Assembly: GCA_036494005.1 (NCBI GenBank)
Contig: DASXOV010000021.1
Location: 3,947-67,946 of the forward strand
Reading direction: 5' to 3'
DNA length: 64,000 nt
Source: Pseudonocardiaceae bacterium
GTDB taxonomy: Bacteria; Actinomycetota; Actinomycetes; Mycobacteriales; Pseudonocardiaceae
Shown: piece after piece, positions 1 through 64,000 of the stretch
Numbering within the stretch: position 1 is the stretch's first letter
Layout of the letters: the number at the start of each line of letters is the position of its first letter
Notes under the pieces: generated by a model
What the model saw: only the letters and a program-made list of their open reading frames with translations
What the model was told of the DNA's origin: nothing
Database searches by the model: none
Made by a program: the position numbers and the translations under genes

Positions 1-1
1 G

Positions 2-271
2 GCCCAGTTGCTCACCGCGAACCCGGCGTCGTCAACGCTGGCGTTGTTCGCGGCACTGACCGCGCTCTCGATCGCTCTTGTCAGCCGCACTCCTGGGCAC
101 GCCGTGGCGGGCCTGCGGGTGGCCCGGCTGGACGGACGTCCCCCAGGCGCTGGTCCAGCGGTGATCCGCACCGTGCTGCTGTGCCTGCTGATCCCCCCGT
201 TGGTGTACGACGCCGATGGCCGCGGGCTGCATGACCGGGCGGCGGGCACCGTCGTGCTCCGGACGCGCTGA
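2..271 (+). CDS. RDD family membrane protein, C-terminal part (5' end outside window)
   Basis: The ORF is open to the window edge. It has hydrophobic segments and a C-terminal ...YDADGRGLHDRAAGTVVLR tail typical of RDD domain ends. It sits next to DUF4191/lipA, as Rv2219A does (from memory). Confidence 0.55.
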   Translation, partial: AQLLTANPASSTLALFAALTALSIALVSRTPGHAVAGLRVARLDGRPPGAGPAVIRTVLLCLLIPPLVYDADGRGLHDRAAGTVVLRTR

Positions 272-333
272 GCGCCGATCGCCTCAGTGCAGACCCTGTG
301 CAGGACCCGGTGCAGATCGCCTCGGTGCGGAAG

Positions 334-1113
334 TCAGCGCCGCCGGGCGGCCCGCTGTACGTTGCGCATCTTGGCGCCCTGCGGCATCGGGCCCTTGGGT
401 ATCGCGGCGCCCCGGGTGCTGAGGATCGTCAGCTTGCTCTCCAGGACGTCGATCTGGGCGGTGCTGATGTTGCGCGGCAATTTGGCCAGGTGCCGTTGCA
501 GTTTGGACAGCGGGACCTGGCCCTCTGCGTCGCCTACGGTGATGTCGTAGATCGGGGTCTGCCCGACCAGCCGGGACACCCGTTTCTTCTCCTGCGCCAG
601 CAGTGGCTTGAGTCGGTGCGTTGCCCCCTCCGCGACCAGCACCACGCCTGGCCGTCCGATGACCCGGTGCACGGCGTCGAGCTGGGTGGTGCCCGCCACG
701 GCCGGGGTCACCTTCCACCGGCCGCGCAGATTCTCCAGAGCCCAGGCCGCCGCACCCGGTTGCCCTTCGGCCTTGGTGAAGACGTTGCGCTGTACCCGAC
801 GCCCGAAGATCATGATCGCGGCGAGCACCCCCATGATGATCCCCAGCGGGAGCACCACCCATTCCTGCCCGAATAGCAGGCCCACCCCGAACACGAACGC
901 GGTGACCAGCAGAAATGCGCCGATCATCCACGGCAGCAGTGCCTTGTCCTCGCGGCGCTGGACCTTGAACGCCTCGATGATCTGCGTCCGGCGCTGCTTC
1001 GACGCAGCTCTGCGCTCCCGCTTCGCGGCCTTTGCCGCTTCCGGATCCTTCGTCTTGGAAGGCGCCTTCGCCGGGTTCTTCGTTGCGGCCTTGGGTGGAG
1101 GTTTCGCGGGCAT
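334..1113 (-). CDS. DUF4191-like conserved actinobacterial membrane protein (Rv2219-like)
   Basis: 259 aa with a Lys/Ala-rich N-terminus, two TM helices and a conserved soluble C-terminus. It holds the conserved position downstream of lipA. Confidence 0.7.
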   Translation of the reverse strand: MPAKPPPKAATKNPAKAPSKTKDPEAAKAAKRERRAASKQRRTQIIEAFKVQRREDKALLPWMIGAFLLVTAFVFGVGLLFGQEWVVLPLGIIMGVLAAIMIFGRRVQRNVFTKAEGQPGAAAWALENLRGRWKVTPAVAGTTQLDAVHRVIGRPGVVLVAEGATHRLKPLLAQEKKRVSRLVGQTPIYDITVGDAEGQVPLSKLQRHLAKLPRNISTAQIDVLESKLTILSTRGAAIPKGPMPQGAKMRNVQRAARRR

Positions 1114-1162
1114 GGCTCCAGGATACGGCCGATCGGGTAGCGGGTGAGGCCCGCCACGGCAG

Positions 1163-2194
1163 TCAGCGGGTCAGCAGGCTGGCGGCCTCCTGCGCGGCCG
1201 GTCCGGCCTCGGCCAGATGTGCGAGATGCTCGGGCACCTGGTCTCCACGGTGTGTCACAGCTTGCGCATAGAGCCGCCCCGCCCGGTAGGACGAGCGCAC
1301 CAGCGGCCCGGCCATCACCCCGGCGAAACCGATCCGCTCCCCGGCTCGTGCGTGCTCGACGAACTCTTCGGGCCGGACCCAGCGGGCCACCGGGTGGTGT
1401 CGCACCGAGGGCCGCAGGTACTGGGTGATGGTGAGGATGTCGCAGCCCGCGGCGTGCAGGTCGGTCATGGCGGCGGTCACCTCCTCGGGTTCCTCGCCCA
1501 TGCCCAGGATGAGGTTGGACTTGGTGACCAGGCCTGCCGCGCGGGCTCGGTGCAGCACCTCGAGCGAGCGCTCGTAGCGGAACGCGGGCCGGATCCGCTT
1601 GAAGATGCGGGGCACCGTCTCCAGGTTGTGCGCGAGCACCTGAGGTGCTGCGCCGAACACCTCGGCGAGCTGCTCGGAACGTCCGTTGAAGTCCGGGATG
1701 AGCAGCTCAACCCCGGTGCCGGGGTTCAGCGCATGGATCTGGCGCACGGTCTCGGCGTAGAGCCAGGCACCGCCGTCGGGCAGGTCGTCACGGGCCACGC
1801 CGGTGACCGTCGAGTAGCGCAGCCCCATCGCCTGCACCGACTCGGCGACCCGTCGCGGTTCGTCGCGATCCAGGTCAGCGGGCCTGCCGGTGTCGATCTG
1901 GCAGAAGTCGCAGCGGCGCGTGCACTGGTCGCCACCGATGAGGAAGGTCGCCTCGCGGTCCTCCCAGCACTCGTAGATGTTCGGGCAGCCCGCCGCCTCG
2001 CAGACGGTGTGCAGCCCCTCGCGGTGCACCAGTCCCTTCAGCTCGCGATACGCCGGGCCCATCGTCGCCCGGGTCCGGATCCAGGACGGCTTGCGCTCGA
2101 TGGGGGTCTGGCTGTTGCGGACCTCCAGACGCAGGAGCCTGCGGCCACCGGCATCGGATCCTTCATGTGCGGCTGTGCGGGGTGCGACGCTCAC
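1163..2194 (-). CDS. lipA: lipoyl synthase
   Basis: Radical-SAM motifs are present ([13 protein letters not shown] and [10 protein letters not shown]) and the protein is full-length collinear with LipA. The GTG start is uncertain. Confidence 0.95.
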
Positions 2195-2325
2195 CGGGCC
2201 GAGCCTACGCGGGATCCGGCGTCACACCGGTCGGCTCCGGTGCGCGACGCCTGCATCGCGCCGGAGCCGACCGCTGCCCCGGCCCGGCGGTCGCCAGCCG
2301 CGGCGGACGACTACGGTCGGTTCCC

Positions 2326-3273
2326 GTGGATCTGAGGATTTTCACCGAGCCGCAGCAGGGCGCCGGCTACGAGGACCTGCTACGGGTGGCCCGCCTCACC
2401 GAGGACGCGGGATTCGACGGGTTCTTCCGCTCCGATCACTATCTGCGGATCGATCGTGCCGGGATGGGCCCCGGTGACGGGTCACCCGGTCCCACCGACG
2501 CCTGGGCGACCCTGGCCGCGCTGGCCCGCGACACCTCCCGGATCCGGCTGGGCACCCTGCTGACATCGGCGACGTTCCGGCTGCCCGGCCCGCTCGCGGT
2601 CACCGTCGCCCAGGTGGATCAGATCTCGGGGGGCCGGGTCGACTTCGGCCTCGGGGCGGGCTGGTACGAGGCGGAGCACACCGCGTACGGCATCCCGTTC
2701 CCGCCCGTCGGTGAGCGGTTCGCCCGCCTCACCGAACAGCTCGAGATCATCACCGGCCTGTGGGCGACCCCACCGGGCGCGACCTTCGACTACGAGGGCG
2801 ACTATTACCGGTTCGTCGACAGCCCGGCGCTACCCAAGCCGGTGCAGTCGCCCATCCCGGTTCTGGTCGGTGGATTCGGGCCGCGGCGCACACCCGCACT
2901 GGCCGCCCGGTTCGCCGCCGAGTTCAACCAGCCCTTCCCGCCGGACCCGGACAGCGCGGTGACGCAGTTCGACCGGGTGGCCGCCGCCTGCACCCGGATC
3001 GGCCGGAATCCGCGAGAACTGATCCGGTCGGTGGCGCTGGTGTCCTGTGTAGGGCGCGACGACGACGAGGTGGCCCGGCGGGCCGCGGTGATCGGCCGCG
3101 ATCCTGACGAGTTGCGCCGCTGCGGCCTGGCGGGAACCCCGGCCGAGGTGGTGGACCGGATCGGGCAGTGGCGGGAGCGCACCGGTATCAGCCGGGTGTA
3201 TATGCAGGTACTCGACCTGCACGATCTCGACCACGTCGAGTTGATCGCCGAGGAGATCCGGCCCGTCCTGTGA
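2326..3273 (+). CDS. LLM class F420-dependent oxidoreductase
   Basis: The N-terminus VDLRIFTEPQQGAGYEDLLRVARLTEDAGFDGFFRSDHYL is typical of luciferase-like monooxygenase family F420 enzymes. The start was trimmed to GTG 2326 so it does not overlap lipA. Confidence 0.8.
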   Translation: MDLRIFTEPQQGAGYEDLLRVARLTEDAGFDGFFRSDHYLRIDRAGMGPGDGSPGPTDAWATLAALARDTSRIRLGTLLTSATFRLPGPLAVTVAQVDQISGGRVDFGLGAGWYEAEHTAYGIPFPPVGERFARLTEQLEIITGLWATPPGATFDYEGDYYRFVDSPALPKPVQSPIPVLVGGFGPRRTPALAARFAAEFNQPFPPDPDSAVTQFDRVAAACTRIGRNPRELIRSVALVSCVGRDDDEVARRAAVIGRDPDELRRCGLAGTPAEVVDRIGQWRERTGISRVYMQVLDLHDLDHVELIAEEIRPVL

Positions 3274-3292
3274 GGTGTGGGTGAGGTGTGGG
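3271..3292. repeat. 11-bp tandem duplication (tgaggtgtggg x2) including the LLM gene stop codon
   Basis: Read directly from the sequence in the 26-bp gap between the convergent LLM and lipB genes. Confidence 0.9.
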
Positions 3293-3299
3293 TGCCGAC

Positions 3300-4067
3300 T
3301 CAGGTGCCCGCGATGGCCGGGTCCAGGTGTACCTGCAGCCCCGGCCGGGCCGTCGGCTGCGCAGTAGTGCGGGGGAGTTCGCCGGAGTGCACCGGCAGCC
3401 TGCCCTCCAGCGCGTCGACGACGGCCGCGCACACCGCGGGCTGCACCTGCGCCACCGAGACCGGCCTGCCGAGCTCCGCGGTCAGCGAGGTCACCCCGGC
3501 ATCGGCGATGCCACAGGGCACGATCCGGTCGAATGCGGTGAGGTCAGGGCAGCAGTTCAAGGCGAATCCGTGCATGGTGACGCCGCGGCTGACCCGCACC
3601 CCGATCGCCGCGACCTTGCGTTCCGGGCGCCCGGTGGCGGGGTCGTCCGCCAGCCACACCCCGGAGCGACCGGAGATCCGGCCGGTCGGCAGGCCCAGCC
3701 CGGTCGTCACGTCGATCAGCGCCTGTTCCAGCCGTCGCACGTAGTCGACGACATCGATCGGGTCCGCCAGCCCGATCAGCGGGTATCCGACGAGCTGGCC
3801 CGGTCCGTGCCAGGTGATCTTCCCGCCCCGGTCCACATCGATCACCGGGGTGCCGTCGGTGGGTCGCTCGTGCGCACTCGTCCGCCGCCCGGCGGTGTAC
3901 ACCGAGTGGTGCTCCAGCAGCAGCAGTACATCGTGTCCGGTGCCCTCCGCGCGGGCCGCCGCCAGCGTGCGCTGCAGTTCCCAGGCTTCGGTGTAGTCGA
4001 TGGTGCCCAGGTGGTGGACCTCAACAGGTGTCGTGGCGGCGCGACAGGACGCGTTAGCGTTGCTCAC
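3300..4067 (-). CDS. lipB: lipoyl(octanoyl) transferase
   Basis: LipB hallmarks are present: [32 protein letters not shown] and the Cys in IVPCGI. GTG start. Confidence 0.9.
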
Positions 4068-4077
4068 TCATGGCAGG

Positions 4078-5328
4078 CTACGCGGCCTCGGCGGCCACGC
4101 CGAGTTCGGTGAGCACCGCCCTGGCCGCGCGCCTGCCACTGACCAGCGCACCCTGGATCGACGGAGTGGCCCGGTGGTCGCCGGTCACGAAAAGGCCGTC
4201 GCCGAGTGCGGTGCCCCGCCGCAGCCGGTCCGGCGTCGGCGGGGTGAACGAGCACAGTGCCTGCGCCACCACGGCGGTACCCACGTGCTCCCAGCACCTC
4301 GGGTCGGCTCGGTAGACCGCGCCGGCCATCCGCCGGACCTCGGGCTCCCCGGCCGCACCGGCTTCCGGGGTGCCCAGCACGGTCGACGAGATCAGGTGCC
4401 GGTGGTCGGGGGAGTAGGACGGTGCGACGGAGGTCAGCACGCTGGTGTTCACCAGCGCCCCGCCGGTGCCGTCCAGATGGATCAGCGGCAGCCGGCTGGG
4501 TGGCTGATCACAGACGTGGTAGTAGGTGGTCAACCCCCGCATCAGCGGAACGTCCAGCCCCGGCAGCAGGGCGCGGGCCGCTGGAGGATCAGTGGCCACC
4601 ACCACCGCACGTGCGGTGATCTCGCCGTCCGCGGTCCTGATCCGGCCCGGTGCGATGCCGAGCACCGACCGCCCGCAGCGCACCGTCCCGGGGGCCAGCC
4701 GTGCGGCGATCTGGATCGGCAGCGCCGCCATACCGCGCGAGGGCAGTGTGGCGGCACCTCTGGCCAGGCTGCGCCACACCAGCATGAAGTAACGGGCCGA
4801 CGTCTCCAGGTCCCGTTCGCCGAATATCCCGGCCAGCAGTGGACGCAGGAACTGTTCGGTGGCCGGCCCGTCCAGACCTGCGCCGCGCAGATAGGCGGCG
4901 GTGCTGCGATCGGCCCCCGCGAGCAGCCGCCGCAGGTCGCCCAGCCCCGTACGCGCCGACAGTCGCAGTACGGCCAGCTTGGCGGCCGGGGAGAGCAGCG
5001 TGTCCAGCGCGGTGCGCCGGGCCTGACCCGGCACGCGTCGCGGATCGAACAGCCGGTGCAGCGCCCCGTCGGTGCCCCGGATCGCGACCCCGGGGACGAA
5101 CGCGCGTAGGTCCAGCGCCGCCAGGTCCAGCTCCCGGCGCAGCGCCGGGTAACTGGTGTTGATCACCTGGAAGCCGCGGTCGAGCAGAAAGCCGTCGACG
5201 GTGTCGGTCGCCACCCGGCCGCCGATCACGGGCCCCGCCTCCAGCACGGTGACCTCCAACCCGGCGCGCTGCAGGTGGCGGGCGGTCGTGAGCCCGGCCA
5301 GGCCCGCCCCAACGACGACAGCGTCCAT
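4078..5328 (-). CDS. NAD(P)/FAD-dependent oxidoreductase (amine oxidase / desaturase-like fold)
   Basis: N-terminal dinucleotide motif VVVGAGLAGLTTA...LEAGPVIGGR, 416 aa. Confidence 0.75.
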   Translation of the reverse strand: MDAVVVGAGLAGLTTARHLQRAGLEVTVLEAGPVIGGRVATDTVDGFLLDRGFQVINTSYPALRRELDLAALDLRAFVPGVAIRGTDGALHRLFDPRRVPGQARRTALDTLLSPAAKLAVLRLSARTGLGDLRRLLAGADRSTAAYLRGAGLDGPATEQFLRPLLAGIFGERDLETSARYFMLVWRSLARGAATLPSRGMAALPIQIAARLAPGTVRCGRSVLGIAPGRIRTADGEITARAVVVATDPPAARALLPGLDVPLMRGLTTYYHVCDQPPSRLPLIHLDGTGGALVNTSVLTSVAPSYSPDHRHLISSTVLGTPEAGAAGEPEVRRMAGAVYRADPRCWEHVGTAVVAQALCSFTPPTPDRLRRGTALGDGLFVTGDHRATPSIQGALVSGRRAARAVLTELGVAAEAA

Positions 5329-5331
5329 TGC

Positions 5332-6222
5332 CTACTCCAGTGCGGCGGCCAGCGCCGCCGCAACGGTGGCGTGCTGGAACGGATAACCCTGCTTGGACAG
5401 CACCCCTGGCACCGCACGTTGCCCGGTCAGCGCCATCTCGTCGACGAGTTCGGAGCCGAGGGCCAGGCGCATGGCGAAGCCGGGTACGGCAAGCAGGGTA
5501 GGACGGTGCATCGCCTCGCCGACAGCCCGGGTGAACTCTGCGTTGGTCACCGGGTCCGGGCCGCTGAGGTTGACCGGTCCGGACACCGCGTCGTTCTCCA
5601 GGACGAAGCGGATGGCGCCCACCTCGTCGTCGAGCGATATCCACGGCATGTACTGCCGCCCGCTACCCAGACGTCCGCCCAGCCCGAGCGCGAACAGCGG
5701 CTTGAGCTGGCCCATCACACCGCCGGACGGGGAGATCACCAGGCCGGTGCGCAACCGCACGACCCGCGCCCCGGCCTGTTCGGCGGGCAGGGTCGCGGCC
5801 TCCCATTCGCGGCAGACCTCGGCGAGGAACCCGGAGCCCACGGGGGAGTGCTCGTCGACCTCGTGGTCGCCGGTGTCGCCGTAGTAGCCGACCCCGGAGG
5901 CGTTGACCAGGACCGGCACGTGATGTTCGGCCACCGCCGCCGCGAGCACCTCGGTGGGACCGATCCGGCTGTCCCGGATGGTCTGCTTGTGCTCACCGGA
6001 CCAGCGCCGACCCGCCAACGGTGAGCCGCCCAGGTTCACCACGGCATCCGCGCCCGCAACGGCGTCGGAGTCCATCGTCCCCGCTTCGGGATCCCAGCGG
6101 CGCTCGTCCGGCGCGGACGGGCGCCGCCGGACGAGGCGTAGCACCTCGTGGTCGGCCTGGCGCAGCAGCGACACCAGTGCCGTACCGATCAGACCTGTCG
6201 ACCCCGCCACCACGACACGCAT
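5332..6222 (-). CDS. TIGR01777-type NAD-dependent epimerase family protein (Rv2216-like)
   Basis: N-terminal VVVAGSTGLIGTAL Rossmann motif, a DUF1731-like C-terminus, and the conserved position next to sucB. Confidence 0.8.
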   Translation of the reverse strand: MRVVVAGSTGLIGTALVSLLRQADHEVLRLVRRRPSAPDERRWDPEAGTMDSDAVAGADAVVNLGGSPLAGRRWSGEHKQTIRDSRIGPTEVLAAAVAEHHVPVLVNASGVGYYGDTGDHEVDEHSPVGSGFLAEVCREWEAATLPAEQAGARVVRLRTGLVISPSGGVMGQLKPLFALGLGGRLGSGRQYMPWISLDDEVGAIRFVLENDAVSGPVNLSGPDPVTNAEFTRAVGEAMHRPTLLAVPGFAMRLALGSELVDEMALTGQRAVPGVLSKQGYPFQHATVAAALAAALE

Positions 6223-6271
6223 GCGGGAAATCCTGTCGGGTCATCGCCCTACGCGCGACCCGGATGTCGAG

Positions 6272-8119
6272 TCAAAGTCCGAGATCGGCCTCGAATGCGG
6301 CGTCGGTGAGGCGTTGTTTGAGGGTGCTGAGGAACCGGGCAGCGTCGGCGCCGTCCACCAGCCGGTGGTCGTAGGACAACGCGAGGTAGATCACCGAACG
6401 GATCGCGATGGTGTCCCCGTCCGCGCCGGACAGCACCGAGGGGCGCTTCACCACACTGCCGGTACCGAGGATCCCCACCTGCGGCTGAAGGATGATCGGG
6501 GTGTCGAAGAGCGCCCCACGGGAGCCGGTGTTGCTGATCGTGAAGGTCCCGCCGCTCATCTCGTCCGGGGTGATCTTGTTCGACCTGGTCCGCTCGGCGA
6601 GGTCGGCGATCCGGCGGGCCAGACCGGCGATGTTCAGATCGCCCGCGTCGTGGATCACAGGTACCAGCAATCCGCGATCGGTGTCGACCGCGATACCCAG
6701 ATGCTCAGCGCCGTGGTAGGTGACCTCGCCCTTGTCGGTGTCGATCGAGGCGTTCACCTTCGGATGCTGCTTGAGCGCCTCGACCGTGGCCTTGGCGAAG
6801 AACGGCAGGAACGACAGCTTGACGCCTTCCCTGGCCTCGAAGGCATGCTTCGCCCGATCGCGCAGCGCCGCCAGATGGGTGATGTCGGCTTCCACCACCG
6901 TGGTCAGCTGCGCGGAGATCTGCAGCGACTCCACCATCCGCTTGGCGATCACGCTCCGCATCCGGGACAGCTTCTCGGTTGTTCCCCGCAGTTCGGACAC
7001 GGCGGACGCCGGCTGGGCGGTGCGCTGCGGTGACGCGGGGGCGGGTGCGGGGGCAGCGGATGCCGAGGCCGGCGGCTGGGCGGGCTCGGGTTCTGGCTCC
7101 GGCCGTTGGACGGCAGCGAGTACGTCCTGTTTGCGGATCCGTCCGCCGACGCCGGTTCCCTGCACGCTGGACAGGTCGACGTCGTGCTCCGCGGCGAGTT
7201 TGCGTACCAGTGGTGTCACGTACGGCGCGCCGCCTGCTCCGTCGTTCTCAGCGGTGGGAGCGGGGCCGGAGGAGCGCCGATCCGCCGCCGGGGCGGGTTG
7301 CTGGGGTGGCTCGGGTTGCTGGGGTGGCTCGGACTGCTGGGGTGGCTCGGACTGCTGGGGTGGCTCGGCTTCGGCGGATTTCTCGCTCTGCTGCTGTGCG
7401 GCCGGTGGCCGGGCGCCGCTCGCCCCGACCGTGCCCAGCGCTGTGCCGACGTCGACGGTCTCGTCCTCGTTGACGAGGATCTCCAGCACAGTGCCCGACA
7501 CGGGGGAGGGGATCTCGGTGTCGACCTTGTCGGTCGACACCTCCAAGAGCGGCTCGTCGGCCCGCACCGTGTCACCGACCTGCTTGAGCCACCTGGTCAC
7601 GGTGCCCTCGCTGACGCTCTCGCCGAGAGCGGGCATCTGTACCGGCGTTCCTTGGCCGGTCGGCTCGTCGGTGGATCCTCCGGACGAACCGGCGGCACTG
7701 TCCGATTGGGACGAACCGGCGGACGAACCGTTGCCGGACTGTGTCGGCTGCGTGGCCTGCGGCCGCTCCCGCTGGGTCGCGACGGCATCGCGGGTCGGCT
7801 GTGGCTCGGACATCTGCTGTTGTTGCGCGGCGACGGCCTCCGGCAGTTGCCAGCCGGAACTGGCGCGGGAATCGCGCTGCCCGGCCTCGCCGATCACAGC
7901 GAGTTGGGCTCCCACCTCGACCGTCTCGTCCTCGGCCACCACGATCCGTTGCAACACGCCGGCCGCAGGCGAGGGGATCTCGGTGTCGACCTTGTCGGTG
8001 GACACCTCGACCAAGGGCTCATCCACCTCGACGGGGTCGCCCTCCCGCTTGAGCCAGCGCGTCACCGTTCCCTCGGTGACGCTCTCGCCGAGCGCAGGCA
8101 TCTCCACGGAGTACGCCAT
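6272..8119 (-). CDS. sucB: 2-oxoacid dehydrogenase E2, dihydrolipoamide acyl(succinyl)transferase with two lipoyl domains
   Basis: Two lipoyl domains ([13 protein letters not shown]...EVSTDKVD twice), a PSBD ([18 protein letters not shown]) and a catalytic domain with the SYDHRLVDG motif. ATG 8119 is preceded by GAGGAG; the longer track ORF was trimmed. Confidence 0.9.
7298..7369. repeat. 18-nt tandem repeat x4 encoding (E-P-P-Q-Q-S/P)4 in the E2 inter-domain linker
   Basis: Four consecutive near-identical units ([t/c]tgctggggtggctcgg[g/a/c]) read directly; they are in frame within sucB. Confidence 0.9.
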
Positions 8120-8168
8120 CTGTTGCCTCGACTCCTCGTCCTTCGTGCGGTCCAGTGGGAATCGTCGC

Positions 8169-9554
8169 TCAGCCGTGCGCGTGCAGCGGCTTGCCGGCCA
8201 GGGCGAGATGCGCCTCGCCGAGTGCCTCGTTCTGGGTCGGGTGCGCATGCACCAGTGCGGCGACGTCTTCCGGGTAGGCTTCCCAATTGAAGATCAACTG
8301 CGCCTCGCCGATGAGCTCGCCCACCCGGTCACCCACCATGTGCAGCCCGACCACCGGGCCGTCCTTGGCCCGCACCAGCTTGATCCCGCCCCTGGTCTGC
8401 AGGATCACACTCTTGCCGTTGCCCGCCAGGTCGTAAGTGATCGTCTCGACCTCGGAGTAGCGATCCTTGGCCTGAGCTTCGGTGAGCCCGACCGAGGCCA
8501 CCTGCGGCTCGCAGTAGGTCACCCGCGGAATACCGTCCTCGTCGATCGGGCTCGGGTTCAATCCGGCGAAATCCTCGGCGAGGAAGATGCCCTGGGCGAA
8601 CCCGCGGTGCGCGAGTTGCAGCCCCGCGACGATGTCGCCCAACGCGTACACCCCCGCCACGTTGGTACGCAGTCGTTCGTCAGTGAGCACGAATCCGCGC
8701 TCCATCCGGATGCCGGCTTCCTCGTAGCCCGCGTCGGCGGTGTTCGGCCCGCGGCCGACCGCCACCAGCAGCAGGTCGGCGTCGAGCTGTTCCCCGGACT
8801 CGAGGTTGACGGTGACCCCCGAATCGGACTGCTGTGCCCCGGTGAACTTCATCCCGGTCTTGAAGGTGATACCGCGGCGGCGGAAGGCTCGTTCCAGTTG
8901 CTTCGAGGAGAAGTCGTCCTCGGCCGGGACGAGCCGGGGCAGTGCCTCGACGACGGTCACCTCTGCGCCGAAGGAGCGCCACACACTGGCGAACTCGACT
9001 CCGATCACACCGCCGCCGAGCACGACGACCCGCTCCGGCACGTAATCCAGGTTCAGCGCCTGGTCACTGGTGATGACGCGGCCGCCGATGTCCAGGCCCG
9101 GCAGCGATTTCGCGTAGGAACCGGTGGCCAGTACGACGGCCCGCCCGACGTAGCGCCGGCCGTCGACCTCGACGGCGTCGGGTGTGACCAGCCGACCGCT
9201 GCCCTCGACATAGGTGATCCCCCGGGACGACACCAGTCCTTGCAGGCCCTTGTACATCCGTGCGACGACGCCGTCCTTGTATTTGTTCACCCCGCCCATG
9301 TCGACGCCTTCGAGTGCGGTCTTCACTCCGAACTGGTGACCCTCGCGGGCGGCGTCGGCCACTTCGGCGGAGTGCAGCAGCGCCTTGGTCGGGATGCAAC
9401 CCCGGTGCAGGCACGTGCCGCCCAGCTTGTCCTTCTCCACCAGGACGACGGACAGGCCCAGCTGCGCCGCGCGCAGGGCGCAGGCGTAACCGCCCGAACC
9501 GCCACCGAGAATCACGAGGTCAGCAGACGTGGCGGTTGCTGAGCTGTCGGTCAC
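8169..9554 (-). CDS. lpdA: dihydrolipoyl dehydrogenase (E3)
   Basis: [14 protein letters not shown] motif and the redox disulfide [16 protein letters not shown] 9554 is preceded by GAGGAG; the track start is a TTG 15 nt upstream. Confidence 0.9.
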
Positions 9555-9760
9555 TGAGAAACTCCTCAACCAGATGTCGGTACCTTGGCACTGCCGTCGT
9601 AGGCGAGCACCACAGCCATCTTGTCACCACGCCCCGTGCCTGTGCGACGAGGGCGCGGCGGTGGTGGTGGTCGGTCAGCGGCGCCCAGAAAGGCGCCCGA
9701 ACGGGTGCGTTGAGCTGGCAGGATGGCCGGAAGATCCGGCGAAGGCGAGGAGGTGCCGGG

Positions 9761-10108
9761 GTGGGACTTTTCGATCGGCTCCTGCGTCGCGAGCGGCCTG
9801 GAATGAGGCGCACGGCGTCCACTGCGGACATCGACCATCTCCAACGGTGGGCGGCCGCCCGCCACGGGGTGGAGGCCTTCGTCGAGCCCCGCACCACGGT
9901 CACCGAGACCACGGTGGTGCTGGTTGCACACGACGGTGAGTGGACCCGCCGCAGGGTGGACAGTGGCGCCGGAGCCCAGCGGCTCGGCAAGCGCCTGGGG
10001 ATCCCGGTCTACGACGTCGCCAAGATCGGGTATCCGCAGCGGATGCGGGACTACACCGCTCGCCAGCGCATCCTGCGGGAGCGCGGCCAGGGCGCGGACA
10101 GCCCCTGA
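9761..10108 (+). CDS. conserved hypothetical protein (115 aa)
   Basis: GTG is preceded by GGAGG, and the codon usage looks like that of its neighbours. I recognise no family. Confidence 0.5.
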   Translation: MGLFDRLLRRERPGMRRTASTADIDHLQRWAAARHGVEAFVEPRTTVTETTVVLVAHDGEWTRRRVDSGAGAQRLGKRLGIPVYDVAKIGYPQRMRDYTARQRILRERGQGADSP

Positions 10109-10158
10109 CCCGATCGGCGCCCGGCCCGCCTGGCGCCTGGTCCGACCGAGGTGCCGGA

Positions 10159-11664
10159 TCAGCCGTGCTCGGCGATGTCGGTGAGTACGGCGGCCAGCGT
10201 GCGCACCGGCACCCCGGTGCCACCCTTGCCGGTATAGCCCCAGGCGGAGCCGCTGTTGTAGGCCGGACCCGCGACGTCCAGGTGTGCCCAGTCCGTGTCG
10301 TCCGGGACGAACTCGGACAGGAACACCCCGGCGGCCAGCATCCCGCCCCATCGGTGACTCATCACGTTGGCGATGTCGGCGAGCCTGGAGTCCAGATCGG
10401 GTCGCAGGTGTTCGGGCAGTGGCATCGCCCAGCCGTTCTCCCCGACCTGCTGAGAGATCGCGGTGACCCGGTCCCGGAACTCCGCGGTGCCCATGATCCC
10501 CGGCGTGCGGGTGCCCAGTGCGACCACCTGGGCGCCGGTCAGCGTCGCGACGTCGATCAGGTAGTCCGGGGCGTCCTGCGCGGCGCGGACCAGCGCATCG
10601 GCCAGGATCAGCCGCCCCTCGGCGTCGGTGTTGAGCACCTCGACGGTGGTGCCGCCGTACATGGTGAGCACATCACCCGGCCGGTACGCGGTGCCCGAGG
10701 GCATGTTCTCGGCCATCGGGACGGTGGCGATCACCTCAACCGGAAGCCCGAGCCGGGCGGCCAGCACTGTGGTGACGATCACAGCGGCGGCCCCCGCCAT
10801 GTCCATGGTCATCTCGTCCATCTTCGCCGCCGGCTTGATCGAGATCCCCCCGGTGTCGAAGGTGACCCCTTTGCCGACCAGGGCCACCTTGCTCCGGCCC
10901 GCTGTGGGAGCATCCGCGGGGGTGTAATGCAGCCGGACCAGCCGCGGCGGTCGGGAGGAGCCGACGCCGACACCGAGGATGCCGCCATAGCCCGCGCGCG
11001 CCAGGTCCTTCTCGTCGAGCACCTCGGTGTGCACTCCGGCCTGGTGCGCCAGGGCCACTGCACGGTCGGCGAAGGAGGCCGGGTAGAGGTCGTTGGGCGG
11101 CGTGTTCACCAGGTCCCGGGCGGCTGCCACCGCGTCGGCCACCGCGACGGCCTGGGTGAGCACTCGTGTCGCCGCCGCATCCTGCGCTGCGGGCACCGAC
11201 AGGTCCATCTGCCCGAGCGGTGCGTCCCCGTTCCCGGACCGGTAGACGGTGAAGGCGTAACTGCCCAGCGCGGCGCCCTCCGCGGCGGCGGCCAGGTCGA
11301 TCCGGGACAGCGTGGTGAGCGCCCGGGAGGTTCCGGCGAGCACCCGGGTTGCTGCGCCCGCGGCCCGGCGCACCTGTTCACCGGTGGGGCCGCTGGCGCC
11401 GTCGACCGCACCGAGACCAGTTGCGACCAGCAGAGGTGCCCCGAGGGCACCCCGGGTCGGGAGCTTGATCACCTCATCGGCCTTGCCACGGGCGCCCAGC
11501 ACGGCCAGCAGCTCGGCGAGCCCGCCGTCGAAAGCCGCGTCGATCTCTTCGGCCCCCGCCGCGAGCCGGACCCCGCCGTCACCCGGCACGGTGCCCACCA
11601 CGATGGCATCGACCGATGCGGTGGTCACTGCGGCATCGGTGAGACGCAGAGTCGGGCTTGTCAC
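10159..11664 (-). CDS. pepA: leucyl aminopeptidase (M17)
   Basis: M17 hallmarks [16 protein letters not shown] and [11 protein letters not shown] 11664 is preceded by GAGGAG; the 916-aa track ORF is an upstream read-through. Confidence 0.9.
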
Positions 11665-11820
11665 GGCCGTCTCCTCGCTTATGAGGGCAGACACTCCTAG
11701 GTGGGATGTTAACGACGCGGACCCGGCACGGGCCGGGCCGGGTCGCGATCGGCCGCACACCCCACGCCAGGAGGTGGCGATGTCTGGCTCGGCCGGTCCA
11801 GGCAGTAGCGTCCGGTAGCC

Positions 11821-12918
11821 GTGAGCACTCTGCGCCGCGGACCCCTGCACACCGCCCACGTCGAGCTCGGCGCCACCCTCGGGCCGTTCGGTGGCTGGGA
11901 GATGCCGATCCAGTACGCGGGCGGCGGCGTCGTCGCAGAGCACACCGCGGTGCGGGAGTCGGTCGGCGTCTTCGACGTCACGCACCTGGGCAAGGTCACC
12001 GTCACGGGGCCGGGGGCCGCGGAGTTCGTCAACTCCTGCCTGACCGCTGACCTGGGCCGGATCGGGCCGGGCCGGGCGCAGTACACCCTGTGCTGCGCCG
12101 AGGACGGCGGGGTGCAGGACGACCTGATCGCCTACCTGGTCGGTCCGCAGGACGTGTTCTGTGTGCCGAACGCTTCCAACACCGGGGAGGTCAGCCGCCG
12201 GCTCGCCGCGGCCGCACCTCCGGAGGTGACGGTGACCGACCGGCATGAGGAGTACGCGGTGCTCGCGGTGCAAGGGCCCCGGTCGGCCGACGTGCTGGCC
12301 GCTGTCGGCCTGCCGGCGGACATGGACTACATGGCTTTCGCCGACGCGAAGCACGACGGTGTGCCGATCCGGATCGGCCGCACCGGCTACACGGGGGAGC
12401 GCGGCTACGAGCTGCTGCCGCCATGGGAGCACGCGCCTGCCCTGTGGTCGGCGTTGGTCGCGGTCGCAGGCCCGCTGGGCGGCCGTGCCTGCGGGCTCGG
12501 TGCCCGGGACACGCTGCGCACCGAGATGGGCTATCCGCTGCACGGCCAGGACCTCGGGCCGGGCATCACCCCGGTGCAGGGCGGATCCTCCTGGGCGGTG
12601 GGCTGGGACAAGCCGGCGTTCTGGGGCCGGGAGGCGCTGATCGCGGAGCGGACCGCAGGCCCGTCCCGGCGGTTGCGCGGCCTGCGGGCCACCGGGCGAG
12701 GGGTGCCGCGGCCGCACATGGCGGTGCGCGGCGCCGACGGTGAGCTGGTGGGGGAGACCACATCCGGCACCTTCTCCCCGACGCTGCGTACCGGCATCGC
12801 ACTGGCCCTGCTCGATCCGGCCGTGCGGCCCGGGGACACCGTCGAGGTGGACGTCCGAGGCCGGCCGTTGCCCTGCGAGGTGGTCACAACCCCGTTCGTG
12901 CCTTCGCACGTGCGCTGA
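11821..12918 (+). CDS. gcvT: glycine cleavage system aminomethyltransferase
   Basis: N-terminus [22 protein letters not shown]...[11 protein letters not shown]; full-length GcvT. Confidence 0.9.
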
Positions 12919-13035
12919 ATTCTCCTTCCAGGCCGAGATCGAACCGCGCGGGCCCGCCGCCCGAAGGTCAAGGTGGACAAGACGACGGTCGCGATCACAG
13001 CGGTTGCGGCCGGATGTCTAGGGAAGGAGCACACG

Positions 13036-13212
13036 ATGCACGAGTTCCAGTGCGGCCACCAGGAGTGCAGCAGCCGGTTCACCGCGTCGGACAGGGATTA
13101 CCTGATGCGCCAGGTGGCCGACCATCTCAAGGACGCACACCACGTCGACAAGGCCACCGAGACCTTGCTGGCGTACCTCGAGACGACCTGCGTGACCACG
13201 CATTCCGGCTAG
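13036..13212 (+). CDS. DUF1059-like small metal-binding protein
   Basis: 58 aa beginning MHEFQCGHQECSSRF, with His-rich DHLKDAHH. ATG is preceded by GGGAAGGAG. Confidence 0.6.
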   Translation: MHEFQCGHQECSSRFTASDRDYLMRQVADHLKDAHHVDKATETLLAYLETTCVTTHSG

Positions 13213-13291
13213 AAACGGAGTGGTTGTCGCCTGAAGAACCCCTTCTGACAGCTCCGACATCTCGCCATCATCTTGTTGCAGGGAGTCTGGT

Positions 13292-13328
13292 GGAGCGGGA
13301 CCTCGCTGCCCGGTAGAGGTTCCGCTCT
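13292..13328. terminator. imperfect hairpin between convergent DUF1059 gene and galK
   Basis: ggagcgggacc ... ggttccgctct forms a roughly 10-bp stem with one mismatch or wobble. There is no U-tract. Confidence 0.3.
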
Positions 13329-13340
13329 CCCTGTGCGGCG

Positions 13341-14474
13341 TCACTCGATGGTGCTCACGAGAGCCGGCTCGGGATGATGGTGGCGGGCGGCGGCGATCCG
13401 GACCGCCTCGGCCACAGCGCGTCCTATCGCCTGCGGCACCAGCGCCAGGATCGAGCCACCGAACCCGCCGCCGGTCATCCGGGCACCCAGTGCTCCGGCC
13501 GCGCGGGCCGCGTCCACCGCGCAGTCCAGTTCGGGGCTGGACACCTCGAAGTCGTCCCGCAGTGAGTCGTGCGAGGCGTCCATCAACCCACCGATCTCCC
13601 GGGGCCTGCCCCGCTCCAGCAAGGTCACGACCGATCGCACCCGGGCGATCTCGCTGATCACGTGCCGGGCCCGGCTACGCAGCAGTGGATCGGCCAGGCC
13701 ATTGACGCCACTGACGTCGGCCTCCCGCAGGCTTGGCACGCCCAGGGCCGCCGCGGCCTGTTCGACGCTGCGCCGACGCTGCGCGTACCGCCCTTCGGTC
13801 AACCGATGCGGCGCCCTGGTGTCGATCACCAGCAAGGCCAGCCCTTCGGCGGCCGGCTGCAACGGCAGGTGGCGCACCGTCCCGTCCCGGCAGTCCAGCA
13901 GCACGGCGTGCCCCGGAGTGCAGCGCAGCACCGCGATCTGGTCCATCCCGCCGGTCGGCGCGCCGACGATCTCGTTCTCTGCGCGGCGGCACGCTGTGGC
14001 CAGCATCGACCGTCCGGTCCCGGTCCGGGCCAGTCCGAGCTCGGCCAGCGCGTCCACCGCCAGCGCGACCGCGCACTCCAATGCGGCCGACGAGGCCAGT
14101 CCGGCGCCCGGTGGTACCGAATCGCCGACCAGCAGGTCCAGCCCCGGTACCGGGTGCCCGGCGGCGCGCAACGCCCACACCACCCCCGCCGGGTAGCCCG
14201 CCCAGCCGGGCGGGTGACCGGGTCGCATCGCCGTCACCGAACCGTTCCAGGGCGGGGAGCCCGGGTGCTGCGAGCGCAGCCGCAGCAGACCGTCGTCCCT
14301 GGCCGCGGCCGCCACCACGGTGCGCTGCGGCAGCGGCAGCGGCAGGCACAGTCCGCCGGCGTAGTCCACGTGCTCACCGATCAGGTTCACCCGGCCGGGA
14401 GCGGCCCACTGGCCGTGGGGCTCGCGACCGAACTCGGCGCGGAACACCGCCCGTAACGCCGCGCCGGTGCTCAT
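13341..14474 (-). CDS. galK: galactokinase
   Basis: GalK signature APGRVNLIGEHVDYAGG and the GHMP kinase motif PPGAGLASSAAL. Confidence 0.9.
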   Translation of the reverse strand: MSTGAALRAVFRAEFGREPHGQWAAPGRVNLIGEHVDYAGGLCLPLPLPQRTVVAAAARDDGLLRLRSQHPGSPPWNGSVTAMRPGHPPGWAGYPAGVVWALRAAGHPVPGLDLLVGDSVPPGAGLASSAALECAVALAVDALAELGLARTGTGRSMLATACRRAENEIVGAPTGGMDQIAVLRCTPGHAVLLDCRDGTVRHLPLQPAAEGLALLVIDTRAPHRLTEGRYAQRRRSVEQAAAALGVPSLREADVSGVNGLADPLLRSRARHVISEIARVRSVVTLLERGRPREIGGLMDASHDSLRDDFEVSSPELDCAVDAARAAGALGARMTGGGFGGSILALVPQAIGRAVAEAVRIAAARHHHPEPALVSTIE

Positions 14475-15595
14475 CGCAGCTCTCGGAACCGGGCCGCGAT
14501 GCGTTCGGGCGTGGTGTCGTTGAGCCAGGCCCCCAGCCCGGACTCGGAACCGGCCAGATATTTCAGCTTCCCGGCGGCCCGGCGGGTGGAGAACAGCTGC
14601 AGGTGCAGCCGGGTGAGCTCGCGTCCCTTGCCGACCGGGGCCTGGTGCCAGCCCGCGACGTAGGGCACCGGCCCCGGATCACCCTGATCGGCGAAGAAGC
14701 CGTCCACCCGGCGCAGCAGCGCAGGGTAGAGCGTGGCCAGTTCGGCGCGCTCGGTGCCGTCCAGCGCGGCGAAGTCGGGCACCGCCCGGTGCGGCATCAG
14801 GTGCAACTCCACCGGCCACCGCGCCGCGGCCGGTACGTACGCGGTCCACGTCGCGCCCCGGTGCACCACCCGGGTTCCGGCCCGCACTTCGGCGGCGAGC
14901 ACGTCGGAGAGCAGGTCCGACCCGGTGTTCACCCGGTACTCGGCGGCCCGGGTCAACAGCCGCTCGGTGCGCGGGGGGAGGAACGGATAGCCGTAGATCT
15001 GCCCGTGCGGGTGGGAGAGAGTCACCCCGGTCTCCGGGCCCCGGTTCTCGAAGCAGAACACCTGGCGGATCCCGTCCACTCCGGACAGCTCCCTGGTGCG
15101 GTCGGCCCAGGCGTCGATCACCGTGGTGACCCGGCGCGCGGTGAGCGCGGCGAACGACGAACTGTGTTCGCTGGTGAAGCAGACCACCTCGCACCGGCCG
15201 GTCGCCGGTCGCTGTGGCCAGAGCGGCTCGCCGTCCACCAGGGCGGGCACCGGTCCGGCCTGCGGCTCGAACGAAGGGAACCGGTTGCCGAAGACGACCA
15301 CGTCGTAGTCCTGGGCCGGGATCTCGGTGAGCGTGCCCTCCCGGCTGGGGCACAGCGGACAGGCCGTGGACGTGGGCAGGGACGTGGGCAGGTGCGTGCG
15401 GTCCATCCGGTGTGCCGCGATCGTCACCCACTCCCCGGTGAGCACGTCGAACCGCATGGTGGGCTGCGCATGACCGGCAGGCAGCCCGCGGCTGTCGTGG
15501 CTGGTCCGGGTCGCAGCTCCGGACACGTATGGTTCCCGATCGTCGTAATAGGTCAGAGCGCGCCCGTCGGACAACGGGATTCGAGTGATCCGCAC
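14471..15595 (-). CDS. galT: galactose-1-phosphate uridylyltransferase
   Basis: CPLCP zinc motif and the active-site HPHGQIY. It overlaps the galK start by 4 nt. Confidence 0.9.
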   Translation of the reverse strand: MRITRIPLSDGRALTYYDDREPYVSGAATRTSHDSRGLPAGHAQPTMRFDVLTGEWVTIAAHRMDRTHLPTSLPTSTACPLCPSREGTLTEIPAQDYDVVVFGNRFPSFEPQAGPVPALVDGEPLWPQRPATGRCEVVCFTSEHSSSFAALTARRVTTVIDAWADRTRELSGVDGIRQVFCFENRGPETGVTLSHPHGQIYGYPFLPPRTERLLTRAAEYRVNTGSDLLSDVLAAEVRAGTRVVHRGATWTAYVPAAARWPVELHLMPHRAVPDFAALDGTERAELATLYPALLRRVDGFFADQGDPGPVPYVAGWHQAPVGKGRELTRLHLQLFSTRRAAGKLKYLAGSESGLGAWLNDTTPERIAARFRELR

Positions 15596-15692
15596 CGGAT
15601 TACCCTGCTCCTTTCACCTGGCTCAGCATGGCGGACGGGCGGCTTAGTGGGACGTCATACCATTTTGCCGCGCGAAGAGTTACCGTCCTCCT

Positions 15693-16796
15693 ATGAGCGC
15701 CGCGCCACCGTTCACCCGCCTGCCACACCCGTCTCCCACGACGCCGCAGCGCAGGTCAGAGATCCTCGCCGCACCTGGTTTCGGGGCCTACTTCACCGAC
15801 CACATGGTGCAGATCGACTGGACCGCGGGCGGGGCCTGGCAACCCCCTGAGATCGGTCCCTACCGCCCGCTGGTGATGGATCCGGCGGTGATGGTGCTGC
15901 ACTACGGCCAGGCGATCTTCGAAGGTCTCAAGGTCTACCGGCAGCCGGACGGCACGGTCGCCTCGTTCCGGCCGCTGGCCAACGCAGCCCGGTTCCGCTC
16001 GTCGGCCCGCCGGATGGCGATGCCCGAGCTGCCGGAGGAGCTGTTCCTGGCTTCGCTGCGGGAGCTGGTGCATGCCGACGTCGAGTGGGTGCCTGCGGCC
16101 GGTGGTGAGGACTCGCTGTACCTGCGGCCGCTCCTGTTCGCAACCGAGGTGGGGATCGGGTTGCGTCCCGCCACGGCCTACAAGTACCTGCTCATCGCCT
16201 CACCGGCCGGCCCGTATTTCCGCGACGGGCTCAAGCCGGTCAGCGTGTGGCTGTCCACCGAATACGTCCGGGCCGCCCCGGACGGCACCGGTGCCGCCAA
16301 ATTCGCCGGGAACTACGCCGCCTCGTTGGTGGCCCAGCAGCAGGCCGCTGCCGAGGGCTGCGATCAGGTGGTGTGGCTCGACGCCGTCGAGCGACGCTGG
16401 GTGGAGGAGATGGGGACGAACAACCTCTACTTCGTCTTCGGGGAGGGACGGCAGGCTCGGCTGGTGACCCCGGAGCTCACCGGGACCCTGCTGCCCGGCA
16501 TCACCCGCGACTCCTTGCTCACCTTGGCCCGGGACCTCGGGTTCGGCGTCGAGGAGCGACGGATCTCGACCGAGGAGTGGGAGAAAGGTGTGGAGACCGG
16601 GGACATTTCGGAGGTCTTCGCCTGCGGCACAGCCGCGGTGATCACCCCGGTCGGTCGGGTGGCTTACTCCGGTGGCGGGTACACCATAGGCACCGGTGAA
16701 CCCGGTCCGGTCACCAGCCGGTTGCGTGCGGCGCTCACCGCGATCCAGCGTGGCGCGGCGCCCGATTCACACGGCTGGATGGTGCCGCTCACCTGA
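15693..16796 (+). CDS. ilvE: branched-chain amino acid aminotransferase
   Basis: 367 aa and collinear with actinobacterial IlvE ([27 protein letters not shown]). Confidence 0.9.
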
Positions 16797-16807
16797 TGGG
16801 GAACTAC

Positions 16808-16828
16808 CGGGTCAGCCAGGCTGACCCG
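16808..16828. terminator. short hairpin between convergent ilvE and cobS
   Basis: cgggtcag-ccagg-ctgacccg, an 8-bp stem with a 5-nt loop, read directly. Confidence 0.35.
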
Positions 16829-16840
16829 ATGGCTCAGCGC

Positions 16841-17590
16841 TCACCCGATGGCGCAGACGGTGAGGACCACGGTGGTGGCCAGTTCACTCGCCGCGCCCAG
16901 CACGTCCCCCGTGACACCGCCGAACCGGCGGCTGGTGTGCGCCGACAGAGCGACCACCACCAGGCCGGCCGTGCCGACCGCGAGTGCGCCCTGCCAGGCG
17001 CGTGCGGGCACCGCGAGCGACCCGCAGGCCAGCAGGAGGAGCGTCCAGGCCGGTGCGGCAGCGCGCGGCTGGCTCCCGGCCACCAGCGCTCCCAGGCCTT
17101 CGGGACGGGCCGGTGGCACTCCGGCTCGGGCGCACCAGCTGAAGGTGACTCGCCCCGAGGTCACCGCCAGTACCACGGCGAGCCACCGGCCGGTCCCGGT
17201 CAGTGCCCCCAGCGCCGCCGCCTGGGCGGTCAGCACCAGCACCAGCGTCACCACCGCGAACGGCCCGGCCGAGCCGTCCCGCATCACCGCGAGCGCCCGC
17301 TGCGGCCCGCCGTAGCAGCCCAGCCCGTCGGCGGTGTCGGCCAGGCCGTCCAGGTGCATACCTCGGGTCAGAACGGCCAGTACCGCCACCACCGCCAGCC
17401 CGGCCAGCAGCGGCGGGGTGCCCAGCGCGTGCAAGGCGGCCAGCACTCCCACGGCCACCACACCCAGCGCGGCACCCAGCGCCGGAGCCCAGTACAGCGC
17501 CCTGCGGGCCACCGCCCGATCCACATCGCGGGGGACCCGCACCGGCAGCACCGTCAGCCAGGATGCCGCCAGCGCGAGTCCGCGGATCAC
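16841..17590 (-). CDS. cobS: adenosylcobinamide-GDP ribazoletransferase
   Basis: Polytopic membrane protein with the LTVLPV N-terminus and a GVTGDVLGA motif. It is coupled to cobT by a 4-nt overlap. Confidence 0.85.
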
Positions 17591-18672
17591 GGAGTGGGCA
17601 CCCGATCATCCGCGGGTCCGGAGACGCCCGCGTCGTCGAAGGTGGCCATCTCGGCGAGCACCCGGACGGCCATCTGGAGCAGTGGAAGCGCGGACACCGC
17701 TCCGGTGCCCTCGCCGAGCCGCATCCCCAGGTCCAGCACGGGCTGCAGTTGCAGGTGCTCCAGCACCAGGCTGTGCGCGGGTTCCACCGACCGGTGCCCG
17801 GCGACCCACCACTCGCGGGCCCCCGGCGCGAGCTCCTCGGCGAGCAACGCCGCCGCTCCGGCGGCCAGTCCGTCGAGGATCACCGGGGTGCGCCGGACGG
17901 CGGCCTGGGCCAGGAACCCGGCCATCGCCGCGAAGTCGGCGCCACCGGCGGTGCGCAACAGTGCGACCGGGTCGGTGAGGACCCGCCGTGCTCGGCGCAG
18001 CGCGTCGCGGATCGCCGCGGTCTTGCGCATCCAGTGCTCATCGTCGATTCCGGTGCCGCGGCCCACCACCGCCACCGGCTCCGCCCCGGTGAGTGCGGCC
18101 ACCAGCACTGCCGCCGGAGTGGTGTTCCCGATCCCCATATCGCCCGCGATGAGCAGATCGGCGCCTCGGTCGACCTCCTCGTCGGCGATCGTGACCCCGG
18201 CGGCCAGCGCCCGGGTCACCTCCTGGTCGCTCAGCGCGTCCTCGCGATCGATCGCGCCGCTGCTACGGCGAACCTTGTACCGGGTGAGCGGCGGCGGCAG
18301 TTCCGGTGCGGTCGGTTCGGAGCCGATCTCCCAGTCCACGGCCATGTCCACCACCCGCACCGCCGCACCGGCCGCGGCGGCGAGCACGTTCACCGCGGCC
18401 CCTCCGGCCAGGAAATTGCCGACCATCTGCCGGGTGACCTCGCTCGGATAGGCGGAGACCCCGTGCGCCGCGACGCCGTGATCCCCGGCGAACACCACCA
18501 CCTGCGGCCTGGCGAACGGCCGTGGCGGACAACTGCCCTGACATGCGGCGACCCAGACTCCCAGCTCCTCAAGGCGGCCCAGCGAGCCCGCGGGCTTGGT
18601 GAGCTGCTCGTGGCGGGCCACCGCCTCCCGGCGGGCCTGCTGATCGGGCGGTGTGACCCGGGCGAACTCCAC
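17587..18672 (-). CDS. cobT: nicotinate-nucleotide--dimethylbenzimidazole phosphoribosyltransferase
   Basis: [14 protein letters not shown] and [11 protein letters not shown] motifs. Confidence 0.9.
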
Positions 18673-18775
18673 GTGCTGCTCCTCGTCTGCTGAATGTCTG
18701 CTCTGTGTTCTGGTGCCGTATCACCCGGGGGCGGTCGGGTGCCCTCACTATCGTGCCCCTCCGGCCGGTCCTGGC

Positions 18776-19300
18776 TCAGCGCAGCCGCACCGGCAGTCCT
18801 GCCACCAGCAGCAGAACCTGGTCGCAGACCGCGGCAAGAGCAGCGTTGAGTGCGCCCAGTTCGTCGCGGAACAGCCGCCCGGCGTGCGTGGCCGGTATCA
18901 CGCCCAGCCCCACCTCGGCGCTGACCAGCACCAGCCGGGCCGGGCAGGCCGCCACCACGGCAACCAGCTCAGCGCAGCGGGTCCGGCAGACCGCCAGCGC
19001 GGCGGGCCCACCCTCCCAGGCCGCTGCATCGTCCAGCTCGCCGGTCAGCCAGGTCGCGATGTCGTCGACAAGTGCCGGCACCTGGCCGATCTGCCGCAGC
19101 GCTGCGGGTAGATCGGCCGGTTCGACGGTCCGCCAGCCCGGCGGCCTGCGGGCGACGTGCGCCGCGATCCGCGCCTCCCAGCCGGGATCGTCGGGGCGTC
19201 GCCGGGCGGTCGCCAGGTAGTCGACCCGGGCGTCCCCCAGCAGGCCCTCCGCGTGCGCGGACTTGCCCGAGCGCGCGCCGCCGAGTACCAGCGTCCGCAC
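18776..19300 (-). CDS. cobU: bifunctional adenosylcobinamide kinase / adenosylcobinamide-phosphate guanylyltransferase
   Basis: P-loop LVLGGARSGKS close to the N-terminus. GTG 19300 is preceded by GGGAGG; the track start at 19330 lies 30 nt upstream. Confidence 0.85.
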   Translation of the reverse strand: MRTLVLGGARSGKSAHAEGLLGDARVDYLATARRRPDDPGWEARIAAHVARRPPGWRTVEPADLPAALRQIGQVPALVDDIATWLTGELDDAAAWEGGPAALAVCRTRCAELVAVVAACPARLVLVSAEVGLGVIPATHAGRLFRDELGALNAALAAVCDQVLLLVAGLPVRLR

Positions 19301-19412
19301 ATCGACCTCCCGACCGCCGACCTCACTCACCGGTCGACCTCACTCACCTCCGTCGCCCAGCCGGTGACGCTACCGTCGGGTCCGGCGACGGTGGTTGAGG
19401 AGGGCAGGAGAG

Positions 19413-19607
19413 ATGGTTCTGCGGTGGCGCTACGAGGACCCGCACGGCGGCGCGGTCGCCGGTCCGAAGATCACGTTCGTCGACCAGTCCGACGCCGAGG
19501 AGTGGCTCGGTCGCGAGTGGCAGGGCCTGCTTGACGACGGCGTGGAGGCGGTCACGCTGCTCGACGGCACGGACGAGGTCTACGGCCCGATGAGCCTGCG
19601 GCCCTGA
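19413..19607 (+). CDS. small conserved hypothetical protein (64 aa)
   Basis: ATG is preceded by GGAGGGCAGGAGAG. The product is acidic and I recognise no family. Confidence 0.45.
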   Translation: MVLRWRYEDPHGGAVAGPKITFVDQSDAEEWLGREWQGLLDDGVEAVTLLDGTDEVYGPMSLRP

Positions 19608-19622
19608 CGCGATCCGGGTGGT

Positions 19623-20264
19623 CTAGGAGATCTGCTCGCCGCGACCGACGCGGGGTTTGGGTGCTCGTAGCTTGCGCAGCTGAGTGGCTCTGGTCAGTGC
19701 GTAGAACCCCACGCTCAGCGCGGACACCGTCTCCTCGGGGAAGCGTTCCCGCACGCGACGGCTGATGATCACGCCGAGCAGCACACCCTCGGCGATCATC
19801 GTGACGAGCATCGCCATGGACAGCAGCGAGACGTACTGCTGGATCGCGGGGGAGGGCACCAGGATCACCAGCACCACCAGCAGCGCCAGCGGCATGAACA
19901 GGCCTGCGATGTTGCGCCGGGAGTCCACCAGATCCCGGATGTAGGCCTTCACCGGACCGCGGTCTCGCGGCATGAGGTACTTCTCGTCCCCGGCCATCAT
20001 CCGCTCGCGCCGCACGGCGGCCGCCTCGCGGCGTTCGTTCTTGGACCCGCGCATCCGGCGCAGCGCTTCGCGCTGGTTCTTCGGCGGCGGCGGCGCCGGA
20101 CCCCGCTTGCGTGCCTCGGACTCGCGGCGGCTGGGGGTGGGCCTGCCCTTACCGGGCGTGCGAGACCGCTGCAGCGGTTCGTCGGAGTCGGGCGTGACGT
20201 CGGCCGCCGGCTCCTGCTGGGAATCGGCGGCTCCGGAGCCGGCCTTGCCGCGCAGGAACCTCAC
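19623..20264 (-). CDS. DUF3043 domain-containing membrane protein (Rv2206-like)
   Basis: Basic N-terminus (GKGRPTPSRRESEARKRGP), the KYLMPRDRGPVKAYIRD motif and two TM helices. Confidence 0.75.
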   Translation of the reverse strand: MRFLRGKAGSGAADSQQEPAADVTPDSDEPLQRSRTPGKGRPTPSRRESEARKRGPAPPPPKNQREALRRMRGSKNERREAAAVRRERMMAGDEKYLMPRDRGPVKAYIRDLVDSRRNIAGLFMPLALLVVLVILVPSPAIQQYVSLLSMAMLVTMIAEGVLLGVIISRRVRERFPEETVSALSVGFYALTRATQLRKLRAPKPRVGRGEQIS

Positions 20265-20348
20265 GGCGCTAGCTTATGACAATCGATCGGGGCCGTTGAC
20301 ACCGTTCGGGGACTATGGCCACCGTTCGGGGGCGTAGCCTGCCCGGGT

Positions 20349-21461
20349 GTGCGTGTGTTGATCGCCCCGGACTGCTTCGGCGGGACGCTGACCGCGGTGC
20401 AGGCGGCGGAGGCGGTCGGACGCGGATGGCGCCGCGGGGCCCCGTCCGATGAGCTGGTGCTGCGCCCGCTGGCCGATGGCGGGCCCGGTTTCGTGGACGT
20501 GTTGCACGCTGCGCTTGGCGGGACGGTGCACACCACATCGGTCACCGGCGCGGTGGGGCAACCGGTGGCGGCTCGCTGGCTGGAACACGAGGGCACCGGC
20601 TACGTGGAGAGCGCGCAGGCGTGCGGCCTGCACCAGGTAACGCCCGAGCGCCGGGACGCCCGGATCGCGACCAGTCGCGGAGTGGGAGAGCTCATCGCCG
20701 AGGTGCGCGACGCGGGTCTGGGCACCGCCGTGGTGGGCTTGGGTGGCTCGGCCAGCTCCGATGGCGGGGCTGGGGCGCTGGCCGCGCTGGGTGCGGTTGC
20801 GGTGGACGCAGCAGGCCGCCCGCTGCCGCACGGCGGCGCCGCCCTGGCCCGCTGTGTCCGGCTGGACGGCCGGGCCGAGCTGGCGGGCCTTCGGCTGGTG
20901 GCCGCCGCGGACGTCACCAACCCACTGCTCGGCGGCCAGGGCGCGGCCGAGGTGTTCGGCCCGCAGAAGGGTGCCGGGCCCGAGCAGGTTCAGGAGCTGG
21001 AGGCGGCGCTGACCCGATGGGCCGCGGTGTTGGAGACGGCGACCGGGCGAGCGGTTCGGGAACTGCCCGCGGCGGGGGCGGCGGGCGGCCTCGGCGCCGC
21101 ACTGCTGGGGCTGGGTGCCGAGAGTGTGTCCGGCGCGCGGCTGGTGGCCACCCGCACCGGGCTGGACGATGCGCTGGACACGGTCGAGTTGGTGGTCACC
21201 GGCGAAGGCAGCTTCGACTGGCAGTCGCTGCGCGGCAAGCTGGTGACCGCACTCGCCGAGGGCGCCGCGCAGCGCGGCCTGCCGTGCATCGTGGTGGCGG
21301 GGCAGGTGTCGGTCGGTCGCAGGGAAGCGGCCGCGGCCGGGGTTGCCTGCACCTACTCCGCGGCAGAGCTGGCCGGTTCGGTGGCGGCCGCATTGGCCGA
21401 TCCGGTGAGTACGCTGGAAGCGAGTGCCGAACAAGCCGCCAGACAGTGGGGCGACCCGTGA
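20349..21461 (+). CDS. glycerate kinase
   Basis: N-terminus RVLIAPDCFGGTL...LADGGPGF and C-terminal VVTGEGSFDWQSLRGK, both typical of the glycerate kinase family. Confidence 0.85.
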   Translation: MRVLIAPDCFGGTLTAVQAAEAVGRGWRRGAPSDELVLRPLADGGPGFVDVLHAALGGTVHTTSVTGAVGQPVAARWLEHEGTGYVESAQACGLHQVTPERRDARIATSRGVGELIAEVRDAGLGTAVVGLGGSASSDGGAGALAALGAVAVDAAGRPLPHGGAALARCVRLDGRAELAGLRLVAAADVTNPLLGGQGAAEVFGPQKGAGPEQVQELEAALTRWAAVLETATGRAVRELPAAGAAGGLGAALLGLGAESVSGARLVATRTGLDDALDTVELVVTGEGSFDWQSLRGKLVTALAEGAAQRGLPCIVVAGQVSVGRREAAAAGVACTYSAAELAGSVAAALADPVSTLEASAEQAARQWGDP

Positions 21462-21580
21462 GGTGACGCCAGATACCCAGTGGTGTGTCACCATGGACGG
21501 ACGGGAATCACCCGTTGGCCGCGGGTGTTGCCCCGGTGCAGGAGGACGTCCGTGCCGAGCGCCGATCCCAGGGAGAGTCA

Positions 21581-21943
21581 ATGAGCGTGGAGAACATCGC
21601 CGACACCGACGTGCCGACCCACGGCGTCGAACTGACCGAAGCTGCCGCTATCAAGGCGAGGGCGTTGCTTGACCAAGAAGGCCGGACGGACATGCATCTG
21701 CGCATCGCGGTGCAGCCGGGCGGTTGTGCCGGGCTGCGCTACCAGCTGTTCTTCGATGAGCGCATGCTCGATGGTGATGCGAAGCGGGAGTTCGGCGGCT
21801 TGGCCGTGGTGGTGGACCGGATGAGCGGTCCCTATCTGCAGGGCGCCGTGATCGACTTCGTCGACACTATCGAGAAGCAGGGTTTCACCATCGAGAATCC
21901 CAATGCCGGCGGGTCCTGCGCCTGCGGGGATTCCTTCAACTGA
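21581..21943 (+). CDS. HesB/IscA family iron-sulfur cluster insertion protein
   Basis: LRIAVQPGGCAGLRY and the C-terminal CACGDSF motif. ATG is preceded by GGGAGAG. Confidence 0.9.
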   Translation: MSVENIADTDVPTHGVELTEAAAIKARALLDQEGRTDMHLRIAVQPGGCAGLRYQLFFDERMLDGDAKREFGGLAVVVDRMSGPYLQGAVIDFVDTIEKQGFTIENPNAGGSCACGDSFN

Positions 21944-21960
21944 GCCCAGTTCTGACGGTT

Positions 21961-21997
21961 CGAGGGCCGCGAATCCGGCACGGATTCGCGGCCCTCG
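21961..21997. terminator. perfect 17-bp inverted repeat (3-nt loop) between convergent iscA-like gene and asnB
   Basis: cgagggccgcgaatccg-gca-cggattcgcggccctcg read directly. There is no U-tract, which I recall as common for actinobacterial terminators. Confidence 0.6.
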
Positions 21998-22034
21998 CCG
22001 TCCTGACGGTGTCGGCTCGCCGGGGGCTGCCGGG

Positions 22035-23981
22035 TCAGATCTGCACCGGGTAGTGCGGCTCGGGAATCTTCGGAGCGATCCGCTGCTCGACGAAGATGCC
22101 GTGCCAGAGCATGAACACCAGCACCGCCCAGATTCGCCTGCTGTGATCCATCGACCCCGAGCGGTGCTCGTCGAGCATCTGGCGCACCACGCCGAGGTCG
22201 AGGAACTCTCCGGTGGCCGACTCGTCGATGATGCCGCGGGCCCAGCCGTACAGGTCCTCCCGCAGCCAGTGCCGGATCGGCACCGGGAAGCCGAGCTTGC
22301 GGCGGTTCAGCACGTGCGCAGGCACAATGTCACGCAGTGCCCGGCGCAGGGAGTGCTTGGTGGTCTCGCGGGTGATCTTCTCCTCCATCGGGATGGTCGC
22401 GGCCACCCGGAACACTTCGGGATCCAGGAACGGCACCCGCAGTTCCAGCGAATTCGCCATGGTCACCTTGTCCGCCTTGACCAGGATGTCCCCGCGCAAC
22501 CAGGTGAACAGGTCGACGTGCTGCATCCGGGTCACCGGATCCCAGCCTGCCGATGCCGCGTACGGCTCAGCGGTGAGGTCGGCATGCGAGACGGCCTGGT
22601 CGTAGCCGCGCAGCACCGCCCGCAGTTGGTCGTCCCGGAAGATGCGCGCGTTGCCGTAGTAGCGCTGCTCCAGGGTGAGCGCACCGCGACGCAGCAGGTC
22701 CTTGCCGCGGACCCCATCGGGAATGTGCGCCGAGATCCGGCCCAGGGCGCGGCGCACCCCGCCGGGCACCTTCTCGAACGGCGCCAGTGACAACGGTTCC
22801 CGGTAGATCGTGTATCCGCCGAAGAGCTCGTCGGCCCCTTCCCCGGAGAGCACCACCTTGACGTGTTCCCTGGCTTCCCTGGCGATGAACCACAGCGGCA
22901 CCAGCGCGGGGTCGGCCACCGGGTCGTCGAGGTACCAGACGATCAGTGGCAGCGCCTCGGCCAGTTCGGTGGCCGAGACGGTGCGGATCACATGGCGGAC
23001 CCCGATCGCGGCGGCTGACTCCGCGGCCACGTCCACCTCGGAATAGCCCTTGCGATCGAAGCCGGTGGTGAAGGTGATCAGATCCGGGTTGTGCTCCTTG
23101 GCCAGCGCGGCGATGGCGGTCGAGTCGATCCCGCCGGAGAGGAAAGCGCCGACGGTGACGTCGGCCCGCATGTGCTTGGCCACCGAATCCCGCATGACCG
23201 CGGTGATCCTGTCGTGCAGTGCTCGTGACTCGGCGCCGGTGTGCACCGCGACGGGCCGGAAGTCGGGGTGGAAATAGCGCTCGCTGCGCAGGGGGGTTCC
23301 GGGCGAGACGGTGAACGAGGTGCCGGACTCGATACGGGTGATCCCGGTGTGCAGCGAGGCCGGCTCGGGCACGTACTGCAGGGTGAGGTAGTGCTGCAGA
23401 GCCCGGCGGTCCACCTCCACCGTGCCGCCGAACCCGTCGCCGACTCCCAACGACGGGGCCAGTTCCAGCAGGCTCTTCTTCTCACTGGAGAACGCGACAC
23501 CGCCCGTCCCGGTGCAGGTGAACAGCGGCTTGATGCCGAACGGGTCACGGGCGCCGAAGGCAACTCGTTCCTGGGTGTCCCAGATGATGAACGCGAACAT
23601 TCCGCGCAGCCGTTGCACCGCGGCGGGCCCGAAGTGGTGGTAGGCGGCGAGCACCACTTCGGTGTCACCCTCGGTGACGAAGCTCACGTGGTAGGGCTCG
23701 CCCTGCAATTCCTCCCGGAGCTCCAGGTAGTTGTAGATCTCGCCGTTGAACAGGATCACGTAGCGCTGCGGCGCCTCCGGCGGACCCCACCGCAGGGGCT
23801 GGTGCGAGTACTCCAGATCGATGATGGAGAGCCGATTGAACCCGAGTACCACATCGGTGTCGTTCCAGGTCCCGGTCTCGTCAGGACCGCGATGCCGCTG
23901 GCAGCGCAACGCAGCGGTCACGTCCGGCACCCGCTGCGCCGCATCCTGTTGCCCCGTCACCAGTCCCAGCAACCCGCACAC
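22035..23981 (-). CDS. asnB: asparagine synthase (glutamine-hydrolysing)
   Basis: MCGLLG N-terminal Cys nucleophile and the SGGIDS PP-loop; 648 aa. Confidence 0.95.
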   Translation of the reverse strand: MCGLLGLVTGQQDAAQRVPDVTAALRCQRHRGPDETGTWNDTDVVLGFNRLSIIDLEYSHQPLRWGPPEAPQRYVILFNGEIYNYLELREELQGEPYHVSFVTEGDTEVVLAAYHHFGPAAVQRLRGMFAFIIWDTQERVAFGARDPFGIKPLFTCTGTGGVAFSSEKKSLLELAPSLGVGDGFGGTVEVDRRALQHYLTLQYVPEPASLHTGITRIESGTSFTVSPGTPLRSERYFHPDFRPVAVHTGAESRALHDRITAVMRDSVAKHMRADVTVGAFLSGGIDSTAIAALAKEHNPDLITFTTGFDRKGYSEVDVAAESAAAIGVRHVIRTVSATELAEALPLIVWYLDDPVADPALVPLWFIAREAREHVKVVLSGEGADELFGGYTIYREPLSLAPFEKVPGGVRRALGRISAHIPDGVRGKDLLRRGALTLEQRYYGNARIFRDDQLRAVLRGYDQAVSHADLTAEPYAASAGWDPVTRMQHVDLFTWLRGDILVKADKVTMANSLELRVPFLDPEVFRVAATIPMEEKITRETTKHSLRRALRDIVPAHVLNRRKLGFPVPIRHWLREDLYGWARGIIDESATGEFLDLGVVRQMLDEHRSGSMDHSRRIWAVLVFMLWHGIFVEQRIAPKIPEPHYPVQI

Positions 23982-24186
23982 TCGCTTGCCCTCTCGTCGG
24001 CGGTACCGCCCCCCTGCCAGAGACAGTCACGGCGCCCCAGTATGCCGAGCACGACGAAGCGCCCGGCCGCCCCGGGGGAACTGTGGCCTTAGTGCTGGTC
24101 TAGGCTCCAGAGCAGTCGTGACACTACGTCAGGCCGACGTACCTGCAGGGCCGGCCAGGGCATCGGGCAACGAGGAGGAACGAGGC

Positions 24187-25143
24187 GTGGTCGACGGAGT
24201 CCGCCCCCGTGCGGTTCGGTTGCTCAAGGTGATGGGGCTGGCTGGACTGGTCGCCTTCGTGTCCACCGGGTGCTCGGTGAACGACGCTCTTGCGTTCGGC
24301 TGGCCGCAGGGGGTCACTCCGCAGGCCGAACGGATACGTGAACTGTGGATCTGGGCGACGCTGGCCGCGTTGGTGGTCGGGGCGATCGTGTTCGCGCTGA
24401 TCATGTGGGCAGTCGTCTTCCACCGTAAACGGTCCGACGAGATGCCTCGGCAGACTCAGTACAACCTGCCGCTCGAGATCGTTTACACGGTCATTCCGTT
24501 CGTCATCGTTGCGGTGCTCTTCTACTTCACCGCCACGACACAGAATTACGTCAACGCCAAGGCCGCGGATCCTGCGCTGCGGGTCAATGTGGTGGCCTTC
24601 CAGTGGAACTGGGAGTTCCAGTACCTGCAGAACAAGCCGGGTGCGGATGGCAAGTTCGCGGTCCAGCGGACGCCGGGCGGTACCCCGATCTCCACGGTCG
24701 GTTCGGCCACGACGATCCCGATCCTGGTGCTGCCCACCAAACGTCTGGTGGAGTACCGGATCACGTCCACCGACGTGATCCACTCCTTCTTCGTACCGGA
24801 ATTCCTCTTCAAGCGCGACGTGTTCCCCCGGCCGGAGAAGAACGACACCGACAACGTGTTCCAGAACACGGTTGAGCGGGAGGGCGCGTTCGTCGGTCGC
24901 TGTGCTGAATTGTGCGGAACCTACCACTCGATGATGAACTTCGAAGTGCGGGCGTTGCCGGGTGACCTGTTCGACCGCTACCTGCAGCTACGGGCCCGTA
25001 CCAACCCGCAGACCGGGCAGTCGTACACCACCGGCGAGGCGTTGGCGACGCTGAACTGCGGTGCGCTCTGCGCTCCCGAGGCGGTCACCACGTTCCCGTT
25101 CGACACCAAACGCGCCGGCGGCCAGCCTTCCGGGCGTAGATGA
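24187..25143 (+). CDS. ctaC: cytochrome c oxidase subunit II
   Basis: Lipobox-like LVAFVSTGC, two TM helices and the CuA site CAELCGTYHSMM. GTG 24187 is preceded by GAGGAGGAA. Confidence 0.9.
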   Translation: MVDGVRPRAVRLLKVMGLAGLVAFVSTGCSVNDALAFGWPQGVTPQAERIRELWIWATLAALVVGAIVFALIMWAVVFHRKRSDEMPRQTQYNLPLEIVYTVIPFVIVAVLFYFTATTQNYVNAKAADPALRVNVVAFQWNWEFQYLQNKPGADGKFAVQRTPGGTPISTVGSATTIPILVLPTKRLVEYRITSTDVIHSFFVPEFLFKRDVFPRPEKNDTDNVFQNTVEREGAFVGRCAELCGTYHSMMNFEVRALPGDLFDRYLQLRARTNPQTGQSYTTGEALATLNCGALCAPEAVTTFPFDTKRAGGQPSGRR

Positions 25144-25195
25144 CCTTCCGGTACCAATCGGATCCCTTCCGCAGGCTCGAGAGCGAGGCAGCACG

Positions 25196-25597
25196 ATGAG
25201 GGTCGAAGCGCGGATCTTCGAGATCATCACCGGATTCTTCTTCCTGTCCGCGGTGGTCTACGGCCTCTGGTCGGGCGGTGAGCCGGTCGGCTCGGTCGCG
25301 CTGACCCTGACCGGCGGTCTGACCCTCATCGTCGGAACCTATTTCCGATTCGTCTCCCGTCGGGTCCGGATGCGCCCGGAGGACAATGCCGACGCCGAGA
25401 TCTCGGACGGCGCCGGTGAGTTGGGCTTCTTCTCGCCCGGCAGCTACTGGCCGATCGGGATCGCGCTGGCGGCCAGCGTGGTCGGGGGAGCGGTGGCGTT
25501 CAGTGAGTGGTGGCTGGTCGCGATCGGCATCGTCCTGGTGCTCCTCACCGTTGCCGGGCTGATCTTCGAGTACCACATCGGTCCCCGGGCTCAGTGA
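25196..25597 (+). CDS. ctaF: cytochrome c oxidase subunit 4 (CtaF)
   Basis: 133-aa four-TM protein immediately after ctaC; the MRVEARIFEI... sequence is typical of actinobacterial CtaF. Confidence 0.85.
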   Translation: MRVEARIFEIITGFFFLSAVVYGLWSGGEPVGSVALTLTGGLTLIVGTYFRFVSRRVRMRPEDNADAEISDGAGELGFFSPGSYWPIGIALAASVVGGAVAFSEWWLVAIGIVLVLLTVAGLIFEYHIGPRAQ

Positions 25598-25608
25598 GCG
25601 TGCTCTTG

Positions 25609-26190
25609 TCAGCGGTCTGACACGACACCTACCAGTACGTTTGCGATCTGACCGAGTGGCACCACCTTGTCGACCAGCTTGGTGCTGATCGCCGATCGGG
25701 GCATCTCGAAATGCTGGCTGCTCGCCTCGTCCTGGGCCAGGACGGTGCCTCCGCAGTAGGAGACGGTTCGGATTCCGGCCGTCCCGTCGTTGCCGATTCC
25801 GGTCAGCACGACGGCTGTGACGCGAGGCCCACAGCTCATCGCCAGGGTGACCAGCATCAGGTCGGCGGACGGACGTGCCGGAGGGTGCTCCCCGGAGTCG
25901 ATCAGGCACACCTCGGCGGCAGAGCTGATGAGCAGATGTTTGCCGGGCGGGGCGACCAATACCTCGCTGGTCGTGAGCGAGTCCTGATCCCGGGCGTTCC
26001 GGACCAGCAGTTGGGTGCTCCGGTCCAGGACGGCAGGCAGCGAACCGCGTGAGTAAGGCGAGACGTGCAGGCACACGAGCACGGCGGCCGGGAAGTCCGC
26101 GGGCAGGGGCGCCAGCACCCGCTGCAGGGCCTCCACGCCGCCCGCAGAGGCGACCAGCGCAACGACCGAGGGTGGCAGCGGGTTAGTCAC
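25609..26190 (-). CDS. stand-alone CheB-type methylesterase/deamidase domain protein
   Basis: Collinear CheB catalytic-domain hallmarks: [10 protein letters not shown] (Ser), LVCLHVSP (His), [20 protein letters not shown] (Asp), [16 protein letters not shown]. There is no receiver domain. GTG 26190 overlaps the qcrB stop region by 8 nt. Confidence 0.75.
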
Positions 26191-27856
26191 TGGGCTGCTG
26201 TGGCCGCCCTGCCAACTTCCGCTTCTCGGACTCAGCCTCGGCTGCACTGTCCTGGGCAGCGTGCTGATGAGCAGCGGCAGCTGCCTCTCGGCGGGCACTC
26301 TCCAGCGCCCTGGTCTGCTCCGGCGGATCCGGCCGCAGCAGCGATCCTGGGACCGGTGCACCGGCTGAACCCAACTGGTTCATCCGCTTGGGCACCGGGG
26401 CGCCCTGGTACTCCAGCGGAATGGCGTGGCCGTGGTCGTCGACACCGCCGAGGGGTTGATGCACCTCGATGAATTCACCGTGCGGAAGACGCTTGATGAT
26501 TCCGGTCTCGATGCCGTGTTCGAGAACCGCCCGGTCGGCTCGCTGCAGGCCCAGGCAGATCCGGTACGTCACGTAGTAGGCCAGCGGCGGCACGATCAGC
26601 AGGCCGATGCGCCCTGCCCAGGTCGTCGCGTTCAGCGAGATGTCGAACACGTAGGCGATGACGTCATTGCCGCCGGAGAGCAGCAGGATGGCCATGAAGC
26701 TGATCGCCATCATGCCCAGCCCGGAGCGCACCGGCACGTCCCGAGGCCGCTGCAGCAGGTTGTGGGAGGCGTTGTCCTTGGTGAGCTTGCGCTCGATGGC
26801 CGGGTACATCAGTGCCAGGCTGAACATGATGATGGGCAGCACCATCGTCGGCCAGAACGATGCGGGAATCATGTAGTTGCCCAGGTAGATCTCCCATGCG
26901 GGCCACAACCGGGTCGAACCGTCCAGCCAGCCCACATACCAGTCGGGCTGGGAGGCGGCGGACACCTGCGCCGGGTTGTACGGGCCGAAGTTCCACACCG
27001 GGTTGATCTGGAACAGACCGGCCATGATGCAGATGACGCCGATGTTCACCATCGCGAAGCCGGTGGCCTTGCTCGCGAAGATCGGCAGGATCCGCACCCC
27101 GACCACGTTGCGCTCAGTACGCCCAGGCCCGGGGAACTGGGTGTGTTTCTGGTACCAGACCAGCCCCAGATGCACGGCGATCAGGGCGAACAGCAGGCCC
27201 GGGATGATGAAGACGTGCACGATGTAGAAGCGGGGGATGATCTCGTGGCCGGGGAACTCGCCACCGAAGATCGCCCAGTGCGCCCAGGTGCCGATGACCG
27301 GTGGGGACATCGTGATCGCCGAGATGATGCGCAGCCCGGTTCCGGAGAGCAGATCGTCGGGCAGTGAGTAGCCGGTGAGGCCTTCCAGGCCGGCGAGGAA
27401 CGCGATGGCGATGCCGATCGTCCAGTTCAGCTCCCTCGGTTTGCGGAAGGCGCCGGTGAAGAAGGTTCGGAACATGTGCACCACGAGGGCCGCGACGAAC
27501 AACAGCGCCGCCCAGTGGTGCACTTGCCGGACGAACAGCCCGCCCCGGACGTCGAAGGAGAGCTGCAGGGTCGACTCGAACGCCCGGGACATCTCGATCC
27601 CGCGCAGATTCTGGAACGGACCGTTGTACTCGACCTCTGTCATGGAGGGGTCGAAGAAGAGCGCGAGGTACGTGCCGGACAGCAGCAGCACGATGAAGCT
27701 GTTCAGCGCGATCTCACCGAGCATGAACGACCAGTGCGTGGGAAAGACCTTGTTGATCTGTCTCCGCACGCCTGCGGCCAGGTGGAACCGCTGGTCGAGG
27801 TCGTTCGCGGCCTGCGCCGCCCGGTCTGCCTTGGCCGACGTCGTCATCGGGCTCAT
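26183..27856 (-). CDS. qcrB: cytochrome bc1 complex cytochrome b subunit
   Basis: 557-aa polytopic protein with cytochrome b hallmarks ([18 protein letters not shown]) and a long C-terminal tail. Confidence 0.95.
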
Positions 27857-28977
27857 GACCTCCGCTCCCAGAAAGCCGGGCCTACTGGTTCGATGAAGTC
27901 ACCCTTCGCGTAGAAGTATCCCTCATCGTCGACGTTGATGGGCAACTGCGGCAAGGCCCTGGTGGCCGGGCCGAAGATCGGCTTGGCGTACTCCAGCATG
28001 TTGAACTGCGACTGATGGCAGGGGCAGAGCAGCCGGGCGGTCTGCGCCTCGTACAGCGAAGCGGGGCAGCCGAGGTGCGTGCAGATCTTCGAGTACGCGT
28101 AGAAGTCGCTGTAGTTGAAGTCGACCTGGCCCTTACGCTTGACCACTTCGACCGCCTGCTCCGGCCGGAGCCGGATGAGCATGACGGGATTGTCGGAAGC
28201 GGTCAGTGCTTCGTGCGCCTCCTCCGCGGTCCAGGAGCGCTTGTAGGGGAAGACCGTGGCGATGCTCCCGGCCGCCAGGTCCTCGGGACGGGCCAGGGTG
28301 AGTTCCTTGTGCTCGTAGCGCAGGTACACCCGTTCACCGTTGTCCGAGCGCCAGCTGGTGGTCCACAGCGCGGCGTGTGCCCCGCCCTGCCACGGGTTGC
28401 GAATCAGTCCGCCGAGCGCGATGACGCCCACTCCGGCACCGAACACACCCGCACCCAACCCGGCGGCCCGCTTGATCAGGGACCTCCGCGCCAGGCCGCT
28501 GCGGGTGGCGCTGTCCGCAAGGACCGCGGCCGTTGTGACCCGGTCGACGTCGGAGGACCCGCCGATATGACGCTGCTGCACCGCCGTCTCGTGCGGCAAC
28601 AGCTGCTTGGCGTAGATGATGGTCGCGGCGCCGATGGCGAACACCGTGATGCCGAACAGCACACCGACGATCGGGGTGTAAAGCAGGTACAGCAGATGTC
28701 CGCCGTTGGGGCTGCCGGGCGGTGCGTAGCGCCAGGGCAGGAACAGGTAGGCCGCGATGGAGCCGAGGCCGGCGAGCGCGGCGATCAGGAACCACCCTGC
28801 GACCTTGCGCTCGGTGCGCTTCTCCGCCCGGGTGCCGCGCACCGGGAAGGGGTCCTCCCGGTGGACCAGGGTCACCCCGTCGAGCGCCAGGCCCAGCCGC
28901 ACCAGCTCGTCCTGGCTCATGGTGGACAGATCCGCGTCGCTCGGAAGCCCTCCCGGGGGCCGTTCGTGGCTGCTCAT
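27853..28977 (-). CDS. qcrA: cytochrome bc1 complex Rieske iron-sulfur subunit
   Basis: Rieske motifs CTHLGC and CPCHQS. It has ATGA overlaps with both qcrC (28974-28977) and qcrB. Confidence 0.9.
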
Positions 28978-29828
28978 GCCTTCGCTCCGACCCACAGTGT
29001 GACGGCGACCAGGGCCGAGATGCCGATGATCCAGGCGATCACGCCTTCGGAGATCGGGCCGTAGCCACCGAGTGAGTATCCGCCTGGATTGTTACGCTCG
29101 TCGGTGATCGAGTTGATGTAGGCGATGATGTCCCGCTTCTCGTCCGGCGTCAGCTGCCGGTCGGAGAACTTCGGCATACTCTGCGGTCCGGTGACCATCG
29201 CGGCATACATCTGCTGGTCGTTCACACCCTTGATCGCGGGGGCGAACTTACCGGAGGACAGTGCGATACCGCGCCCGGTGAAGTTGTGGCAGGACGCGCA
29301 GTTGAGCCGGAACATCTCGCCCCCCTGTGCCGAGTTACCGCCGCCGAGGTCACCCTTGGGTACGGTCGGTCCTCCGCCATTGGCCTGGACGAAGGCACCC
29401 AGCGCGTCGATCTCCTGTGGGGTGAACTTGACCGGTTTCTCGGTGATCTGAGCTTCCTGGCGCGCTGCGGGCATCCGTCCGGTCGATACCTGGAAGTAGA
29501 CCGCTGCGTCGCCGACTCCGATCAGGCTGGGACCGCGGCCCTGGACGCCCTGCAGGTTGGCGCCGTGGCAACTGATGCACGCGTTGTTGTAGAGCTGTTC
29601 GCCCTGACGCACCAGCCCATTATCCTCCTGAGCCTGCGCCGTCTGCGGGTGCGGGGCGAGCGTCGCGTACAGCCCGCCTGCCGCCAGCAGCGCGATGGAA
29701 AGCGCGAGCATCCCGGACATCCGGCGACGCAGCCGGCTGCTGGCCCCCTTGACCGATCGGGCTGCAGGCGAGCCCGTGGGGCTTGTTTCGGTGGGGCTCG
29801 ATCGGTCTTCGGGTTCGGTGGTGGTCAT
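28974..29828 (-). CDS. qcrC: cytochrome bc1 complex diheme cytochrome c subunit
   Basis: Two CxxCH motifs (CISCH, CASCH) and a C-terminal TM anchor. Confidence 0.9.
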
Positions 29829-29913
29829 CGGCTTCGGCTACCCCTGCTGTCTCTCGATCCGGATGTGGTGCTGGGCTGTCGGGCGAGTTCCCGGCCAGTC
29901 ATTGTCCGCAGTC

Positions 29914-30552
29914 CTAGGGCAAGAAGTAGATGGTGGCGAAAAGACCGATCCAGACCACATCGACGAAGTGCCAGTAGTACGACACGACGATCGCGGCGGT
30001 GGCCTGTGCCGGGGTGAACTTGCTCAACTTCGTCCGGATGATGAGGAAGATGAACGCGATCAAACCTCCGGTCACGTGCAGGCCGTGGAAACCGGTGGCG
30101 AGGTAGAAGATGGTGCCGTATGCACCAGAGGGGATCGTGACGCCCTCGTGGACCAGGTTGCGATATTCGTTCGCCTGTCCCAGCACGAACAATGTCCCCA
30201 TGATCAACGTGATCGAGTACCAGAGTCGTAGCCCGAACACGTCGCCCTGCTCCGCCTTGAACACACCCCACTGGCAGGTGAAGGAGGAGGAGACCAGGAT
30301 GATGGTCACCACGAGGGCGTAGGGCACGTCGAGATGGATAGGTTCACCCGTGGAGGCGAGGATCGGCGGCCACGGACCGTCGCTCTCCGCCTTCACCGTG
30401 AAGAAGATGGCGAACAGGCCGGCGAAGAACATCAGTTCGCTGGACAGCCACACGATGGTACCGACGCTGACCATGTTGGGCCGGTTCAGCGAGTGCACCC
30501 GTTGGCTGATGGAGGGCGCTGCCAGGCTGGACGAGGGGGTCACGTCGAGCAT
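29914..30552 (-). CDS. ctaE: cytochrome c oxidase subunit III
   Basis: [31 protein letters not shown] is near-identical to what I remember of mycobacterial CtaE. The start could be ATG 30552 or TTG 30561. Confidence 0.9.
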
Positions 30553-30701
30553 TATGGCCAAAGGTGTCTGCCTGTCCCTGGGCGGGTGGGCGGCGATACC
30601 ATCTTCGTCGCCGCCCGCCGCGTCATCCGCCCCGAGTCAGAACTGACCCGGCCGCCCCGCGTCCGCTCCGGACGCCGACCCCGAGGACCTGCGACCATCC
30701 G

Positions 30702-31118
30702 ATGAACGCTCCTAGTCCCACCAGCACCGTCCTGGTCTTCAGCCATCGACCGGCGGTGCGGGAGGCCATCATCAACGCCGTCGGCCGGCGTCCCGCGCCG
30801 GATCTCGCCCGGCTGGACTACCTCGAGGCCGGGACCGTCGGCGAGGTGCTGGCGGTGGTCGACGCGGGCAGGGCGGATCTCGCGATCCTCGACGGCGAGG
30901 CCCAGCCCACCGGCGGGATGGGCCTGTCCCGGCAGCTCAAGAACGAGATCCGGCATTGCCCGCCGATCATCGTGTCCGTGCAGCGCAAGGACGATCGCTG
31001 GCTGGCGGTCTGGTCACAGGCCGACGCGGTCATCGTGCACCCGCTCGACCCCTTGGCCGCAGCCGAGACCGTCGCCGAGGTGCTGCGGTCGCACCGGCTG
31101 CCGGTGGCGAACGGCTGA
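30702..31118 (+). CDS. stand-alone receiver-like (pseudo-receiver) domain protein
   Basis: 138 aa with the CheY-like beta/alpha pattern. The phospho-acceptor-like Asp is kept ([12 protein letters not shown]). The N-terminal acidic pair is SH, and the conserved Lys-Pro is His-Pro (VIVHPLDP). Confidence 0.55.
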
Positions 31119-31129
31119 GGCCGCGCGCC

Positions 31130-32191
31130 GTGGCCGAGACGGCCGGTGTGCGTAGCTGGCGTGCGCTGCTCACTCACCTGATCGCCCGATCGGATCTGGA
31201 CTCCGGTGACACGGCATGGGCGATGAACCAGGTGATGTCCGGTGCAGCCACTCCCGCCCAGATCGCTGCGTTCGTTGTGGCGTTGCGGGCCAAGGGGGAA
31301 ACAGCGGCGGAGATCGCCGGGCTGGCTCACGGCATGCTCTCGCACGCCCGCCGGGTGCAGATCCCCGGGCGCGCGGTCGACGTGGTCGGCACCGGGGGTG
31401 ACCAAGCTCACACCGTGAACATCTCCACCATGGCCGCTCTGGTGACCGCGGCCGCGGGCGCTCCGGTGGTGAAGCACGGCAATCGCGCGGCCTCCTCGCA
31501 GTGCGGCGCCACCGACGTACTCGAGGCGCTCGGGGTGGCCGTCGATCTCGGCCCGCCGGACGTGGCGCGATGTGTGGCGGAGGTGGGAATCGGGTTCTGT
31601 TTCGCGCCGGTGTTCCATCCGTCGTTTCGGCACGCCGCCGGGGTGCGGGGCGAGCTCGGGGTGCCTACAGCGTTCAATTTCCTCGGGCCACTGACCAACC
31701 CGGCGCAACCCGACGCTGGACTGGTGGGGTGCGCGGACGAGCGGATGGCGCCGGTGCTGGCCCAGGTGTTCGCTGATCGAGGTGTCACAGCGCTGCTGGT
31801 CCGTGGGGACGACGGGCTCGACGAGATCACCACCACGACCACCACCTCGGTGTGGATCATCGACCGCGGGACGATACGACAGGACCGGATCGACCCGGCG
31901 GCGCTGGGCGTGCCGCTCGTTCGGCCCGAAGAGCTGCGTGGTGGGGATCCTGCCGCCAATGCCGAGGTGATGCGTCGTCTGGTCGCCGGCGAGCCCGGCC
32001 CCGTTCGTGATGCCGTTCTGCTCAACGCCGCGGCCGCGCTGGCCGCATACCGTGGCTTCACCGACGACCTGCTCGCCGATCTCCGGGATGCGCTGCGGCG
32101 GGTCACCGAGGCGATCGACTCGGATGCGGCTTCCGAGCTGCTGGAGCGCTGGGCCAAGCTCACCACTGAGCTGTCCGCCACCTCCCGCTGA
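31130..32191 (+). CDS. trpD: anthranilate phosphoribosyltransferase
   Basis: TrpD motifs: [24 protein letters not shown] and KHGNRAASS. The start could be GTG 31130 or GTG 31148. Confidence 0.9.
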
Positions 32192-32369
32192 TCCCGGTCC
32201 GGAGCTCTTCACGTACCGGCACCGCCGGGTGGTCATCGCCGGGCACGCCAGCCGGCGGCACCGACGATTCGGGACGGCTAGCCTGACCGGCGTGCCCGCG
32301 ACGCATTCGCCGGCCGGGCCGAACCCGCCGGACCCTGCCGGATCTGCTGACGGCGAGACCGCCGTCCGC

Positions 32370-33662
32370 ATGGTGGACTGGGACACCCTGCCGGATGCGA
32401 TCCGGTTGCGGTTGGCCGATGTCGCTGCGGGCGCGGTTGCCCGGATCCCGGGTTCGGACCTACCTGTCGCGGTTCGCCCGGTGGCCCGCTTCGCGCCTGC
32501 CAAGCGGGCCCGCCTCGGGGGCGCGGTGCTGCTCGCCGGGTTGCGGGACTCGCCCGCCTTCCGCACCGCGGTCACCGAATGGGCCCGCATGAACCGGCCG
32601 GACCTGCTCGACCTCACCACGGCGGACGACGCCTCGGCAGCGGCAGCGGCGGTGCTGCTGGGAGCGCAGAACGCGGGGCAGCAGGTGGCCGAGGTTGCTC
32701 GCCGGGCCGGCGATGCACAGTTGCGCGCCGAGCGTGCTGCCGTGCTGGCCAAGATGGAGCGGGTGGCTCTGGAGAACCGGCGGCTGCGCGGTGAACTGGA
32801 CACCGCGCTGGCGGCGGCGCGGGATGCCGGGACAGCCGGCGATGCCGAGTCGGACCGGTTGCGCAGCCGGCTCAGGGAACAGGGGGTGCGACTGCGTCAG
32901 GCGCTGGATCGTGCCGATCAGGCGGCGTCGGACAGCGACGCCGAGCTCGCCGAACTTCGTCGGGCGCTGGCGGCGGCCGAGGCTCAACGGGACCGGGAAC
33001 GGGAACGAGCCGAGCTGGCGAACCACCGTGCCGAGCTGGCGGTGGCCGAGGCGGAGGCCGCCAGGCAGTCGGTCCGCGAGGCGCGGTCCGCCGACGAGGT
33101 GCGGCTGACCCTGCTGCTGGACACCATGAGCGGCGCGGTGGCCGGGCTGCGTCGTGAGCTGGCACTGGGTCAGCGCACGGCCTCGGACGGTCCCCGCCCC
33201 GGCGACCTGATCAGCGGAGGGAGCACGCTGAGCGGCGTCTCGGGCCGGGTGGTCGATCCCGCGACACTGGACCGGTTGCTCGCCCTGCCCGCGGTGCACC
33301 TGGTGGTGGACGGCTACAACGTCACGAAGACCGGCTATCCCGATCTCACCCTGTCCGACCAGCGGGACCGGCTCATCGGCCAGCTGGCCGCGCTGGCTGC
33401 TCGGACGGGTGCGGAGATCACCGTGGTGTTCGACGGGGCCGCCGTGGTCGCCGTGCCCACCACCACCACCCGCAGCGTCCGCGTGCTGTTCTCCGATCCC
33501 GGCGTGCTCGCCGACGACGTCATCCGGGCACTGGTGGCGGCCGAGCCGGTGGGCCGCCCGATAGTGGTCGTCACCTCCGACCGGGCGGTCGCCGAGTCGG
33601 TGCGTCGCGGCGGCGCGCAGCCGGTGCCCTCTGCCGTACTGCTCACCCGGCTGACCCGCTGA
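32370..33662 (+). CDS. coiled-coil protein with C-terminal NYN (YacP-like) domain
   Basis: The central part is long Ala/Arg/Glu heptad-like repeats. The C-terminus LVVDGYNVTKTGYP...VVFDG...VVVTSDRAV is typical of NYN/YacP ribonuclease-like domains. The start is uncertain (32292-32370). Confidence 0.7.
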   Translation: MVDWDTLPDAIRLRLADVAAGAVARIPGSDLPVAVRPVARFAPAKRARLGGAVLLAGLRDSPAFRTAVTEWARMNRPDLLDLTTADDASAAAAAVLLGAQNAGQQVAEVARRAGDAQLRAERAAVLAKMERVALENRRLRGELDTALAAARDAGTAGDAESDRLRSRLREQGVRLRQALDRADQAASDSDAELAELRRALAAAEAQRDRERERAELANHRAELAVAEAEAARQSVREARSADEVRLTLLLDTMSGAVAGLRRELALGQRTASDGPRPGDLISGGSTLSGVSGRVVDPATLDRLLALPAVHLVVDGYNVTKTGYPDLTLSDQRDRLIGQLAALAARTGAEITVVFDGAAVVAVPTTTTRSVRVLFSDPGVLADDVIRALVAAEPVGRPIVVVTSDRAVAESVRRGGAQPVPSAVLLTRLTR

Positions 33663-33763
33663 CACCGGGCCGGTCCGGCGGCGGAACGTCGCGACATCCG
33701 AAATCGTCGGTGTCGTGCCATACCGTCCGCGGTGACGAGATCATCAGCGAGACGGGAGCCGAC

Positions 33764-34048
33764 ATGATCGTGGATTGCGACCGCTGCGAGGTACGCGGCG
33801 ATGCGTGCGGCGAGTGTGTGATCACTGTGTTACTCGGGTCACCACCGGGTGGACTCGAACTGGACGGCATCGATCGCCGAGCGCTGGACACCCTGGCGGC
33901 GGCCGGGATGGTCCCGCGACTGCAACTCGTGGAGTGTGACGAGAATCACGAGACGCGGAGGTCTGGGACGGGTGGTGCCGCCGTTGGACGCCACCGCGCT
34001 GAGCGGTCTGCGAGTGGCGTCGAGCGGTCGGAACGCAACGCCGGCTGA
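33764..34048 (+). CDS. small Cys-rich (CxxC-x6-CxxC) hypothetical protein
   Basis: MIVDCDRCEVRGDACGEC zinc-ribbon-like motif. ATG is preceded by GGGAG. I recognise no family. Confidence 0.4.
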   Translation: MIVDCDRCEVRGDACGECVITVLLGSPPGGLELDGIDRRALDTLAAAGMVPRLQLVECDENHETRRSGTGGAAVGRHRAERSASGVERSERNAG

Positions 34049-34204
34049 TCGGGTGGGCCGAACACCCGCCGCAGCGGAGACAACGCCGACCGTGTCCGGC
34101 CGTCACTTCGCCCGTTGCAGGCCTCGCCGTGGTGGACAGGGCTAGTGACTTTTCGTAACCTTCCCGAGACTTTGCGGCAGGTGCTTCCCAGCCGGGCGGC
34201 AACG

Positions 34205-34350
34205 CAGGTCGCTGCCGAATCGGCTTGAGTCGGGGGCCGAACCGGGGACCCAATTTCTTTGGGGTGAATCCGGGTGGTCGCATGCGTCCACCCGGTAGGG
34301 CTCGCCACTTCCAGCCCGAACCCGACAGCTAACCCGGTAGGCGGTTCGAG
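34205..34350 (+). promoter_or_regulatory. cyclic-di-AMP riboswitch (ydaO/yuaA class) in the 5' leader of the NlpC/P60 gene
   Basis: Conserved blocks occur in the canonical order: CGCUGCCGAAUC, CCGGGGACCCAA, GGGGUGAAUCC, GGUAGGG, CCCGAACCCGACAGCUAACCCGGUAGGCG. The element ends about 20 nt before the GAGGAGA RBS and GTG 34371. Confidence 0.8.
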
Positions 34351-34370
34351 GAAGAGGAGACAGACGCGAC

Positions 34371-35423
34371 GTGTCGTCGCACCGTCTGAAGCGCACCGTT
34401 CGCGGCGCAACGGCCGCCACCGCCGTCGCCGCCTTCGTGATGTTGGTGCCCAATCCGGCGACAGCTGATCCCGCACCCCCCAATGACGCCCCGACAGCGG
34501 TGCGGCAGCTGGCCGACCTGAACCATCAGGCCGAGGCGCTCACGGAGAAGTGGCATTTCGCTCGCGACCAATTGGACGCCCGCCAGGCCGACCTGGAGCG
34601 GGCCAAGTCGGACGAGGCCGCTGCCGCGGCTGCCGGACAGCAGGCGAGAGCGGTCCAGGACCAGTACCGAGGCCAGGTCGACCGGCTGACCAATGCCTCA
34701 TTCCAGGGCGCGCGACTCAACCGGCTCTCCGCGTTGCTGGTGAGCGACTCGCCGCAGGACTTCCTGGACCAGATGTCGGCGCTGGACATGCTCGCGACCG
34801 ACAACAAGGAGGCCATGGACCGCTTGACCGGTGCAGTGGCCCAAACCGAACAGGCCGCGCAGACCGCCCACGACGCCTCCACCCGGGCCGGCCAGGCCGC
34901 GAAGGACGCGGCGCGCCTCACGAGCGATCTCACCCGGGCCCGCACGGACATGGATCGTCAGATCCAGCTGGTCCAGTCGCGCCTCACCAAGCTCAACCGG
35001 GCTGAGCGAGCCTCCTACACGTCGATCGGGGACATCAACTTCCCGATCGATATCGGCATCGGCAACAGCGGTGTCGCGGCCGAAGCCCTGCGGGCCGCGT
35101 TGACCAAGCAGGGCTCGCCCTACGTCTATGGCGCCGAAGGACCCAGCACCTTCGACTGTTCCGGTCTGGTGAAGTGGGCCTTCTCGCAGGCTGGCATGTC
35201 GGGTTTGCCGCATTCGGCGCAATCGCAGGCGCAGATGGGCCAGAGTGTCAGCCGAGCGTCGCTGCAACCCGGTGACCTCATCGCGCTGTACTCACCGATC
35301 AGCCACATCGGCATCTACGTGGGGGACGGGCGGTACCTGAACGCGCCGCAAACCGGCGACGTGGTGAAGGTGTCCACGGTGCCCTGGGGTGAGGTCACCG
35401 CGATGCGCCGGATCGGGGCCTGA
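34371..35423 (+). CDS. RipC-like peptidoglycan endopeptidase (N-terminal coiled coil plus C-terminal NlpC/P60)
   Basis: Signal sequence, a long coiled-coil region, and an NlpC/P60 core (YVYGAEGPSTFDCSGLV ... HIGIYVGDG). Confidence 0.85.
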   Translation: MSSHRLKRTVRGATAATAVAAFVMLVPNPATADPAPPNDAPTAVRQLADLNHQAEALTEKWHFARDQLDARQADLERAKSDEAAAAAAGQQARAVQDQYRGQVDRLTNASFQGARLNRLSALLVSDSPQDFLDQMSALDMLATDNKEAMDRLTGAVAQTEQAAQTAHDASTRAGQAAKDAARLTSDLTRARTDMDRQIQLVQSRLTKLNRAERASYTSIGDINFPIDIGIGNSGVAAEALRAALTKQGSPYVYGAEGPSTFDCSGLVKWAFSQAGMSGLPHSAQSQAQMGQSVSRASLQPGDLIALYSPISHIGIYVGDGRYLNAPQTGDVVKVSTVPWGEVTAMRRIGA

Positions 35424-35457
35424 CGGCACCCCGGCCGGATGCGGCTACCCTCGCGCG

Positions 35458-36579
35458 GTGCCGCGCACCCTGCTGGTGAGCAATGACTTCCCGCCCCGCG
35501 CCGGCGGCATTCAGGCCTATCTGTACGCACTGGCTCTGCTGCTGCCCCCTGGTGAGCTCGCAGTCTATGCGCCCGGCTGGCCCGGTTCGGCTGCCTTCGA
35601 CGCGCAGCTGCCGTTCCCGGTGGTCCGCCACCCGGGATCGCTCATGCTGCCCACTCCCTCGGTGCTGCGGCGAGCCGCTGGACTGCTGCCGGAACTGGGG
35701 TGCCGGACGGTGTGGTTCGGTGCCGCCGCGCCGCTGGCGTTGCTGGGACCCGCGCTGCGGCGGGCCGGCGCGCAGCGGGTGGTGGCCAGCAGCCACGGGC
35801 ACGAGGTGGGCTGGTCCATGCTGCCGCCCGGCCGCTCGGCATTACGCCGGATCGGCCGGGACGCCGACGTGATCACGGTGGTGAGCCGGTACACCCGCCG
35901 CCGGGTCAGCTCGGCGTTCGGTCCTGACGCCGCGCTGGAACTGCTCACCCCGGGGGTGGACAGCGCTGCCTTCTGTCCGGATCCTGCCTCCCGCCGGGAG
36001 ATCCGGCGCCGTTACCGGATCGGGGAGGCACCGGTGGTGGTGTGCGTCTCCCGGCTGGTGGCCCGCAAGGGCCAGGACGTGCTGATCCGCGCATTGCCCG
36101 CGATCCGCGATCAGGTGCCGGGCGCGGTGCTGCTCCTGGTCGGGGACGGGCCCCGGATCGGCACGTTACGAAGACTGGCGCGCTCCTGCGACGTCGCCGA
36201 CGCCGTGGTGTTCACCGGCGCTGTGCCGTGGTCGCAGCTCCCGGCGCATTACGCCGCCGGTGATGTCTTCGCGATGCCCTGCCGGACCCGGGGCAGGGGA
36301 CTGGATGTCGAGGGGCTCGGCCTGGTGTTTCTCGAGGCCGCCGCCGCCGGCCTGCCCGTCGTTGCCGGGCAGTCCGGCGGCGCGGCGGAGACCGTGCGCC
36401 CCGGCGAGACCGGGGAGGTGGTGAACGGCCGGGACGTGGCAGCGGTGGCACGGGCGATCGCGGAGTTGCTCGCCGACCCTGATCGGGCTGCGGCGATGGG
36501 CCGTAGCGGGCGGAGCTGGATGCAGCACGACTGGAACTGGACCTGCCGCGCGCGCCGGCTTCTCGGCTGGCTCCGTTGA
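35458..36579 (+). CDS. GT4 glycosyltransferase, PimB'-like alpha-mannosyltransferase
   Basis: LLVSNDFPPRAGGIQ N-terminus and a GT4 C-terminal EX7E-type region (GLVFLEAAAAGLPVVAG). It holds the Rv2188c position. Confidence 0.85.
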   Translation: MPRTLLVSNDFPPRAGGIQAYLYALALLLPPGELAVYAPGWPGSAAFDAQLPFPVVRHPGSLMLPTPSVLRRAAGLLPELGCRTVWFGAAAPLALLGPALRRAGAQRVVASSHGHEVGWSMLPPGRSALRRIGRDADVITVVSRYTRRRVSSAFGPDAALELLTPGVDSAAFCPDPASRREIRRRYRIGEAPVVVCVSRLVARKGQDVLIRALPAIRDQVPGAVLLLVGDGPRIGTLRRLARSCDVADAVVFTGAVPWSQLPAHYAAGDVFAMPCRTRGRGLDVEGLGLVFLEAAAAGLPVVAGQSGGAAETVRPGETGEVVNGRDVAAVARAIAELLADPDRAAAMGRSGRSWMQHDWNWTCRARRLLGWLR

Positions 36580-36586
36580 GAGCCGA

Positions 36587-37573
36587 TCACCCGAGCACGG
36601 CGTGCGCGGGCAGGCGGGCTGCGCTGTCGTGGTGCCTGCTGAGGAACGTCCACATCAGGGTGGCGGCTGCGGCCGGCTGCCCGACCGACCCGGTGCCCGG
36701 CCAGGCGTGACCCCGCCCCGGATAGACGACCGACTCCACCTCCGCGTCGCCCGCGCAGCCCGCCCACCACTGCACGATCGCCGAGCCGTCCCCTCCGGTC
36801 TGCTTCCGGTCCGTGCAGCCGTCCTGGCGACGGAGCCAGGTCAACGCCTGTGGCACAGCCGGCAGGGGTGGGTGCCCGGCTGGTCGTCCGTAGAACGGCA
36901 GTATCTGGTCCGCTGTGCCTACGGCGAGCAGGAACGGGACCGCGGCTGAGGCCGACGTGCAGGGCACCAACGGCACGGCACCGTAGGTGGCCACCGCTGC
37001 GAAGAGCTTCGGGTGCGCGCACACAGTGCGGTAGGCGAGTTTGCCGCCGTTGCTGTACCCGACCAGGTACACCCGTTGCACGTCGACCGGCCATCGGCGC
37101 AGCGCATCGGCCACGACCGCCGCGACGAACGGCACGTCCGGGATACCTGCGGTGCCTGCGACTCCGCAGCAGCCGTGTCCCGCGTTCCACGATCGATGCC
37201 GGCCGTCGGGAAACACCAGCACCACCCGCCCCTGTCGGGCCAGACCGAGGAATCCGGTCTGGTTCGCCGCCGCCTGCTCGGATTGCCCACGTCCGTGCAG
37301 CACGATCAGCAGCGGTAACCGGCCGACCGGCTGGGACGGCGCAGCGCCACGGTAGGCACGGTAGGTACGCCGGAGACCGTCGACGTTCACCGGGTACACC
37401 GTGCCGACCGGTGCGACGGTCCCGGCAACCGTGGCTGCCGATCGGGTGCCGGCGAACGACCGCTGAGCGGCGGTGGTGATCGCCGCCGCCACACCGATGA
37501 CCAGACCGATGACCAGACCGATGACGGGGGCGACCGTGACCAGCGTTCGCCATGGGCCGCCCTTCAGTCGCAT
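36587..37573 (-). CDS. secreted or membrane-anchored alpha/beta-hydrolase, PHB-depolymerase/LpqC-type esterase
   Basis: LLIVLHGRGQS, FPDG...SWNAGHGCCG and the nucleophile elbow GYSNGG, with an N-terminal TM or signal segment. The start could be ATG 37573 or GTG 37600. Confidence 0.75.
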   Translation of the reverse strand: MRLKGGPWRTLVTVAPVIGLVIGLVIGVAAAITTAAQRSFAGTRSAATVAGTVAPVGTVYPVNVDGLRRTYRAYRGAAPSQPVGRLPLLIVLHGRGQSEQAAANQTGFLGLARQGRVVLVFPDGRHRSWNAGHGCCGVAGTAGIPDVPFVAAVVADALRRWPVDVQRVYLVGYSNGGKLAYRTVCAHPKLFAAVATYGAVPLVPCTSASAAVPFLLAVGTADQILPFYGRPAGHPPLPAVPQALTWLRRQDGCTDRKQTGGDGSAIVQWWAGCAGDAEVESVVYPGRGHAWPGTGSVGQPAAAATLMWTFLSRHHDSAARLPAHAVLG

Positions 37574-37635
37574 GACCCAGAGTATGCCCAGGTCATGCAC
37601 AGCTGGTCTTCAGCTGGGCTGGTCAGGATGCGCTC

Positions 37636-39129
37636 ATGAGCCGCCTTCCCGATCTGATCACCGAGCGTGCCCTGCGCACTCCCGGCGCCCGTTTCCTGGC
37701 CGACGCGCGCGGTGATCGATCGGTCGACTTCGCGATGCTGCGCGCGGCCACCGACGCGTGGCGCCGGGAGTTGGACGCGGCGGCCGTCCCCCCGGGGGCG
37801 CGGGTGCTCGTCGATGTCGACGACCCGCTGGCCTTCGCCGTGGTCCATCTCGCCGTGATCGCCGCAGGCCGATGCTCGGCACCCGTCGACCCGGCGGTTC
37901 CGCCCGCCGAGGCGGCGCGCATCCACCGCGTCCTGCGCCCCTCGCTCGCGATCAGTGACCGGAAGAGCACCCCTGGCGCGCCGGTGGACCGGGCCACCGG
38001 CCTGCCCGGCCACCCGACGACCCTGACCCGGCCGGCCGTGCTCCCGCGCGGGCAGGCCGGTGCCGCCGCGCTGCTCACCTCCGGCTCGACCGGCACGCCC
38101 AAGACAGTCGTGCTCGGTGAGCGCCAGCTGCTCCACGTCGCGCGACGGGTCGTCGAACACCACGAGCTGACCGCAGCGGACCGGGGTTTCAACCCGCTGC
38201 CGTTGTTCCACATCAACGCCCAGGTCGTCGCGTTGCTCGCCACCCTGGTCGCCGGGGGCTCACTCGTGCTCGACCGCCGATTCCACCGCACCGGGTTCTG
38301 GCAGCTCCTGGCCGAGCACGACATCACCTGGCTGAACGCGGTGCCGGCGATACTCACGATCCTGGCGCTCGACGACGTGCCCGCGACACCGCCCGGGTTG
38401 CGGTTCATCCGCTCGGCGTCGGCGCCGCTGCCTGCGGCGACCCGGGTCCGGGTGGCTGCCCGGACCGGGGTGGTCGTGGTGGAGAGCTACGGCATGACCG
38501 AGGCGGCCAGCCAGATCACCGCCACGTCGTTGCGCGGCGGGCATCCGCCGGGTTCGGTCGGTCTGCCGCTCGGGGTGGAACTCGAGGTGGCCGGATCCGA
38601 CGGACGGCGGTGTGCACCGGATGTGGTGGGCCGGGTCCGAATCCGCGGCGAGGGGGTGATCGGTGCGTACGCCGAGGGCGGCGCGTGCGGACAGTTCGAC
38701 GCCGCCGGCTGGCTGAACACCGGTGACCTCGGGCGACTCGATGCCGATGGACACCTCTACCTGCTCGGGCGCAGCGATGACGTGGTGAACCGCGGCGGAG
38801 AGCTGGTGCACCCCAGGGAGGTCGAGGACGTCCTGCTCGGTGACGCGGCGGTCGCCGAGGTCGTCGTGGTCGCGGGCCCGCACGAGGTCCTCGGCGCGGT
38901 GCCGGTGGCGTGGATCCGGCCGGTGCGTGAGCTGGACGGCGAGCAGTCGGACCAACTCGTCGGCCGGCTACGGCGGCGTTGCGAGCAGCGGCTCAGCCGG
39001 GCGAAGCGCCCGGCGGAGTTCCGGGTCGTCGCGGGTTTCCCGCGCACCCCCACCGGCAAGGTGCTCCGTCGCCGGCTACGGGAGTTTCTCTCCACCGGCG
39101 CCGGGCGTCCTGAGTTCTCCCCCCGATGA
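37636..39129 (+). CDS. adenylate-forming (ANL superfamily) acid--CoA/carrier ligase
   Basis: ANL core motifs: LTSGSTGTPK, YGMTE, TGDLG and PRTPTGKV. Confidence 0.85.
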   Translation: MSRLPDLITERALRTPGARFLADARGDRSVDFAMLRAATDAWRRELDAAAVPPGARVLVDVDDPLAFAVVHLAVIAAGRCSAPVDPAVPPAEAARIHRVLRPSLAISDRKSTPGAPVDRATGLPGHPTTLTRPAVLPRGQAGAAALLTSGSTGTPKTVVLGERQLLHVARRVVEHHELTAADRGFNPLPLFHINAQVVALLATLVAGGSLVLDRRFHRTGFWQLLAEHDITWLNAVPAILTILALDDVPATPPGLRFIRSASAPLPAATRVRVAARTGVVVVESYGMTEAASQITATSLRGGHPPGSVGLPLGVELEVAGSDGRRCAPDVVGRVRIRGEGVIGAYAEGGACGQFDAAGWLNTGDLGRLDADGHLYLLGRSDDVVNRGGELVHPREVEDVLLGDAAVAEVVVVAGPHEVLGAVPVAWIRPVRELDGEQSDQLVGRLRRRCEQRLSRAKRPAEFRVVAGFPRTPTGKVLRRRLREFLSTGAGRPEFSPR

Positions 39130-40349
39130 CCAGGGCAGGCGAGTCCGCAGCACCCCCCAGCGGCTCGGCACCCCCCAGCGGTCCGGGGCACCTTTACCCG
39201 GCCGACCTGGTCCGGGTGCTGACCTTCGCCTGCGTCATCGCGGTGCACACGGTCACGAGCGTCAACCCACCGGACAGCGTCCCGGCGGGCGGCGCCGCGA
39301 TGCTGCTGCACTTCACCCGCGAGGTGTTCTTCGCCCTCACCGCGTTCGTGCTCGTGCACCGCTACCGGGAGCGGCTGCGGATCGTTCCGTTCTGGCGTCG
39401 CCGGCTCCGGCTGGTCGGCTTGCCCTACCTGACCTGGTCCGTCGTCTACAGCGGACTGGCGTTGATCATGGTTCCGTTGCCTCCTGCCACGGCGCTGGCC
39501 CAGCTCGGGCACAACCTGATCACCGGAACCAGCTGGTACCACCTGTACTTCCTGCTCGTCTCGATGCAGTTCTACCTGCTCTTTCCGCTGTTCCTGTTGC
39601 TGCTGCGGGTGAGCAGGGGATGGCACTGGTGGTTGCTGGCGTTCAGCGCGCTCGTGCAGGCGGTAATCGACGCCGGGCTGCACACCGTGCATCCGAGTGG
39701 CCTGGCCGGGCAGCTCCTGCCCTACGCAGGCTCGTTCGTCGGCAGCTACCCGTTCTATCTGGTGCTCGGCGGGGTGGCGGCGCTGCACGCCGATCGGCTG
39801 CAGGCGTGGGTCCGCGGCCATCGGGGGGTGGTGATCGGGGCGTTCGTCGTCACCGGTGCCGCGGCTGAGGGGTGGTATCTGCGTTCGGTGCGCGGCGGTA
39901 CCTCTCCGGTGACCGCCTCCGACGTGTTCCAGCCGGTGATGATGCCCTGGTGCCTCGCCGTGGTGGCGGCGTTCTTCGGGCTCGGTGTCGCCTGGGCGGC
40001 GCGGCGCGGGGACGGGCCGGGTTCGCGGGCCGTTGAGGTCGGCTCGGACCGCTCATTCGGGGTATTCCTGGTGCACCCGATGGTGCTGTGGGCGTTGACC
40101 GTGGGCGCGTCGCCGTGGCTACCCACGCACGTGCCCGCACCCTGGTCGACCGTTCTCGCCTTCGTCGTCACCGTTGTGGTGTCGCTGCTGCTGGTCGAGG
40201 TGCTGCGGCACAGCCCGTTGAGCCAGGTCCTCACCGGGAGGTCCCGTTTTCCTGGCAAACCAGGTGTTCCTGCTTCGCTGATTCGAGTTTTCCGTTCGGC
40301 GTCCGCCGTTCTGGCTGAACGCGGGGCGGGTATGAGGAGCCGGTCATGA
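39126..40349 (+). CDS. acyltransferase 3 (AT3) family integral membrane acyltransferase
   Basis: About 10 predicted TM helices. The N-terminal VRVLTFACVIAVH with a conserved His is typical of the OafA/OatA/SucT-type AT3 domain. ATGA overlap with the upstream ligase gene. Confidence 0.8.
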   Translation: MTRAGESAAPPSGSAPPSGPGHLYPADLVRVLTFACVIAVHTVTSVNPPDSVPAGGAAMLLHFTREVFFALTAFVLVHRYRERLRIVPFWRRRLRLVGLPYLTWSVVYSGLALIMVPLPPATALAQLGHNLITGTSWYHLYFLLVSMQFYLLFPLFLLLLRVSRGWHWWLLAFSALVQAVIDAGLHTVHPSGLAGQLLPYAGSFVGSYPFYLVLGGVAALHADRLQAWVRGHRGVVIGAFVVTGAAAEGWYLRSVRGGTSPVTASDVFQPVMMPWCLAVVAAFFGLGVAWAARRGDGPGSRAVEVGSDRSFGVFLVHPMVLWALTVGASPWLPTHVPAPWSTVLAFVVTVVVSLLLVEVLRHSPLSQVLTGRSRFPGKPGVPASLIRVFRSASAVLAERGAGMRSRS

Positions 40350-41110
40350 TAGATAGCCCGTTGTGTCTACCTCACCTTGAGTCCCATCCTCGGCGACGCG
40401 GGCTCACCATGGTCATCGATCCTGGGTTGTTCACCGGTCAATTCGAGGATGCGGTGGACAGCGTCGGCGAATTGGTCGATCTGGTGAAGTTCGGCTGGGG
40501 TACCTGTCTGGTCACCAAAGACATCAAGCGGAAGATCGACATCCTGCGTGATGCCGGTATCGGTTTCTATTTCGGCGGGACCCTGTTCGAGCGCTATGCC
40601 CTGGAAGGGCTTGTGCCGGAGTGGGTGGAACTGTGCCGTTTGATGGGCGTCACGCATGTCGAGGTGTCCAACGGCACGATCTTGATGGACAACACGGAGA
40701 AGGCCGGCTGGGTGACCCGGCTCGCCGACGAGTTCGTCGTGATCAGCGAGGTCGGTTTCAAGGACGGGGGGCGCAGCGACGCTCTCGATGCTGCGCAGTG
40801 GATCTCCTTCATCGAGGAGGACTTCGCCGCTGGGGCGCACCTGGTCACCGTCGAGGCTCGGGAGAGCGGCCGCAGCGGCATCTGCCGGGCCGATGGACAG
40901 CCGCGCCACGATCTGGTCGAGGAGATCGCCGGTTCCGGTATCGACCTCGACCGCCTGCTGTTCGAGGCTCCGAACAAGGATCTGCAGACCTACTTCCTGC
41001 GGCGGATGGGTCCCTCGGTCAACCTGGGCAACGTGCGGGCCGACGATGTGATCGCGCTCGAGACGCTGCGGCGGGGGCTGCGATCGGACACCCTGCCGGT
41101 GGTGCTGTGA
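40346..41110 (+). CDS. comA: phosphosulfolactate synthase (ComA family)
   Basis: Collinear with what I remember of M. jannaschii ComA: DLVKFGWGT, GGTLFE, VEVSNGT, VEARESGRSG, LFEAPNK, VNLGN...VIALETLRRGLRSDT. ATGA overlap with the AT3 gene. Confidence 0.9.
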   Translation: MIDSPLCLPHLESHPRRRGLTMVIDPGLFTGQFEDAVDSVGELVDLVKFGWGTCLVTKDIKRKIDILRDAGIGFYFGGTLFERYALEGLVPEWVELCRLMGVTHVEVSNGTILMDNTEKAGWVTRLADEFVVISEVGFKDGGRSDALDAAQWISFIEEDFAAGAHLVTVEARESGRSGICRADGQPRHDLVEEIAGSGIDLDRLLFEAPNKDLQTYFLRRMGPSVNLGNVRADDVIALETLRRGLRSDTLPVVL

Positions 41111-41508
41111 TGCGTACTCCTTCGGACGTGTTCCACCTGGCCATCCCGGTCGTCGACCTGGACGCCGCACAACGGTTCTACGTGGAGGGCCTCGGTTGTG
41201 ACATGGCCCGCCGTTATCCGGACCGCATAACGCTCAACTTCTTCGGCGATCAAGTCGTCTGCCACCTGTCCGACCGGGTGGATCCGGCTCCCGAGCTCTA
41301 CCCGAGGCACTTCGGCGTCACCTTCCGTGACCGGTGCGATTGGGAGCGACTGCTGAGCCTGGCCAGGGCGCAGCATCTGCCGTTCTTCGCCGGGCCTTTC
41401 CGCCGCTTCGACGGCAGGCCGGAAGGACACGACGCGTTCGTGTTACGCGATCCGTCGAACAATCTGCTCGAGTTCAAGTTCTACGACGATCCGCGAATGA
41501 TGTATTGA
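41110..41508 (+). CDS. VOC (glyoxalase/bleomycin resistance/dioxygenase) family protein
   Basis: FHLAIPVVDLDAAQRFYVEGLG N-terminal beta-alpha-beta-beta-beta module; 132 aa. Its ATG shares one nucleotide with the comA stop (TGATG). Confidence 0.75.
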   Translation: MRTPSDVFHLAIPVVDLDAAQRFYVEGLGCDMARRYPDRITLNFFGDQVVCHLSDRVDPAPELYPRHFGVTFRDRCDWERLLSLARAQHLPFFAGPFRRFDGRPEGHDAFVLRDPSNNLLEFKFYDDPRMMY

Positions 41509-41546
41509 GCCGCCCGCACTCCGCGCGGCGCGGCGGGGACCATACC

Positions 41547-43361
41547 TCAGCGCACGTAGAGGGCGTCGATATCGGCGGCGAAATCCTTGGCCACGACAGT
41601 GCGCTTGAGCTTCAGGGTGGGCGTGAGCTGACCACCGTTCTCGGTGAAGTCGACCGGCAGGACCCGGAACTTACGGATCGCCTCCGCCTGTGACACGGCC
41701 TTGTTGGCCTCGTCGATCGCGCTCTGCACCTCGGCGAGCAGGTCCGCGTCGCCGGTCAGTTCGGCTGCCGTGCTGCCCTCGGGCTTGCCGTGCTGGGCAC
41801 ACCACACCGGGACGGCCTCGGCGTCGAGGGTCACCAGGGCGGCGATGAAGGGCTGCCGGTCGCCCACCACCATGCACTGGCTGACCAACCGGTGCGCCCG
41901 GATGCGATCCTCCAGTACCGCGGGGGCGACGTTCTTGCCCGCCGCGGTGACGATGAGCTCCTTCTTCCGCCCGGTGATCCGCAGGAAGCCGTCCTGGTCC
42001 AATTCGCCGATGTCGCCGGTGTGGAACCAGCCCTCGAGGAGGGATTCCCGGGTGGCCTGCTCGTTGTGCCAGTAACGGCGCTGCACGCCGGGGCTCTTGA
42101 TGAGCACTTCACCGTCATCGGCGATCCTGATCGTGACGCCCGGTACCGGCTGGCCCACCGTGCCGACCCGGAAACCGCCTTCGGTGTTCACCGTGGAGGC
42201 CGCGCTCGTCTCGGTCAGCCCGTAGCCCTCCAGCACCGGTAACCCGACGCCGCGGAAGAAGTGGCCGAGCCGTTCGCCCAGCGGTGCGCCACCGGAGACG
42301 GCCGCGATGCACCGGCCGCCCAGCACCGCGCGCAGCTTGCCGTAGACCAACTGGTCGAACAGCGCGTGCTTGGTACGTAGGACGACTCCGGGGCCCCCGG
42401 CGTCCTGAGCCCGGCTCCACTCGACGGCTACGGCCTCCGCGGCGTCGAAGATGCGGCCCCTGCCGGTGGCGTGCGCCCGTTGTTTCGCCGAGTTGTAGAC
42501 CTTCTCGAACACGCGGGGTACCGAGAGCACGAAGGTGGGCCGGAACTCGCCCAGCTCGGCGACCAGGTTCTTCACGTCCGGGGTGTGCCCGAGGGTGATC
42601 CGGGCGTACACCGAACAGCACTGGATGATCCGGGCGAACACGTGGGCCAGCGGCAGGAACAGCAACACGGAATTGCCCGGCTGCATCAGCCGGGGGAAGG
42701 CCGACACCGCGCAACGGGTCTGCGCCAGCAGGTTGCGGTGGGTGAGTTCACAGCCCTTGGGGCGCCCGGTGGTCCCCGAGGTGTAGATCAACGTGGCCTG
42801 GTCCTCGGCACCCACCGACGCCGCTCGTTCCCGGGCGGTGTCGTCGCTGACCGAGGCACCGAGCGCGGCCAGCTCGTCGATCGCCGCGGCGGGGCCGGCG
42901 CTCCCGGTGGCGGGCTCGATCTGCCACACCGTGGCCACGTCGCCCAGCCGGTCGACCAGACCCTGCACCATCTCCCGGTGCGCGGCGTTCTCGACCACGA
43001 TCGCCCTGGCGCCGGAGTCGGACAGGATCCACTCCACCTGCTCGGGCGAGGACGTCTCGTAAATCGGCACCGTCGATCCGCCCGCGGCCCAGATGGCGTA
43101 GTCCAGCAGGGTCCACTCGTAGCGGGTCTTGGACAGCAGCGCGATCCGGTCCCCGCGCTCGATACCCGATGCGATGAGGCCTTTGGCGACCGCGGTCACC
43201 TGGTCGGCGAAGTCCCGCGCCGTGACGTCGGTCCAACCGCCGTCGACCCGGCGACGGAAGCTGATGCTGCCGGCGAACCGCTCGGCATTCGCCCACACCA
43301 CGTCGGTGAGGTTCTCCTCGTCGGCGACCATGGTGGTGGCACGAACAGTGAACTCCCGCAC
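41547..43361 (-). CDS. fadD15: long-chain fatty acid--CoA ligase (FadD15-like)
   Basis: 604 aa with ANL motifs YTSGTTGRPKG, YGLTE, TGDIG and LTPTLKLKR. GTG is preceded by GGAGGGG. Confidence 0.9.
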   Translation of the reverse strand: MREFTVRATTMVADEENLTDVVWANAERFAGSISFRRRVDGGWTDVTARDFADQVTAVAKGLIASGIERGDRIALLSKTRYEWTLLDYAIWAAGGSTVPIYETSSPEQVEWILSDSGARAIVVENAAHREMVQGLVDRLGDVATVWQIEPATGSAGPAAAIDELAALGASVSDDTARERAASVGAEDQATLIYTSGTTGRPKGCELTHRNLLAQTRCAVSAFPRLMQPGNSVLLFLPLAHVFARIIQCCSVYARITLGHTPDVKNLVAELGEFRPTFVLSVPRVFEKVYNSAKQRAHATGRGRIFDAAEAVAVEWSRAQDAGGPGVVLRTKHALFDQLVYGKLRAVLGGRCIAAVSGGAPLGERLGHFFRGVGLPVLEGYGLTETSAASTVNTEGGFRVGTVGQPVPGVTIRIADDGEVLIKSPGVQRRYWHNEQATRESLLEGWFHTGDIGELDQDGFLRITGRKKELIVTAAGKNVAPAVLEDRIRAHRLVSQCMVVGDRQPFIAALVTLDAEAVPVWCAQHGKPEGSTAAELTGDADLLAEVQSAIDEANKAVSQAEAIRKFRVLPVDFTENGGQLTPTLKLKRTVVAKDFAADIDALYVR

Positions 43362-43521
43362 GGGGACCCCTCCGGTAGGTTGGTTGGTCCAAGTACGCCC
43401 GGTAAGGCATACGCCCGGTAAAACATCGGTAGCCGTCTGCCGACTTCAGTATTGAACGTATCGCGAGCGCCGTTTCACCGGACGGGCTGGGGCGATGTGG
43501 CCCGAGTGATGCGGCCGAGCG

Positions 43522-43971
43522 ATGGGGCTGGTGCACATGACGTCGGTCGACGTGTCAGACGAGACCTGGTTCGCGGTGCCCGCCCGGGTACTGGCGGCAG
43601 TGTTCGCCCCACCCCGCAGCTGGCCACGGATCTGGCCGGATCTGCAGCTGGAGGTATTCGCGGATCGGGGCGAGCAGGGCATGCGCTGGACGGTCACCGG
43701 TGCCCTGGTGGGCAGCATGGAGGTGTGGCTGGAGGCACTGGGTCCCGGCCCGGTGTCCGCGGCCGGGTCCGGTGCTGGGTCAGGCACCGTGCTGCATTAC
43801 TACCTGCGGGCTGACCTGGCGGGACCGGACGGTGCGGCCCGGCCGGTCACCCCCCGGCGCGCAGGCGCCGAGGCCGCCTGGCGGCACCGGGCTGCGAAGC
43901 GGTTCGCCCTCACCCTCAAAAGGCGCCTGGAGGCTGGGCGGGCTCCCGGCGAGCCGCCACGGCACGGTTGA
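43522..43971 (+). CDS. conserved hypothetical protein, possibly SRPBCC-like
   Basis: 149 aa in the conserved position upstream of the metallophosphoesterase. Family assignment is weak and the start is uncertain (43522 or 43537). Confidence 0.45.
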   Translation: MGLVHMTSVDVSDETWFAVPARVLAAVFAPPRSWPRIWPDLQLEVFADRGEQGMRWTVTGALVGSMEVWLEALGPGPVSAAGSGAGSGTVLHYYLRADLAGPDGAARPVTPRRAGAEAAWRHRAAKRFALTLKRRLEAGRAPGEPPRHG

Positions 43972-44037
43972 GTCACACCCGGGGTGGGCCCCTGTGGGTA
44001 CACCCGAGGTGACGAGCCGCCGCGTAATCTTCAGCCG

Positions 44038-44826
44038 GTGCGGGTCCATGTGGTGTCCGACGTGCACGGCAACGTGGCCGATCTGGCCAGGGCGGGTGAG
44101 GGCGCCGACGCGTTGCTCGTGCTCGGAGATCTGATCGACTTCGTGGATTACCACGATCACTCCGCGGGCATTCTCGGCCGGGTCTTCGGGCCCGCGGCCG
44201 TCGGGAGGTACGCACAGCTGCGCTGCGGGGGTGCTCGCGGCGAGGCGTTCGCCTTTGTGCGTGACCTGTGGACGCGGCTGGACAACCCCGCTCAAGTAGT
44301 GCGTGAGGCCGTCGCCGAGCAGTACCAGCGGTTGTTCGCGGTGCTGCCTACTCCGACCTACGCCACCCCGGGCAATGTCGACCTGCCCGAGTTGTGGCCG
44401 CGGTTCGCGCACACCGGCGTCCATGTCCTGGACGGTCAGACCGTGGAGATCGGCGGCCTGCGGTGGGGTTTCGTCGGAGGGGCGGTGCTGCCTCCCGGCG
44501 TCATCCAGCGACCCGGCGCGGCGTTCCGCCCCTACCTGCGGAGCGAGCGGGACTACGCGAAGGTCCTCGCCGGGCTGGGCAGTGTGGACGTGATGTGCAG
44601 CCATGTCCCGCCCGCGGTGCCCGAACTGCTCTACGACGTCCACGCCCGGCGCCCCGAGACCGGTTCGGAGCATCTGCTCCACCTGATCCGGCGGGATCAC
44701 CCACGTGCCGCGCTGTTCGGACACGTGCATCAACCGCTGGCTCGCCGGGTCCGGGTGGCCCGCACCGAGTGCATCAACGTGGGGCATTTCCAACGGACCA
44801 GGTCACCGTATGTGCTGCGGTGGTGA
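44038..44826 (+). CDS. metallophosphoesterase
   Basis: VHVVSDVHGN and LVLGDLIDF motifs, with a later GNVD motif and GHVH. Confidence 0.8.
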   Translation: MRVHVVSDVHGNVADLARAGEGADALLVLGDLIDFVDYHDHSAGILGRVFGPAAVGRYAQLRCGGARGEAFAFVRDLWTRLDNPAQVVREAVAEQYQRLFAVLPTPTYATPGNVDLPELWPRFAHTGVHVLDGQTVEIGGLRWGFVGGAVLPPGVIQRPGAAFRPYLRSERDYAKVLAGLGSVDVMCSHVPPAVPELLYDVHARRPETGSEHLLHLIRRDHPRAALFGHVHQPLARRVRVARTECINVGHFQRTRSPYVLRW

Positions 44827-44863
44827 CCATTGCCGGCGAGGGGGCGCCGGGTAACCTGCCGAC

Positions 44864-45298
44864 ATGGCCGATCAGTCCACCCAGTCCATCGTCATCAACG
44901 CCGAGCCGAAGGCGATCATGGACGTGATCGCCGACTTCTCCGCCTACCCGGAGTGGGCGATGGGTGTGAAGAAGTGCGAAGTGATTGCTCCGGGCAGCGA
45001 CGACCGCGCGGACCAGGTACGTTTTCTGCTGGACGCGGGCGTGGTCAAGGATGAGTACGTGCTCGCCTACGACTGGTCCGCCGACGGACTGGCGGTGCAC
45101 TGGGAGCTGATCAAGGGCCAGATGCAGAAGGCCCAGCAGGGCTCCTATGTTCTGGAACCGGACGGTGGTTCGACCAGAGTGACCTACAGCCTCACCGTTG
45201 AGCTGGCGATCCCGATGATCGGGATGTTCAAGCGCAAGGCCGAGAAGGTGATCATGGACATCGCGCTGAAGGAACTCAAGCGTCGCGTGGAGTCCTGA
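44864..45298 (+). CDS. SRPBCC (cyclase/dehydrase) family protein, Rv2185c-like
   Basis: 144 aa with IVINAEPKAIMDVIADFSAYPEW, typical of the polyketide_cyc2/SRPBCC fold. Confidence 0.8.
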   Translation: MADQSTQSIVINAEPKAIMDVIADFSAYPEWAMGVKKCEVIAPGSDDRADQVRFLLDAGVVKDEYVLAYDWSADGLAVHWELIKGQMQKAQQGSYVLEPDGGSTRVTYSLTVELAIPMIGMFKRKAEKVIMDIALKELKRRVES

Positions 45299-45384
45299 GC
45301 CTGGTACCGGCCTGAGGATCCGCGCCCGGTAGTGATTCCCCGATTTCTGAATCGGCGCCGGGACCGCGGAAAGGAGGCAGCGGG

Positions 45385-46620
45385 GTGCGAGTTGTGCTCT
45401 TCGCCGGCAAAGGTGGGGTCGGCAAGACCACCCTCGCCGCCGCCTGCGCGGCATCGCTGAGCGCTGCCGGGCGGAAGACACTGGTCGTGTCCACCGACCC
45501 CGCGCACTCGCTCGGTGATGTGGTGGGGGCCGGACTCGGTTCCGATCCGTCCGAGGTCGAAGATGGCCTCTTCGCCTCCGAAGTGGACACCCGCGCTCTG
45601 CTCGGCGGGGCCTGGTCAACGCTGCGCAGTCATCTCGCCACCTTGCTGGCCGGTGCCGGGGTGGACGAGGTGGTGGCCGAAGAGCTGACCGTGCTGCCCG
45701 GGTTCGAGGAGCTGCTGGCGCTCTCCGAGGTGCAACGCATGGCACGTACCGGACCGTGGGAGGCGGTGATCGTGGACTGCGGTCCCACGGCCGACGCGTT
45801 GCGGCTGCTCGCCCTGCCCGAGGCCTGTGCGGGTTATCTGGAACGAATCTTCCCCACGCACCGCCGGATGGTGCGGGGGCTGTTCGCCGGGCTGGGCGGC
45901 ACGAACTCATCCGCGCATCGCTGGGAGGCCACCACCGACGCCTTGAGCAGGCTGGCCGAGTACCTGGAGTCGCTGCGCTCATGGGTGACCGATTCCGCGG
46001 CGACCTCGGTGCGGCTGGTGCTCACCCCGGAGCGGGTGGTCGCCGCGGAGAGCCGCAGGTCGGTCACCGCACTGGCTCTGCAGGGGATCCGGGTGGACGG
46101 GCTGCTGGTCAACCGGCTGGTCCCCGCGGTGGCAGGCAACGCGAAGGGAGCGGCGGCCCGCTGGCTGCGTACCCGGCGCCAGGAGCAGGACTCGGTCCTC
46201 GCGGCGCTACGTGCTGATCTGCCGGGCATCCCGGTGCGCACCGTCGAGCACCGGGCTGCCGAACCGGTGGGGCTTGCGGCGCTTCGGGACCTCGCCGCCG
46301 ACCTCGGTGGCCCCGATGATCCAGTGCTCGACCTCGCCCCCGGACCACGCGAAACGGACCCGCCGATGATCGCCGTCACCCACCTCGCCGGATCCGGGCT
46401 GGACGCCGAGTATCAGTTGCGGCTCGCGCTGCCATTGCTGGACGCCGCCGCTGTGGAGCTGTCCCGGGTGGACGACGATCTCGCGGTGACCGCCGCCGGA
46501 CACCGCAGGCTGGTGGCGCTGCCCTCGGTCCTGCGGCGCTGCACGGTCATCGGGGCCGTGGCCGACAGCGCAGGCCTGGTCGTGACGTTCCGGCCGGATC
46601 CCGCGGTGTGGATGCGATGA
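45385..46620 (+). CDS. ArsA/GET3-family ATPase
   Basis: Deviant Walker A GKGGVGKTT and the VVSTDPAHSL motif; 411 aa. Confidence 0.85.
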   Translation: MRVVLFAGKGGVGKTTLAAACAASLSAAGRKTLVVSTDPAHSLGDVVGAGLGSDPSEVEDGLFASEVDTRALLGGAWSTLRSHLATLLAGAGVDEVVAEELTVLPGFEELLALSEVQRMARTGPWEAVIVDCGPTADALRLLALPEACAGYLERIFPTHRRMVRGLFAGLGGTNSSAHRWEATTDALSRLAEYLESLRSWVTDSAATSVRLVLTPERVVAAESRRSVTALALQGIRVDGLLVNRLVPAVAGNAKGAAARWLRTRRQEQDSVLAALRADLPGIPVRTVEHRAAEPVGLAALRDLAADLGGPDDPVLDLAPGPRETDPPMIAVTHLAGSGLDAEYQLRLALPLLDAAAVELSRVDDDLAVTAAGHRRLVALPSVLRRCTVIGAVADSAGLVVTFRPDPAVWMR

Positions 46621-47036
46621 GCGCACCAGAGCAGGGCGCGCAGGAGTGCGGCGCGCATCCCCGCATCAGTGCCGAGCTGCGCGCCATGGCCGAGTTGTTC
46701 GCCGCCCGCTTGCAGCCGTGGCTGGAGCGCATGGCACGCGACGGTGTCCCAGGGCAGGACCCAGGGCCGGGCGAGGAACAGGGTGACTCGCCGTGCACTC
46801 GATGTCCGCTGTGTGCGCTGCTCGCCGCTGTGCGCGGTGATCGGCCGGATGTCGTGGGCCGGCTTGCCGAGCATGCCGCCGGGCTGGCCACGGCGGTGCG
46901 CGATCTGGTGACGCCACCCGCCGAGCCTGGTGGGGAGAATGGTCACGCTGCGCACGACAGGTCGGGGCGGGTCTCGGTGCAGCACATCGTGGTGCACGCG
47001 CCCGCGCGTGACGAGGGCGGCGCGCCCGGGTGCTGA
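46617..47036 (+). CDS. hypothetical Cys-motif protein translationally coupled to the ArsA-like ATPase
   Basis: ATGA overlap with the upstream stop; carries a CTRCPLCA motif. It is possibly DUF5304-like, but that assignment is from memory. Confidence 0.45.
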   Translation: MSAPEQGAQECGAHPRISAELRAMAELFAARLQPWLERMARDGVPGQDPGPGEEQGDSPCTRCPLCALLAAVRGDRPDVVGRLAEHAAGLATAVRDLVTPPAEPGGENGHAAHDRSGRVSVQHIVVHAPARDEGGAPGC

Positions 47037-47980
47037 CGGTGGGGATCGATGTCGGCGGGACCAGTGTGCGAGCCGGCCTGGTCGATTCGACCGGTGCCGT
47101 CCTGGACGTCCGGCGCGTGGCCGCTCCGGCCGATGCCGGGGCGTTGGAGGACGCGATCGTGACGGCGGTGACCGAGCTCGTCGCCGGGCACCGCGACGTG
47201 CGCGCCGTCGGGCTCGCCGTGGCCGGTTTCGTGAGTCTCGACCGGCGGCATGTCGGGTTCTCGGCGCACCTGCCCTGGCGTGGAGTCCCGGTGGCCGAAG
47301 GGATCGAACGCCGGCTCGGCATGCCGGTACTCCTGGAACACGACGCCAACGCGGCCGCGCTCGCCGAGCACTGCTACGGCGCCGCGCTCGGGGGCGGAGT
47401 CGCGCTGCTGGTGGTGCTGGGCACCGGGATTGGCGGCGCGCTCCTCGTCGAAGGGGAATTGTTCCGGGGTGCCCACGGCGTGGCGCCTGAGCTGGGGCAC
47501 CTGCGGGTGGTTCCCGAGGGACGGCCGTGCTCGTGCGGAAAGCGCGGGTGCTGGGAGCGTTACTGCAGCGGTACCGGTCTCGCGAGTACCGCACGCGAGC
47601 TGCTCGCCGCGCGGAGCGGCACCTCGGGTCCGCTGGCACGGGAGGTGAGCGGCGATCCGCGTCGGCTCACCGGGCGCCGGGTGGCGCTGGCAGCCCGCAA
47701 CGGCGACCCGGTCGCGCTGGAGGCGATGGCCGAGCTGGCTCGCTGGCTGGGTGAGGGCCTGGCGCTGGTGGCCGATGTCTACGACCCCGAGGTGGTGGTG
47801 ATCGGGGGAGGGATGTCGGAGTCGGCTCCGCTGTTCCTCGACGACGCGCGCGAGCATTACGCCGCAGTGGTGACCGGGGCAGGGCACCGGACGCTGGCCC
47901 GTATCCGCACGGCGCAGCTCGGTGCTGACGCAGGCCTCGTCGGGGCCGCGCTGCTGGCACGGTCGGCGGCCATATCCTGA
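47030..47980 (+). CDS. ROK family sugar kinase (glucokinase-like)
   Basis: VGIDVGGTSVR N-terminus, a GTGIGGAL motif and the ROK zinc motif CSCGKRGCWE. Confidence 0.85.
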   Translation: MLTVGIDVGGTSVRAGLVDSTGAVLDVRRVAAPADAGALEDAIVTAVTELVAGHRDVRAVGLAVAGFVSLDRRHVGFSAHLPWRGVPVAEGIERRLGMPVLLEHDANAAALAEHCYGAALGGGVALLVVLGTGIGGALLVEGELFRGAHGVAPELGHLRVVPEGRPCSCGKRGCWERYCSGTGLASTARELLAARSGTSGPLAREVSGDPRRLTGRRVALAARNGDPVALEAMAELARWLGEGLALVADVYDPEVVVIGGGMSESAPLFLDDAREHYAAVVTGAGHRTLARIRTAQLGADAGLVGAALLARSAAIS

Positions 47981-48006
47981 ACCCACCGCGGCCTGAACTC
48001 ACCGCG

Positions 48007-48477
48007 CTAGAGCCGAGCGCCGTCGTCCCATCCTTCCGGTGGCGGACCGCCGCGCAACCCGAGCACCAGCCAGCCGATTCCCGCCGTGATGGCGAGCAGG
48101 CCGAGGGGAGTGCCCGCGACATCGCTCAAGCTCAGCACGCTCGGCCGGATCAGCAGCAGTATCCCGGTGACGATCAGCAGCATGCCGCCCAGGGTTCGCG
48201 GGCGGGGCACCGGTAACGGCGGCGGTTCCGGGGGCTCGTAATGGTCCCCGTCGCCGGTGTCCTGCCGGCTGTCCTGCAGTCGATGTCCGGTTGTCGCCGG
48301 CGGAACGGGCTCCCGGCTGTCCAGGACTCGATCCGCGTCCGCAGGCCAGCGCGGTGCGTCCGGTTCGGCTCGCCAATCTGCGATGATCCCGGCGAACGCG
48401 GCGTCGGTGTCCTCGGAGCCGCTGTGGTGTCCCTGGTCACGACCGTCCTGCTCATCGGGATCGGGGACGGTCACCAC
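48007..48477 (-). CDS. hypothetical membrane protein
   Basis: Acidic N-terminus plus two C-terminal TM helices. I recognise no family. Confidence 0.45.
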   Translation of the reverse strand: MVTVPDPDEQDGRDQGHHSGSEDTDAAFAGIIADWRAEPDAPRWPADADRVLDSREPVPPATTGHRLQDSRQDTGDGDHYEPPEPPPLPVPRPRTLGGMLLIVTGILLLIRPSVLSLSDVAGTPLGLLAITAGIGWLVLGLRGGPPPEGWDDGARL

Positions 48478-48663
48478 CAGGACACCACCTCACCGGTCGC
48501 CAGGATTCGCTGCAGCAGAGACGGTACCGGGCCTGCGCTGACGCTGCCCGCCCGCCGCCTCGACCTGCTAGGACGGGGGTAACGACGGGTCCGTTGTGTC
48601 GTACAGACCGCGCTCCGTAGGCTGGCGTACGCCTGGCCAGCGGGACGAAGGAAGGAACGGTGG

Positions 48664-49368
48664 GTGTTCTACTGGCTACTCAAGCACCTGCTTCTCGGTC
48701 CTGTGATGCGGTTGGCCTGTCGCCCACAGATCCGGGGCGGCGAGCATCTTCCCGCGCACGGAGGGGCCATTTTGGCCAGCAACCACCTCGCGGTCGCCGA
48801 CTCGTTCTTCCTTCCGCTGATGGTGCACCGCCGCGTGACCTTTCTGGCCAAGGGTGAGTACTTCACGTCTCCCGGTGTGCGCGGATGGCTCAAGCGGCAG
48901 TTCTTCAGCGCGGCCGGTCAGGTTCCGATCGATCGTTCCAGTGCCTCGGCCGCGCAGGCAGCCCTCGCCACCGGGGTACGGCTGCTGGCCGAGGGGCACC
49001 TGCTGGGCATCTACCCGGAGGGCACCCGGTCGCCGGACGGCCGGTTGTACAAGGGCAAGACCGGCGTCGCCCGGTTGGCGCTCGAAGCCGGCGTGCCGGT
49101 CATCCCGGTCGCCATGGTGGGCACCGACCGGGTCAATCCGATCGGTTCCAAGATGTGGCGCCCTTATCAGGTCGAGATACGTTTCGGTGCCCCCCTGGAC
49201 TTCGCCCGGTATGCGGGCCTGGCCGGTGACCGGTTCGTCGAACGGTCCATGGTCGATGAGATCATGTATTCGTTGATGGAGCTTTCCGGTCAGGAATACG
49301 TCGACATATATGCCGCCTCCATCAAAGAGCGCGACGCCGCCGCACAGCGCGCAGGGCAGAGAGGATGA
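48664..49368 (+). CDS. 1-acyl-sn-glycerol-3-phosphate acyltransferase family protein
   Basis: Acyltransferase HX4D-type motif (NHLAVADS) and an IYPEGTRS motif. GTG is preceded by GGAAGGAA. Confidence 0.85.
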   Translation: MFYWLLKHLLLGPVMRLACRPQIRGGEHLPAHGGAILASNHLAVADSFFLPLMVHRRVTFLAKGEYFTSPGVRGWLKRQFFSAAGQVPIDRSSASAAQAALATGVRLLAEGHLLGIYPEGTRSPDGRLYKGKTGVARLALEAGVPVIPVAMVGTDRVNPIGSKMWRPYQVEIRFGAPLDFARYAGLAGDRFVERSMVDEIMYSLMELSGQEYVDIYAASIKERDAAAQRAGQRG

Positions 49369-49380
49369 GGGTCGGATCAG

Positions 49381-49881
49381 GTGCGGTTCTTCTACGACTG
49401 CGAGTTCATCGAGGACGGCGAGACCATCGAACTGATCTCCATCGGGGTGGTGGACGAGAAGGGCCGGGAGTACTACGCGGTGTCCACCGAGTTCGATCCG
49501 CAGCGGGCGGGTGACTGGGTGCGATCACGTGTGCTGCCCAAGCTGCCGCCACCGGCCGAGCCGGCCTGGCGCTCTCGGGTGGCGATCCGCGAGACCCTGC
49601 TGGAGTTCCTCACCGCCTCCGGGGACGGGGTCGAGTTGTGGGCCTGGTTCGCCGCGTACGACCACGTCGCCCTGGCGCAGTTGTGGGGTGCGATGCCCGC
49701 CCTGCCGAGGGCATTGCCCCGTTTCACCCGGGAGTTGCGGCAGCGTTGGGAGGACGCGGGCAAACCACCGTTGCCCCCGCCGCCGAACGACGCACACGAC
49801 GCGCTGGCCGACGCCCGGCACAACCTCACTCGATGGCGGGCGATCGAACGGCACCGCTCGGCGCGGGCGGGTCATCCCTGA
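49381..49881 (+). CDS. DEDD 3'-5' exoribonuclease, Rv2179c-like
   Basis: FFYDCEFIEDG (DxE), a WAWFAAYDHVAL motif and a C-terminal HDALADA motif. Confidence 0.75.
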   Translation: MRFFYDCEFIEDGETIELISIGVVDEKGREYYAVSTEFDPQRAGDWVRSRVLPKLPPPAEPAWRSRVAIRETLLEFLTASGDGVELWAWFAAYDHVALAQLWGAMPALPRALPRFTRELRQRWEDAGKPPLPPPPNDAHDALADARHNLTRWRAIERHRSARAGHP

Positions 49882-49958
49882 CGACTCCACCTTGCTGGAC
49901 CGATCAAGTCGTGCGACTCTCACGCTGTCCACGACAGAACGGAACGAAGGGGAATTCA

Positions 49959-52440
<2,482 letters not shown>

Positions 52441-52464
52441 GCTCCGGGACCCGCGTTGAGTCCT

Positions 52465-53399
52465 TCATGAGGATCCCTTGGGCTTCGGCTCGCCGAGAAT
52501 AAGCATCACGACGCGGTCGATTCCTGGGGCTATCTCGCCGTGTGGTGGTGCTCCCAAGCTCAGCGCGCGCAGCATGCCCCCGAACTTCTGCTCGACGTCT
52601 TGATGTGAATACCCGGCGATCTCGAACGCTCGATACATGATGTCGGGGCGGTGGTTACGGATCGCACCGGATGATAGTTCGACACCGTTGCATACGATGT
52701 CGTACTGCCACGTCCGCGCGCTCATACATCGGAAAATCGAACGATCCAGCAGAACCGGAACGACCTATCGTCGAAGTTTCCTGTTCGCTTGCCGGCTTCA
52801 ACTCTGACCTGTGACATGATCGACCGAGCGTCATCGATATCACCTGCGGCGCCAAAGAACAAGGCTGCGCCCGGCTCGGCTTTCGTCTCAGCAAGTAGAC
52901 GCTGGCGCTGGTCGCTATCCATGAACTTTGCGATGGGGCCGCTGATCTCGTTGTCGTCTCCGATGCGCAGCCAGGCCAGACCAGGTGATCCGCACGACTT
53001 CGCATACTCTTGCATGTTGTCGAAGAACGAGCGGGGCTGCCCCCGACAGTCGGGTACGGACAACGCGAGAACATGCTTACCCGAGAAAGCCCGGAACATG
53101 CTGTCTCTGAAGAGATCGGAAACGTCGGCAAGTTGCAGCGGAACACGAAGATCGGGCTTGTCGGTCCCATACTGGGCGAGCGCATCTCGATACGATCTCC
53201 CGGAAACGTTCGAGAGGTTGCTCAGGGAGGAATTGTTGAGTCTCGGTCGGCTGAATACTGGCGGGCGGGGGAGGGTGAGCATCACCGAGGTCAGGCGGAT
53301 CCGGCGTACGGCGTTGTTGTCCGAGGTGCGTGTTGCGGCGAATGATCCGGCCGTTGTGATGCCGTGCCGGCATTCCTCGTTCACCGGGGCGGACTTCAC
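52465..53399 (-). pseudogene. aspartyl-tRNA synthetase-like remnant split into two ORFs (52722..53399 and 52465..52725)
   Basis: ORF1 has the AspRS GAD-insertion region (YGTDKPDLR ... GPIAKF ... FCWIVRF) preceded by a degenerate motif 2. ORF2 has [18 protein letters not shown] ... [18 protein letters not shown] (motif 3). The N-terminal roughly 200 aa, the HHPF segment and the last roughly 40 aa are missing. The locus looks low-GC. Confidence 0.65.
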
Positions 53400-53791
53400 T
53401 GATCTGGCCGTGCTTCAGCGTCTGCAGTGCGCCGGTTCTGTGATGAAGGTGGGAGACCAGTATTTCGCTGATGAGCGTCGGATGGCGTTGTTCATCGAGG
53501 ATGGCCTGACCGCGCTGATCGGGGTGGGGCACGTCGCGCTGAGCGATCCCACCCGGTCTTCGGCGGAATCCAGCGCGTGACGATCACGGATAGCGGCAAG
53601 GGCCGCTACGAGGACCTCTGCGCCAAGAATGGAATCGTGCCCTATCCGGGGAGGGAGTCGCGGTGACCGGCGTTCCGCTATCCGGCGCTGTGTGGCGTCG
53701 AGGACTTACGGCCGGCCTCACCACCGGACCTACACAGAATTGCCGAGCCTGCTGCCGGCGCGCCGCTGCGCAGACAAAAGGGGAGGCGACA

Positions 53792-54145
53792 GTGGAGACC
53801 TACAGCGAGGGTCAATCCAATCGTTCTGTGCACGCATTCCGTGGCCCCGCAGGACAAACCGCCACAGTGATCGTGATGCGTAGACACGGCCAGGTGTGGC
53901 TCGTGCTCAACGGGGCCGAGGCGACCACCATCGTGATGACCGACCCGGAGGCCCACCAGATGAGGAGCGCATTGGACCAGGCCGCGCACGGCTGGCTGCG
54001 ATGGCTGCTTGCGGTGGTGGTCGGGGCGCTGCGGAACGGCCGCCGGTGCGGTGGCGCGCCAGTGTTGGCGTCAGGTTTGCCCTTTCGCGCAGTTCGACTG
54101 CGAATCGCCCCGATGCGTCCTCGCCGTCGCTACCGTTTCTCTTGA
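53792..54145 (+). CDS. orphan hypothetical ORF
   Basis: GTG is preceded by AAAGGGGAGG. There is no recognisable family, and an alternative GTG at 53663 also has an RBS-like GGGAGGGAG. Weak call. Confidence 0.25.
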   Translation: METYSEGQSNRSVHAFRGPAGQTATVIVMRRHGQVWLVLNGAEATTIVMTDPEAHQMRSALDQAAHGWLRWLLAVVVGALRNGRRCGGAPVLASGLPFRAVRLRIAPMRPRRRYRFS

Positions 54146-54289
54146 TATTGCGGAGAGCGCAGCTGATTCTCGGGCCACGTGCTGGCGCCTCGTAAGCGTG
54201 ACCTGCCAGATGTAGCGGTGAGATGCCCTCCGGAACGCCACCAACGTCGGGATACCTGCGATACGCCGGATCTGGAGAGGTAGTCCATC

Positions 54290-55357
54290 ATGCAACGACG
54301 CAGCCCTCTGCACTGTCTCGTGCCCGACTACGTGTTACGGGAGATCGCCAAACGAGGTGGTGACGTTCACCGCGAGGCCGCTTTGGACACTCTGGGGGTC
54401 AGCGCGACATTGCGCTCGGCGCGGTCGCAGGCCGAAGCCGGGCGGGCGGCTGCCGGTGCGTTACCGCCGGCCTCGGCGGCCCTGCGCCCGGCCAGGATCG
54501 ACCGGGTCATCCGCAATGCCAACGGTGGTACCGACCTGGCCTCGCCGGTCGTCCGGCGGGAAGGCGACCCGGAGTCCGGTGATGCGGCGGTCGACGAGGC
54601 ATTCGAACACTTCGGTTCCACCTGGAACTTCCTCTTCGAGATGCTCGCCCGCAACTCCATCGACAACGCGGGGATGACGCTTGACGGGGTGGTGCACTAC
54701 GGCAACAAGTTCGACAATGCGTTCTGGGACGGCGACCAGATGGTCTTCGGTGACGGCAGCGGCACGCTGTTCACCCGGCTCACCCAGTCCTTGTCGGTCT
54801 GTGCCCACGAACTCGGCCACGGCGTGATCCAGTTCGACGGCCCGCTGACCTACCAGGGCCAGTCCGGTGCACTCAACGAGCACATCGCTGACGTCTTCGG
54901 CGCGATGGTCCATCAGTGGAAACACGGTCAGTCCGCCGCCGAGGCCGACTGGCTGATCGGCGCCGAGATTCTCGCCGAGGGCGTGAGCGGCAAGGCGCTA
55001 CGCTCCATGAAGGAGCCCGGTACCGCCTATGACGACGACCTGCTCGGCAAGGATCCCCAACCCGCGCATATGGACCACTACATCGACACCGCCGACGATC
55101 ACGGCGGCGTGCACATCAACTCGGGGATCCCGAACAAGGCGTTCTACGAGATCGCAGTGGGCTTGGGTGACCACTCCTGGGATCGCGCAGGCCGCATCCT
55201 GTACGCCACCCTCGGCCATCCGCAGCTGCGGGCGACGACGGACTTCCGCCGGTTCGCCCGGCTCAACCACCGCGTGGCCGGCCAGATCTACGGTGCGGGC
55301 AGTGTCGAGGCGAAGGCTGTGGAGGCCGGGTGGGCGGCGGTGGGCATCGCAGTGTGA
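54290..55357 (+). CDS. M4 family metallopeptidase, protealysin-like (no signal peptide, short propeptide)
   Basis: Zinc site AHELGHGV plus GALNEHIADVFG, and HINSGIPNKAFY. The N-terminal HCLVPDYVLREIA resembles the conserved propeptide motif of protealysin-like proteases. Confidence 0.9.
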   Translation: MQRRSPLHCLVPDYVLREIAKRGGDVHREAALDTLGVSATLRSARSQAEAGRAAAGALPPASAALRPARIDRVIRNANGGTDLASPVVRREGDPESGDAAVDEAFEHFGSTWNFLFEMLARNSIDNAGMTLDGVVHYGNKFDNAFWDGDQMVFGDGSGTLFTRLTQSLSVCAHELGHGVIQFDGPLTYQGQSGALNEHIADVFGAMVHQWKHGQSAAEADWLIGAEILAEGVSGKALRSMKEPGTAYDDDLLGKDPQPAHMDHYIDTADDHGGVHINSGIPNKAFYEIAVGLGDHSWDRAGRILYATLGHPQLRATTDFRRFARLNHRVAGQIYGAGSVEAKAVEAGWAAVGIAV

Positions 55358-55358
55358 G

Positions 55359-55700
55359 ATGGGCCAGGTGGAGAGGGAGCAGGCAAAGCAGACCGTGTCG
55401 TTCCGGCGGACCGGAGGGTTGTTCGCCGGCAACGTCCTGGTCACCTCGGTGTCCGCGGACGACCTCGACGACGCGCAGCAGGAGACCCTGCGACGCTATC
55501 TGGGCCAGGCCGATCTGGAGGTGCTCGCCGGTCGCTCGCCGATCACCGGGTCTGGCGCGGACACCTACCAGTACACCATCGCGGTCGACGACGGTGCGAA
55601 GCGATCAGAAGTCACGGTGACTCAGACCGCCGTCCCGGACAATCTCCGCCCGCTCATCGAATGGCTGGAACAACGCGCGACGCGACCAGGCGCGAGGTGA
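55359..55700 (+). CDS. emfourin-like putative protealysin inhibitor
   Basis: 113-aa ORF starting 2 nt after the M4 stop. Size and bicistronic context match the protealysin-emfourin operon. Sequence similarity is not verified. Confidence 0.55.
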   Translation: MGQVEREQAKQTVSFRRTGGLFAGNVLVTSVSADDLDDAQQETLRRYLGQADLEVLAGRSPITGSGADTYQYTIAVDDGAKRSEVTVTQTAVPDNLRPLIEWLEQRATRPGAR

Positions 55701-55764
55701 TGTCAGCGCGCGGCCGTTGTGTGTGTCGGGTTGACTGGTGCGATCCGGTGAGTGCGATCGGCAA

Positions 55765-57972
55765 TCAGAATGTGATGAGCTGGATCGTGGTACCGGGCCG
55801 GACGGTCCGGCCCGCGCCTGGGGACTGCGCGACGACGCGAGCCGACGAGCCGCCGAAGAACTGCCTGACCTGACTGTTCAGCCCGGCGGCGGTGAGGATC
55901 TGCTGCGCTCGATCCGCAGGCAGCCCGACCACCTCGGGTATCGCGATCTCGGTGCTGAGCTGCACGGTCACCCTGTTGTCCGAGGTGGCCACCAGCGACC
56001 CCTCGCCGGGCTGCACGGACAGCACGACGGCGCCCGGCTGCCCGGCACCGTCCCCTTCTTCCTGCGGCTCGAATCCGGCGCGGGACAGCGCGGCGAGTGC
56101 CTGCTCGCGAGGCAGGCCGACCACCTCGGGCACCACCAGTGCCGTGCTGACCTGCAGGGTGACCTCGGTGCCTCGGCTGGTGCCCTCACCGGCCTGCGGG
56201 TCGGTGCCGATTGCGTGACCACCGGGTATCTGGTCGTCGAACTGGCGCTGCACCCGCGCGGTCAGCCCGGCTCGGGACAGCGCCGCGATCGCGTCGGCCT
56301 CGGACAGGCCGCGCACCTGGGGGACCGTGGTCGGGGCCGGACCCCTGCTGATCACCAGTGTCACCGGTGCGCCGACCGTGAGCACGGTTCCGGCTGCGGG
56401 TTGCAATCCGATGAGCGTGCCCTCCGGGACAGTGTCGTGGAACTGCGCCGCAGCGGGATCGTTTCGCGGGCTCAGGTCGGCGGCGGTGAGCGCCTGTTCG
56501 GCCTCGGCGGCGGGCGTGCCGGCTGCCAGGCCGGGCACCACCGGGCGGCCCAGAGACACCACCACGGTGACATCCGAGCCGCGTATCGCCCGCCGCCCGG
56601 GTGCGGGATCGCTCCTGATCACCGTTCCGTTCGGGATGGCGTTGTCGTGGCCGGTGGTGAGCTTGGGGGTCAGGCTGGCGTCGTCGAGGACGGCTTGCAC
56701 CGCGGTGCGCTGCAGACCCGTGAGGTTGGGCACCACCGTCCATCGGCCACTGCCCAGCCACCACGCGGACACCCCGACCACGCTCGCCAGCATGAGCACG
56801 ACCAGGATCCAGGTGATGAAGGCCCGCCGCTCCCGGGAACGCTGGCGCTGGTAGGGGTCGTCGGGGGGATGATTCCGGTCGTGCGCCGCTCCTGCGGGGC
56901 CGGGCGGACCCATTGGTGCTCCGGAGGGTAGCTCTGTCCGGGCTATGGCCCGGGTGCCACGTGGCCCGTGGTCGACCAGTGGTGCCGCCAGTGCGGTGCG
57001 GGCCGCGGCGGGGCTCACCGCCGATGCCGCCGAGCCGGGCTGGTTCGCCGGCGCGGTACCGATCGCCGTGGTGGCCGAGGGCAGCGGGACCCGTACCTGG
57101 CCGATCTGCAGCTCGGCGCGCACCTGACGCAGCGCTATCAGGAAGTCCGACGCGTTCGAAGGGCGAATGCCGGGATCCCGGCGGGTGGCTCGTACGACCA
57201 GAGCGTCCAGCGGGGCGGGCACCGCCGGCGCGACGGTCCCGGGAGCGGGCATGTCGTCGTTCACGTGCCGATAGGCGACCGACAGCGCGGTCTCGCCGGT
57301 GTACGGGGGTGCCCCGGTGAGCATCTCGAACATCAGCACTCCGGCGGCGTAGACGTCGCTGCGCGGGTCCGCCGTCCCGGTCGCGACCTGCTCGGGCGAG
57401 AGGTAGGCCACCGTGCCGAGGATGAGGTCGCCGGTGTTGTTGCTCGCCTCGGCAGCCGCCCGGACCAGGCCGAAGTCGGCCACCTTGACCACCCCGCCCG
57501 GCCCGATGAGCACGTTCTCGGGCTTGACGTCGCGATGCACCAGCCCCTCCCGGTGCGCCGCGGCCAGCGCGGAGAGCACAAGTTCGATCACCGAGAGGAC
57601 CAGCGGCACCGGCAGCCTGCCGTACTCGCGCAGCAGGTCCCGCAGGGTGCCACCCTCCACCAGTTCCATGACGAGGAAGACATGGTCACCGGCCGCCGCG
57701 GTGTCTACGCCCTGGTCGTAGACCCCGACGATGCCGGGGTGGTGCAGCCGGGCGGCGGCACGGGCCTCGCGCTCGAAGCGCTGCAGGAAGATCGGGTCCG
57801 CGGCGAATCGCGGATCCATCACCTTGACCGCGACCGGGCGCTCCAGCCGGGTGTCGATACCGTGATACACGGTGGACATACCGCCACAGGCCAGCGTCGA
57901 GCCGACCCGGTAGCGCCCGTCCAGCAGGGTGCCGACCGGGATCCCGTTCTGTCCGGGTCCCTGCCGCTCCAC
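55765..57972 (-). CDS. Ser/Thr protein kinase with five C-terminal PASTA repeats (PknL position)
   Basis: Hanks kinase motifs are present (GGMSTVYHG, VAVKV, HRDVKPEN, DFG, SPEQ), followed by one TM helix and 5 PASTA-like repeats. GTG 57972; the track ORF is extended upstream. Confidence 0.9.
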   Translation of the reverse strand: MERQGPGQNGIPVGTLLDGRYRVGSTLACGGMSTVYHGIDTRLERPVAVKVMDPRFAADPIFLQRFEREARAAARLHHPGIVGVYDQGVDTAAAGDHVFLVMELVEGGTLRDLLREYGRLPVPLVLSVIELVLSALAAAHREGLVHRDVKPENVLIGPGGVVKVADFGLVRAAAEASNNTGDLILGTVAYLSPEQVATGTADPRSDVYAAGVLMFEMLTGAPPYTGETALSVAYRHVNDDMPAPGTVAPAVPAPLDALVVRATRRDPGIRPSNASDFLIALRQVRAELQIGQVRVPLPSATTAIGTAPANQPGSAASAVSPAAARTALAAPLVDHGPRGTRAIARTELPSGAPMGPPGPAGAAHDRNHPPDDPYQRQRSRERRAFITWILVVLMLASVVGVSAWWLGSGRWTVVPNLTGLQRTAVQAVLDDASLTPKLTTGHDNAIPNGTVIRSDPAPGRRAIRGSDVTVVVSLGRPVVPGLAAGTPAAEAEQALTAADLSPRNDPAAAQFHDTVPEGTLIGLQPAAGTVLTVGAPVTLVISRGPAPTTVPQVRGLSEADAIAALSRAGLTARVQRQFDDQIPGGHAIGTDPQAGEGTSRGTEVTLQVSTALVVPEVVGLPREQALAALSRAGFEPQEEGDGAGQPGAVVLSVQPGEGSLVATSDNRVTVQLSTEIAIPEVVGLPADRAQQILTAAGLNSQVRQFFGGSSARVVAQSPGAGRTVRPGTTIQLITF

Positions 57973-58048
57973 ATCCCAGATCCTACGTACCCCGCCCGCC
58001 CTGAACGGCGGAAGGGCGCGGGTCGCCGGGTATGGAAGGGTGACCGCT

Positions 58049-58414
58049 GTGAGTGACATCCCGATCGCCCCGGACGTGCTGGATCCCGAGGTGGCGGTTC
58101 TGCCGCTGCCTGATGTGGCCGCCCGGCTCGGACTGCCGGTCACCCGGGTACACCAGATGCTGCGTGACGGGCACCTGCTGGGGGTGCGCCGCCACGGTGT
58201 GGTGGTGGTTCCCGAGGCCTTCCTCAATGAGGATCTGGTCGTCAAGGGCCTACCCGGCACCGTGACGTTACTGCGCGACGCCGGCTATTCCACCGAGGAG
58301 ATCCTCCGCTGGCTGTTCACCGCCGAGGACTCCTTGCCCGGTACCCCGATCGGTGCGCTGCGCTCGGATCGCGGCCGCGAGGTGAAGCGCCGCGCCCAGG
58401 CCATGGGCTTCTGA
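58049..58414 (+). CDS. Rv2175c-like DNA-binding protein
   Basis: 121 aa, [29 protein letters not shown] (HTH). It is divergent from the kinase, like Rv2175c/pknL. Confidence 0.8.
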
Positions 58415-59370
58415 GGCGTCGACGCCGACGTCAGTGTCCGTATGACGAGTGCCCGGCTCAGGCCGGGCAGTACGACCGCGAGCCGTCTGCGCCCCGGCAC
58501 CGTCACCCGATGGCCGAGCACGTCGTATCCGGCCGCTTCGATCTCGTCGAGGATTCCGCTGTACAGGGTGAACGCGGTGGCGACGCACGCTCGTGACACC
58601 GGGGCCAGCATGGGGATCCCCGGCTCCGCTCTCCGGTAGATCGCCCTGGTTCGGGCGACCAGGTGGGCGAGCGCCCTGCGCACCCGATGGTCGCTGCGCC
58701 CCGTGCTGCGGCACCAGCTCAGCAGGGCGCGGTCGACGCCGAAGGCGGCCAGTTCATCGGCAGGTAGGTAGACCCGCCCGCGATCGAGGTCCTCGCCGAC
58801 ATCGCGCAGGAAATTGGTGACCTGAAAAGCGATCCCGAGCGCGGCGGCGTGCGGCTCGGCCTCCTCGCGGGGCACGACGGTGCCCAGCACCGGCAGTACC
58901 TGCAGCCCGATCACCGCCGCTGAACCGTGCACGTAACGAGCCAGCTCGTCGAACGTGCGGTAGCCGGCCACCCCGCCCTGCTCCACCGGCCGATCCATCC
59001 GCATGGAGGTCATGAAGTCGGTGAAGTACTGCGGGTCGATCCGGTAACGGCCCGCGGTGTCCACCGGTGCGGCCAGCACCGGATGACGGCAGCGGCCGCG
59101 CTTCAGCCCTTCGCGCAACTGGTCGGCCAGGCGGTCCAACTCGGCGAGCCGTTGTGGCCAGGGCCGATGGTCGGCCAGGTCGTCGACGATCTCGTCGGCG
59201 TAGCGGGCCAACCCGTAGAGCGCGTGAATCGCGGGCCGCCGCGCGAGCGGCAGCAGCCGGGTGGCCAGGAAGTAGGTGCGGCCGTGCGCGGCGTTGAGCC
59301 TTCGGCAGCGGAGGTAGGAGCCTCGCAGTGCGGGCTCGGTGATACCGGCTGCGTCGAGCTCCCGGCTCAT
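58285..59370 (-). CDS. phytoene/squalene synthase family protein (CrtB-like)
   Basis: SQS_PSY motifs are present: YADEIVDD and a second Asp-rich [20 protein letters not shown] overlap with the upstream mptA-like gene. A tail of about 50 aa reads antisense through the Rv2175c-like gene. Confidence 0.85.
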
Positions 59371-60911
59371 GCCGTCCGGACGTGCAACGGATCGCGCCGT
59401 AACAGCGAAACCCCGGCCAGCAGGGACACTGCGACCGTCCCTGCCTGGTAGGCCAAGGAGGTCAGCCCGCTCTCCCCGGTGGGATAGGTGCACAGCACGA
59501 GCCAGGTGGACGCGGTCACCGCCATCGCCAGTGACCGGTTCCGCCACGGCAGCGCCGCGCCGAGCACGAGACTCCAGGTGAGGTACCAGGGCAGGGTCGC
59601 GGGCGCGAGCAACGCAGACCACAACAGCGTGATCGCGCCGCGCCGGACCGCCCCGGTGCCACCGTCCCGCGCCAGCCACCACTGCCTGCCGAGGATCGCC
59701 AGGAACACCGCGCAGCCGAGCAGGCGGAAGACGTTGATGAACGGCTGGGTGTCGACGTCGACGAACGGCGAGCTCGCCACGTGGGCCAGCTGGCCGGCGG
59801 CGGTGGGTAGCGACATCCAGTTGACGATCAACGAAGGTGCGTTCAGCGCGGGGATCCACCCCAGGTCCACCCCGGCGAGCAGGGTGAGGCCGGTGAACAC
59901 CACGGTGAACACCGCCAGGCTGGCTGCGCAGGCTTTGAGCAGCCGGACGCCCCGGCGGCCGGGTAGCCGGGCAGCCCAGATCCACACCAGGAAAGGCAGC
60001 GCGATTCCGGCGGACGCCTTCACCGCCATCGCGGTGGTGACCAGCGCGGTCCCGCCGACATGTCTGCGCTGCACCACCAGCAGCGTGCCCGCGGCCAGCA
60101 GGCCGATCATCAGCAGATCATTGTGCGGTCCGCCCACCAGATGCACCACTGTCATCGGGTTGGCGACCACCAGCCACAGTGCCACGGTGTGCTTACCGCC
60201 GAGTTCGTCGGCCAGCCGGGGCAGGGCGAACACCAGCAGGCCCAACCCGACCAGCAGCACCAGCCGCATCCCGATCACGCCGAGGATCGCATCCTCGTCG
60301 GTCAGCCGGCTCATGATCTTGGCGATCAGGATGAAGGCCGGGCCGTAGGGCGCCGGAGTGGTCTGCCACACGTAGTGCACGTTGTCCGCCACGGGACCGG
60401 GTGGCAGCTCCACGGGTCCCACCCGGTAGGGGTCCATGCCGTGCAACGCCAGTGCACCCTGGGCGAGGTAGCTGTAGACGTCCCGGGTGAACAGCGGGGG
60501 CGAGACCAGCATGGGCGCGACCCAGGCCGCGCTGGCGACCAGCAGCCGGCGGGCGGTGGCGGTACCGGCCAGGACCTCGCGGCCGAGCCGCACCCAGGCC
60601 CACACGAGCAGCCCCACACCCAGGTAGAGGCCCACGGTCGCGAGGTCACGGCCGTGTCCGTAGCGGATCCAGGACAACGGGCCCCCGGTGATCAGCGGGT
60701 CCCTGATGAGAATCCCACCGGCTCCGACAGCCGTGGCGGCCAGCAGCACCGAGCCGATCAGACCGAGAACAACGGTGCCCGACAGCAGCCGCTCAGCGGG
60801 TGGCTGGTCGCTCCGGGGTCCGGCAACCTGGCGCTCCGTAGCCGGGAGAGCACTCGTATCGAGGGGTGGCGGATCCGGCGTCGTGGCGGGAGACGATGAG
60901 ATGGACGTCAT
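59367..60911 (-). CDS. polyprenol-phosphate-mannose-dependent alpha-(1->6)-mannosyltransferase (MptA/MptB family GT-C)
   Basis: 514-aa polytopic protein with the [12 protein letters not shown] and TPAPYGP motifs typical of this family. It holds the Rv2174 position. Confidence 0.8.
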
Positions 60912-61001
60912 GACGGGCCGTATATTCCCACAGCCGATGCCGCCGAACCCGAGCCGTGGCCCGGTCGTGATGCAGTGGTGATGGGAGGTAATGGGGTTCG
61001 C

Positions 61002-62558
61002 TCAACCGGCGAGCGTGGTGCGCCGGCGAGCCGTGGTGCCGGTGATCCGAGCCGCGGCGAGCTTGCCCGAGATCAGCACGGTGGGCACCCCGACCCCGGG
61101 CGTGGTGCCGCATCCGGCGAGCACGACGTTGGTGTGGCCACGGACCAGGTTGGACGGCCGGAACGGTCCGGTCTGGGCGAACGTGTGCGCCGCGGAGAAC
61201 GGAGTGCCCACGGCCAGTCCCTGCTTCGCCCAGTCCGCAGGGGTCACCAGATGCTCGATCTCGATGGCCGCGCCCAGATCGGTCAGCCCTCGGCGCTCCA
61301 GGGTGCCGACCACTTCGTCGCGATAAGCCGGACCGAGCGTGGCCCAGTCCAGTGGGGCGGTGCGCAGGTTGGGGCAGGGCGCGAGGATGTAGAGCAGTTG
61401 CCGGTCCGCGGGCGCCAGGGCCGGGTCGGTGGCGGTGGGCCGGGTGACCAGCAGCGACGGGTCGCTCATCAAACGACCGCGGTAGATGATCTCGTCGAAG
61501 GTGCTCTCCCACGCCGAGCCGAAGTGGATCGTGTGGTGGGCCAGCCCCGGCCAGCCCGCGCCGGAGCCCGGTCGGACCCCGGCGTGCAGCACTACCGCTG
61601 AGGGTGACCAGCGCAGCGGTACCGGACGGCGCGGGGGCCGGCCGAGCAGCCGGTGCACCACCGGCAGGTCGGGCGTGAGCACCACCGCGTCGGCACTGAT
61701 GCGGTCACCGTCAGTGGTGTGCACGGCGGTGACCCGGTCCCCGGAGCGGTCCAGCGCGGTCACCGTGGTGCGGTATCGGAACTGCGCGCCGGCGTCGGTA
61801 GCGGCGTCGGCCAGTGCCTGGGGCAGCGCGCGCATCCCCCCACGGGGGAACCACACGCCCGCGATGGTGTCCATGTAGGCGATCACCGCGTAAGCGCCGA
61901 GGGCGCGTTGCGGGGGCACCCCGGCGTAGAGGGCCTGGAACGTGAAGAGCCGTTGCAGCCGTTCGTCGCGCAGGAACCGGGCGACCTGCGGGCCGAGCCG
62001 GCCGAAGCCGCCCAGCACGGCGAGGGTGGCCATGTCCCGGATCGCCTCCCGTCCGGCGACCAGGTCGAGCGGGGAGTCGAAGTTGCCGCCGATGAACCGG
62101 CCGATCTCCACCCGGTAGAGCCGGGTCAGCCAGTCCCGCAGCCGCCGGTACCCCGCTGCCTCCCTGGCTCCGGCCACGATGCGGATCTCGGATTCCATCG
62201 CCTCGGCGTCGGTGTGCACGTCGATCACCGAGTCGTCGGCGAAGCGGGCCCGGTAGGCGGGGTGCAGCGGCACCAGATCCAGCCGCTCGGCGACCGAGTC
62301 ACCCACCGCGGCGAGCGCCTCGTCGACCAACTCGGGCATGGTCAGCACCGTCGGGCCGGTGTCGACCCGATAGCTGCCGCCGGCGCTGCCGTCGTCGGGG
62401 ACGAGATCCATCCGCCCGGCCCGTCCGCCCGGGTGGGGCTGGGTCTCGATCACGGTCACCCGGCGGCCCGCTCCGAGCAGGTGCAGGGTGGCGGCCAGCC
62501 CGGCCAGCCCGGCGCCGACGACGACCACGTGCTCGGTGGGTCCGGGAACAGTACGCAC
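61002..62558 (-). CDS. phytoene desaturase family (CrtI-like) FAD-dependent oxidoreductase
   Basis: VVVVGAGLAGLAA...IETQPHPGGRAG N-terminus; 518 aa and collinear with the CrtI family. Confidence 0.8.
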   Translation of the reverse strand: MRTVPGPTEHVVVVGAGLAGLAATLHLLGAGRRVTVIETQPHPGGRAGRMDLVPDDGSAGGSYRVDTGPTVLTMPELVDEALAAVGDSVAERLDLVPLHPAYRARFADDSVIDVHTDAEAMESEIRIVAGAREAAGYRRLRDWLTRLYRVEIGRFIGGNFDSPLDLVAGREAIRDMATLAVLGGFGRLGPQVARFLRDERLQRLFTFQALYAGVPPQRALGAYAVIAYMDTIAGVWFPRGGMRALPQALADAATDAGAQFRYRTTVTALDRSGDRVTAVHTTDGDRISADAVVLTPDLPVVHRLLGRPPRRPVPLRWSPSAVVLHAGVRPGSGAGWPGLAHHTIHFGSAWESTFDEIIYRGRLMSDPSLLVTRPTATDPALAPADRQLLYILAPCPNLRTAPLDWATLGPAYRDEVVGTLERRGLTDLGAAIEIEHLVTPADWAKQGLAVGTPFSAAHTFAQTGPFRPSNLVRGHTNVVLAGCGTTPGVGVPTVLISGKLAAARITGTTARRRTTLAG

Positions 62559-62617
62559 GGTGGTGCACGCTAGCGCGATGGTGACGGTGGCACGGTGTCG
62601 CCGCCCCCCGGCGCCAC

Positions 62618-63886
62618 TTATGAGGTCCTGCTCGTGGCCTGCTCCGCCAGCTCGATGAGCTGCGCGCGGGCCGGCTCGGCCAGGTCAGCGCGGCGCAGGC
62701 CGGCCAGCGCCGAGTCGGTCAGTTCGGTGATCCGCCGCTCCACCTGGGCGACCGCCCCCAGTTCGACCAGCAGCTCGCGCACCGCGGTCACGGTGTCCTC
62801 GTCCACCTGCTGATCGCCGATCGCGCTGCGCAACAGGTCGGCGGCGCTGCCGCGCCGCTGCTGATCGGCCGTGCGCAGGCCGTAGGCGAGCAGCAGGGTC
62901 CGCTTGCCCTCGCGCAGGTCGTCGCCCGCCGGCTTGCCGGTGACCCCGGGATCGCCGAACATGCCCAGCAGGTCGTCCCGCAGCTGGAAGGCGACCCCGA
63001 TGTCGGCACCGAACCGGCGGTAGGCCTCCACCAGTGCGTGGCCGGCGCCACCGATCGCGGCGCCGAGATGCAGGGGGCGTTCGACGGTGTAGGCGGCGGT
63101 CTTGTACCGGTCGATCTGCAGGGCCGCCTCGGCCGCCTCGTCGCCGCAGGCCTGGGTGAGCACGTCGAGGTACTGCCCGCCGAGCAACTCGGTGCGCATC
63201 GCCTGCCACACCCGGTGCGCCCTGCGCAGCTGGTCCGGCCACAGCCCGGCGCCGCGCAGCATGTCGTCCGCCCAGGCCAGGGCGATATCGCCGAGCAGGA
63301 TCGCGACCGCCGACCCGAATCGCTCCGAGGTGCCGAGCCATCCGGACGTGCGGTGCGCGGCGGCGAACTCGACGTGCATGGTGGGCGAGCCACGCCGGGT
63401 CGTGGAGTCGTCCATGATGTCGTCGTGCACCAACGCACAGGCGTGGATCAGCTCCAGGGAGCTCACCGCCCGTAGCACCGCCCGCGCCTCAGGACCGTCC
63501 GGTGAGCCGCCGGCGCCACGCCAGCCCCACCAGGCGAACGTCGGGCGGATCCGCTTGCCGCCGCCGACCACGAAGTCGCTCAGCGAGCCGACCGCAGCGG
63601 CGAACCGCGGATCCAGCAGACCGGCCTCCGCTGTCTTGCCGGACAGGAACGCCGCGAGCTCGCCCTGCACCTCGGCGGGCAGGTTCCGGTCGAGCCGGTG
63701 CACCTGCCGATCGCCGGCCGGCCCGGCCGCACCGGGGGACGGCGCCGCGGTGGGCGGGACGTGCAGCCGCGTCATCGAACCTCCCGGTTTCTTGACCACA
63801 GCGGGCCGTCTTGACCGTAGAGGCGGGGCCGCCGGCCTGCCCATCGAGTCGTCACCAGGTTCGGCCATGTCGGTGCCCCGGTTCAC
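62618..63886 (-). CDS. idsA: polyprenyl (geranylgeranyl) diphosphate synthase
   Basis: FARM motif LVHDDIMDD and SARM motif FQLRDDLLG. The start is uncertain (63886, 63868 or about 63772). Confidence 0.85.
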   Translation of the reverse strand: MNRGTDMAEPGDDSMGRPAAPPLRSRRPAVVKKPGGSMTRLHVPPTAAPSPGAAGPAGDRQVHRLDRNLPAEVQGELAAFLSGKTAEAGLLDPRFAAAVGSLSDFVVGGGKRIRPTFAWWGWRGAGGSPDGPEARAVLRAVSSLELIHACALVHDDIMDDSTTRRGSPTMHVEFAAAHRTSGWLGTSERFGSAVAILLGDIALAWADDMLRGAGLWPDQLRRAHRVWQAMRTELLGGQYLDVLTQACGDEAAEAALQIDRYKTAAYTVERPLHLGAAIGGAGHALVEAYRRFGADIGVAFQLRDDLLGMFGDPGVTGKPAGDDLREGKRTLLLAYGLRTADQQRRGSAADLLRSAIGDQQVDEDTVTAVRELLVELGAVAQVERRITELTDSALAGLRRADLAEPARAQLIELAEQATSRTS

Positions 63887-63930
63887 CGCACCTGTCCCTA
63901 CACACCGCTCGGACGGCTTAAGCTGCGGGC

Positions 63931-64000
63931 ATGACGGCCGTCATCGATCGGGTCGGCGGCGACCGCCCCGTGTTCTCCGTGGAATTCTTCCCGCCCCGCG
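63931..64000 (+). CDS. metF: methylenetetrahydrofolate reductase, N-terminal fragment (3' end outside window)
   Basis: MTAVIDRVGGDRPVFSVEFFPPR matches the MetF N-terminal FSxEFFPP signature, and it holds the Rv2172c position. Confidence 0.7.
   Translation, partial: MTAVIDRVGGDRPVFSVEFFPPR

Follow-up and report, generated by a model that had tools for sequence, protein, structure and literature searches.

An inserted five-gene island, with a ComA-family synthase, that may make and deliver a sulfonated acyl group

The 64,000-nucleotide stretch of Pseudonocardiaceae DNA analysed here (the window) contains a discrete insertion of ~5 kb (36554-41546) in a conserved backbone. The reading that we favor, with about even confidence, is that the five genes of this island make a small sulfonated acyl group and deliver it to an extracytoplasmic acceptor. 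If this is true, the cell surface would bear a permanently anionic sulfonate ester; no sulfonate-acyl surface modification of this sort has been described so far.

A five-gene island within a conserved backbone

The island and its genes are as follows.

36554-41546, no strand: inserted five-gene island, delimited by breaks in the backbone alignment and by GT4-FadD15 adjacency in relatives
36587-37600, minus strand: alpha/beta-hydrolase esterase (Pfam Esterase_PHB and DLH, N-terminal anchor, GYSNGG)
37636-39129, plus strand: ANL adenylate-forming ligase (Pfam AMP-binding and AMP-binding_C, ANL core motifs)
39126-40349, plus strand: stand-alone AT3 membrane acyltransferase (PF01757 full length, R-X10-H, RxxR)
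40346-41110, plus strand: ComA-family phosphosulfolactate (PSL) synthase, PEP plus sulfite (PF02679 full length)
41110-41508, plus strand: FosA-like VOC metalloenzyme (PF00903, match to 3RRI, metal ligands)

The order of the backbone is qcr-ctaE-trpD-NlpC/P60-GT4 on one side and fadD15-metallophosphoesterase-ArsA on the other, with the island between GT4 and fadD15. In three related genomes (L083, L084, L085) GT4 and FadD15 are directly adjacent, and the alignment of the backbone to these genomes ends at 36551-36553 and restarts at 41539-41556. Similarity to relatives that bear the module is limited to ~36608 to 41516, and one island-free relative has the module on a different contig (L009 versus L083). 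Because the island is a discrete insertion, it must function on its own. For the same reason, the argument of the first-pass annotation that a position between a PimB-like glycosyltransferase and fadD15 fits an envelope role fails, since these two genes are otherwise neighbors.

That annotation had also described four same-strand genes with overlapping stop and start codons, and here the coordinates and all three junctions match. As read directly from the DNA, the AT3 start overlaps the ANL stop (ATGA at 39126-39129), the ComA start overlaps the AT3 stop (ATGA at 40346-40349), and TGATG joins ComA to VOC (41108-41112); a GAGGAG Shine-Dalgarno sequence lies upstream of the ComA start. (Stop/start overlaps are frequent in high-GC operons and by themselves unremarkable.) Relatives repeatedly have the same 4-nt overlaps at the same junctions. 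The divergent exported esterase at 36587-37600 had been missed; the actual conserved unit is five genes, with the esterase included.

The encoded proteins

Profile searches assign Pfam domains to all four proteins of the operon. ComA is, as first proposed, full length and collinear with archaeal ComA: it matches PF02679 (1e-77) over profile positions 3-243 of 243, and its residues 17-250 align with chain residues 12-248 of the archaeal enzyme 1QWG (E 4e-45). The nearest solved structure, ahead of 1QWG, is that of Bacillus subtilis YitD (1U83, E 6e-72). An alignment of 81 sequences shows conservation of at least 97% at ~60 positions, among them the motifs VKFGWGT, GGTLFE, VEVSNG, SEVGxKD, EARESG, and FEAP, and the motifs common to the solved PSL synthases are retained. 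A bacterial ComA homologue, XcbB, converts PEP and bisulfite to phosphosulfolactate (PMC9457059). Elsewhere, on Streptomyces plasmids, ComA is also found within an NRPS/PKS cluster.

The VOC protein, at 132 aa, matches Glyoxalase PF00903 (3e-12). The structural genomics protein 3RRI of Alicyclobacillus acidocaldarius (63% identity, TM 0.96) is an apparent orthologue, and Alicyclobacillus genomes have an AT3-ANL-ComA-VOC cluster as in the window (L073). FosA, FosB, and FosX come next; these closest characterised fold neighbors, which bind small phosphonates at the metal, share the fold (TM 0.65-0.74) and the use of a small anionic substrate, but they are only 11-23% identical to the window VOC, and have a different conserved Arg/Tyr/His set, and an epoxide is not expected as a substrate here. 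The conserved residues H9, H52, H67, and E121 occupy the four positions that are canonical for metal binding in VOC proteins, and R34, R39, R66, R99, and K123 are conserved too; this Arg/Lys-rich set appears suited to a polyanionic substrate.

AT3 matches Acyl_transf_3 (PF01757, 3e-36) over profile positions 5-325 of 326 and has ~9-10 hydrophobic segments in a crude hydropathy scan. Its R-X10-H (R30...H41) and RxxR (RRRLR) motifs, as defined in PMC9558356, are intact. Proteins of this family use acyl-CoA donors and can transfer succinyl groups, and in the case of the AT3-only WecH a separate SGNH protein can receive the acyl group (PMC9558356).

The ANL protein (AMP-binding and AMP-binding_C, 1e-46) has the full set of core motifs. 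It stays below the equivalog cutoffs of the NCBIfam models, and oxalyl-CoA synthetases, MenE, and malonyl-CoA synthetases are nearest to it among solved structures; its predicted activity is that of a (sulfo)acyl-CoA ligase acting on a small anionic acid. The esterase, whose likely start is the ATG yielding MRLKGG..., has an N-terminal hydrophobic anchor and a GYSNGG nucleophile elbow along with its Esterase_PHB and DLH matches, and is predicted to be an exported or membrane-anchored protein of the alpha/beta-hydrolase fold.

Co-occurrence across genomes

The survey covered 80 related loci, 51 of which have complete flanks and represent one species each; co-occurrence counts are confined to the ComA clade at least ~54% identical to the query. 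Among the complete loci, ComA has VOC as a neighbor in 51, ANL in 50, and AT3 in 47, and in 47 of the 51 species ANL, AT3, ComA, and VOC all lie within 6 kb. They do so despite at least eight gene orders across the carriers, which argues that the four genes are a functional unit, as had been proposed. ComA and VOC are adjacent in 78 of the 80 loci, and this ComA clade has VOC as its obligate partner. Five loci (L032, L033, L034, L038, L044) have ANL-ComA-VOC with no AT3 nearby, although the flanks of L033 and L038 are incomplete; consequently, a sulfonated acyl-CoA can have other fates.

The divergently transcribed esterase is kept beside the operon in Pseudonocardiales and is present in 26 of the 51 complete loci; exported alpha/beta or SGNH hydrolases recur in 35 and a histidine phosphatase in 21. 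Carrier proteins are found in none of the 80 loci, nor is the module accompanied in any of them by genes for building a scaffold (NRPS, PKS, or glycosyltransferase sets). The island is found in many soil Gram-positive bacteria, and carriers include Pseudonocardiales, Nocardia, Frankia, Streptosporangiales, Acidimicrobiia, Alicyclobacillus, and Acidobacteriota. The presence of the module in the last three argues against the LM/LAM-type acceptor suggested at first.

A proposed pathway and its alternatives

In the pathway that we propose, ComA, judged by its family membership, would join sulfite to PEP to give 2-phospho-3-sulfolactate. A phosphatase would then remove the phosphate. The statement in the first-pass annotation that no ComB phosphatase is present is true within the window, as neither the island nor the rest of the 64 kb contains a phosphatase gene, and in the source genome this step would be supplied in trans; in many relatives, however, a gene beside ComA encodes a histidine phosphatase or HAD hydrolase that could serve. 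VOC would turn the C3 sulfonate into the acid to be activated, which by analogy with the mis cassette (below) is most likely sulfoacetate; more speculatively, the reaction may be an O2-dependent oxidative decarboxylation, and we know of no characterised VOC of 132 aa that yields sulfoacetate by C-C bond cleavage. ANL would form the acyl-CoA (sulfoacetyl-CoA), as suggested by its oxalyl- and malonyl-CoA ligase relatives and by the acyl-CoA-donor rule for AT3. The acyl group would be carried across the membrane by AT3, and the exported esterase-fold protein may finish the transfer or trim the modification. The acceptor would be extracytoplasmic, probably a wall or surface glycopolymer. The identity of the acyl group, the chemistry of VOC, and the acceptor are all inferred; neighboring genes hold no hint of the acceptor, and the literature searched contains no sulfoacetylated or sulfolactylated glycan.

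The C2 assignment leans on misNOPQ, which encodes an ACP, a ligase, ComA, and a glyoxalase in the cluster of a glycopeptide with an N-terminal 2-sulfoacetyl or malonyl group, and which is predicted to supply 2-sulfoacetyl for misaugamycin-B; sulfite feeding favors the sulfonated form (Xu et al. 2022, PMC9136965). The cassette is found in Streptomyces sp. WAC00631 and in S. fradiae, S. spectabilis, and S. xinhaiensis (PMC9136965). The first-pass annotation knew of no characterised system with such a composition; this one was in fact published as a sulfoacetyl-supply module, although its role is predicted only. Likened by gene descriptions, both systems have an adjacent acyl-CoA/AMP ligase, ComA, and glyoxalase/VOC in the same order, and the mis cassette is described as mobile, much as the window unit is an inserted island. 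In the mis cassette, however, an ACP is encoded and the product goes to an NRPS, whereas loci of the window type instead have AT3 and an exported hydrolase.

With the same machinery and destination, the group could instead be the C3 3-sulfolactyl, with VOC acting non-oxidatively, as an epimerase, an isomerase, or otherwise, on the model of methylmalonyl-CoA epimerase or glyoxalase I. We consider this rather unlikely. ComA and a phosphatase, such as the histidine phosphatase that often adjoins it, would give sulfolactate directly; the module has no dehydrogenase or decarboxylase; and a small single-module VOC protein typically acts as an isomerase, epimerase, lyase, or transferase, with the Fos neighbors not being oxygenases. 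Yet the sole chemically characterised product tied to a ligase-ComA-glyoxalase cassette is the C2 2-sulfoacetyl group, the mis cassette holds no other candidate for the loss of carbon, and the ANL relatives use C2-C3 diacids (oxalate, malonate), of which malonate is isosteric with sulfoacetate.

The notion that an activated sulfonated acid passes through a membrane acyltransferase, part of the original proposal, fits the relatives of ANL, the intact motifs of AT3, and the exported hydrolases. AT3 systems that transfer an anionic acyl group include MdoC/OpgC, ExoH, and IcaC (succinyl); OatA/OafA transfer acetyl. Mycobacterial SucT is likewise an AT3 protein that transfers an anionic acyl group from acyl-CoA. 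These systems and the window AT3 have in common a stand-alone protein with R-X10-H and RxxR and, as far as can be expected for the window AT3, an acyl-CoA donor and an extracytoplasmic acceptor, and as with the succinyl enzymes the anionic substituent would change surface charge. A separate Ser-hydrolase partner, as seen for WecH with PatB, is possible for the window AT3 as well. The difference is that succinyl and acetyl donors come from central metabolism, whereas the island would have its own three-enzyme pathway for a sulfonated donor. The suggested resemblance to the Dlt system (DltA-D) holds loosely, in that both would pair an adenylating enzyme with a polytopic membrane acyltransferase and use an exported SGNH-like protein as well to modify an envelope polymer; the island, however, has no carrier protein, its membrane enzyme is AT3 rather than MBOAT, and the group transferred is other than an amino acid and probably comes from a CoA thioester.

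AT3 could also place the sulfonated acyl group on a diffusible small molecule or a membrane lipid, or the product could be a sulfonolipid or surfactant, made when a fatty acid activated by ANL is esterified by AT3 onto sulfolactate. Antibiotics (macrolides) and Nod factors are known AT3 acceptors (PMC9558356), the top NCBIfam match of ANL is FadD7-like (far under its cutoff), the Streptomyces cassette supplies a secondary metabolite, the plasmid-borne ComA lies among NRPS/PKS genes, and AT3 is absent from some loci. A metabolite of this kind nonetheless seems improbable, given that no locus carries scaffold genes and the window island has just five genes, that exported Ser-hydrolases (SGNH or alpha/beta, with a signal or anchor) typify acylation of extracytoplasmic polymers, and that the structural neighbors of ANL are short-diacid ligases, not long-chain FACLs.

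It is very doubtful that the island serves sulfite detoxification or sulfonate catabolism, with ComA trapping sulfite (or, in reverse, releasing it) and the other proteins processing or exporting the product: ComA chemistry does consume sulfite, and record titles place many carriers in peat or acidic soils, habitats in which stress from sulfite/SO2 is plausible, but an ATP-consuming ligase, AT3, and exported esterases would have no role, and the neighborhood has no conserved sulfonate transporter, desulfonating enzyme (Xsc, SuyAB), sulfite exporter, or sulfite oxidase. A coenzyme M pathway of either type, archaeal ComABCDE or bacterial XcbABCDE, was already set aside by the first-pass annotation and has next to no probability despite the full-length ComA homologue, because the window and all 80 loci lack XcbA/C/D/E and other Com partner genes, the actinobacterial coenzyme M-type ComA, that of Nocardioides JS614, shares only 44-45% identity with it and lies among wholly different neighbors, and the window ComA, at 222 bits, does not reach the 280-bit cutoff of the NCBIfam archaeal equivalog model. 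The downstream genes of the sulfolactate and coenzyme M pathways are all absent here, and the invariant VOC partner is missing from those pathways; what they share with the island is the family of the first enzyme. YitD, the closest of these by solved structure, works with YitC in the sulfolactate pathway of B. subtilis.

Anatomy and borders of the island

The operon consists of four genes on the forward strand, and a fifth gene is read divergently from it.

Genes of the island, with coordinates, strand and family assignment
36587-37600, divergent from the operon: alpha/beta-hydrolase esterase (Esterase_PHB/DLH matches, GYSNGG nucleophile elbow, N-terminal membrane anchor)
37636-39129, + strand: ANL adenylating enzyme (Pfam AMP-binding and AMP-binding_C)
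39126-40349, + strand: AT3 acyltransferase (PF01757)
40346-41110, + strand: ComA (PF02679)
41110-41508, + strand: single-module VOC/glyoxalase protein (Pfam PF00903)

All four forward-strand reading frames and the overlapping junctions reported in the first-pass annotation are read in the sequence (ATGA at 39126-39129, ATGA at 40346-40349 and TGATG at 41108-41112). Stop/start overlaps of this sort are ordinary in high-GC operons, and identical ones are seen at the matching junctions in relatives. When the window is compared with module-bearing Pseudonocardiales, nucleotide similarity starts sharply at about 36608-36632 and stops at 41508-41516; since this span (36608-41516) runs through the divergent esterase gene, that gene is added to the unit.

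The surrounding backbone has been read in three related Pseudonocardiaceae genomes (GT4 77-85% identical), where the order is qcrB-qcrA-qcrC-ctaE, trpD, NlpC/P60, GT4, FadD15, metallophosphoesterase and ArsA-like ATPase, with the PimB-like GT4 gene directly adjoining FadD15. The window aligns with this backbone up to 36553 and then again from 41547, and thus 36554-41546 is a 5-kb insertion. The earlier argument from location, which had drawn on the position between the PimB-like mannosyltransferase and fadD15, falls away with this comparison, and a functional link of these two flanking genes to the module is rejected. In assembly GCA_050699955.1 the backbone site (L083) and the module (L009) are on separate contigs, so close relatives carry the island at differing sites. 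From 39500 to 41500, a stretch that takes in the 3' half of AT3 together with ComA and VOC, G+C drops to 0.64-0.67 from 0.70-0.74 in the flanks, a pattern that fits horizontal transfer of the island. Neither a target-site duplication nor a mobility gene is seen at the island borders. A scan for promoters and terminators was uninformative, with one terminator-like site (1.5 expected) and none resembling a promoter; Rfam gave no regulatory RNA within the island, and there are no tRNA genes in the 64-kb window.

Two observations concern the neighboring DNA. The same gap between GT4 and FadD15 holds a different insert, of about 570 bp, in a related Pseudonocardiaceae MAG (L083, 10187-10629); it carries two small paralogous Cys-rich ORFs (65 and 67 aa, with CPHC...C..C motifs), and insertions appear to recur at this gap. 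Outside the island, a c-di-AMP (ydaO-type) riboswitch (Rfam RF00379, 86 bits, 34203-34358, + strand) is located immediately 5' of an NlpC/P60 peptidoglycan hydrolase gene (34371-35423), a pairing that is known in Actinobacteria.

Gene content and gene order across genomes

A scan with a ComA alignment, using one genome per GTDB species, provided the 80 closest loci (L001-L080), whose ComA is 54-86% identical to that of the window; GTDB representatives contain at least 584 ComA homologues. Partner genes were counted by tblastn with the window proteins in the 51 loci flanked on each side by 5 kb or more, a partner being a gene within 6 kb of ComA; the hydrolase and phosphatase partners were found by clustering all ORFs of the loci, with their families checked against Pfam. 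(It should be noted that the counts apply to the ComA clade nearest the query and that most loci come from MAGs.)

Partners within 6 kb of ComA in complete loci
VOC protein: 51/51
ANL ligase: 50/51
AT3 acyltransferase: 47/51
All four genes: 47/51
Exported alpha/beta or SGNH hydrolase: 35/51
Histidine phosphatase (His_Phos_1): 21/51

Gene orders and the taxa in which they are found
Esterase (minus strand), then ANL-AT3-ComA-VOC: Pseudonocardiales, Actinomycetospora
SGNH-ANL-AT3-ComA-VOC: Nocardia
AT3-ANL-ComA-VOC: Acidobacteriota MAG, Alicyclobacillus, others
AT3-ANL divergent from ComA-VOC: Frankia
HisPase-ComA-VOC-AT3-ANL: Streptosporangiaceae, Nocardiopsis
(AT3-)HisPase-ComA-VOC-ANL-AT3: Acidimicrobiaceae, Trebonia
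Further orders: ANL-ComA-AT3-VOC; ANL-ComA-VOC-AT3
ANL-ComA-VOC without nearby AT3: loci L032-L034, L038, L044

By tblastn, VOC adjoins ComA in 78 of the 80 loci. Two kinds of exported hydrolase occur, alpha/beta proteins and membrane-anchored SGNH/GDSL proteins, and the histidine phosphatase is positioned directly beside ComA or VOC. That gene content is kept while gene order is shuffled across phyla is strong evidence for a functional unit. The first-pass annotation had staked its reading on the four genes occurring together in other genomes, and in nearly all complete loci they do; the five-gene module is real, conserved and portable.

Several loci depart from the common arrangement. Those without a nearby AT3 belong to some Actinomycetospora and to unclassified Actinomycetota, and sister Actinomycetospora retain both AT3 and the esterase; in one of them (L044) a HAD hydrolase takes the place of the histidine phosphatase upstream and an SGNH protein lies downstream. 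In Acidimicrobiaceae and relatives (L078, L077, L067, L061, L050, L065 and L074), two AT3 paralogues flank a HisPase-ComA-VOC-ANL core, an arrangement that may point to a pair of acceptors or of acceptor sites; in L078 the second AT3 gene is followed by an extra ORF that, judged from its sequence alone, looks exported and SGNH/GDSL-like.

Family assignments and predicted activities

As first described, ComA is full length (PF02679, 1e-77, profile positions 3-243 of 243) and collinear with archaeal ComA (1QWG, 4e-45, residues 17-250), although it is nearer to B. subtilis YitD (1U83, 6e-72 over residues 3-250). Its score against NCBIfam TIGR03849 (arch_ComA) is 222 bits, below the cutoff of 280; by the NCBI criterion it is a member of the family but not the archaeal equivalog. 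Across 81 clade members, conservation reaches 97% or more at about 60 positions, among them the motifs common to the archaeal and Bacillus enzymes, and family membership predicts that the protein converts PEP and sulfite to phosphosulfolactate. A bacterial ComA homologue, XcbB, is used for phosphosulfolactate synthesis from PEP and bisulfite (PMC9457059).

The conclusion that this is not a coenzyme M pathway holds. Coenzyme M biosynthesis (ComABCDE/XcbABCDE) is excluded, since tblastn with the Xcb-region proteins of Nocardioides JS614 matches only ComA, and no other coenzyme M gene, in the window and the 80 loci; genes lying up to about 5 kb from the operon are assigned to other families. The coenzyme M-type ComA of JS614 is only 44-45% identical and has lyase-family and PLP enzymes as neighbors. 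A search of the 64-kb window for a ComB-like or histidine phosphatase found none, in line with the earlier statement that ComB is absent.

In the ANL ligase the core motifs can all be read in translation (A3 TSGSTGxPK, A5 YGxTE, A7 TGD, A8 GRxDDxxxxGG and the A10 lysine). Every match to an NCBIfam equivalog is far under its cutoff, the best being FadD7 (251 bits versus 650). Among solved structures, the ligase lies nearest to oxalyl-CoA synthetases (6e-55), MenE and malonyl-CoA synthetases, which activate diacids that are short or anionic; one of these, malonate, is isosteric with sulfoacetate.

The VOC protein is extremely conserved (54-86% identity across phyla). The four canonical VOC metal positions are occupied by conserved residues (H9, H52, H67 and E121), which in the AF2 model (pLDDT 92.6) map to, or next to, strands 9-14, 47-53, 68-72 and 119-125; the model has the paired beta-alpha-beta-beta-beta fold of the superfamily, whose metal ligands lie on strands beta1, beta4, beta5 and beta8. 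Conservation extends to R34, R39, R66, R99, K123 and several tyrosines, and this pattern suggests that the protein is a metalloenzyme acting on a small polyanionic substrate. The model is closest to 3RRI (TM 0.96, 63% identity), a structural-genomics protein of Alicyclobacillus acidocaldarius that has had a PDB entry since 2011 but no assigned function, and Alicyclobacillus carries the same cluster. Fos enzymes come next, FosA, FosB and FosX being the closest characterised folds.

A VOC search returned about 1,800 protein clusters, and the wider family comprises 185 representatives at 50% clustering (E<=1e-10). Within it, the ComA-linked subgroup has the signature Y36/D38/R39/D47/C51/E105, and its sister subgroup is cyanobacterial. 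Matches from the representative library trace to Acidimicrobiia, Nitrospirota, Niallia and cyanobacteria; among the matches listed, homologues of at least 70% identity are from Pseudonocardiaceae only. The context of the remote proteobacterial and Streptomyces relatives gave no functional hint. Fused or duplicated ComA-linked forms are present in metagenomes (P0126, 476 aa; P0161, 484 aa; P0122, a 280-aa tandem), with VOC at the C-terminus in P0233 and P0236, and the fusion partners could hint at the VOC reaction.

AT3 matches PF01757 (3e-36) over profile positions 5-325 of 326, has about 9-10 hydrophobic segments in a crude hydropathy scan, and contains both R30-X10-H41 and RRRLR (RxxR). These two AT3 motifs are held to bind acyl-CoA, the donor for AT3 enzymes; members of the family that transfer succinyl groups include MdoC/OpgC, ExoH and IcaC, and the AT3-only protein WecH passes its acyl group to a separate SGNH protein (PMC9558356). 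The comparison with Dlt D-alanylation, made at the outset, is one of logic: Dlt uses the DltC carrier and the MBOAT protein DltB, whereas the membrane protein here is an AT3 and, as had been noted, there is no carrier, an ORF with a phosphopantetheine-attachment motif being found in 0/80 loci and not in the window island.

Proposed pathway, precedent and alternatives

The misaugamycin gene cluster, and several other Streptomyces genomes, contain a four-gene cassette, misNOPQ, which its authors predicted to be the source of the 2-sulfoacetyl group at the N-terminus of misaugamycin-B; there is also a malonyl congener, and feeding sulfite favors the sulfonated product (Xu et al. 2022, PMC9136965). 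Compared by published gene composition, the cassette shares with the window operon three of its four gene families, in matching order. The ligase, ComA and glyoxalase/VOC genes adjoin one another in the cassette, and ANL and ComA-VOC lie together in the window operon and in 50/51 complete loci; a proposed role for such genes in the synthesis of a sulfonated acyl unit thus already exists. The cassette differs in having a dedicated ACP, which the window island and the 80 loci lack. The first-pass statement that no characterised system has this composition consequently gives way to a partial, predicted precedent, and the module is related to known kinds of system, AT3 acylation and mis-type sulfoacetyl supply. 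No biochemical follow-up on the cassette was found in the literature, nor any report of sulfoacetylated or sulfolactylated glycans.

A pathway can be proposed as follows. ComA, by analogy with its family, would join sulfite to PEP, and a phosphatase, often cluster-encoded elsewhere and absent from the window, would then yield sulfolactate. The VOC protein might, speculatively, turn the C3 sulfonate into the acid for activation. Sulfoacetate is the likeliest such acid, since the VOC protein is the sole candidate for the carbon loss in the mis cassette, and oxidative decarboxylation with O2 would be chemically plausible. To our knowledge, the carrier taxa are all aerobes. The ANL ligase would form the CoA thioester, AT3 would relay the acyl group over the membrane, and the exported esterase or SGNH protein would complete or edit its transfer to an extracytoplasmic acceptor.

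Thus, the core of the earlier idea, in which an adenylating enzyme and a membrane acyltransferase bring about extracellular esterification of a sulfonated acid, stands as the best-supported reading, shorn of its arguments from location and lack of precedent and of its LM/LAM-type acceptor. The latter is not the general one because the module also occurs in Bacillota, Acidobacteriota and Acidimicrobiia. A more specific version is offered tentatively and, as a whole, seems rather unlikely: that in soil Actinomycetota, Alicyclobacillus and Acidobacteriota the portable five-gene island may equip glycopolymers of the wall or surface with O-sulfoacetyl (or sulfolactyl) groups, a widespread and so far overlooked modification, its FosA-like VOC protein carrying out a new (phospho)sulfolactate to sulfoacetate reaction, possibly an O2-dependent C-C cleavage. 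A less likely alternative is that the transferred group is sulfolactyl and not sulfoacetyl. The product could instead be a small molecule, as in the mis system, or a lipid. Sulfite detoxification, for which the predicted ComA reaction would consume sulfite, is improbable.

If extracellular esterification is correct, sulfonate acyl esters would be a new chemical class among bacterial envelope decorations, the known ones being acetyl, succinyl, D-alanyl and pyruvyl. It would also assign a function to the tightly conserved ComA-VOC enzyme pair, explain the origin of the misaugamycin-type 2-sulfoacetyl unit, and provide a case in which AT3 acyltransferases have a pathway devoted to making their donor. 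The island is small and self-contained, so heterologous expression offers a direct test, and it could also serve as a tool for adding sulfonates to glycans or natural products. Such an ester would be negatively charged even at very low pH; a sulfonate, unlike a carboxylate, keeps its charge there.

Many carriers, in a pattern that may reflect sampling bias, are acidophilic or come from acidic soil or peat, including Pseudonocardia acidicola, Alicyclobacillus, Acidimicrobiia, Acidobacteriota, Trebonia and, within L001-L080, MAGs from palsa and SPRUCE peat. Streptomyces is not represented among the 80 closest ComA loci, and from Streptomyces, tblastn against plasmids found only an unrelated ComA of 32% identity in an NRPS/PKS-type cluster and a remote VOC. 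This distant ComA (L081, Streptomyces sp. NBC_00211 plasmid, 349090-365794) has no VOC in its cluster, where its neighbors are an ACP, two ketosynthase-like genes, and SbnB-like, MbtH and methyltransferase genes; the type is present on six Streptomyces plasmids (tblastn) and looks like another, different natural-product use of ComA.
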